From: a virus
Taxonomy: Duplodnaviria; Heunggongvirae; Uroviricota; Caudoviricetes
Strand: one strand, 5' to 3'
Length of the DNA: 5,418 nt
Virus record (IMG/VR): IMGVR_UViG_2541047960_000010
Shown here: piece by piece, positions 1 through 5,418 of the stretch
How positions within the stretch are numbered: the first letter of the stretch is position 1
Layout of the letters: the number at the start of each line of letters is the position of its first letter
Translations under genes and position numbers: made by a program
The notes under the pieces: generated by a model
Told to the model about the DNA's origin: nothing
Databases searched by the model: none
The model's input: only the letters and a program-made list of their open reading frames with translations

Positions 1-1143
1 CTATGCTGTTTTGATATCTACGATAATCCAGTCTTTACCACGATCATCATTGTATCGGTCGGTCATTTTTCTGGATTTATGGCCTAACAACTTTTGCGTA
101 TCCAGACCCTGTTCCCGATATAACCGTTCTGACAGAGATCGCTGCTCATGAAATGTGGGCGCAGTTCCTGGCTCCCATTTTATGCCACATTTTTCCCTGG
201 CCTTTTTAAAAGCCGTTGTAAGAGTATTTGCAGAAACCTGGTCTCCTCTGTTTGCTTGAGAGGTAGTGTGACGGTAATGGACCAGATATTTACTAACAAC
301 AGCATCCCTGCACTGAGATATAACTTCACGAAGGGTAATATTTAGAGCATCGCATTTCAGGCTAAGCGGAATAGCAAGTTTTGAACCGGTTTTTTCCTGA
401 GTAATGTGCAACATGTCGTCCCATATATCAGAGAATTTCAAATTGCAGATATCGCCTAAACGTTGTCCAGTAACAAGAGCAAGTAGCATGCCGCATTTTA
501 AATAGGGCTGCCGTCTGCTTACGCTTTCAAATATTGCCTGCCATTCGGGCAGTGATAATCTTTGGCGGTTTACTCGATTTCGCGGTTGTTTTGTTGCCTG
601 CGCTGGGTTAAATCCTGGCGGAACATGTCCTGCGTGTTGTGCTTCTTTGAAGACGTCGATCAACACCATTCTCACGACTTGCGCCATCCTGTTATGACCT
701 TCAGCCTTTACAGCATCAATTATTTCGGCAATATCAAGTGCGGTAATATCCTTGAGGTGTTGCATTCCACAATGCTCACGGAAAAGACGAATGGGTTTAC
801 CTTTTTGCCGATAGGAGTTGGGTTTTAGTTCATTATGTTGCAGCCTGTCCTCCTGGATAGAAATATATTTATCAAGCCATTCTGTCACCGTAATGTCTGA
901 GCGCCTGCCTTTCATTCTTTCTAGACGCTCATTGACGCTTAATATTTGTCGGGTACGTTGTTCAGCAATAATGGTATTTGCTTCAGTAGCAACTTGTTTT
1001 GCTTCATTCTCATCAGTTCCTAAGCTATGAAAACGACCGGATAGTGGATGTTTGTATTGCCAATATACCTTTCCGGTTCGCTTATCTAATTTGCAATATA
1101 AATTGGGTATAGAGATTTTGTGAGATCGGGGTCTAGCAGCCAT
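1..1143 (-). CDS. int: Lambda-family tyrosine integrase (site-specific recombinase), complete; stop codon at window bases 1-3
   Basis: 380-aa ORF. N-terminal arm-binding-like region (MAARPRSHKISIPNLY...) resembles lambda Int (MGRRRSHERRDLPPNLY...). Catalytic signature in lambda-like context: Arg in LVTGQRLGDI, His-x-x-Arg in FHEQRSLSERL, and LLGHKSRKMTDRY carrying the nucleophilic Tyr. Start overlaps the upstream xis by 11 nt, as is typical for xis-int pairs. Clearly divergent from lambda Int, so a different att specificity is expected. Confidence 0.9.
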   Translation of the reverse strand: MAARPRSHKISIPNLYCKLDKRTGKVYWQYKHPLSGRFHSLGTDENEAKQVATEANTIIAEQRTRQILSVNERLERMKGRRSDITVTEWLDKYISIQEDRLQHNELKPNSYRQKGKPIRLFREHCGMQHLKDITALDIAEIIDAVKAEGHNRMAQVVRMVLIDVFKEAQHAGHVPPGFNPAQATKQPRNRVNRQRLSLPEWQAIFESVSRRQPYLKCGMLLALVTGQRLGDICNLKFSDIWDDMLHITQEKTGSKLAIPLSLKCDALNITLREVISQCRDAVVSKYLVHYRHTTSQANRGDQVSANTLTTAFKKAREKCGIKWEPGTAPTFHEQRSLSERLYREQGLDTQKLLGHKSRKMTDRYNDDRGKDWIIVDIKTA

Positions 1144-1369
1144 CAGCGATTATCCGTTGGAGTTTTGGGTTTGCGTTTATTGGGAGTTGCGGTTCTGCAA
1201 GCGTTCCTACAAAACGGGAATTTCGGTCAATCATCCAGTAGCGACCAACTTTTATAGCGGGTGGGGCCATCATTTTCCCTTGCGCGTATTTTTTCAGAAC
1301 TCGCTCACTTGGTGCTAAGTCCCCAAATTCTTCTTTAGCCCAGTCCTGTAAAGTGATTAGTCGAGACAT
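1133..1369 (-). CDS. xis: Excisionase, lambda Xis-like winged-helix directionality factor
   Basis: 78-aa ORF immediately upstream of and overlapping int. N-terminus MSRLITLQDW and PPAIKVGRYWMI parallel lambda Xis MYLTLQEW and PPPVKDGREYLF. Strong RBS (AGGAGG, about 5 nt before the ATG at 1369). Confidence 0.75.
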   Translation of the reverse strand: MSRLITLQDWAKEEFGDLAPSERVLKKYAQGKMMAPPAIKVGRYWMIDRNSRFVGTLAEPQLPINANPKLQRIIADGC

Positions 1370-1508
1370 TTGTCCTCCTCTTAGCTGCTGAGGGAGTTTG
1401 TGACCGATATATCTGACATGATATTAAGCTCATGGCAGGTACATCTCTTGACTGGTCATAGAGATAAATTTAATGCTGAGAAATGCAGTATTGAATTTAT
1501 CAATTTTT

Positions 1509-1748
1509 CTATTTCCTGCGTATGGCACGTAACTTCTTAATGTGTTCTGCTGTATCGATCTCTTCGGCTATCCGATCTGCATCAGCTTTATTCACAGGTT
1601 CAAAGTCATGATTAAAGCGGAACATGCTGGCGATACATGTTCTGCCTTTTTGGATGTAGTGAACTTTGTTGTGGGTAGAACGCAGGATTTTGCAGGGAGT
1701 GCCGTGGTGGTCGACGTACCAGGTGTTAGGAAAAATGATTCTGAACAT
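1509..1748 (-). CDS. Hypothetical small protein (79 aa), accessory early-left cargo
   Basis: Open frame with an ATG at 1748 preceded by GAGGTG at about 6 nt; same orientation as the operon and tightly packed (47-nt gap to the upstream gene). No family recognised from the sequence alone. Confidence 0.5.
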   Translation of the reverse strand: MFRIIFPNTWYVDHHGTPCKILRSTHNKVHYIQKGRTCIASMFRFNHDFEPVNKADADRIAEEIDTAEHIKKLRAIRRK

Positions 1749-1795
1749 TTTTACACCTCAGTTGGACGATGTTGAAATTTGCTGCTTTGAGGCCA

Positions 1796-2014
1796 TTACA
1801 ATCCCCATTGTTTGTTCTTAAGTTCGATCTCCTCCTGGCAACTTGCACAAGTCCGACAACCCTGAACGGCCAGGCGTCTTCGCTCATCTATGGGATCGCC
1901 ACACTCACAACAATGAGTGGCAGATATAGCCTGGTGGTTCAGGCGGCGCATTTTTATTGCTGTGTTGCGCTGTAATTCTTCAATTTCTGATGCTGAATCA
2001 ATGATGTCTGCCAT
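1796..2014 (-). CDS. DksA/TraR-family C4 zinc-finger protein (phage TraR-like regulator of host RNA polymerase)
   Basis: 72-aa ORF with a Cx2C-x(17)-Cx2C motif (CCECGDP...GCRTCASC) near the C-terminus, preceded by a helical N-terminal region. Size and motif arrangement match F-plasmid TraR and the lambda orf73 type. Confidence 0.8.
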   Translation of the reverse strand: MADIIDSASEIEELQRNTAIKMRRLNHQAISATHCCECGDPIDERRRLAVQGCRTCASCQEEIELKNKQWGL

Positions 2015-2073
2015 CTTCCATTAATCCCTGAATTGTTGGTTAATACGCTTGAGGGTGAATGCGAATAATAGAA

Positions 2074-2092
2074 AAGGAGCCTGTAGCTCCCT
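2074..2092 (-). terminator. Candidate intrinsic terminator or attenuator hairpin on the leftward transcript
   Basis: Minus-strand RNA reads AG-GGAGC-UACAG-GCUCC-UU followed by a U-rich tail (UUCUAUUAUU): a 5-bp GC-rich stem extendable to 7 bp with one G-U and one A-U pair, 5-nt loop. It sits 21 nt downstream of the 71-aa ORF stop and before the TraR-like gene. The stem is short, so this is weak. Confidence 0.25.
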
Positions 2093-2112
2093 GATGATTT
2101 TGCTTTTCATGT

Positions 2113-2328
2113 TCACCGTTCCTTAAAAACGCCGTTTAACATGCCGATCGCTAGGCTTAAATGAGTCGGTGTGAATCCCATCAGCGTTACCGTTTCGCGG
2201 TGCTTCTTCAGTACGCTACGGCAAATGTCATCGACGTTTTTATCCGGAAACTGCTGTCTGGCTTTTTTGATTTCACAATTAGCCTGACGGGCAATGCTGC
2301 GAAGGGCGTTATTATGTTCTATTGTCAT
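2113..2328 (-). CDS. Hypothetical small protein (71 aa), immediately downstream of the TGT-fold gene
   Basis: The six-frame track gives a 117-aa ORF (2113..2466), but its first 46 codons overlap the end of the 250-aa gene in another frame. The internal ATG at 2328 sits 7 nt after that gene's stop with GAGG spaced 5 nt (TGAGGCCAAT-ATG), so the 71-aa product MTIEHNNALRSIARQ... is the better model. Confidence 0.5.
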   Translation of the reverse strand: MTIEHNNALRSIARQANCEIKKARQQFPDKNVDDICRSVLKKHRETVTLMGFTPTHLSLAIGMLNGVFKER

Positions 2329-2335
2329 ATTGGCC

Positions 2336-3088
2336 TCACACTTCGAATGCCAGCTGAGGGGTAAAGACGTCCCGTTCAGCGTTGTAATTAAGTGAACTGG
2401 CACTGTTGAATGATTCAATGCGTTCCACAAGAACTTGCGTACGGGTTTCTTTACTTGCGGGAGCATATGGCGAACCTACCCAGGATTTGTCGATGCCTAT
2501 ATTTCTTGCGACGTTCGTGCTGTCTGCAGACGAAAGCGGTACATGAGTAAAAATGTCTTTATTTAACATCCGTAACCCATGAATCTTGGTGATTGGGTAG
2601 CCGTACTGATCTACAACATGACGTATAAGATCGCGTAGTTTAGCCCGACACGCTCTCGGTCGTTTTGCATCGTATTCCCCCATCGAGCCGATGCAGACGC
2701 GGGGAAACTCATGGCACAGACGAATAAATCGCTCATCTGGTTCGTTCATGTGCCACACCGGAGCACCAATAAATTTACCGTGAGGCCATGCCGCAATCAG
2801 GGCGTCATTCTCTTCACTGGTTCCGCCGATAACATCCGGGATAACCGCGAATGAGAAACGAGGGTGATTACCCCAGCGTTCAACAAATCTGTAATATTCA
2901 TTCCAGTCTACGGCCTTGTTTTTTGTCCAGAATGTGAATGCACCATTATCAAGAGCAAATGATTGGGTGACTTCGGAAGCCAGATCAATCTGAGCTGGAT
3001 TAGCAAAACTGATGAATGCGTGTCTGCCTTTCCAGGCTTTCAACGCACAGGTATCGGGAGTTATTGGACCACCGTGAAAATGAATCAT
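2336..3088 (-). CDS. TGT-fold (tRNA-guanine transglycosylase superfamily) protein lacking the zinc subdomain; putative DpdA-like DNA 7-deazaguanine transglycosylase
   Basis: 250-aa ORF, RBS GGGAGAG before the ATG at 3088. Motifs line up in order with the TGT TIM-barrel active-site elements of Zymomonas TGT: FALDNGAF vs LTDSGGYQ (Asp102 region), AVIPDV vs MAFDE (Asp156 region), CIGSMGEY vs AVGGLAVGE, and SSADSTNVARNIG vs MFDCVLPTRSGRNG (nucleophile Asp280 region). No CxCxxC...H zinc motif. The CDS call is solid; the functional assignment is by motif only. Confidence 0.6.
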   Translation of the reverse strand: MIHFHGGPITPDTCALKAWKGRHAFISFANPAQIDLASEVTQSFALDNGAFTFWTKNKAVDWNEYYRFVERWGNHPRFSFAVIPDVIGGTSEENDALIAAWPHGKFIGAPVWHMNEPDERFIRLCHEFPRVCIGSMGEYDAKRPRACRAKLRDLIRHVVDQYGYPITKIHGLRMLNKDIFTHVPLSSADSTNVARNIGIDKSWVGSPYAPASKETRTQVLVERIESFNSASSLNYNAERDVFTPQLAFEV

Positions 3089-3243
3089 ACACTCTCCCGT
3101 TTATTATTTATCTCCTCAGCCAGTCGCTGGGCTTTCAGCGGATTTCGGATAACAGAAGGCCCGGGAAATACCCAGCCTCGCTTTGTAACGGAGTAGACGA
3201 AAGTGATCGCACCTACCCGGATATTATCGTGAGGATGCTTCAT
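3085..3243 (-). CDS. Small ORF (52 aa) translationally coupled between exo and the TGT-fold gene; in the position of lambda orf60a
   Basis: Not in the supplied ORF track (too short). Its ATG (3243..3241) overlaps the exo stop as ATGA, and its TGA (3087..3085) overlaps the next gene's ATG as ATGA. Translation: [52 protein letters not shown]. An in-frame ATG two codons upstream (3249) is an alternative start. Confidence 0.5.
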
Positions 3244-3920
3244 CGCCATTGCTCCCCAAATACAAAACCAATTTCAGCCAGTGCCTCGTCCATTTTTTCG
3301 ATGAACTCCGGCACCATCTCGTCAAAACTCGCCATGTACTTTTCATCCCGCTCAACCACGACATAATGCAGTCCTTCACGCTTCATACGCGGGTCATAGT
3401 TGGCAAAGTACCAGGCATCTTTTCGCGTCACCCACATGCTGTACTGCACCTGGGCCATGTAAGCTGACTTTATGGCCTCGAAACCACCGAGCCGGAACTT
3501 CATGAAATCCCGGGAGGTAAACGGGCATTTCAGTTCAAGGCCGTTGCCGTCACTGCATAAACCATCTGGAGAGCAGGCGGTACGCATACTTTCGTCGCGA
3601 TAGATGATCGGGGATTCAGTAACATTCACGCCGGAAGTGAACTCAAACAGGGCTCTGGCGTCGTTCTCGTACTGTTTTCCCCAGGCCAGCGCTTTAGCGT
3701 TAACTTCCGGAGCCACACCGGTGCAAACCTCAGCAAGCAGGGTGTGGAAGTAGGACATTTTCATGTCAGGCCACTTTTTTCCGGAGCGGGGTTTTGCTAT
3801 TACGTTATGAACTTCTGAAGCTGTGATGACGCCGAGCCGTAATTTGTACCACGCATCATCCCCCTGTTCGACAGCTCTCACGTCGATCCCGGTACGCTGC
3901 AGGATAATGTCCGGTGTCAT
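3240..3920 (-). CDS. exo: Lambda exonuclease (Red-alpha), 5'-3' dsDNA exonuclease
   Basis: 226-aa ORF whose translation ([24 protein letters not shown]...[11 protein letters not shown]) matches phage lambda Exo in length and nearly residue for residue, as recalled. Start ATG overlaps the bet stop (ATGA). Confidence 0.95.
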
Positions 3921-4702
3921 GCTGCCACCTTCTGCTCTGCGGCTTTCTGTTTCAGGAATCCAAGAGCTTTTACTGCTTCGGCCTGTGTCAGTTCTGACGA
4001 TGCGCGAATGTCGCGGCGAAATATCTGGGAACAGAGCGGCAATAAGTCGTCATCCCATGTTTTGTCCAGGGCAATCAGCAGAGTGTTAATCTCCTGCATG
4101 GTTTCATCGTTAACCGGAGTGATGTCGCGTTCCGGCTGGCGTTCTGCAGTGTATGCGGTATTTTCGACAATGCGCTCGGCTTCATCCTTGTCATAGATAC
4201 CAGCAAATCCGAAGGCCAGGCGGGCACACTGAATCATGGCTTTATGCCGTAACATCCGTTTGGGATGCGACTGCCACGGGCCGGTGATTTCTCTGCCTTC
4301 GCGGGTTTTGCATGGTTCGCGGCGGCATTCATCCATCCACTCGGTAACGCAGATCGGATGATTGCGGTCTTTGCGGTAAATCCGGCATGTACATGATTCA
4401 TTGTCCTGCTCAAAGTCCATACCATCAAACTGCTGGTTTTCATTGATGATGCGGGACCAGCCATCAACGCCCACCACCGGAACAATGCCGTTCTGCTTAT
4501 CAGGGAAGGCGTAAATTTCTTTCGTCCACGGATTAAGGCCGTACTGGTTGGCGACGATCAACAATGCGATGAACTGCGCATCGCTGGCATCACCTTTAAA
4601 TGCCGTCTGGCGAAGAGTGGTGATCAGTTCCTGTGGGTCGACAGAATCCATGCCGACACGTTCAGCCAGCTTCCCTGCCAGCGTTGCGAGTGCTGTACTC
4701 AT
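3917..4702 (-). CDS. bet: Lambda Beta (Red-beta) single-strand annealing protein
   Basis: 261-aa ORF ([59 protein letters not shown]...) matches lambda Bet in length and sequence as recalled. Sits between gam and exo as in lambda. Confidence 0.95.
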
Positions 4703-4707
4703 CCGTT

Positions 4708-5004
4708 TTATACCTCTGAATCAATATCAGCCTGATGGTGAGCAATGGTTTCAACTATGTACCGGATGTGTTCTGCCATGCGCTCCTGAAACTCAACATC
4801 GTCATCAAACGCACGGGTAATGGCTTTTTTGCTGGCCCCGTGGCGTTGTAAATGATCGATGCATAGCGATTCAAACAGGTGCTGGGGCAGGCCTTTTTCC
4901 ATGTCGTCTGCCAGTTCTGCCTCTTTCTCTTCACGGGCGATCTGCTGGTAGTGACGCGCCCAGCTCTGAGCCTCAAGACGATCCTGAATGTAATAAGCGT
5001 TCAT
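4708..5004 (-). CDS. gam: Gam, host RecBCD nuclease inhibitor (short 98-aa form)
   Basis: 98-aa [24 protein letters not shown]... matches the C-terminal 98 residues of lambda Gam. RBS AGGAG 7 nt upstream of the ATG. The region upstream still encodes ...IFRSSAM in frame (lambda has ...YFRSSAM) but is closed by an in-frame TAA at 5061..5059, so only the short form can be made. Confidence 0.9.
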
Positions 5005-5079
5005 GGCTGAACTCCTGAAAATGGCTGTGAAAATATCGCCCGCGAAATGCCAGGCTGATTAGGAAAACAGGAAAGGGGG

Positions 5080-5223
5080 TTAGTGAATGCTTTTGCTTGA
5101 TCTCAGTTTCAGTATTAATATCCATTTTTTATAAGCGTCGACGGCCTCACGAAACATCTTTTCATCGCCAATAAAAGTGGCGATAGTGAATTTAGTCTGG
5201 ATAGCCATAATTGTTTGATCCAT
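5080..5223 (-). CDS. kil: Kil, host cell-division (FtsZ) inhibitor, 47 aa
   Basis: The supplied 87-aa ORF starts with a TTG and its first 40 codons are the cIII region read in another frame. From the internal ATG at 5223 the product [47 protein letters not shown] matches lambda Kil (47 aa) as recalled. AGGAG lies upstream. Confidence 0.85.
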
Positions 5224-5343
5224 TTTTGGGGACTCCTGGCTGATTGAGTATGTCGATAAGGCGTTTCCATCCGTCACGTAATTTACGGGTGATTCGTTCA
5301 AGTAAAGATTCGGAAGGGCAGCCAGCAACAGGCCACCCTGCAA
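5192..5343 (-). pseudogene. cIII: cIII remnant: 5'-truncated by IS insertion, start codon and RBS lost
   Basis: Minus-strand frame overlapping the kil start translates to [50 protein letters not shown]-stop, which matches lambda CIII from residue 5 to the end (lambda begins MQYAIAGW...). Upstream of the Ile codon the sequence becomes the IS terminus, and no ATG, GTG or TTG exists in frame before the upstream stop at 5371..5369. The junction position is uncertain by about 1 nt. Confidence 0.7.
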
Positions 5344-5418
5344 TGAACCGCCCCGGGAATCCTGGAGACTAAACTTCCTGAGAAAGAGGTAAACAGGATG
5401 ACTAAAAATACTCGTTTT
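5344..5418 (+). mobile_element. Left end of an IS3-family insertion sequence (IS629 / IS1203 / IS3411-like), continuing beyond the window
   Basis: Sequence from 5344 (TGAACCGCCCCGGGAATCCTGGAGACTAAACTTCCTGAGAAAGAGGTAAACAGG-ATG...) matches my recollection of the IS629-group terminal inverted repeat (IS3-family 5'-TG terminus) followed by the orfA RBS and start. It begins exactly where homology to lambda cIII stops. Confidence 0.75.
5398..5418 (+). CDS. IS3-family transposase OrfA, N-terminal 7 codons only (truncated by window end)
   Basis: ATG at 5398 preceded by AAGAGG at about 8 nt. Encodes MTKNTRF, the characteristic N-terminus of IS629-group OrfA (MTKNTRFSPEV...). Confidence 0.7.

Follow-up and report, generated by a model that had tools for sequence, protein, structure and literature searches.

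Gene content of the xis-exo interval

The window, the whole stretch of 5,418 nucleotides of viral DNA analysed here, carries a series of small genes on the minus strand between xis and exo. All five ORFs that a preliminary description had named for positions 1509-3243 were found, the ends of this interval coincide with ORF ends, and the RefSeq annotation of the 100% identical locus in E. coli CE10 agrees with the ORF layout. The family matches obtained in profile searches show that these ORFs are real genes rather than chance reading frames. The interval is an exo-xis segment of the normal kind, within the early-left (pL) operon of a lambdoid prophage integrated at icd, and its two flanking genes bear out the earlier placement in the variable xis-exo region. 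The features are as follows.

1133-1369, minus strand: xis, the left flank, not that of lambda; belongs to an icd-integrating int/xis pair
1509-1748, minus strand: DUF4222 gene, 79 aa (DUF4222, E = 1.4e-18)
1796-2014, minus strand: orf73 orthologue, TraR/DksA-family C4 zinc finger, 72 aa (Pfam zf-dskA_traR, E = 1.2e-8, above the gathering score)
1819-2310: lambda-like module with orf73, the 31-aa ORF and most of orf61 (96.8% nucleotide identity to lambda 30418-30910)
2021-2116, minus strand: 31-aa ORF, absent from the preliminary description (tblastn, 96.8% over 31 aa in lambda)
2113-2328, minus strand: orf61-like gene, 71 aa (phrog_303, E = 4e-34)
2311-3085: actual replacement module, 775 bp, with the dpdA-like gene in the orf63 slot (blastn breakpoints against 4A7 and lambda, junction alignment)
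2336-3088, minus strand: singleton DpdA-like protein, 250 aa, TGT-superfamily TIM barrel (phrog_887 "queuine tRNA-ribosyltransferase", E = 4e-99)
3085-3243, minus strand: orf60a orthologue, 52 aa (DUF1317, Pfam E = 1.5e-32; 48 of 52 residues, or 92%, as in lambda Orf60a)
3240-3920, minus strand: exo, the right flank (97.8% identical to lambda Exo)

[quoted passage not shown] The window resembles lambda in position, strand and operon, and the shared genes are collinear: four of the six interval ORFs (orf60a, orf61, the 31-aa ORF and orf73) are lambda genes in lambda order, and alignment of the products reveals collinear homology with lambda for orf60a, orf73 and orf61. It differs from lambda in having a dpdA-like gene for orf63, DUF4222 for ea22, ea8.5 and orf55, and int and xis of another type, with integration at icd. 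At the DNA level, positions 3086-5345, with orf60a at their left end, are 97.1% identical to lambda. Comparison by blastn with lambda, 4A7, PhiR5_1 and SfI locates four breakpoints, at ~1519, 1819, 2310/2311 and 3085/3086, and the left breakpoint at 1819 recurs against phage PhiR5_1. The DNA and protein comparison with lambda thus shows, directly from the alignments, that the interval is a mosaic of four modules; its non-lambda content consists of two modules only, the 775-bp single-gene swap and the DUF4222 module.

This is in contrast to the earlier reading, in which the whole of 1509-3243 was taken as one foreign cargo cassette of candidate anti-defence ORFs that replaces the ea/orf genes of lambda. 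The replacement holds in part, in that ea22, ea8.5 and orf63 are gone and the DpdA-like and DUF4222 genes are without lambda counterpart; orf60a and orf61, however, are present, and three of the five named ORFs, together with the 31-aa ORF, are exo-xis genes that lambda itself has, and not a different set. Identity to lambda reaches 97% in two blocks of DNA, and the four breakpoints are independent of each other. The small ORFs had further been put forward as candidates for new functions; three of the four belong to the exo-xis set that already has names and published work (PMC8614690), Orf73 has a known mechanism, binding to RNA polymerase (PMC9239242), and no PADLOC or anti-defence signal was found. 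The comparison with lambda and the breakpoints refute a single foreign cassette.

The arrangement is ordinary and already described: it was published with the Shigella flexneri phage SfI, a serotype-converting phage with gtr genes, and the region is the named lambdoid exo-xis region. SfI gp30-gp35 (NC_027339) comprise the same genes in the same order, from DUF4222 to exo and beyond, with 97.6% nucleotide identity across window positions 1519-5345, while int/xis and the attachment site differ to the left of position 1519.

Among the genes shared with lambda, orf60a encodes 52 rather than 60 residues; it ends 8 aa early because its stop codon and the start of the incoming gene overlap (GTATGA). 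The orf61-like product is 71% identical to lambda Orf61 over its N-terminal 24 residues, and its C-terminal 51 residues are 100% identical to lambda in a shifted frame; the gene is intact here, in contrast to the frameshifted or truncated lambda copy, the truncation of which has been noted (PMC8614690). A longer reading of this ORF (117 aa, 2113-2466) is probably fortuitous and was rejected, since its additional N-terminal part falls within the swapped module, and 4A7 and lambda have the 71-aa start as well. The 31-aa ORF is probably the 31-aa peptide gene (putatively "orf2313") seen by ribosome profiling in lambda; a gene for a 31-aa peptide is reported within this block (PMC8614690). The products of orf60a and orf61 would favour lysis in the developmental decision, an effect reported for lambda and Stx phages.

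The 72-aa gene proved to be of the TraR zinc finger type, as had been proposed. TIGR02419 also matches its product (E = 1.3e-14), below the cut-off of that model. The translation contains a DxxDxA motif (D3, D6, A8) and the finger C35-x2-C38...C56-x2-C59, and it is 91.5% identical over 71 aa to a lambda ORF that is unannotated in the lambda reference record. The last ~8 codons are unlike lambda, as recombination has left a breakpoint within the gene, at 1819. The zf-dskA_traR domain, the DxxDxA tip motif, the C4 finger and an arginine cluster are in common with TraR of the F plasmid and lambda Orf73. Lambda Orf73 binds RNA polymerase at the secondary channel and inhibits rRNA promoters (PMC9239242, from which the definition of the DxxDxA motif is taken); the orf73 product of the window would likewise act on RNA polymerase and silence the promoters of rRNA and ribosomal-protein genes. 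At the distal position, held in lambda by ea22, ea8.5 and orf55, the DUF4222 gene is predicted to encode a small SH3/Tudor-like β-barrel followed by a long C-terminal helix. No Ea22 homologue was found downstream of orf73, and comparison with lambda confirms the absence of ea22 and ea8.5.

A gene-for-gene exchange in the orf63 slot

The slot between orf60a and orf61 is occupied by orf63 (DUF1382) in lambda and most E. coli lambdoid prophages and by the DpdA-like gene in the window, where comparison with lambda and 4A7 revealed no match to orf63. The orf63 modules of lambda and phage 4A7 span 283 bp and are 97% identical to one another, as against 775 bp for the replacement module. Homology is lost directly after the ATG of the slot gene and is regained at the start of the orf61-like gene. 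These junctions show a clean gene-for-gene swap of a singleton DpdA homologue for orf63, with precise boundaries; dpdA is an allelic alternative to orf63. Among 5426 complete E. coli genomes, the slot carries the orf63 allele in 3167 (~58%) and the DpdA allele in 100 (~2%).

The start codon of the DpdA gene overlaps the stop codon of orf60a (ATGA), so that the two genes are start/stop-coupled, and no promoter-like site was found on the minus (coding) strand between 1300 and 3400. On both grounds, an autonomous moron was rejected as an explanation of the DpdA gene. Three genomes match the window at 100% identity; what they carry is a prophage remnant with an IS3 in place of the pL/N region, and the genes may be silent there.

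Relationship of the 250-aa protein to DpdA and other transglycosylases

The one unusual product of the interval agrees with the TGT fold assigned to it earlier, in that it belongs to the TGT superfamily with a TIM-barrel fold, and it had already been catalogued: it is 100% identical to gp34 of Shigella phage SfI, which is listed as a DpdA-only phage with gp34 as its "singleton DpdA" (Hutinet et al. 2019). Alignment of profiles with hhalign relates it to CAjan DpdA with a probability of 99% (E = 7.7e-18, 172 columns), and tblastn relates it to the singleton DpdA of Salmonella phage 7-11 (E = 1e-27). HMMER searches gave no TGT/DpdA match in Pfam, NCBIfam, PADLOC or PDB sequences, and searches of the PDB sequences with the single protein and with a profile of 53 sequences returned noise only. 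Such silence at the HMMER level is normal for phage DpdAs, as the CAjan DpdA sequence, used as a query, likewise matched nothing in PDB or Pfam.

In an alignment of 53 homologues, down to 32% identity, no variation is seen at D47, H170, D189 or S190, and conservation is 90% or higher at D85 and H113. The LDxGAF, D85, H113 and D189-S motifs are common to the 250-aa protein and CAjan DpdA. The spacing of the putative catalytic residues resembles that of D95/F99/D130/H181/D256 in bacterial DpdA (bDpdA): the offset of D47 and F51 (+4) and the distance from H113 to D189 (76) mirror Asp95/Phe99 and His181-to-Asp256 (75), respectively, the mapping being made by comparison of motifs and spacing. Conservation of the putative catalytic and base-recognition residues over such deep divergence argues for an active transglycosylase.

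Comparison with the phage enzymes (DpdA1 of CAjan and 9g; the singletons of 7-11 and HK106) reveals 36-37% identity to the 7-11 and HK106 proteins and the common motifs LDxGAF, PDV/D, PxxH, HG and DS(S/T); all are phage-encoded and apparently without a Zn subdomain. The 250-aa protein ends ~55 aa before the C-terminus of CAjan DpdA, and it is carried by a temperate lambdoid prophage rather than a virulent Queuovirinae phage. Bacterial DpdA (Salmonella Montevideo, PDB 7UI4) and tRNA-guanine transglycosylases show 9-16% identity to it, no HMMER-level match and a length of 375-415 aa against 250 aa; the 250-aa protein also differs in having no structural Zn site, and neither a DpdB ATPase nor a dpd cluster accompanies it. 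No conserved Cys/His cluster corresponding to the structural Zn2+ site of TGT and bacterial DpdA was observed in the 53 homologues. This site appears to be absent in CAjan DpdA too and thus seems to define bDpdA and TGT rather than phage DpdA. The best structural match is not DpdA but Cap10 (PDB 9NTN), a protein-modifying TGT-like enzyme of type IV CBASS, to which the identity is 9%; the window contains no Cap9/QueC-like partner or CD-NTase and gives no PADLOC hit.

No preQ0/G+ synthesis genes and no DpdB partner were found in the window, SfI or the CE10 context, which makes the DpdA homologue a singleton in the sense of Hutinet et al. 2019. Distant long homologues adjoin genes for Prok_Ub, E2 and E1, with no que genes in that context. 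A homologue in a Caulobacter phage is coupled to a QueD-like gene, which ties the clade to the 7-deazaguanine pathway.

Proposed base exchange and competing readings

The sequence relationships point to a protein that most likely exchanges guanine in phage DNA for host preQ0 during lytic growth. The DpdA homologue would be made only when pL fires, in lytic growth or upon induction. D189 would attack C1' and displace guanine from double-stranded DNA in a TGT-type base exchange, with D47 serving as acid/base, and preQ0 supplied by the host through the queCDE/folE pathway of E. coli would take the place of guanine. A fraction of phage guanines would thereby become dPreQ0 or a derivative, and such marks would partly shield the phage from restriction in the next host. 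Taken as a whole, an exo-xis mosaic together with base exchange by a singleton DpdA that uses host preQ0 is the best explanation of the interval, and we consider it probable. Against the proposed exchange speak the lack of HMMER-level matches, the missing counterpart of the Zn site, Cap10 as the best structural match, and the remnant state of the prophage in the three identical genomes.

Several reports bear on this activity. Genetic work has shown that dPreQ0 in DNA requires CAjan DpdA. The DpdA of 9g, expressed alone in E. coli, leads to dPreQ0 in plasmid DNA at 0.03-0.3% of G, a precedent for the use of preQ0 from the host; it fails to rescue tRNA modification in an E. coli tgt mutant. The DNA of Salmonella phage 7-11, which encodes a singleton DpdA, contains about 50 dADG per 10^6 nt (about 0.02% of G), and no DNA modification was found in Orion, another singleton-DpdA phage. 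The gamma-proteobacterial singletons form a cluster separate from that of the DpdAs linked to a pathway, and a divergence in function has been raised as a possibility (Hutinet et al. 2019). A literature search found no work that links the exo-xis region to a transglycosylase or that tests a prophage singleton DpdA.

The separate clustering of the singletons and the findings on 7-11 and Orion leave room for a diverged protein that confers no DNA protection, being a weak or relict enzyme that leaves only traces, or acting on another substrate (RNA, or protein as Cap10) or with another base (preQ1, CDG or queuine). The lack of a Zn site, a length below that of both bDpdA and CAjan DpdA, and the Prok_Ub, E2 and E1 neighbours found in place of que genes for the distant long homologues point in the same direction. 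However, the strongest profile homology is to a DNA-modifying DpdA (99%), and the putative catalytic and base-recognition residues are all conserved; the QueD-like gene next to the Caulobacter phage homologue and the failure of 9g DpdA to restore tRNA modification in the tgt mutant also count against divergence. A QueC-like (Cap9) partner is missing from the window, and the Cap models of PADLOC miss the 250-aa protein. We hold a divergence of this kind to be possible but doubtful.

A narrower proposal retains DNA as the substrate and sees the DpdA homologue as countering the host's Dpd restriction-modification, by placing the same preQ0/ADG "self" mark and giving no general shield against classical restriction enzymes. 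Bacterial Dpd systems insert dPreQ0/dADG in DNA and restrict unmodified DNA, bacterial DpdA is present in 46 E. coli strains, and the low level of modification by singleton and bacterial DpdAs would fit a self-mark better than bulk protection; the gene, however, occurs in only about 2% of E. coli genomes, and this countermeasure seems improbable. In a more novel reading, the lone DpdA-like enzyme found in temperate phages of the lambdoid and P22-like kinds may be a diverged transglycosylase and not a bulk shield. It could use host preQ0 to write a "self" mark, sparse and motif-specific, against Dpd-type systems, or it could have a non-DNA substrate, as Cap10 has. This reading is, in our view, rather unlikely; if true, the orf63 swap would bring a new kind of host-interaction activity into the classic developmental-switch region of the pL operon.

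The locus provides a tractable test case, in SfI, PhiR5_1 and inducible E. coli prophages, for whether DpdA-only temperate phages modify their DNA with host preQ0 and gain protection from it.

The exo-xis interval and its lambda counterpart

The window corresponds to the left end of a lambdoid prophage with its integration site adjoining icd, and loci 100% identical to it are present in E. coli CE10, N32 and IAI39. Its genes are arranged as follows:

1-1143, minus strand: int
1133-1369, minus strand: xis
1509-1748, minus strand: DUF4222 gene, 79 aa
1796-2014, minus strand: TraR/DksA zinc-finger gene (orf73), 72 aa
2021-2116, minus strand: 31-aa ORF
2113-2328, minus strand: 71-aa ORF (orf61-like)
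2336-3088, minus strand: 250-aa ORF (DpdA-like)
3085-3243, minus strand: 52-aa DUF1317 ORF (orf60a)
Following the 52-aa ORF, minus strand: exo, bet, gam, kil and cIII, in this order

The preliminary description took 1509-3243 for a cargo cassette, a gene set different from that of lambda. The interval coincides with ORF ends, and the strong Pfam or PHROGs family match of each ORF named there (E 1e-8 to 4e-99) indicates real genes. The assignments of a tRNA-guanine transglycosylase (TGT) fold and a TraR-like zinc finger are correct, while the idea of a different set, or cargo, mostly fails. Comparison of lambda 27700-33600 with the window as DNA and as proteins, named in that description as the decisive test, identifies four of the six ORFs as collinear exo-xis genes of lambda. 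DNA identity is 97.1% between 3086-5345 and lambda 31194-33452, spanning orf60a through cIII, and 96.8% between 1819-2310 and lambda 30418-30910. The 52-aa ORF is lambda Orf60a (48/52 residues identical). Over 71 residues, the TraR-like ORF shows 91.5% identity to a lambda ORF that lacks annotation in the reference record and is termed orf73 in the literature (PMC9239242); this gap probably led to the gene being regarded as foreign to lambda. The 31-aa ORF has a 97% identical lambda counterpart and is probably the 31-aa peptide gene found by ribosome profiling (PMC8614690). We also note that orf73 and the 31-aa ORF are intact but unannotated in lambda NC_001416 (2702-2914 and 2924-3016 of the segment compared; ~30401-30613 and ~30623-30715 of the record), and that the 31-aa ORF, part of the lambda-like module, contains at 2074-2092 of the window, on its coding (minus) strand, a terminator-like hairpin with a T-run after it.

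The 71-aa ORF corresponds to orf61. Residues 1-24 align with the C-terminal portion of lambda Orf61, and the final 51 occur with 100% identity in another lambda reading frame (window 2113-2328 versus 3016-3325 of the lambda segment). The match in two frames means that lambda orf61 is frameshifted or truncated, in agreement with Donaldson, who noted that lambda Orf61 looks truncated relative to Stx-phage Orf61 (PMC8614690). From these frames, orf61 is intact in the window and most prophages and truncated in lambda PaPa.

The region is the named exo-xis region, in whose published description a variable set follows the conserved block orf60a-orf63-orf61-orf73-ea22 (PMC8614690). The arrangement has already been described: the published SfI genome carries an identical set of genes, identically ordered, at ~97.6% nucleotide identity. 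The sole unusual protein, the DpdA-like one, is also catalogued, and the finding overall is ordinary and already explained. Lambda Orf73 is an RNA polymerase-binding protein that inhibits the promoters for rRNA and ribosomal proteins and gives a 3-4 fold larger burst size (PMC9239242); the window orf73 product, with its DxxDxA motif and C4 finger, should behave similarly. For both orf60a and orf61, a pro-lytic modulating role has been reported (PMC8614690). The DUF4222 gene has no lambda counterpart in the window-lambda comparison and is found only in Enterobacteriaceae; its predicted structure (pLDDT 81) is a small SH3/Tudor-like barrel with a long helix.

Module boundaries and the orf63 slot

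Phage 4A7 shares the int/xis type of the window, and the two are homologous without interruption over 1-2310 (98.6%) and 3086-5086 (96.5%). Between 2310 and 3086 the window holds 775 bp, versus a 283-bp orf63/DUF1382 module in both 4A7 and lambda (97% mutual identity). On the coding strand the three are alike through the slot-gene ATG (…AATAAACGGG.G..TGTATG), diverge right after it, and reconverge where the orf61-like gene starts (ATGACA); judged by these junctions, the swap is a clean gene-for-gene replacement. As its side effect, orf60a ends at an overlapping TGA, with 52 aa versus 60. A second recurrent breakpoint falls within the 3' end of orf73, at 1819; past this point lambda and PhiR5_1 have ea22, whereas the window, 4A7 and SfI have DUF4222; SfI homology begins at 1519. 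The breakpoints divide 1509-3243 into four modules rather than a single cassette. The two slot alleles are far from equally common: the orf63 module is present in 3167/5426 complete E. coli genomes and the 250-aa gene in 100 of them, where every copy is chromosomal and identity is 99% or higher.

The 139-bp DUF4222-xis gap contains, at 1463-1501, an AT-rich inverted repeat whose stem is 16 bp long (GATAAATT...AATTTATC); the repeat is conserved in 4A7, as shown by its position within the 98.6% block. In the window-identical genomes CE10, N32 and IAI39, an IS3-family element (11918-13300 of the CE10 locus, ~500 bp past the right end of the window) is observed directly upstream of an ea10-like gene. 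In these genomes the ral-N-pL-immunity-replication-lysis region is absent, the next features being a partial iss, the small terminase subunit and a truncated form of the large one. In these genomes the prophage is a remnant whose exo-xis genes probably no longer have pL.

The DpdA-like protein

A HMMER search with the 250-aa protein gave no match in Pfam, NCBIfam, PADLOC or PDB sequences; it matches PHROG 887 (“queuine tRNA-ribosyltransferase”) with E 4e-99. It belongs to a large family, with 6182 clusters from one search and 1700 representatives at 50% identity, that ranges over Enterobacterales, Aeromonas, Vibrio and beyond. The tblastn relatives of the protein include the P22-like BTP1 homologue (68%) and the singleton DpdAs, those without linked preQ0/G+ synthesis genes, of Salmonella phage 7-11 and HK106 (36-37% identity). 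A 53-sequence profile matches DpdA of phage CAjan, genetically shown to be necessary for dPreQ0 in phage DNA, with 99% probability (E 7.7e-18, 172 columns). Among homologues as distant as 32% identity, D47, H170, D189 and S190 never vary, conservation of D85 and H113 is at least 90%, and all six align with CAjan DpdA. The likeness to the bacterial DpdA (bDpdA) active site, mapped by motif and spacing only, comprises LD47xGAF51, D85, H113 and 76 residues to D189, compared with Asp95/Phe99, Asp130, His181 and Asp256. The homologues have no conserved Cys cluster and so lack the Zn site of TGT and bDpdA, which is seemingly missing from CAjan DpdA too.

The likeliest activity, proposed tentatively and at slightly under even odds, would be TGT-type base exchange on phage DNA with host preQ0, which may give partial anti-restriction protection. 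DpdA of 9g alone inserts dPreQ0 into plasmid DNA in E. coli, and the hosts of gamma-proteobacterial singleton-DpdA phages have the full queuosine pathway and could provide the base. SfI YP_009147480, to which this protein is 100% identical, is listed among DpdA-only phages in the Supplementary Data of Hutinet et al. 2019, who placed gamma-proteobacterial phage singletons in their own cluster and noted that their function may have diverged. Among singleton-DpdA phages, 7-11 has only ~50 dADG per 10^6 nt and Orion none. The main alternative, which we regard as somewhat less likely than preQ0 exchange, is an activity that has diverged, is weak or has another target. No paper was found in the literature that tests a lambdoid singleton DpdA or ties one to the exo-xis region. 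The start/stop coupling of the gene to orf60a, with no promoter-like site found on its coding strand, suggests that it would be expressed from pL, in lytic development only.

DpdA-like homologues in other phages

Elsewhere among temperate phages, homologues occupy different ea-region slots: in BTP1 (3501-4256) the slot lies between ea22-like and eaA genes, in HK106 (3495-4295) it adjoins lambdap35-like and xis, and in phage Eeyore it adjoins a TraR-like gene. The DpdA-like gene travels as a single-gene module inside early-left operons. Caulobacter phage DMCA (4705-5726) encodes a 241-aa homologue with ~40% identity, start/stop-coupled to a 98-aa QueD-like 6-carboxytetrahydropterin synthase; no further que genes are annotated near the pair. 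Long distant homologues of 397 and 424 aa are observed in the metagenomic contigs L013 (863-2056) and L014 (6001-7275), each with a Prok_Ub gene two to three genes downstream. Prok-E2_D, ThiF-type E1 and PAPS_reduct genes come after the Prok_Ub gene in L013, and L014 additionally encodes a 1480-aa methylase/helicase-type protein.

Follow-up and report, generated by a model that had tools for sequence, protein, structure and literature searches.

The stretch of DNA analysed here, in the following called the window, comprises 5,418 nucleotides of a virus of the Caudoviricetes (IMG/VR record IMGVR_UViG_2541047960_000010). The gene order is exo, orf60a (DUF1317), a gene for a protein of 250 amino acids, orf61, an open reading frame of 31 codons, orf73 (zf-dskA_traR), DUF4222, xis, and int. 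The coordinates of the features around orf61 are collected in Table 1.

Table 1: Features of the window in the neighbourhood of orf61.
Feature	Position	Strand	Basis and remarks
orf73 orthologue, 72 amino acids, TraR/DksA-type zinc finger	1796..2014	minus	zf-dskA_traR, E 1.2e-8; phrog_54, E 1.2e-25
Open reading frame of 31 codons	2021..2116	minus	GTG start overlaps the orf61 stop (GTGA); contains the t2 hairpin
t2 hairpin with T-rich tail	2064..2092	minus	Terminator-like pattern scan; predicted terminator of the lambda/phi24B exo-xis region
orf61 orthologue, 71 amino acids	2113..2328	minus	MTIEHNNALRS...GVFKER; small basic protein, three predicted helices
A6 run in orf61, codons 20-23 (ATC AAA AAA GCC)	2263..2268	minus	Reference lambda has A7
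Foreign mosaic segment, 775 bp	2311..3085	minus	blastn against lambda and VT2-Sakai
GAGG ribosome binding site of orf61	2334..2337	minus	Sequence read; overlaps the TGA of the 250 amino acid gene, 5 nt from the ATG
DpdA-like gene, 250 amino acids, annotated 'queuine tRNA-ribosyltransferase'	2336..3088	minus	phrog_887, E 4e-99
orf60a orthologue (DUF1317), 54 amino acids	3085..3249	minus	Pfam DUF1317, E 1.5e-32

The smaller gene of interest runs from an ATG at 2328-2326 to a TGA at 2115-2113, which makes 71 codons on the minus strand. The TGA of the 250 amino acid gene occupies 2338-2336, leaving a spacer of 7 nucleotides (2335-2329). Both this spacer and the GAGG ribosome binding site, to which an earlier note on this DNA had drawn attention, are seen in the sequence. 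The same note had mistrusted the mechanical call of 117 amino acids (2113-2466), and rightly so, since the extra N-terminal part overlaps the last 131 nucleotides of the 250 amino acid gene in another frame. Homologues with 33-48% identity are 68-78 amino acids long and align from residue 1 to residue 71, which indicates that the annotations with 117 amino acids in SfI, where the same gene is gp33, and with 93 amino acids in Stx phages are over-extended; a third length found in the databases is the 61 amino acids of the frameshifted lambda protein. These alignments and a match of the 71 amino acid protein to phrog_303 over residues 1-71 (E 4.3e-34) show that the gene is real and that its start had been chosen correctly. 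As judged from the alignments, the native length of the Orf61 family is about 71 amino acids. Short open reading frames are also present on the plus strand antisense to orf61, for instance at 2161-2364.

By sequence comparison the 71 amino acid reading frame is an intact, full-length orthologue of lambda and Stx phage orf61, an already known gene of the 'exo-xis region'. The protein is 93% identical to VT2-Sakai orf10 over the core of 71 amino acids and 100% identical to lambda over residues 21-71, and the VT2-Sakai orf10 annotation itself reads 'similar to orf61 protein of bacteriophage lambda'. The gene had been put forward as unannotated and as belonging to no recognised family. It is in fact annotated in SfI, in VT2-Sakai, and in RefSeq E. 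coli genomes, where the 71 amino acid form is labelled 'hypothetical protein' or 'cell division protein ZapA', and phrog_303 provides the family. An exhaustive HMMER search yielded 62 cluster representatives of the Orf61 family. The 'Orf61' of VP882 (PMC9239242) was rejected as a relative, being an unrelated TraR homologue which shares the name only.

One peculiarity of the reference phage has to be kept in mind. The run of seven adenines in reference lambda causes a frameshift and a truncated Orf61. The run of six is found in 151 loci and the run of seven in 15, all of which are lambda J02459 or lambda DNA within unrelated assemblies. Experiments on lambda 'Orf61', as well as lambda-based two-hybrid data, therefore probably concern a defective protein. 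A scan of genome contigs yielded for the most part lambda DNA present as a contaminant in unrelated assemblies, and no informative context.

Downstream of orf61 the terminator-like hairpin described by the earlier note is present at 2092-2074, with 8 pairs and a loop of 3 nucleotides followed by TTTTCTATTATT. Its fold is unremarkable (z = -1.7 in a context of 76 nucleotides), and matches to the terminator-like pattern across the whole window numbered 15 as compared with 5.6 +/- 2.3 expected. The terminator tL3 of lambda, known from constructs of the pKD46 type, lies just after exo. Identity of the present hairpin with tL3 was considered and rejected, since the published t1 is a hairpin inside orf60a and the hairpin following orf61 is the published t2. 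Its sequence, CAAAATCATCAGGGAGCTACAGGCTCCTTTTCTATTATT, equals t2 of Table 4 in PMC4195576 except for one T to C exchange in the tail, and it lies inside a backbone segment common to lambda and Sakai. The 31-codon reading frame exists in SfI in a form of 29 amino acids as gp32, and lambda encodes the same peptide sequence; according to a review, ribosome profiling detected a 31 amino acid peptide from this lambda region (PMC8614690). The usual downstream neighbour of orf61 is orf73, the product of which in lambda is reported to bind RNA polymerase and to inhibit rRNA promoters (PMC9239242). An Rfam search of the whole window gave no match.

The protein encoded upstream of orf61 shares 36-44% identity with other phage proteins. 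With tblastn it matched Salmonella phage 7-11 (36% identity, E 1e-27), a phage which is listed among those with DpdA only (PMC6884629). In a single case, Caulobacter phage DMCA, a 6-carboxytetrahydropterin synthase (QueD-type) gene directly precedes the homologue. Neither Pfam, including TGT (PF01702), nor NCBIfam gave a match at E <= 1, and no PDB sequence was matched by the single sequence or by a profile of six sequences. The structural model of the protein (pLDDT 69) consists of alternating beta and alpha elements, and Foldseek retrieved generic TIM barrels for it (best E 3.7e-3, TM about 0.45), the first 50 hits including neither TGT nor DpdA. The PADLOC defence models matched neither the 71 amino acid nor the 250 amino acid protein.

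How the two genes came to be neighbours can be read from the mosaic structure of the region. In blastn comparisons the window has about 97% identity to Sakai and lambda at positions 1819-2310 and 3086-5345, and the sequence between these two blocks found no match. Apart from the 250 amino acid gene and the 7-nucleotide spacer, the intervening segment contains nothing but codons 1-6 of orf61, and it stands in place of orf63 and a small reading frame of 27 codons. At the other end, the junction at 3085/3086 alters the C-terminal codons of orf60a as compared with orf60a of lambda and Sakai. After every homologue of the 250 amino acid gene examined, a stop codon and GG are followed by the next ATG 7-13 nucleotides further on, whatever the downstream gene. 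These observations show that a module with the DpdA-like gene has displaced orf63 and the 27-codon reading frame upstream of orf61, and that this replacement joined the stop-overlapping ribosome binding site of the module and six new codons to orf61. The two genes are thus most likely adjacent by modular recombination, through the loss of the usual neighbour of orf61, rather than as a dedicated pair.

A structure prediction for the 71 amino acid product, which had been suggested as a check, gave a confident three-helix AF2 model (pLDDT 89; helices 3-26, 32-49, and 54-64), and the fold search with this model yielded no significant hit. The top matches did not include a homeodomain or helix-turn-helix protein, and searches of this kind separate small helical folds poorly. 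A likeness of GFTPTHLSLAIGMLN to ankyrin repeats was dismissed, since the weak PDB matches arose from summation over repeats and WD40 and Cys-rich repeat proteins scored similarly; nor is the GFTPTHL stretch, which recalls the ankyrin TPLH-type motif, conserved across the Orf61 family. The small basic three-helix bundle shows no catalytic features and thus most likely acts by binding DNA or protein. Orf61 may bind such a putative DNA or protein partner early after infection or induction.

Functional information comes from the orthologues. Deletion of orf61 in phi24B and lambda led to more lysogens, more surviving cells, and a delayed or weaker prophage induction (PMC6213356, PMC8614690). The phenotypes were modest in lambda, and the authors of the deletion study did not exclude polar or cis effects (PMC6213356). 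On the strength of these phenotypes the product can be called 'pro-lytic', a modulator of the choice between lysis and lysogeny. Our main reading, to which we assign a probability of roughly 80%, is that the gene in the window is an orthologue of orf61, a conserved, non-essential, pro-lytic backbone gene of the leftward early (pL) operon in lambdoid phages, which came to lie beside the 250 amino acid gene through modular recombination. Orf61 then probably has no part in the chemistry or specificity of the 250 amino acid enzyme.

The competing proposal, made in the earlier note, was a self-contained cassette in which the 71 amino acid protein serves the DpdA-like enzyme as a dedicated partner, as an inhibitor, or as a subunit conferring specificity. 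It can point to the 7-nucleotide spacer and to the ribosome binding site overlapping the stop codon, and in E. coli the 250 amino acid allele indeed always adjoins orf61 (100 of 100 genomes, all at least 99% identical), a uniformity which fits a single recent module and is still compatible with cooperation. In Cronobacter prophages a 90% identical 250 amino acid gene is located one gene upstream of an Orf61 homologue with 46% identity. The check for co-occurrence across phages and prophages, however, spoke against a pair. Complete E. coli genomes, 5,426 in number, contain orf61 in 3,247 cases (about 60%) and the 250 amino acid gene in 100, and from about 197 phage records encoding the 71 amino acid protein 3 have both genes. 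The 250 amino acid gene is thus missing beside about 97% of the orf61 copies in E. coli and from about 98% of the orf61 phage records. Homologues of the 250 amino acid gene, in turn, are found in at least five other genomic positions. They precede unrelated genes in Eeyore, BTP1, RothD, Vibrio D453, and HK106 (an exonuclease, EaA, Ea22-like, and other unrelated genes), they occur within the nin region of Hafnia prophages without an Orf61 neighbour, they lack this neighbour in most Yersinia loci, and in seven E. coli-type loci they are situated about 0.7-0.9 kb downstream of orf61. The breakpoint at 2310/2311 leaves all but six codons of orf61, together with the hairpin, in the backbone, so the foreign module does not contain both genes; the hairpin belongs to the backbone of lambda and Sakai, and the tight spacing is the same whichever gene follows. 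In addition, DpdA of phage 9g is reported to insert dPreQ0 into DNA when it is the only such protein expressed in E. coli (PMC6884629). A paper on the WASA-1 prophage was considered as a precedent for two such genes and discarded, its mentions of DpdA referring to escape mutants of another phage. With this evidence a dedicated partnership appears very improbable. Even less credence can be given to the product being a ZapA-type cell division protein, as the NCBI name suggests. This name is carried by many RefSeq/NCBI homologues, and three out of 20 family members gave sub-threshold scores with Pfam ZapA, the best at E 0.041, but the protein of the window has no Pfam or NCBIfam match even at E <= 1, the family profile found no ZapA among the PDB sequences, and fold searches with the 71 amino acid model revealed no ZapA-like fold.

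Two further explanations are to be weighed against an orf61 whose company is a matter of recombination, the reading preferred here. Orf61 could modulate site-specific recombination by Int and Xis, disfavouring integration or aiding excision, which would supply a mechanism for the 'pro-lytic' phenotype, and more lysogens and delayed induction upon deletion are changes in the expected direction. In 54 of 58 loci from two divergent branches Orf61 is directly followed by a gene of excisionase type and then by int, the excisionase genes representing three or more Pfam types (HTH_17, DUF1233, and Exc); Yersinia and Hafnia loci have the Orf61-excisionase-int arrangement too, and a yeast two-hybrid interaction of lambda orf61 with Int is cited in PMC6213356. 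The relevance of the latter is doubtful, because it was obtained with the allele of lambda, in which a frameshift and probably a wrong start are present. Between orf61 and xis, moreover, lie orf73 and other genes in lambda, the Stx phages, and the window, the adjacency elsewhere may be positional, and searches with Orf61 detected no similarity to known recombination directionality factors. We consider this mechanism unlikely. The other explanation takes the Orf61 family as generic accessories of phage DNA-modification modules, be it with methyltransferases or with DpdA, joined in many lineages by a tiny hydrophobic peptide whose gene abuts the Orf61 start. Such an accessory could render a promiscuous DNA-modifying enzyme safe or effective when a temperate phage expresses it, and might do so by blocking modification-dependent restriction or by shielding particular phage sites. 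Upstream of divergent Orf61 genes a DNA methyltransferase gene is indeed often found, from five unrelated families (Dam PF05869, D12 PF02086, MT-A70 PF05063, C5 PF00145, and phrog_757) that occur directly upstream, as the DpdA-like gene does in the window; the methyltransferase and Orf61 genes often overlap by 4 nucleotides or are 1-2 nucleotides apart. Two divergent Orf61 lineages are each combined with three different methyltransferase families. A modification gene is present within about 3 kb upstream in 62 of 83 divergent loci, which lack phylogenetic independence, and 45 of 80 upstream modification genes are located at most 160 nucleotides from the Orf61 start. Dam replaces orf63 in 40 of the 168 E. 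coli-type viral loci. Most of these E. coli-type copies (115 of 168), on the other hand, follow orf63 and have no modification gene, and some divergent copies follow an exonuclease, endonuclease VII, ClpX-type zinc finger, or DksA-like gene or are without an upstream gene on the same strand. The fold gives no biochemical clue to DNA modification, and the pattern could be positional, with accessory genes varying at a site ahead of a constant orf61-xis-int end of the operon. We therefore consider the accessory reading, including the role just outlined, improbable on balance. The broader link of Orf61 to DNA modification remains a lead, as the plain view of an unrelated backbone gene leaves the pattern unexplained by itself; if the link were true, the pair in the window would exemplify a wider functional connection that has not been described before.

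For the small gene this means that it has been described before and is very common among prophages, and that the proposed cassette of enzyme and partner was a false lead. Of use for work on the exo-xis region are the native length of 71 amino acids, the defective A7 allele of lambda, and the finding that the name 'ZapA' is unsupported. DNA-modification genes have landed repeatedly in the slot before orf61, and should the modification link prove functional, it would give a first insight into the mechanism of a gene which about 60% of the complete E. coli genomes carry.

Compared with known systems, ZapA (Pfam PF05164) and Orf61 are both small and largely helical, a likeness which sequence and structure searches do not extend to the name. 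For Orf61 of phi24B a homeodomain-like three-helix DNA-binding fold has been proposed (PMC8614690), and the model of the window protein likewise has three helices. In being 'DpdA-only', the lambdoid copies of the 250 amino acid gene resemble a group reported in PMC6884629. In known 7-deazaguanine systems the partner genes adjoin dpdA, as orf61 adjoins the DpdA-like gene here; in the bacterial Dpd system dpdA reportedly acts together with dpdB and dpdC (PMC10164549). Unlike the DpdA partners, Orf61 is a helical protein of 71 amino acids without a nucleotide-binding or catalytic motif and is usually without a DpdA-like neighbour. The closest counterparts are the lambdoid Orf61 proteins (lambda orf61, phi24B vb_24B_7c, VT2-Sakai orf10; phrog_303). 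Where lambda and Sakai carry orf63 and the 27-codon reading frame upstream of orf61, the window carries the 250 amino acid gene, and the first six codons read MTIEHN in place of MTPQQE, differing because they were supplied by the inserted module. The hairpin t2 downstream is common to Stx phage orf61 and the window, and with the lambdoid genes the orf61 of the window shares both the family and the position in the pL operon, between orf60a/orf63 and orf73.

The ORF in question, 71 codons long, is the already known and described orf61 gene. The earlier note had recognised no family for it, but its product matches phrog_303 (E 4e-34) and is 93% identical to VT2-Sakai orf10, annotated as 'similar to orf61 protein of bacteriophage lambda'. 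The window contains the leftward early arm of a lambdoid prophage, with all genes on the minus strand, and its nearest public phage is Shigella phage SfI (98.7% identity across 1990-3260).

Features of the window around orf61
Feature	Position	Strand	Remark
int	1-1143	minus	
xis	1133-1369	minus	
DUF4222 protein	1509-1748	minus	
TraR/DksA-type zinc-finger protein	1796-2014	minus	72 aa
31-codon ORF	2021-2116	minus	
terminator-like hairpin	2092-2074		T-rich tail
orf61	2113-2328	minus	71 codons; ATG 2328-2326, TGA 2115-2113
mechanical 117-aa ORF	2113-2466		
GAGG	2337-2334		5 nt from orf61 ATG
250-aa gene	2336-3088	minus	TGA 2338-2336
DUF1317 protein (orf60a)	3085-3249	minus	
second terminator-like hairpin	3161-3175	minus	within orf60a
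exo, bet, gam	3240-5004	minus	
IS3-family element end	~5346-5418	plus	ORF beginning MTKNTRF at 5398

Similarity to VT2-Sakai and SfI stops at 5345. What follows corresponds to one end of an IS3-family element that thousands of E. coli records label 'IS3 family transposase', so such an element interrupts the operon at its kil/cIII end. The second hairpin, CTGGGTATTTCCCGG followed by GCCTTCTGTT, lies just past exo and is presumably lambda tL3. It closely matches the predicted t1 of the lambda/phi24B exo-xis region (PMC4195576). Lambda orf73, which encodes a TraR homologue that reportedly binds RNA polymerase and represses rRNA promoters (PMC9239242), has its orthologue in the 72-aa gene 3' of orf61. 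The GTG start of the 31-codon ORF overlaps the orf61 stop (GTGA), and the t2 hairpin lies inside this ORF; the identical peptide is encoded in lambda, a 29-aa form is annotated in SfI, and ribosome profiling, as cited in a review (PMC8614690), picked up a 31-aa peptide from this stretch of lambda.

The 71-aa start proposed in the earlier note is strongly supported by family length and end-to-end alignment, as relatives with 33-48% identity recovered in an exhaustive HMMER search measure 68-78 aa and align over the whole of residues 1-71. The 117-aa call, which the note had also considered probably wrong, extends 131 nt into the 250-aa gene in a different frame, and the 7-nt spacer between the two genes, the GAGG ribosome binding site overlapping the upstream stop and the hairpin 3' of orf61 are all present as described. 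Because the 68-78-aa relatives align over residues 1-71, the annotations of SfI gp33 (117 aa) and of the Stx-phage proteins (93 aa) are over-extended. In the RefSeq record of SfI (L002) gp33 (2624-2977) overlaps gp34, the 250-aa gene (2847-3599), by 131 nt; judged from the length and alignment of the family, its start should be the internal Met, yielding 71 aa.

Between orf63 (or Dam) and orf61 a hydrophobic ORF of 27 codons (MTTTECIFLAAGFIFCVLMLADMGLVQ) is found in lambda (L001 ~2360-2445) and in VT2-Sakai (L003), and reading it out of frame gives the N-terminal extension annotated for orf61 in lambda and the Sakai/Stx phages. In 150 loci it overlaps both neighbours through ATGA, its ATG the stop of the gene upstream and its own stop the true orf61 ATG. 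It is missing from the window, where 2311-3085 stands in its place. In 23 of 58 divergent loci the Orf61 start adjoins an unrelated hydrophobic ORF of 29-36 aa.

Reference lambda (J02459) carries seven adenines at ~30839-30867 (L001 ~2500-2530) where the window has six (2263-2268, minus strand). Lambda Orf61 is therefore frameshifted and its annotated 61-aa product truncated; translation of lambda yields residues 21-71 at 100% identity just past the annotated orf61, in another frame. Six adenines occur in 151 loci, the window included, and seven in 15, which comprise J02459 and lambda DNA in unrelated genome assemblies. That lambda Orf61 'appears to be truncated' when set beside its Stx-phage counterparts had already been remarked in a review (PMC8614690). 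It is probably a defective allele that was used in the lambda experiments and two-hybrid data published for 'Orf61'. The lambda DNA with seven adenines in about 14 species-representative assemblies of unrelated bacteria (L015-L028; Shewanella, Pseudomonas, Kitasatospora, Oceanobacillus and others, several on contigs of ~48.4 kb) is almost certainly spike-in or laboratory contamination.

The earlier note had proposed the 71-aa product as partner or specificity factor of the 250-aa gene in a two-gene cassette. The evidence says no: the pair seldom co-occurs, the module breakpoint lies inside orf61, and homologues of the 250-aa gene are placed elsewhere. Among ~197 phage records encoding the orf61 protein only 3 have the pair, and in 5,426 complete E. 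coli genomes orf61 is present in 3,247 (4,398 copies) versus 100 for the 250-aa gene. These 100 copies are all at least 99% identical and keep the orf61 junction in every case, as expected for one recent module. The window is ~97% identical to lambda and Sakai over 1819-2310 and 3086-5345, which leaves 2311-3085 as the sole foreign stretch; what came in with the module is therefore the 250-aa gene, the spacer carrying the ribosome binding site and six codons (MTIEHN for MTPQQE), displacing orf63 and the 27-codon ORF. Mosaic replacement of orf63 would thus have brought orf61 beside the DpdA-like gene. The hairpin 3' of orf61 belongs to the shared lambda/Sakai backbone and is identical to t2 except for one T>C in the tail; t2 is a predicted terminator that separates orf61 from orf73 in both lambda and phi24B, and lambda transcripts drop downstream of it (PMC4195576).

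In all 250-aa homologues examined GG comes after the stop and another ATG 7-13 nt further downstream, regardless of whether an exonuclease (Eeyore), eaA (BTP1), an Ea22-like gene (RothD) or a 61-aa gene (a Vibrio phage) begins there; the exception is HK106, with a gap of 57 nt. No Orf61 relative is encoded in these five phage loci, nor near the homologue in most Yersinia loci. Hafnia prophages carry a 78%-identical homologue in the nin region, and a 67-68%-identical one lies 0.7-0.9 kb downstream of orf61 in seven viral loci of the E. coli type. At least five positions in temperate phage genomes were found (window 2336-3088; L004-L008, L206-L222, L080, L084, L127, L133, L137, L144, L184), namely directly, one gene or ~2 kb upstream of orf61, downstream near Ea22-like genes, and in the nin region. 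The family behaves as a freely moving single-gene module.

The 'TGT-fold' label given to the 250-aa gene is less secure than the name implies. In its favour are a match to phrog_887 ('queuine tRNA-ribosyltransferase', E 4e-99), 36-44% identity to other phage proteins, one of them in Salmonella phage 7-11, and a homologue directly after a QueD-type gene in Caulobacter phage DMCA. On the other side, as evidence against it or neutral, no match was obtained in Pfam, NCBIfam or PADLOC, nor to PDB sequences even with a profile, and a model of moderate confidence (pLDDT 69) with alternating beta/alpha elements matches only generic TIM barrels. The family has more than 6,000 proteins, named 'hypothetical protein' by NCBI throughout and with a Pfam domain in none. 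Nor is a partner needed: DpdA of phage 9g, when it is the only one expressed in E. coli, is reported to insert dPreQ0 into DNA, and a 'DpdA-only' group of 76 phages is believed to draw on host preQ0 (PMC6884629).

A functional link of Orf61 to DNA modification has a low probability, although in divergent branches the gene directly 5' is often a DNA methyltransferase of one of several unrelated families, in many cases overlapping Orf61 by 4 nt or ending 1-2 nt short of it: a C5 cytosine methylase (Klebsiella L009), a phrog_757 methyltransferase (Klebsiella L011), D12 (Yersinia L010, Hafnia-type L198), MT-A70 (L032, L200, Cronobacter L218-L222) or Dam (L115, L199). Dam, MT-A70 or D12 stands directly upstream in 30 of another 58 loci, drawn from two divergent lineages of Orf61, each lineage occurring with all three. 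A modification gene lies within ~3 kb upstream in 62 of 83 divergent loci, and 45 of 80 such genes are at most 160 nt from the Orf61 start; the loci behind these counts are not independent samples. Other loci, however, have a YqaJ exonuclease, endonuclease VII, a ClpX-type zinc-finger protein, a DksA-like protein or small unknown proteins in this place, or no same-strand gene at all. E. coli-type viral loci with an upstream ORF (n=168) have orf63 in 115 and a Dam-type methyltransferase (PF05869) instead in 40. A functional link to Int/Xis is likewise improbable; an excisionase-type gene (HTH_17, DUF1233, Exc) followed by int lies downstream in 54 of 58 divergent loci. The simplest reading is positional: temperate phages park modification genes in a variable accessory slot before Orf61, which would form the constant end of the operon, far from the promoter and immediately ahead of xis-int or, in lambda-like phages, of orf73. 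The slot itself recurrently holds Dam (PF05869), D12, MT-A70, C5 methylase, phrog_757 and DpdA-like genes, often in tandem (L009-L011, L032, L115, L198-L200, L217-L222, L224-L297, window 2336-3088).

The AlphaFold2 model of the orf61 product, built with 20 diverse homologues, is confident (pLDDT 89) and predicts helices at 3-26, 32-49 and 54-64; N7, A13, G51, G62, N65 and G66 are conserved in the family. With 12 Lys/Arg versus 7 Asp/Glu the product is basic. The name 'cell division protein ZapA' in NCBI/RefSeq (e.g. P0001, VT2-Sap10) found no support from Pfam, NCBIfam or fold searches; sub-threshold ZapA matches occur in 3 of 20 family members (best E 0.041), and the name looks like a propagated misannotation. 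An ankyrin-like motif that gave rise to weak PDB matches was dismissed as repeat-summation noise lacking conservation in the family.

Specialists may find use for the side observations that the true length is 71 aa, that laboratory lambda is frameshifted, that the ZapA name lacks support, that a small hydrophobic ORF is present in lambda and Sakai, and that a hot spot for modification genes lies upstream of Orf61. In published work orf61 is a member of the 'exo-xis region', transcribed early from pL. Its deletion in phi24B, and more weakly in lambda, increased lysogenisation and host survival and delayed or weakened prophage induction, and in phi24B it impaired adsorption; purification of Orf61 failed, and the authors left cis effects possible (PMC6213356). 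A review classed orf61 as pro-lytic and predicted that residues 24-93, as numbered in the phi24B annotation, adopt a three-helix fold resembling a homeodomain (PMC8614690); these residues are the 71-aa core.

Follow-up and report, generated by a model that had tools for sequence, protein, structure and literature searches.

The DpdA proteins of phage CAjan (gp35) and phage 9g belong to DpdA1, a validated dPreQ0 DNA transglycosylase. Deletion of dpdA abolishes dPreQ0 in phage CAjan, whose enzyme modifies ~32% of guanines (PMC6884629) and is encoded next to folE, queD, queE, queC and a preQ0 transporter. When expressed alone in E. coli, 9g DpdA produced 790 dPreQ0 per 10^6 nt of plasmid DNA (PMC6884629), and DpdA2 of phage nt-1 produced 926-1607 dPreQ0 per 10^6 nt, which was abolished in a queD deletion; both are precedents for a DpdA that draws on host precursors. 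The bacterial enzyme bDpdA, from the dpd island of S. Montevideo (PDB 7UI4), is a 413-aa protein with an Ins8 insertion and a CXCX2CX22H zinc site, and it needs the ATPase DpdB (PMC10164549). E. coli Tgt has 375 aa, a zinc site, a tRNA-binding insertion and a PF01702 domain. Cap10 of type IV CBASS is a zinc-less, compact TGT barrel with an Asp/His catalytic pair, and it acts on a protein-linked base, with Cap9 (QueC-like) and a CD-NTase as partners and the deazaguanine on the N-terminus of the CD-NTase (10.1101/2025.04.06.647259).

Hutinet et al. 2019 also set apart 76 phages, their "third group", in which DpdA occurs without preQ0 or G+ genes, and wrote of them that they "could rely on preQ0 synthesized by the host" (PMC6884629). 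Among the gamma-proteobacterial phages in this group are HK106, SPN3UB, BTP1, SEN1 and Salmonella phage 7-11. The singletons formed their own cluster in the sequence similarity network, and the same authors flagged a possible functional divergence. Phage 7-11, which has DpdA only, carried 50 dADG per 10^6 nt, or ~0.02% of guanines, and Mycobacterium phage Orion, which also encodes a singleton, showed no modification (PMC6884629).

The window analysed here, a stretch of 5,418 nt, contains a dpdA-like gene. Its product was 100% identical to YP_009147480 of Enterobacteria phage SfI (SfI 23519-24271, NC_027339), a protein named in the Supplementary Data of Hutinet et al. 2019 (PMC6884629). The lack of queC, queD, queE and folE noted in the original prediction was borne out by Pfam and PHROG annotation of the window, and the 38-kb SfI genome, examined in full, has no que or folE genes either. 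Because folE, queD, queE and queC were missing from both the window and the complete SfI genome, we placed the gene in the DpdA-only group, with which it shares the protein length (~235-250 aa), the absence of que/folE and the host-preQ0 hypothesis. The arrangement had been regarded as unusually stripped-down; it was, however, catalogued for the 76 phages in 2019, the identical SfI protein included, and the reliance on host preQ0 was proposed in the same paper (PMC6884629). The gene and the host-precursor hypothesis have thus been known since 2019. No later work on singleton or temperate-phage DpdAs was found in the literature searched.

The family consists of thousands of full-length proteins of ~250 aa from phages of Enterobacterales, Vibrio, Aeromonas and Acinetobacter. 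Homologs were grouped into 6182 clusters at 90% identity and 894 representative clusters at 50% identity, and the gene was present in ~95 of the 5426 complete genomes of E. coli. The window protein shares 68% identity with its BTP1 and SPN3UB counterparts, and 36% with that of phage 7-11. Phage 7-11 is the nearest tested relative, and its mark is dADG, not dPreQ0.

The gene starts at ATG 3088 and stops at TGA 2336-2338, with a GGGAGAG ribosome-binding site 5-6 nt 5' of the start (Table 1). The start overlaps the stop codon of the DUF1317 gene (ATGA), which suggests translational coupling. The same junction was found in SfI and in Klebsiella phage KO-TP1. Against the KO-TP1 orthologue, which is 86% identical, pN/pS was 0.118; this ratio was used in place of a distance-corrected dN/dS, with synonymous sites saturated. 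The gene is under purifying selection. With its many homologs, its invariant residues and this low ratio, the ORF is real and conserved and is no chance ORF.

Table 1. Features of the window around the dpdA-like gene, with predicted functional residues (positions in nt of the window).
Feature	Position	Strand	Description
PHROG 303 small gene	2113-2328	-	function unknown; downstream; start 8 nt past dpdA-like stop
dpdA-like gene	2336-3088	-	predicted 250-aa stand-alone (singleton) phage DpdA, compact TGT-superfamily alpha/beta barrel
ADSTNVARN (residues 188-196)	2501-2527	-	D189, predicted catalytic nucleophile; model strand 187-190
H170	2579-2581	-	invariant His, strand 7 (model strand 168-172)
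GSMGEY (residues 134-139)	2672-2689	-	Gly-rich loop after strand 6
H113	2750-2752	-	predicted base-contacting His; invariant; end of model strand 111-113
IPDV (residues 83-86)	2831-2842	-	D85, predicted reader of guanine/7-deazaguanine Watson-Crick edge
LDNGAF (residues 46-51)	2936-2953	-	D47, predicted general acid/base; F51, predicted base-stacking Phe
optional cassette	2317-3085	.	769 bp; phage 1H12 has 277 unrelated bp instead
DUF1317 gene	3085-3249	-	Pfam PF07026, E 1.5e-32; directly upstream of dpdA-like gene
exo	3240-3920	-	Pfam YqaJ, PHROGs; Red gene upstream, same leftward early operon
bet	3917-4702	-	Pfam RecT, PHROGs; Red gene upstream, same leftward early operon
gam	4708-5004	-	Pfam Gam, PHROGs; Red gene upstream, same leftward early operon
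IS3-family insertion sequence, left end	5346-5418	+	separates operon from cIII start, N and pL

Single-sequence and profile HMM searches of Pfam, NCBIfam, PADLOC (including its DpdA models) and PDB sequences gave no TGT or DpdA match for the window protein. PF01702 matched neither this protein nor any of the 73 members of a family alignment with identities down to ~30%, whereas E. coli Tgt scored 560 bits. The comparison with the Pfam TGT profile, suggested earlier as a test that could refute the assignment, therefore gave a negative answer, which is uninformative because the validated CAjan DpdA has no Pfam match either. PHROG 887, on the other hand, gave E 4e-99 with the window protein, E 8e-96 with CAjan DpdA and E 7e-74 with 7-11 DpdA. 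With hhalign, the 73-sequence profile aligned with CAjan DpdA alone at 97.2% probability (E 2.9e-11) and with the CAjan DpdA family profile at 97.8% (E 9e-13), over residues 41-196; it did not match E. coli Tgt alone. In these alignments LDNGAF/LDSGAF, both histidines and SADSTN/SCDSSS fell in register. The 7-11 DpdA was found by tblastn with E 1e-27. A search of BFVD gave 30 matches at E <= 1e-3, among them protein R9TGF0 of Vibrio phage nt-1, and the named ones were nearly all phage "queuine tRNA-ribosyltransferases". Taken together, homology to validated DpdA in PHROG 887, hhalign and tblastn supports membership in the phage DpdA family.

The AlphaFold2 model of the 250-aa protein (pLDDT 94.4, pTM 0.90) was an eight-stranded alpha/beta barrel, the TGT-like (beta/alpha)8 fold expected of a phage DpdA. 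With PHROG 887 and hhalign to CAjan DpdA, the model upheld membership in the TGT/DpdA superfamily. Foldseek against PDB returned generic TIM barrels only; the best structural match was Cap10 (PDB 9NTN), at the level of the fold only and with 10% identity. Ten residues were invariant in the 73 sequences (D47, G49, A50, P84, D85, N94, H113, H170, P184 and D189), and all of them were located at the C-terminal ends of model strands.

All four TGT-type motifs of the original prediction were found in the 250-aa protein in the predicted order, including the three active-site aspartates (D47, D85 and D189) and the stacking F51 expected of a phage DpdA. Their proposed equivalence to Asp95, Asp130 and Asp256 of bDpdA rests on residue order and spacing, not on superposition. 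F51 was kept in at least 90% of the 73 sequences, and D47 and F51 may form a D-x3-F pair like Asp95/Phe99 of bDpdA (PMC10164549). D85, just past model strand 78-82, would by its order and spacing be Asp130; its register against CAjan is uncertain, since hhalign puts the CAjan Asp (VLDG) three columns off. H113 aligned with the His of CAjan CFHFGED and probably corresponds to His181 of bDpdA. The GSMGEY loop follows model strand 130-134, with G134 and G137 kept in at least 90% of the sequences, and inspection of the Tgt sequence suggests GGLAVGE as its counterpart. H170, aligned by hhalign with the His of CAjan KLHAFG, might form a hydrogen bond with the nucleophile, as in the H226/D248 pair of Cap10 (10.1101/2025.04.06.647259). 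D189, flanked by S187 and S190 (each in at least 90% of the sequences), is predicted to be the equivalent of Asp256 of bDpdA and Asp280 of Z. mobilis TGT.

The protein has only four cysteines (14, 125, 132 and 147), and no CxCxxC motif was found by inspection of its sequence, so the zinc site of TGT and bDpdA is absent. After strand 8 the model has short helices only, in agreement with the predicted loss of the zinc-binding tRNA-recognition subdomain. CAjan DpdA lacks CxCxxC too, so the loss is common to phage DpdAs in general and does not mark a special minimal form.

CAjan DpdA shares with the window protein PHROG 887 and the D...D...H...H...D pattern, but the two are only ~19% identical, and CAjan DpdA has 306 aa, with ~55 extra N-terminal and ~90 extra C-terminal residues. 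Its gene also has precursor genes next to it, and the window gene has none. bDpdA has the same catalytic Asp/Asp/His/Asp set in the same order but, unlike the window protein, carries Ins8 and the zinc site (PMC10164549), and neither DpdB (ParB-like) nor dpdC-K neighbours are present in the window. E. coli Tgt has motif counterparts (DSGGF, FDEC, GGLAVGE and FDCVMPTRNARN), whereas its greater length, PF01702 domain, zinc site and tRNA-binding insertion set it apart.

Besides DUF1317, exo, bet, gam and the PHROG 303 gene, the window contained a DksA-like gene, xis and int. A 117-aa ORF at 2113-2466, overlapping the 3' end of the dpdA-like gene, was rejected as over-called: PHROG 303 matches it from residue 45 onward, the real start is ATG 2328, and the CE10 RefSeq CDS equals window 2113-2328. 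Phage 1H12 is otherwise 97-98% identical to the window, and its blastn matches covered only 1-2316 and 3086-5345, leaving out the optional cassette. The upstream gene differed among relatives: it was Ead/Ea22-like in BTP1 and a small ORF without Pfam match in Vibrio phage D453, not DUF1317 as in SfI, KO-TP1 and the window. From these differences, no obligatory partner is evident. In KO-TP1 the orthologous gene adjoins two DNA methyltransferases, and phage SfI also encodes dam and ral.

The SfI and window proteins are the same; the one difference is that the window gene lies beside icd in a prophage disrupted by an IS element, and not in a viable phage. Window 5344-5418 matched 25864-25938 of the CE10 locus, the start of an IS3-family transposase CDS, and 518 bp of the CE10 locus are missing from the window. 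In E. coli CE10, the closest complete genome, the element adjoining icd is a decayed remnant in which iss, terminase and lom are incomplete. A search of the - strand upstream of the dpdA-like gene gave no sigma-70-like promoter. The temperate phage assumed in the original prediction is probably not active here, as the IS3-family element at 5346 cuts the early-left operon and the CE10 counterpart is decayed. In this genome the dpdA-like gene is probably a well-preserved passenger that is not in active use.

On balance, we favour the reading that the protein is a stand-alone, zinc-less TIM-barrel TGT paralogue, a singleton phage DpdA, that acts on DNA. In SfI and other intact phages, the gene would be delayed-early, transcribed after gam-bet-exo in the leftward pL operon. 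The enzyme would flip guanine out of duplex DNA, and a free 7-deazaguanine base that the host makes in its queuosine pathway, preQ0 or possibly preQ1 or an amido derivative, would resolve the intermediate. Replicated phage DNA would then carry, by the time it is packaged, sparse dPreQ0/dADG marks, probably at specific sequences, and the likely benefit would be evasion of some restriction systems of the next host. We infer the catalytic activity of the clade on DNA, the inserted base and the anti-restriction benefit. Besides the homology, the fold and the conservation, this reading has in its favour the host-precursor precedents of 9g and nt-1 DpdA, the dADG of phage 7-11, and the methyltransferase genes of KO-TP1 and dam and ral of SfI. 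Against it stand the very low level of that dADG, the unmodified DNA of Orion, the divergence flagged by Hutinet et al. 2019, the sequence searches and the hhalign comparison that did not reach Tgt or bDpdA, the generic Foldseek matches to PDB, Cap10 as the best structural match, and the loss of the pL side of the operon in the window.

A different view, to which we give a small share of the probability, is that the singleton clade has diverged, keeping the base-exchange chemistry of TGT with another acceptor or in another direction. The protein could then strip 7-deazaguanines or guanines from competing DNA, as a glycosylase or an exchange enzyme in the service of exclusion or counter-defence, or it could act like Cap10 on a 7-deazaguanine linked to a protein. 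The resemblance of the invariant H170/D189 to the catalytic H226/D248 of Cap10, the separate network cluster with the divergence flagged by Hutinet et al. 2019, and the trace modification in phage 7-11, the only tested member, which is too little for bulk protection, are all consistent with such a divergence. However, no Cap9 (QueC-like) or CD-NTase gene was found in the window or in SfI, and after strand 5 the protein has a His (H113), as His181 in bDpdA, and not the Lys of Cap10 (K154), as far as residue order tells. The profile homology points to a validated DNA-modifying DpdA, a place in a lytic early operon suits an enzyme that modifies the DNA of its own phage better than it suits a defence expressed in the lysogen, and the neighbours in KO-TP1 are DNA methyltransferases.

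A related and equally doubtful proposal is that the enterobacterial singleton clade is functionally distinct, and no weak form of the bulk-modifying DpdAs, either placing a few site-specific 7-deazaguanine marks per genome from host precursors, as a targeted decoy or epigenetic signal against one defence, or applying TGT chemistry to another acceptor or in reverse. This would account for the separate cluster and the compactness, for dADG being no more than a trace in phage 7-11, and for Cap10 as the best structural match. Excision of deazaguanine from rival phage DNA and a Cap10-like protein-linked base are examples of a reversed reaction and of another acceptor, respectively.

It is still less probable that the gene is an inactive relic, a decaying or non-catalytic passenger without present function. 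The truncation of the prophage by the IS3-family element, the partial genes of the CE10 remnant, the lack of a promoter-like site upstream on the - strand and the absence of the gene from the near-identical phage 1H12, which shows that it is dispensable, would all agree with a relic. The ORF is, however, intact and the same as that of a viable phage, SfI; the catalytic-type residues are invariant in 73 diverse relatives, the low pN/pS speaks for constraint, and the family has thousands of full-length members. Disuse at one locus does not make a whole family inactive.

Least credible, and in our estimate very improbable, is a tRNA-guanine transglycosylase that shifts queuosine or preQ in host or phage tRNA, as the name "queuine tRNA-ribosyltransferase" in PHROG 887 and RefSeq NC_027339, the common superfamily and catalytic Asp, and the tRNA-Asn and tRNA-Thr genes of SfI (tRNA-Asn being a queuosine substrate) might suggest, since PF01702 is unmatched, the zinc site is missing, as is the entire insertion with which TGTs hold the anticodon stem-loop, the host has its own Tgt, and every phage DpdA has received this name by transfer, even that of CAjan, which acts on DNA.

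If the singleton DpdAs are active on DNA, as we favour, the host queuosine pathway alone would enable many temperate phages that infect E. coli, Shigella, Salmonella and Klebsiella to place 7-deazaguanine in DNA. Restriction, other defences, and nanopore- and restriction-based analyses of carrier strains would then be affected, and the enzymes would offer a one-gene tool for DNA deazaguanylation. The same activity would expose these phages to newly described deazaguanine-sensing defences, such as glycosylases and GrwAB.

The 250-aa product of the dpdA-like gene, searched by HMM methods both as one sequence and as a family profile, had no match in Pfam, NCBIfam, PADLOC or PDB sequences. The protein matched PHROG 887 ("queuine tRNA-ribosyltransferase") with an E-value of 4e-99. 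Two other DpdAs matched the same family: CAjan DpdA (E 8e-96), whose deletion causes loss of dPreQ0 from the DNA of that phage (PMC6884629), and the Salmonella phage 7-11 protein (E 7e-74). Because PHROG 887 is common to these DpdAs and CAjan DpdA itself has no Pfam TGT match, the empty searches are not counter-evidence to the TGT assignment. Kinship with DpdA was also seen in profile-profile comparison, in which the family profile matched CAjan DpdA with 97.2% probability (E 2.9e-11) and the CAjan family profile with 97.8% probability (E 9e-13). The alignment with the CAjan family paired LDNGAF with LDSGAF, VWH with CFH, KIHG with KLHA, and SADSTN with SCDSSS.

The four predicted motifs were found exactly where they had been placed: LDNGAF (residues 46-51), IPDV (83-86), GSMGEY (134-139) and ADSTNVARN (188-196). 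The protein was also compact and zinc-less as described, with four cysteines and no CxCxxC motif. Its relatives formed 6182 clusters at 90% identity and 894 representatives at 50% identity, almost all of about 250 aa. In an alignment of 73 sequences with identity down to about 30%, D47, G49, A50, P84, D85, N94, H113, H170, P184 and D189 were invariant. Comparison with the orthologue of Klebsiella phage KO-TP1 gave pN of 0.10, pS of 0.88 (synonymous sites saturated) and pN/pS of 0.118. The ORF is a real, conserved gene.

The AlphaFold2 model built from the alignment (pLDDT 94.4, pTM 0.90) was an eight-stranded alpha/beta barrel, with all invariant residues at the C-terminal ends of strands. Foldseek against PDB returned non-specific matches. 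Against predicted viral structures it returned 30 matches with E <= 1e-3, including the Vibrio phage nt-1 protein R9TGF0, and the named ones were nearly all phage "queuine tRNA-ribosyltransferases". The Salmonella bacterial enzyme bDpdA exchanges bases by double displacement, with Asp95 as general acid/base and Asp256 as nucleophile (PMC10164549). The series D47-x3-F51, D85, H113 and D189 mirrors Asp95-Phe99, Asp130, His181 and Asp256 of bDpdA in order and spacing. From this order and hhalign alignments, rather than superposition, we infer that these residues are equivalent. Singleton DpdAs, which are encoded by phages without preQ0 genes, are predicted to catalyze base exchange, most likely of the double-displacement type.

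All genes in the window were on the minus strand, and their arrangement matches the early-left (pL) operon of lambdoid phages.

Genes of the early-left operon in the window
Gene	Position	Strand
gam	4708-5004	-
bet	3917-4702	-
exo	3240-3920	-
DUF1317 gene	3085-3249	-
dpdA-like gene	2336-3088	-
small PHROG 303 gene	2113-2328	-
DksA/TraR-like zinc-finger gene	1796-2014	-
DUF4222 gene	1509-1748	-
xis	1133-1369	-
lambda-type int	1-1143	-

A GGGAGAG ribosome-binding site precedes the dpdA-like gene, whose start codon shares the sequence ATGA with the stop of DUF1317 and whose end lies 8 nt ahead of the ATG of the next gene. No promoter-like site was found 5' of the ORF on its own strand. A 117-aa ORF at 2113-2466 (-), which shares 131 nt with the 3' part of dpdA, was rejected as an over-call, since its PHROG 303 match starts only at residue 45 and the RefSeq gene spans 2113-2328; the long call is also present in the SfI GenBank record (SfI_0033). 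Just 3' of the PHROG 303 gene, within the leftward operon, a hairpin resembling a terminator (AGGGAGCTACAGGCTCCTT and then a T-run) lies at 2074-2092 (-). It may correspond to a tL-type terminator that N antitermination overrides. Gam has 98 aa in the window and in RefSeq CE10 and 138 aa in the SfI record (1965-2381 of the locus compared), a difference that reflects the familiar choice between a long and a short Gam start.

An intact phage would express the gene within the N-antiterminated leftward early transcript, and the enzyme would replace guanines of duplex DNA with a 7-deazaguanine base from the host queuosine pathway. Expressed alone, 9g DpdA gave 790 dPreQ0 per 10^6 nt in E. coli plasmid DNA (PMC6884629). 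For nt-1 DpdA2 alone in E. coli the level was 926-1607 per 10^6 nt, and it was abolished by queD deletion. These two results show that phage DpdAs in E. coli can draw enough precursor from the host. Phage 7-11, the nearest tested relative, carries DpdA only and has 50 dADG per 10^6 nt, about 0.02% of guanines (PMC6884629), so in the singleton clade the marks would be expected to be sparse and probably tied to a motif, with no bulk replacement.

The neighbors of the gene in other phages were also compared. In KO-TP1 (PQ571297, 2352-5504), an 86%-identical dpdA is preceded by DUF1317 with a 4-nt overlap, and on its 3' side are genes for a PD-(D/E)XK protein and for two DNA methyltransferases, suggesting a DNA-modification (anti-restriction) cluster. 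The SfI genome also carries dam and ral, and both contexts fit DNA modification for anti-restriction. In phage BTP1 (LT714109, 4267-5232), eaA lies directly 3' of the dpdA homolog and encodes a dATP/dGTP pyrophosphohydrolase domain (PF04447, E 4e-48). The proximity of an enzyme acting on dGTP to a guanine-exchanging one may be due to chance within the ea region or may reflect a functional link. The 1719-bp record OR850331.1, entitled "Staphylococcus phage SA 1298 Kay", carries a Salmonella-type dpdA with 67.6% identity to the window protein, the same value as for BTP1 and SPN3UB, and is probably mislabelled or contaminant.

The dpdA-like gene is an optional cassette. Phage 1H12 has 277 unrelated bp in place of window 2317-3085, with flanks 97-98% identical. 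Among 5426 complete E. coli genomes, the 2000-3300 region was at least 80% covered in just 95, whereas the flanks were matched in 3614. cIII is truncated at the junction 5345/5346, where it meets the left end of an insertion sequence of the IS3 family (5346-5418, +; transposase ATG near 5398). Compared with the closest complete genome, E. coli CE10, 518 bp comprising the cIII start and a DUF2528 gene are absent, and the Red/dpdA operon is therefore severed from N and pL. The window was not present as a single contiguous stretch in the best eight E. coli complete-genome matches listed. The CE10 prophage (NC_017646, 1264457-1310394), integrated beside icd, is a decayed mosaic: past the IS it has partial iss, terminase and lom genes, a recombinase of invertase type and a tail module that is Mu/P2-like and contains pseudogenes, and it lacks immunity, replication and lysis modules. 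The IS truncation and this decay indicate that the gene at the window locus is probably a passenger in a good state of preservation. SfI, BTP1, SPN3UB and phages like them are the viable carriers.

A diverged function, such as glycosylase, exclusion, or handling of a protein-linked base as by Cap10 (a type IV CBASS TGT-fold enzyme), is an unlikely rival. In its favor, Cap10 was the top structural match, singletons form a separate cluster and 7-11 shows only trace modification; against it, Cap9 and CD-NTase genes are absent, position 113 is a DpdA-like His, and the gene sits in an early lytic operon. That the whole family is an inactive relic is less probable still, given the invariant catalytic residues and pN/pS of 0.12, although this may describe the use of the gene within the IS-cut prophage. 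Activity on tRNA is very improbable, as PF01702 is not matched, the zinc site and tRNA-binding insertion are absent, and "queuine tRNA-ribosyltransferase" is a transferred annotation.

The proposed family and mechanism hold up as a matter of homology, but base exchange in DNA using host preQ0 is not a new idea: the gene and the idea have been in print since 2019 for the same protein. The SfI product (23519-24271; YP_009147480, named "queuine tRNA-ribosyltransferase" in RefSeq) is 100% identical to the window protein, and was tabulated by Hutinet et al. 2019 (supplementary table) among DpdAs with no other pathway gene, together with HK106, SPN3UB, BTP1, SEN1, SE131 and 7-11 (PMC6884629). The authors set apart a "third group", 76 phages in number, which in their words "could rely on preQ0 synthesized by the host". 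They point out that these hosts have a complete queuosine pathway, and that singletons from gamma-proteobacterial phages cluster on their own, with possible divergence of function (PMC6884629). With 76 DpdA-only phages, the system is not unusually stripped-down as had been proposed. Nor is the minimal zinc-less form special, since validated CAjan DpdA1 likewise has four cysteines without CxCxxC and Cap10 is likewise zinc-less; this state sets phage DpdAs apart from bacterial DpdA and TGT and does not distinguish this gene. No later published test of singleton DpdAs from temperate phages was found in the literature searched.

Follow-up and report, generated by a model that had tools for sequence, protein, structure and literature searches.

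We analysed a 5,418-nt stretch of DNA (hereafter the window), which was 99.96% identical to a prophage of E. coli IAI39 in a nucleotide comparison with the RefSeq record. Its flanks showed 97-98% nucleotide identity to lambda, SfI and PhiR5_1. We found a lambda-type Red module, with Gam, a RecT-family Bet and a YqaJ-family Exo encoded in that order on a single strand, followed by a 52-aa ORF, a gene for a 250-aa protein and an orf61 homolog (Table 1). The gene order is common to the window and the Red/exo-xis segment of lambda (flank nucleotide identity 97%), and orf60a and orf61 homologs are present in both. The window orf61 is intact, whereas that of lambda is frameshifted by an extra A. By these comparisons, the window probably comes from a lambda-like prophage of the E. 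coli IAI39/CE10 type that adjoins icd, and lies in its delayed-early leftward (pL-type) operon, with the order gam-bet-exo-orf60a-[cargo]-orf61-...-xis-int.

Table 1. Genes, overlaps and terminator-like elements of the window
Feature	Position	Strand	Evidence
gam (98-aa form), host-nuclease inhibitor	4708..5004	minus	Pfam PF06064, E 1.4e-63; 94/98 residues identical to lambda Gam
bet, RecT-family single-strand annealing protein	3917..4702	minus	Pfam PF03837, E 1.2e-32; 260/261 identical to lambda Bet
ATGA overlap 1, bet stop / exo start	3917..3920	minus	Sequence; identical lambda junction at 32025-32028
exo, lambda exonuclease (YqaJ domain)	3240..3920	minus	Pfam PF09588, E 7e-30; 221/226 identical to lambda Exo
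ATGA overlap 2, exo stop / orf60a-homolog start	3240..3243	minus	Sequence; identical lambda junction at 31348-31351
52-aa ORF, lambda orf60a homolog (DUF1317)	3085..3243	minus	Pfam PF07026, PHROG 1998, PGAP 'DUF1317 family protein'
Weak hairpin and T-rich tail inside orf60a, corresponding to predicted lambda t1	3151..3175	minus	Terminator-like match; MFE -13.4 vs lambda -18.1 kcal/mol
ATGA overlap 3, orf60a-homolog stop / DpdA-like start	3085..3088	minus	Sequence; mosaic junction with lambda
250-aa TGT-superfamily gene, 'singleton DpdA' type, lambda orf63 slot	2336..3088	minus	
orf61 homolog, 71 aa	2113..2328	minus	PHROG 303, E 4e-34
Terminator-like hairpin and U-tract 3' of orf61, corresponding to predicted t2	2065..2092	minus	MFE -10.2, z -2.6

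The three ATGA overlaps listed in the first-pass annotation are all present on the minus strand, at the coordinates given there. In each of them TGA closes the upstream ORF and ATG opens the downstream one, and the RefSeq (PGAP) annotation of E. coli IAI39 has identical gene models with all three 4-nt overlaps. The bet/exo and exo/orf60a overlaps are those of phage lambda, unchanged, and are best read as ancestral lambda junctions. The next junction, between the DpdA-like gene and orf61, is an 8-nt gap without overlap. We conclude that the overlaps are the normal tight packing of a lambda-like early operon, ordinary and largely known.

The 52-aa ORF had been described as missed by length-thresholded ORF callers, but it is Pfam DUF1317 (lambda orf60a) and is annotated by both PGAP and RefSeq. 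Its Pfam match scored 111.6 bits (cut-off 22.3) and covered profile positions 1-52 of 60. Compared with lambda Orf60a, 48 of 52 residues are identical and the protein is 8 residues shorter. It lies where a DUF1317/Orf60a gene belongs, directly 3' of exo with a 4-nt overlap. The start ATG at 3243 was preferred over an in-frame ATG at 3249: GGGGAG is found 7-8 nt upstream of the former and just 1-2 nt from the latter, both the Pfam and PHROG profiles start at the second Met, and the ATG corresponding to 3243 is used by the lambda annotation and by PGAP. Ribosome profiling is reported to show translation of the lambda homolog (PMC8614690).

Lambda homology ends at the shared ATG (the orf63 start in lambda) and resumes about 20 nt into orf61. 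Where lambda has orf63, the window has a 753-nt DpdA-family gene instead; orf60a, which overlaps orf63 by 28 nt in lambda, stops eight codons earlier here and overlaps its neighbour by ATGA. Of 44 homologs of the DpdA-like gene, 40 begin NTGA, and the family has a conserved N-terminus, MIH[FY]HG. Members of the DpdA family nearly always begin Met-Ile (ATG-ATx) and thereby bring along a TGA, shifted by one base from their reading frame; in the window this TGA cuts orf60a eight codons short and creates the third overlap. The third ATGA thus exists because a DpdA-family cassette replaced orf63 at its start codon, with the ATG-ATT of its 5' end supplying the TGA. In PhiR30_1 the same slot is occupied by a Dam-type methyltransferase. 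Among 5426 complete E. coli genomes, 95 (about 1.8%) carry the DpdA-like gene in this setting.

To put the chain in proportion, we counted 4-nt overlaps among same-strand junctions and found 14/62 in SfI and 15/63 in lambda (23-24%), nearly all of them ATGA. SfI contains four consecutive 4-nt overlaps elsewhere (O/P/Ren/NinA/NinB), and if each junction overlaps with p = 0.23, approximately 42% of genomes of this kind should have three or more in a row somewhere. The three-link chain is not in excess of chance or descent. At DpdA-like genes, stop-start overlaps appeared enriched (32/44 loci, a count from automatic calls that includes some spurious short upstream ORFs, with a 39-codon call in HK106 contradicting its annotation, vs 36/125 lambda and SfI junctions; Fisher p = 7e-7). 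A special enrichment was nevertheless rejected because the family starts NTGA: among NTGA-start genes, 20/40 of the DpdA-like ones overlap the upstream neighbour by 4 nt, compared with 29/61 (approximately 48%) in lambda and SfI.

The chain had been taken to place the 250-aa gene in one translationally coupled unit with exo and bet. If it were a dedicated coupling device, giving the TGT-fold enzyme a functional or stoichiometric link to Exo and Bet, three overlaps in a row would be in keeping with it, as would the usually strict coupling of ATGA pairs. A diverged Enterobacter prophage (L013) even has four consecutive 4-nt overlaps (bet/exo/orf142/orf60a/dpdA), and the orf60a/dpdA 4-nt overlap recurs in L013 and in a second locus (L014) despite the divergence of Orf60a, which is only about 45% identical there. 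However, lambda already has two of the links without having any DpdA, the overlaps match the background of NTGA-start genes in frequency, and each gene has its own Shine-Dalgarno (SD) site. Three successive reinitiations would also be expected to attenuate, not equalise, expression. Elsewhere, the homologs follow unrelated genes (O/P replication, erf/abc/ead, cro-like, DksA-like, Dam, MT-A70 methyltransferases and YhhQ-like transporters), and some are separated from the upstream gene by gaps of 2-108 nt. Since the homologs occupy so many early-operon contexts, we see no specific tie to Red, and a dedicated device appears highly unlikely; lambda architecture accounts for two links, and the Met-Ile start of the cassette produces the third incidentally.

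A specific partnership between DUF1317 and DpdA was also considered and rejected. Of the 44 other loci, only L013 and L014 have a DUF1317 gene immediately upstream, and orf60a is common in lambdoid phages without DpdA. In four Pantoea loci, DUF1317 was found 0.5-1.5 kb upstream of the homolog.

We then considered translation at the three junctions. SD-like sites were found for exo (AAGGTGG at 3925-3931, dG -7.3 kcal/mol), the orf60a homolog (GGGGAG at 3252-3257, dG -7.7) and the DpdA-like gene (GGGAGAG at 3092-3098, dG -7.8). All three are well spaced, and their scores fall within the best 5-9% of positions. Coupling by unfolding, in which RNA structure would mask the ribosome-binding sites of the downstream genes, was considered and rejected, the local MFE z being around 0 and the SD/AUG regions mostly unpaired. 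Because every downstream start has its own SD and there is no sequestering structure, coupling is possible but not required, and the downstream genes could initiate at their own sites. These properties would suit overlaps without any translational role, where each gene initiates independently and ATGA is a by-product of compaction and of second codons starting with A; so would the high proportion of NTGA starts among lambda and SfI genes (45-53%) and the gap, in place of an overlap, before orf61. We find this rather unlikely. Against it, Huber et al. 2019 examined 14 native overlapping pairs (nine from H. volcanii and five from E. coli) and found downstream translation to be strictly dependent on upstream translation in 13 of them, with an SD contribution that differed between genes (PMC6728339). 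The geometry here is the same as in the termination-reinitiation described for ATGA/TGATG (Huber et al. 2019; trpB-trpA work cited there), where the SD falls within the upstream gene, near its 3' end, and the lambda bet/exo ATGA has been described as coupling in the literature. By this precedent, termination-reinitiation at ATGA probably adds to downstream translation, and translational coupling at these overlaps is plausible.

Our scans agreed with a single leftward early (pL-type) unit that includes both gam-bet-exo and the 250-aa gene. No promoter-like (sigma-70-like) site was found on the minus strand in a crude scan of the window, which argues against an internal promoter for the 250-aa gene, and a terminator scan detected no strong terminator between bet and this gene. 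The t1 and t2 hairpins are predicted at the same sites in lambda and Phi24B (PMC4195576), and t1 is weakened in the window. The hairpin 3' of orf61 is likely to be the 3' limit of the strongly expressed block. The promoter pL, nutL and N are outside the window, and synteny with SfI and lambda places them upstream. In lambda and Phi24B, transcription of the genes in the homologous slots (orf60a, orf63 and orf61) matches that of N in both earliness and strength (PMC4195576). Given this synteny and these data, we infer that transcription would proceed from pL with N antitermination, in which case the DpdA-like protein would be made early, along with Red. Early production of the TGT-fold enzyme, as proposed in the first-pass annotation, is therefore expected from the location of its gene in the pL operon, but the timing is not due to the ATGA chain.

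Profile and fold comparisons confirmed that the 250-aa gene belongs to the TGT/DpdA superfamily. The protein matched PHROG 887 and has the TGT-type (beta/alpha)8 barrel. Its SfI counterpart, gp34, is 100% identical across all 250 aa (tblastn) and is listed as DpdA in Supplementary Data 1 of Hutinet 2019 ('singleton DpdA'). Nothing essential distinguishes the window gene, an E. coli prophage copy, from the group 3 singleton DpdA of gamma-proteobacterial phages (SfI gp34, HK106, BTP1, SPN3UB, 7-11; Hutinet et al. 2019). The DpdA identity of the protein is already catalogued, and the fold and profile comparisons made here agree with it.

When the family profile (A2) was compared by hhalign with the validated CAjan DpdA, the probability was 98.8% (E 8.4e-17, 173 columns); deletion of dpdA in CAjan led to loss of dPreQ0. 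Sequence and profile searches of Pfam, NCBIfam and PDB with the 250-aa protein gave no match, and the Pfam TGT model (PF01702) matched neither this protein nor any of 51 family members. Foldseek returned generic TIM barrels only, and the best structural match was not DpdA but Cap10 (PDB 9ntn, 10% identity). Among 51 diverse family members, D47, H170, S187, D189 and S190 were invariant and D85 nearly so. In the alignment with CAjan, the counterparts of D47, H170 and D189 are LDSGAF, H and CDS, and that of D85 is a Ser. Bacterial TGT enzymes have a C-terminal zinc site, CxCxxC...H. We looked for this Cys cluster in the 250-aa protein and it was absent, with Cys only at positions 14, 125, 132 and 147; the zinc site is not defining for phage DpdA, because the validated CAjan enzyme is also without it.

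Validated DpdA proteins are longer than the 250 aa found here (306 aa for CAjan and 413 aa for the bacterial 7ui4 chain, PDB 7ui4), and identity to them is approximately 16-19%. The window also differs from validated DpdA systems in having no Pfam TGT match, no FolE, QueD, QueE or QueC, and no DpdB partner among its ORFs. Since no que or other preQ0-synthesis genes were found in the window alongside the singleton DpdA, host supply would be relied on. With the exception of Clostridium and Mycobacterium, hosts of singleton-DpdA phages have a complete Q pathway and make preQ0, and ORFs of the YhhQ type (a preQ0 transporter family) lie directly upstream of three homologs (L038, L040 and L041).

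Judging by family membership, the most likely activity of the enzyme is a low-density replacement of guanine in DNA by a 7-deazaguanine that the host makes (preQ0 or one of its derivatives). A non-DNA target, such as tRNA or a protein-linked base of the kind handled by Cap10, possibly for early counter-defence or host takeover, seems quite unlikely. The invariant H170 and D189 do resemble the catalytic pair of Cap10 (H226/D248), with equivalence to TGT and Cap10 residues taken from motif order and not from superposition. Modification of DNA is also marginal or absent in tested phages of the singleton group, with only 0.02% of G as dADG in Salmonella phage 7-11 and none in Mycobacterium phage Orion, and the authors of the DpdA survey suggested that the singleton subset may have diverged in function. 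Against such a target, the hhalign result ties the family to the CAjan DNA enzyme, and homologs often neighbour DNA-modification or nucleotide genes (Dam, MT-A70, nucleoside deoxyribosyltransferase, YhhQ-like). Moreover, Cap10 of type IV CBASS sits in a defence operon, whereas the DpdA-like gene is in a phage early operon, and no Cap9/QueC-like or CD-NTase partner was found in the window.

One further reading is that the lambdoid singleton DpdA serves in non-DNA early counter-defence, or else forms a translationally coupled DNA-targeting module with Orf60a, a predicted DNA-binding protein. It draws on Cap10 as the closest solved fold, on the Cap10-like His/Asp pair and on the 4-nt overlap behind Orf60a/DUF1317 in two diverged backbones. 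We give it very little credence.

Taken as a whole, the locus is best explained as a lambda-like pL operon with ancestral junctions, into which a DpdA cassette has been swapped and where coupling is probably additive, an explanation in which we have good confidence. Public annotation or the literature already contains the overlaps, the small ORF and the assignment to DpdA; a full-text literature search for the locus tags and accessions gave no match. As a discovery the finding matters little, and its useful outcomes are practical. Inducible prophages of E. coli or Shigella (IAI39, CE10, SfI) would be a convenient system for studying the function of the singleton-DpdA clade, and lambda-like prophages exchange DNA-modification cargo at the slot that separates orf60a from orf61, with orf63, the DpdA-like gene or a Dam methyltransferase as its occupants.

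The window comes from a lambda-like prophage and covers its early leftward operon, with every gene of interest on the minus strand. Identity is 99.96% to the E. coli IAI39 prophage adjoining icd and ~98% to both Shigella phage SfI and Escherichia phage PhiR5_1; the 1-kb junction segment that we searched (2300-3300) is present at 100% identity in IAI39, CE10 and four further genomes. The three ATGA overlaps described in the first-pass annotation (3917-3920, 3240-3243 and 3085-3088) were confirmed in the sequence, each combining an upstream stop with a downstream start. The accompanying claim that the small ORF had been overlooked was wrong: the PGAP annotation of IAI39 has identical gene models, with all three 4-nt overlaps and a 52-aa 'DUF1317 family protein'. 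The SfI RefSeq record starts the homolog of this ORF at an in-frame ATG six bases upstream of 3243. We found the ATG at 3243 to be better supported, since a Shine-Dalgarno (SD) sequence, GGGGAG, lies 7-8 nt from it, Pfam and PHROG profiles begin at its Met, and lambda orf60a starts at the corresponding codon.

Genes of interest in the window, in minus-strand order
Gene	Position	Strand	Assignment
gam	4708-5004	-	host-nuclease inhibitor
bet	3917-4702	-	RecT family
exo	3240-3920	-	YqaJ domain
52-aa ORF (orf60a homolog)	3085-3243	-	DUF1317
250-aa ORF (DpdA-like)	2336-3088	-	PHROG 887 'queuine tRNA-ribosyltransferase', E 4e-99
orf61 homolog	2113-2328	-	PHROG 303
DksA/TraR zinc-finger gene	1796-2014	-	PF01258
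DUF4222 gene	1509-1748	-	PF13973
xis	1133-1369	-	excisionase
int	1-1143	-	integrase

The orf61 homolog, at 71 aa, is intact in the window. In lambda (30839-31024) its A-run is one A longer than in the window and SfI, so that the Orf61 annotated there has another reading frame. The stop of the window homolog forms a GTGA overlap with the GTG start of a 31-aa ORF (2021-2116, minus strand) that encloses a t2-like terminator hairpin; SfI has an annotated 29-aa hypothetical protein (gp32) in the matching region, and IAI39 PGAP has no annotation there.

Searches of Pfam, NCBIfam and PDB sequences with the 250-aa protein gave no match. A profile of 51 diverse members of its family (6182 clusters at 90% identity, mostly from Enterobacterales, Aeromonas and Vibrio prophages) matched the phage CAjan DpdA, an experimentally validated enzyme, with 98.8% probability (E 8e-17). 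In the fold comparison, generic TIM barrels scored ≤12.2. D47 (LDNGAF), H170, S187, D189 and S190 were invariant in the 51-member alignment. A near-identical SfI protein (YP_009147480) has been listed as a 'singleton' DpdA (Hutinet et al. 2019). The earlier assignment to a DNA-modifying family holds. For preQ0, singleton-DpdA phages would rely on their hosts, and their clade may have diverged in function (Hutinet et al. 2019); in phage 7-11, of the same group, dADG is only 0.02% of G. In three loci a gene of the YhhQ family (the preQ0 transporter family) immediately precedes the homolog, which supports a deazaguanine substrate. These Vut_1/YhhQ ORFs (L038:3537-4001, L040:3480-4001 and L041:2517-4001, each locus in its own coordinates) come from one Erwinia genome and two Amaricoccus MAG contigs and overlap the DpdA-like gene by 4 nt. 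The validated CAjan dpdA (L050, 28848-29971) adjoins DNA polymerase genes and overlaps its upstream neighbor by 4 nt and its downstream one by 1 nt.

The ATGA chain does not exceed chance. The bet/exo and exo/orf60a overlaps are found base for base in lambda (32025-32028 and 31348-31351) and reflect shared ancestry rather than independent events. Among same-strand junctions, 14/62 in SfI and 15/63 in lambda have a 4-nt overlap, nearly all ATGA; at this rate a run of at least three is expected in ~42% of genomes with such a layout, and the SfI rightward operon contains a run of four. The three-overlap architecture, although correctly observed, is ordinary, inherited and already annotated.

The third overlap stems from the incoming gene itself. 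Alignment showed that lambda homology extends through the ATG at 3086-3088, which is the orf63 start in lambda, and returns ~20 nt inside the orf61 homolog; therefore the 250-aa gene replaces orf63 exactly. Whereas lambda orf60a continues 28 nt beyond the orf63 ATG, the incoming gene begins ATG-ATT, so that the window homolog ends early at TGA (52 residues, compared with 60 in lambda). Of 44 independent homolog loci (7 in phages, 37 in species' genomes), 40 have such an NTGA start, in which the last bases of the start codon and the next base read TGA out of frame, owing to conservation of the N-terminal MIH[FY]HG. In 20 of the 44 loci the upstream gene stops at the start-region TGA; in 12 it ends one base inside the ATG. 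NTGA starts account for 45-53% of lambda and SfI genes, 48% of which overlap their neighbor by 4 nt. For the DpdA-like family the figure is 50%, so an apparent overlap enrichment against all junctions vanished against NTGA-start genes.

A crude scan for sigma-70-like promoters gave none on the window's minus strand. Terminator-like elements from bet to the end of orf61 were limited to a weak hairpin in orf60a (3151-3175) and a better one past orf61 (2065-2092), both predicted before in lambda and Phi24B (PMC4195576). Placement of the 250-aa gene in the same early unit as the Red genes holds, and early synthesis of its protein is expected from operon position alone. In lambda and Phi24B, orf60a, orf63 and orf61 transcripts are as early and abundant as N (PMC4195576); ribosome profiling has reportedly confirmed the small ORFs (PMC8614690). 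The orf60a hairpin (region 3140-3190, minus strand) is the predicted terminator t1 of lambda and Phi24B. It is weaker in the window (MFE -13.4, z -0.9, versus -18.1, z -3.3 in lambda) because GGCCTTT has become GGGCCTT, a change that also gives Orf60a L29P; SfI retains the lambda version. With t1 weakened, more transcription could read through into the DpdA-like gene.

A separate SD precedes each downstream start (dG -7.3 to -7.8 kcal/mol, among the top 5-9% of positions), and local structure analysis found no sequestering RNA structure there, which permits independent initiation. Of native ATGA/TGATG pairs tested in H. volcanii and E. coli, 13/14 were strictly coupled, with a gene-dependent SD contribution (PMC6728339), and the lambda bet/exo ATGA has been described as a coupling signal (PMC11934132). 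Some translational coupling along the chain, as proposed earlier, is likely.

As a specific link to Red, the chain had been over-read, since homologs occur in many non-Red contexts; the 250-aa gene is not specifically tied to Red. The exo-orf60a-DpdA-like arrangement is found in SfI, PhiR5_1 and 95/5426 complete E. coli genomes, and in diverged form in Enterobacter and Huaxiibacter prophages. One Enterobacter bugandensis prophage (L013, 2055-4753, plus strand) has four consecutive 4-nt overlaps joining bet-like, exo-like, 142-aa, DUF1317 and DpdA-like ORFs, the last with a TTG start preceded by a strong AGGAGG; identity to the window proteins is only ~45% for Orf60a and 87% for DpdA. Homologs with 60-86% identity follow O/P replication genes (Klebsiella phage RothD, Salmonella phage SPN3UB, a Tatumella prophage), erf-abc-ead genes (BTP1), a DksA-like gene (phage Eeyore) or a cro-like gene (Vibrio phage Athena1), and the HK106 homolog (37% identical) lies after an erf-abc block, across a 42-nt gap. 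Further homologs, some more distant, follow Dam (L045) or MT-A70 (L039) methyltransferases, a nucleoside 2-deoxyribosyltransferase (L047) or YhhQ-type transporters. What these contexts share is not Red but an early operon close to genes for replication, recombination or DNA modification. In Escherichia phage PhiR30_1 (L051, 1906-2463) a Dam-type N6-adenine DNA methyltransferase gene, overlapping orf60a by 8 nt, takes the place of orf63 or the DpdA-like gene in the orf60a-orf61 slot. This agrees with the earlier intuition of a position suited to cargo that modifies DNA, and such cargo appears to be exchanged at the orf60a-orf61 slot.

Follow-up and report, generated by a model that had tools for sequence, protein, structure and literature searches.

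The left end of an IS629-like element inside cIII of a lambdoid prophage remnant, and its probable origin in IS-mediated erosion

The stretch of DNA analysed here (5,418 nucleotides, hereafter the window) carries int, xis, the exo, bet, gam and kil genes and a truncated cIII of a lambdoid prophage, and its last 75 bases belong to an insertion sequence. The window is an exact substring of the draft scaffold KE702656.1 (GCA_000461795.1; locus L005), in which a run of 1653 Ns starts directly after the last base of the window; the scaffold was identified through the Bet protein encoded in the window. The sizeable open reading frames with matches to known genes are all located on the minus strand, and so are all the genes annotated in Escherichia coli CE10 under the window's match, in agreement with an earlier sequence-only reading in which every gene of the window was described as leftward. 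The first complete gene leftward of the IS end is kil. The features of the window are the following:

1-1143, minus strand: int (open reading frame list and CE10 annotation)
1133-1369, minus strand: xis (open reading frame list and CE10 annotation)
between xis and the exo region, minus strand: several small accessory genes (open reading frame list and CE10 annotation)
3240..3920, minus strand: exo, intact (open reading frame list, CE10 annotation, PF09588)
3917..4702, minus strand: bet, intact (open reading frame list, CE10 annotation, PF03837)
4708..5004, minus strand: gam, intact (open reading frame list, CE10 annotation, PF06064)
5080..5223, minus strand: kil, 47 amino acids, intact (open reading frame list; the CE10 equivalent is annotated as 'host cell division inhibitory peptide Kil')
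5192..5345, minus strand: putative cIII pseudogene, which retains codons 5-54 with the stop codon and, of codon 4, its last base (translation of the frame)
5311..5345, minus strand: putative 3' remnant of the cIII thermoregulator RNA, about 35 of 59 nt (by comparison with the RF01804 element of CE10)
5344..5368, plus strand: left terminal inverted repeat (IRL) of an IS629-like IS3-family element, beginning with TG (TGAACCGCCCCGGGAATCCTGGAGA; the same as the IRL of CE10)
5369..5397, plus strand: leader of the IS, with a Shine-Dalgarno-like AAGAGG at 5384-5389 before orfA (read from the sequence; the same as in the CE10 copy)
5398..5418, plus strand: first seven codons of orfA (MTKNTRF), ended by the edge of the window, where the scaffold gap begins (start of the annotated CE10 coding sequence)

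Two minor features accompany these genes. A terminator-like hairpin is positioned between kil and gam (window 5038-5055, minus strand; GCCTGGCATTTCGCGGGC followed by a T-rich tail); chance alone would produce about 0.7 such sites in the stretch. An open reading frame of 250 amino acids (window 2336-3088, minus strand), with the DUF1317 gene on one side and the small accessory genes on the other, gives a match to the profile phrog_887, 'queuine tRNA-ribosyltransferase', with an E-value of 4e-99 over profile positions 11-266 of 509. Searches with this reading frame gave no Pfam match and no sequence match to any solved structure. Its product may be a DpdA-like DNA 7-deazaguanine transglycosylase that occurs without preQ0 synthesis genes.

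The bases from 5344 to 5418 are identical at 75 of 75 positions to the first 75 bases of a complete, 1310-bp-long element of E. coli CE10 (L002 11864-13173), and they cover the left inverted repeat, the leader and the first seven codons of orfA. The left end of an IS3-family, IS629-like element and the start of its orfA had been recognised at 5344-5418 from the letters alone, and the alignment confirms this assignment and places the first base of the IS at 5344. A comparison with related prophages had been proposed as a check, and CE10 provides a full IS in which the 25-bp left repeat agrees with the right repeat at 23 of 25 positions and the orfA frame continues. The terminal repeats characteristic of the family, approximately 25 bp long, imperfect and of the form 5'-TG...CA-3', are thus present when the right repeat is taken from the CE10 copy. 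The ATG at 5398 corresponds to the start of the coding sequence of the IS3 family transposase in CE10 (L002 11918), for which PGAP/RefSeq gives the label IS3 family transposase with programmed frameshift. The CE10 copy matches NCBIfam NF033516 with 314 bits, contains the ALIL frameshift pseudoknot RF01497 (120 bits), and encodes the domains rve (PF00665) and HTH_Tnp_1 (PF01527). The -1 programmed frameshift between orfA and orfB and the DDE (rve) transposase are present in the CE10 copy; the window displays seven orfA codons of its own copy, identical to the annotated start.

The nucleotide identity of the CE10 copy to the O157:H7 copies annotated as 'IS1203 family' is 96.0-96.3%; the annotated O157 copies serve here as a proxy for the ISfinder references of IS629 and IS1203. 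Isoforms are defined in ISfinder by a nucleotide identity of at least about 95%, and the identity to the named IS629/IS1203 copies exceeds this value. Bases 1-795 of the CE10 element are identical to a part of an H107 element annotated as 'IS629 family', which suggests that the element is a mosaic. Judged by these identities, 'IS629-like' is a fair name for it. The element is found in 4264 of 5426 complete E. coli genomes, and since it is so common in the species and the match of 75 bases is exact from the terminal base, the match is not due to chance. Similarity to phage records (lambda-like and phage 21-like) extends from base 1 to 5345 of the window and no further. It overlaps the IS by two bases, 5344-5345, because the dinucleotide TG fits cIII and the IS end alike. 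Microhomology-mediated joining through the shared TG was considered and rejected, as an overlap of two bases is within chance (1 in 16).

IS and phage DNA meet within the cIII gene, at codon 4/5. IS sequence stands in place of codons 1-3 and of two bases of codon 4, which leaves the cIII of the window without a start codon, a ribosome-binding site and codons 1-3. Across the junction, marked by a vertical bar, the frame reads ...SPGFPGRF|IAGWPVAGCPSE...YGYPD. A stop interrupts it within the IS, eight codons upstream, and none of the start codons ATG, GTG and TTG follows in the frame after that stop. An intact cIII start elsewhere had been named as an observation that would speak against the IS, and the window has no such in-frame start. 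The IS had also been placed directly upstream of kil. It is indeed on the promoter-proximal side of kil-gam-bet-exo, but the junction interrupts cIII rather than a spacer.

The intact cIII gene of CE10 occupies L002 11192-11356, and its start is spanned by a match to the lambda cIII thermoregulator (Rfam RF01804, 88.5 bits, L002 11311-11369). An Rfam search of the window gave no match at all, even at E<=1. Because the start codon, the ribosome-binding site and the thermoregulator are all missing, we infer that cIII is dead and persists in the window as a pseudogene.

The window corresponds to CE10 positions 6001-11343 joined to 11864 onward (L002), with only two base differences over 5.3 kb. 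Compared with CE10, exactly 520 bp are absent beside the left repeat of the IS. The missing segment contains cIII codons 1-4 and the cIII leader, a 369-bp gene with a DUF2528 domain (ea10-like), and a terminator-like hairpin (L002 11845-11824). CE10 and IAI39 have near-identical prophage remnants with the same IS and the same right flank; they represent a lineage that we take to be O7:K1 of phylogroup F, and not EHEC. The closest relatives, with two base differences over 5.3 kb, are all without an immunity region. The CE10-type left junction, which follows ea10 (...ATTTCCAATAATC|TGAACC), is kept in nine related loci, which indicates that the CE10 arrangement is ancestral and that of the window derived. 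The IS copy of CE10 is not flanked by a target duplication (ATC versus AAA), as would fit a deletion endpoint.

Among these relatives, the same IS is followed by at least five different right flanks, and in one locus (L011) the copy is inverted. The right flanks in L004, L007, L009, L010 and L011 (approximately 7530-8839) are a tail fibre gene, a gene for an EAL-domain protein near ymgF, or genes of a Mu-like prophage. Larger rearrangements in the lineage appear to have used the shared IS copy as a point of recombination. In L012 (approximately 8400-9240), the ea10-like gene runs into an IS1 within its 3' end, and Mu-like prophage genes come next; this is a further IS-bounded truncation of the same remnant. 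As read from these junctions, the boundary of the remnant is undergoing erosion and rearrangement by IS activity. Genomes of this lineage contain 26-39 places matching the IS, in contrast to a median of 3.

The exact junction of the window, searched for as a 34-base sequence, was found in 0 species-representative genomes and 0 metagenome contigs. It occurs in 0 of 5426 complete E. coli genomes and is known from one draft assembly. Similar insertions have arisen independently. In strain 53_142304 (L001 4309-5618, NZ_AP026095.1), an IS629 has entered cIII codons 2-3 by simple insertion with a TAT duplication; it lies 8 bp from the junction of the window and in the same orientation, and ea10 is intact on its far side. 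RefSeq still lists for this strain a 58-amino-acid 'cIII' that runs into the IS end. In O157 strain F8798 (L013), an IS629 copy is inserted inside the ea10-like gene and is flanked by a 3-bp ATT duplication. The two junctions 8 bp apart, within a small palindrome (TGCAAT...ATTGCA), prompted us to consider an insertion hot spot at the start of cIII. The idea was rejected, as this IS end is found within about 690 bp of cIII in only 7 of 5426 genomes, which represent three independent events.

The remainder of the window's IS copy, including its right end, lies inside the gap of 1653 Ns, and the end of the window is a repeat-induced scaffold gap. Past the gap, the scaffold resumes with ATGATGGGTGATGG...; in CE10, this sequence flanks the same IS on the right, beginning 2 nt beyond its right repeat, and the two are identical over 1780 nt. 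The order of genes is a truncated iss/bor gene (iss'), which reads leftward toward the IS, then a gene for a TonB_C protein, the small terminase subunit (Nu1), large terminase (terminase A) and lom fragments, and an invertase. In ET745, an intact relative at the same icd site, cIII is followed by the ea10-like DUF2528 gene, a hypothetical gene, N, a gene for a LexA-family repressor, cro, cII, O and P. The interrupted target does not resume past the IS of the window, where iss' and fragments of the late region occupy the place of the 5' end of cIII, ea10 and N; a second IS and the 520-bp segment could be hidden by the gap. If the scaffold join is right, then N, pL, cI, cro, cII, O, P and Q are absent beyond the IS. 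Adjacency across the gap comes from the mate pairs used by the assembler, with CE10 synteny as the only added support, and the absence of the control region was read from approximately 10 kb on each side of bet, long runs of Ns included.

The reading that we favour, with a probability of roughly 0.72, is that the left end of an IS629/IS1203-group element was brought to codon 4/5 of cIII by the IS-mediated loss of a further 520 bp from the remnant at icd. The host element would be a lambdoid (phage 21-like) prophage remnant at icd, belonging to the lineage that includes CE10 and IAI39. In an earlier event, marked by the same IS, a large deletion would have joined the ea10-like gene to the truncated iss/bor and taken N, pL, cI, cro, cII, O, P, Q and the lysis genes. 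Later, in the strain of the window, the 520 bp beside the left repeat would have been lost, a segment that held the ea10-like gene, the terminator-like hairpin, and codons 1-4 of cIII with its regulatory RNA. This loss may have occurred as a one-step IS-adjacent deletion, or in two steps, in which a further copy first entered cIII in the orientation of the old one and the two then recombined. Both routes would yield the same product and are therefore indistinguishable by sequence. It is likely that the gap holds a single IS copy. The remainder of one IS would fill 1237 bp, and a first IS, 523 bp with the 5' end of cIII and ea10, and a second IS would fill about 3070 bp; the estimate of 1653 Ns is nearer to the former, which favours one copy. 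With one copy or two, it is iss', and not pL, that lies beyond the gap.

A second IS copy nevertheless has to be weighed. In that case, a fresh simple insertion in cIII, with the target duplication CAA, would be positioned about 520 bp from an older copy of the CE10 type, and nothing would have been deleted with respect to CE10. The gap would hide the first IS, the 5' end of cIII with ea10, and the second IS, and iss' would still follow. The insertion in strain 53_142304 demonstrates that the site accepts the IS, and a unique piece of about 520 bp between repeats could presumably be dropped by an assembler. Furthermore, the gap length is unreliable, since a calibration on the sister scaffold revealed that the sizes of comparable gaps were off by about 460 to 1060 bp, all of them under-estimates. 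The length estimate nonetheless falls closer to the content of a single copy, and no contig bearing ea10 has been placed in the scaffold. We consider the presence of two copies unlikely.

It is very improbable that the IS is a single simple insertion in an early left operon that is otherwise intact and has pL, N and cI on the right of the IS, so that the IS would be polar on kil, the Red genes, xis and int in a prophage that could still be induced. Polarity of an IS with pL on its far side was the model proposed in the sequence-only reading, and it is correct that the IS end is real and located on the promoter-proximal side of kil; the arrangement also exists in strains 53_142304 and F8798. 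The model conflicts with the resumed scaffold, in which iss', the TonB_C gene, Nu1 and the terminase A and lom fragments follow as in the flank of CE10, instead of the 5' end of cIII, ea10 and N, and with the loss of the immunity region in all of the closest relatives. The least probable explanation is an assembly artefact, in which a multi-copy repeat would have been fused to unique phage DNA at a chimeric contig end, and the true structure would be that of CE10. The occurrence of the junction in one draft assembly and the large number of matching places per genome in the lineage speak for such an artefact. Against it, the break coincides exactly with the terminal TG of the inverted repeat, the site at which the transposase acts and where a chimera would rarely fall, and the 75 bases into the IS are without a mismatch.

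In phage lambda, transcription of exo, bet, gam, kil and cIII starts at pL and is subject to antitermination by N; int can be read either from pL or from pI, a promoter that depends on cII. The kil, gam, bet, exo, xis and int genes of the window are intact, but on the present reading they have been separated from pL and N, and they are probably silent. The predicted silence is attributable to the missing control region and not to polarity of the IS, for a correct scaffold join leaves no transcript from pL on which the IS could act. In the sequence-only reading, which holds in part, polarity of the IS would silence kil and might help to immobilise the prophage. The genes are probably silent, but through the loss of the control region, and the prophage was already immobilised because the immunity and replication regions and, within the fetched stretch, most late genes had been lost. 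An outward-reading promoter at the IS end, which had been suggested as a source of deregulation, was not detected in a scan of both strands for consensus sigma-70 sites covering window 4600-5418, the whole IS and the iss' side; the scan is crude, weak or hybrid promoters could escape it, and it is weak evidence against such a promoter.

The bor gene of lambda is expressed in lysogens. There is a slight chance that read-through from the iss/bor side across the IS provides low constitutive expression of the Red genes, under the control of neither N nor the repressor. With the 520 bp went the single strong terminator-like hairpin between iss' and kil, and kil-gam-bet-exo came to lie directly behind the IS. 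If such read-through did occur, the remnant would contain a domesticated recombination module in an IS-rich lineage, comparable to sbcA-activated recET. The recET genes of Rac are promoterless recombination genes in a cryptic lambdoid remnant and are activated by sbcA mutations. The window resembles Rac in having intact phage recombination genes in a defective prophage, severed from their normal promoter. In contrast to recET, which is activated by sbcA mutations, the Red genes of the window are described here from their sequence.

The event is of a known kind and can be regarded as ordinary IS-driven decay of a prophage. Sixty-two percent of the IS629 copies of O157 are located in prophages or prophage-like elements (PMC3271280), and IS629 has been tied to gene inactivation and genomic deletions (PMC9943667). 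The O157:H7 copies of IS629/IS1203 share with the present element the length of 1310 bp, the terminal repeats, the orfA/orfB frameshift layout and residence in prophages, whereas the present variant differs from them at approximately 50 bases and is labelled 'IS3 family transposase' only, and not IS1203. According to PMC9943667, which cites Ooka 2009 and Kusumoto 2011, IS629-adjacent deletions differ widely in size, the smallest being a few nucleotides and the largest more than 40 kb. Like the deletion proposed here, those reported deletions remove DNA adjacent to the IS and have one endpoint exactly at the IS terminus; unlike it, they accompany IEE-dependent excision of the IS, whereas the window keeps the IS end (PMC9943667). 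The position of IS629 in the Stx prophages phiPA2 and phiPA8 alters the function of phage genes (PMC10810198). There, as in the window, it depends on where the IS sits in a lambdoid prophage which gene of the phage is inactivated, but phiPA2 and phiPA8 are inducible prophages in which the effect was measured, and the window belongs to a remnant characterised by its sequence.

The main value of the analysis is a correct annotation of the locus, as an IS end that borders a scaffold gap and adjoins a putative cIII pseudogene. The prophage is best described as a non-inducible remnant, and to treat it as a regulated early operon cut by an IS would be misleading; the insertions in strains 53_142304 and F8798 illustrate what a simple insertion looks like when it is real. 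The remnant offers a small, clean example of stepwise, IS-driven erosion, with one shared IS junction, varied far flanks, an IS1 cut in ea10 and the additional loss of 520 bp, and it does not challenge current understanding. A second full, 1310-bp copy of the same IS is located on the scaffold of the window at L005 16896-18205, between icd and rluE, where it interrupts a DUF8209 gene. Comparison of its flanks (GCATGC|IS|TTTTGG) with the empty site in L003 (GCATGCCTTTTGG) reveals no 3-bp duplication and the loss of one C, which is atypical for the family.
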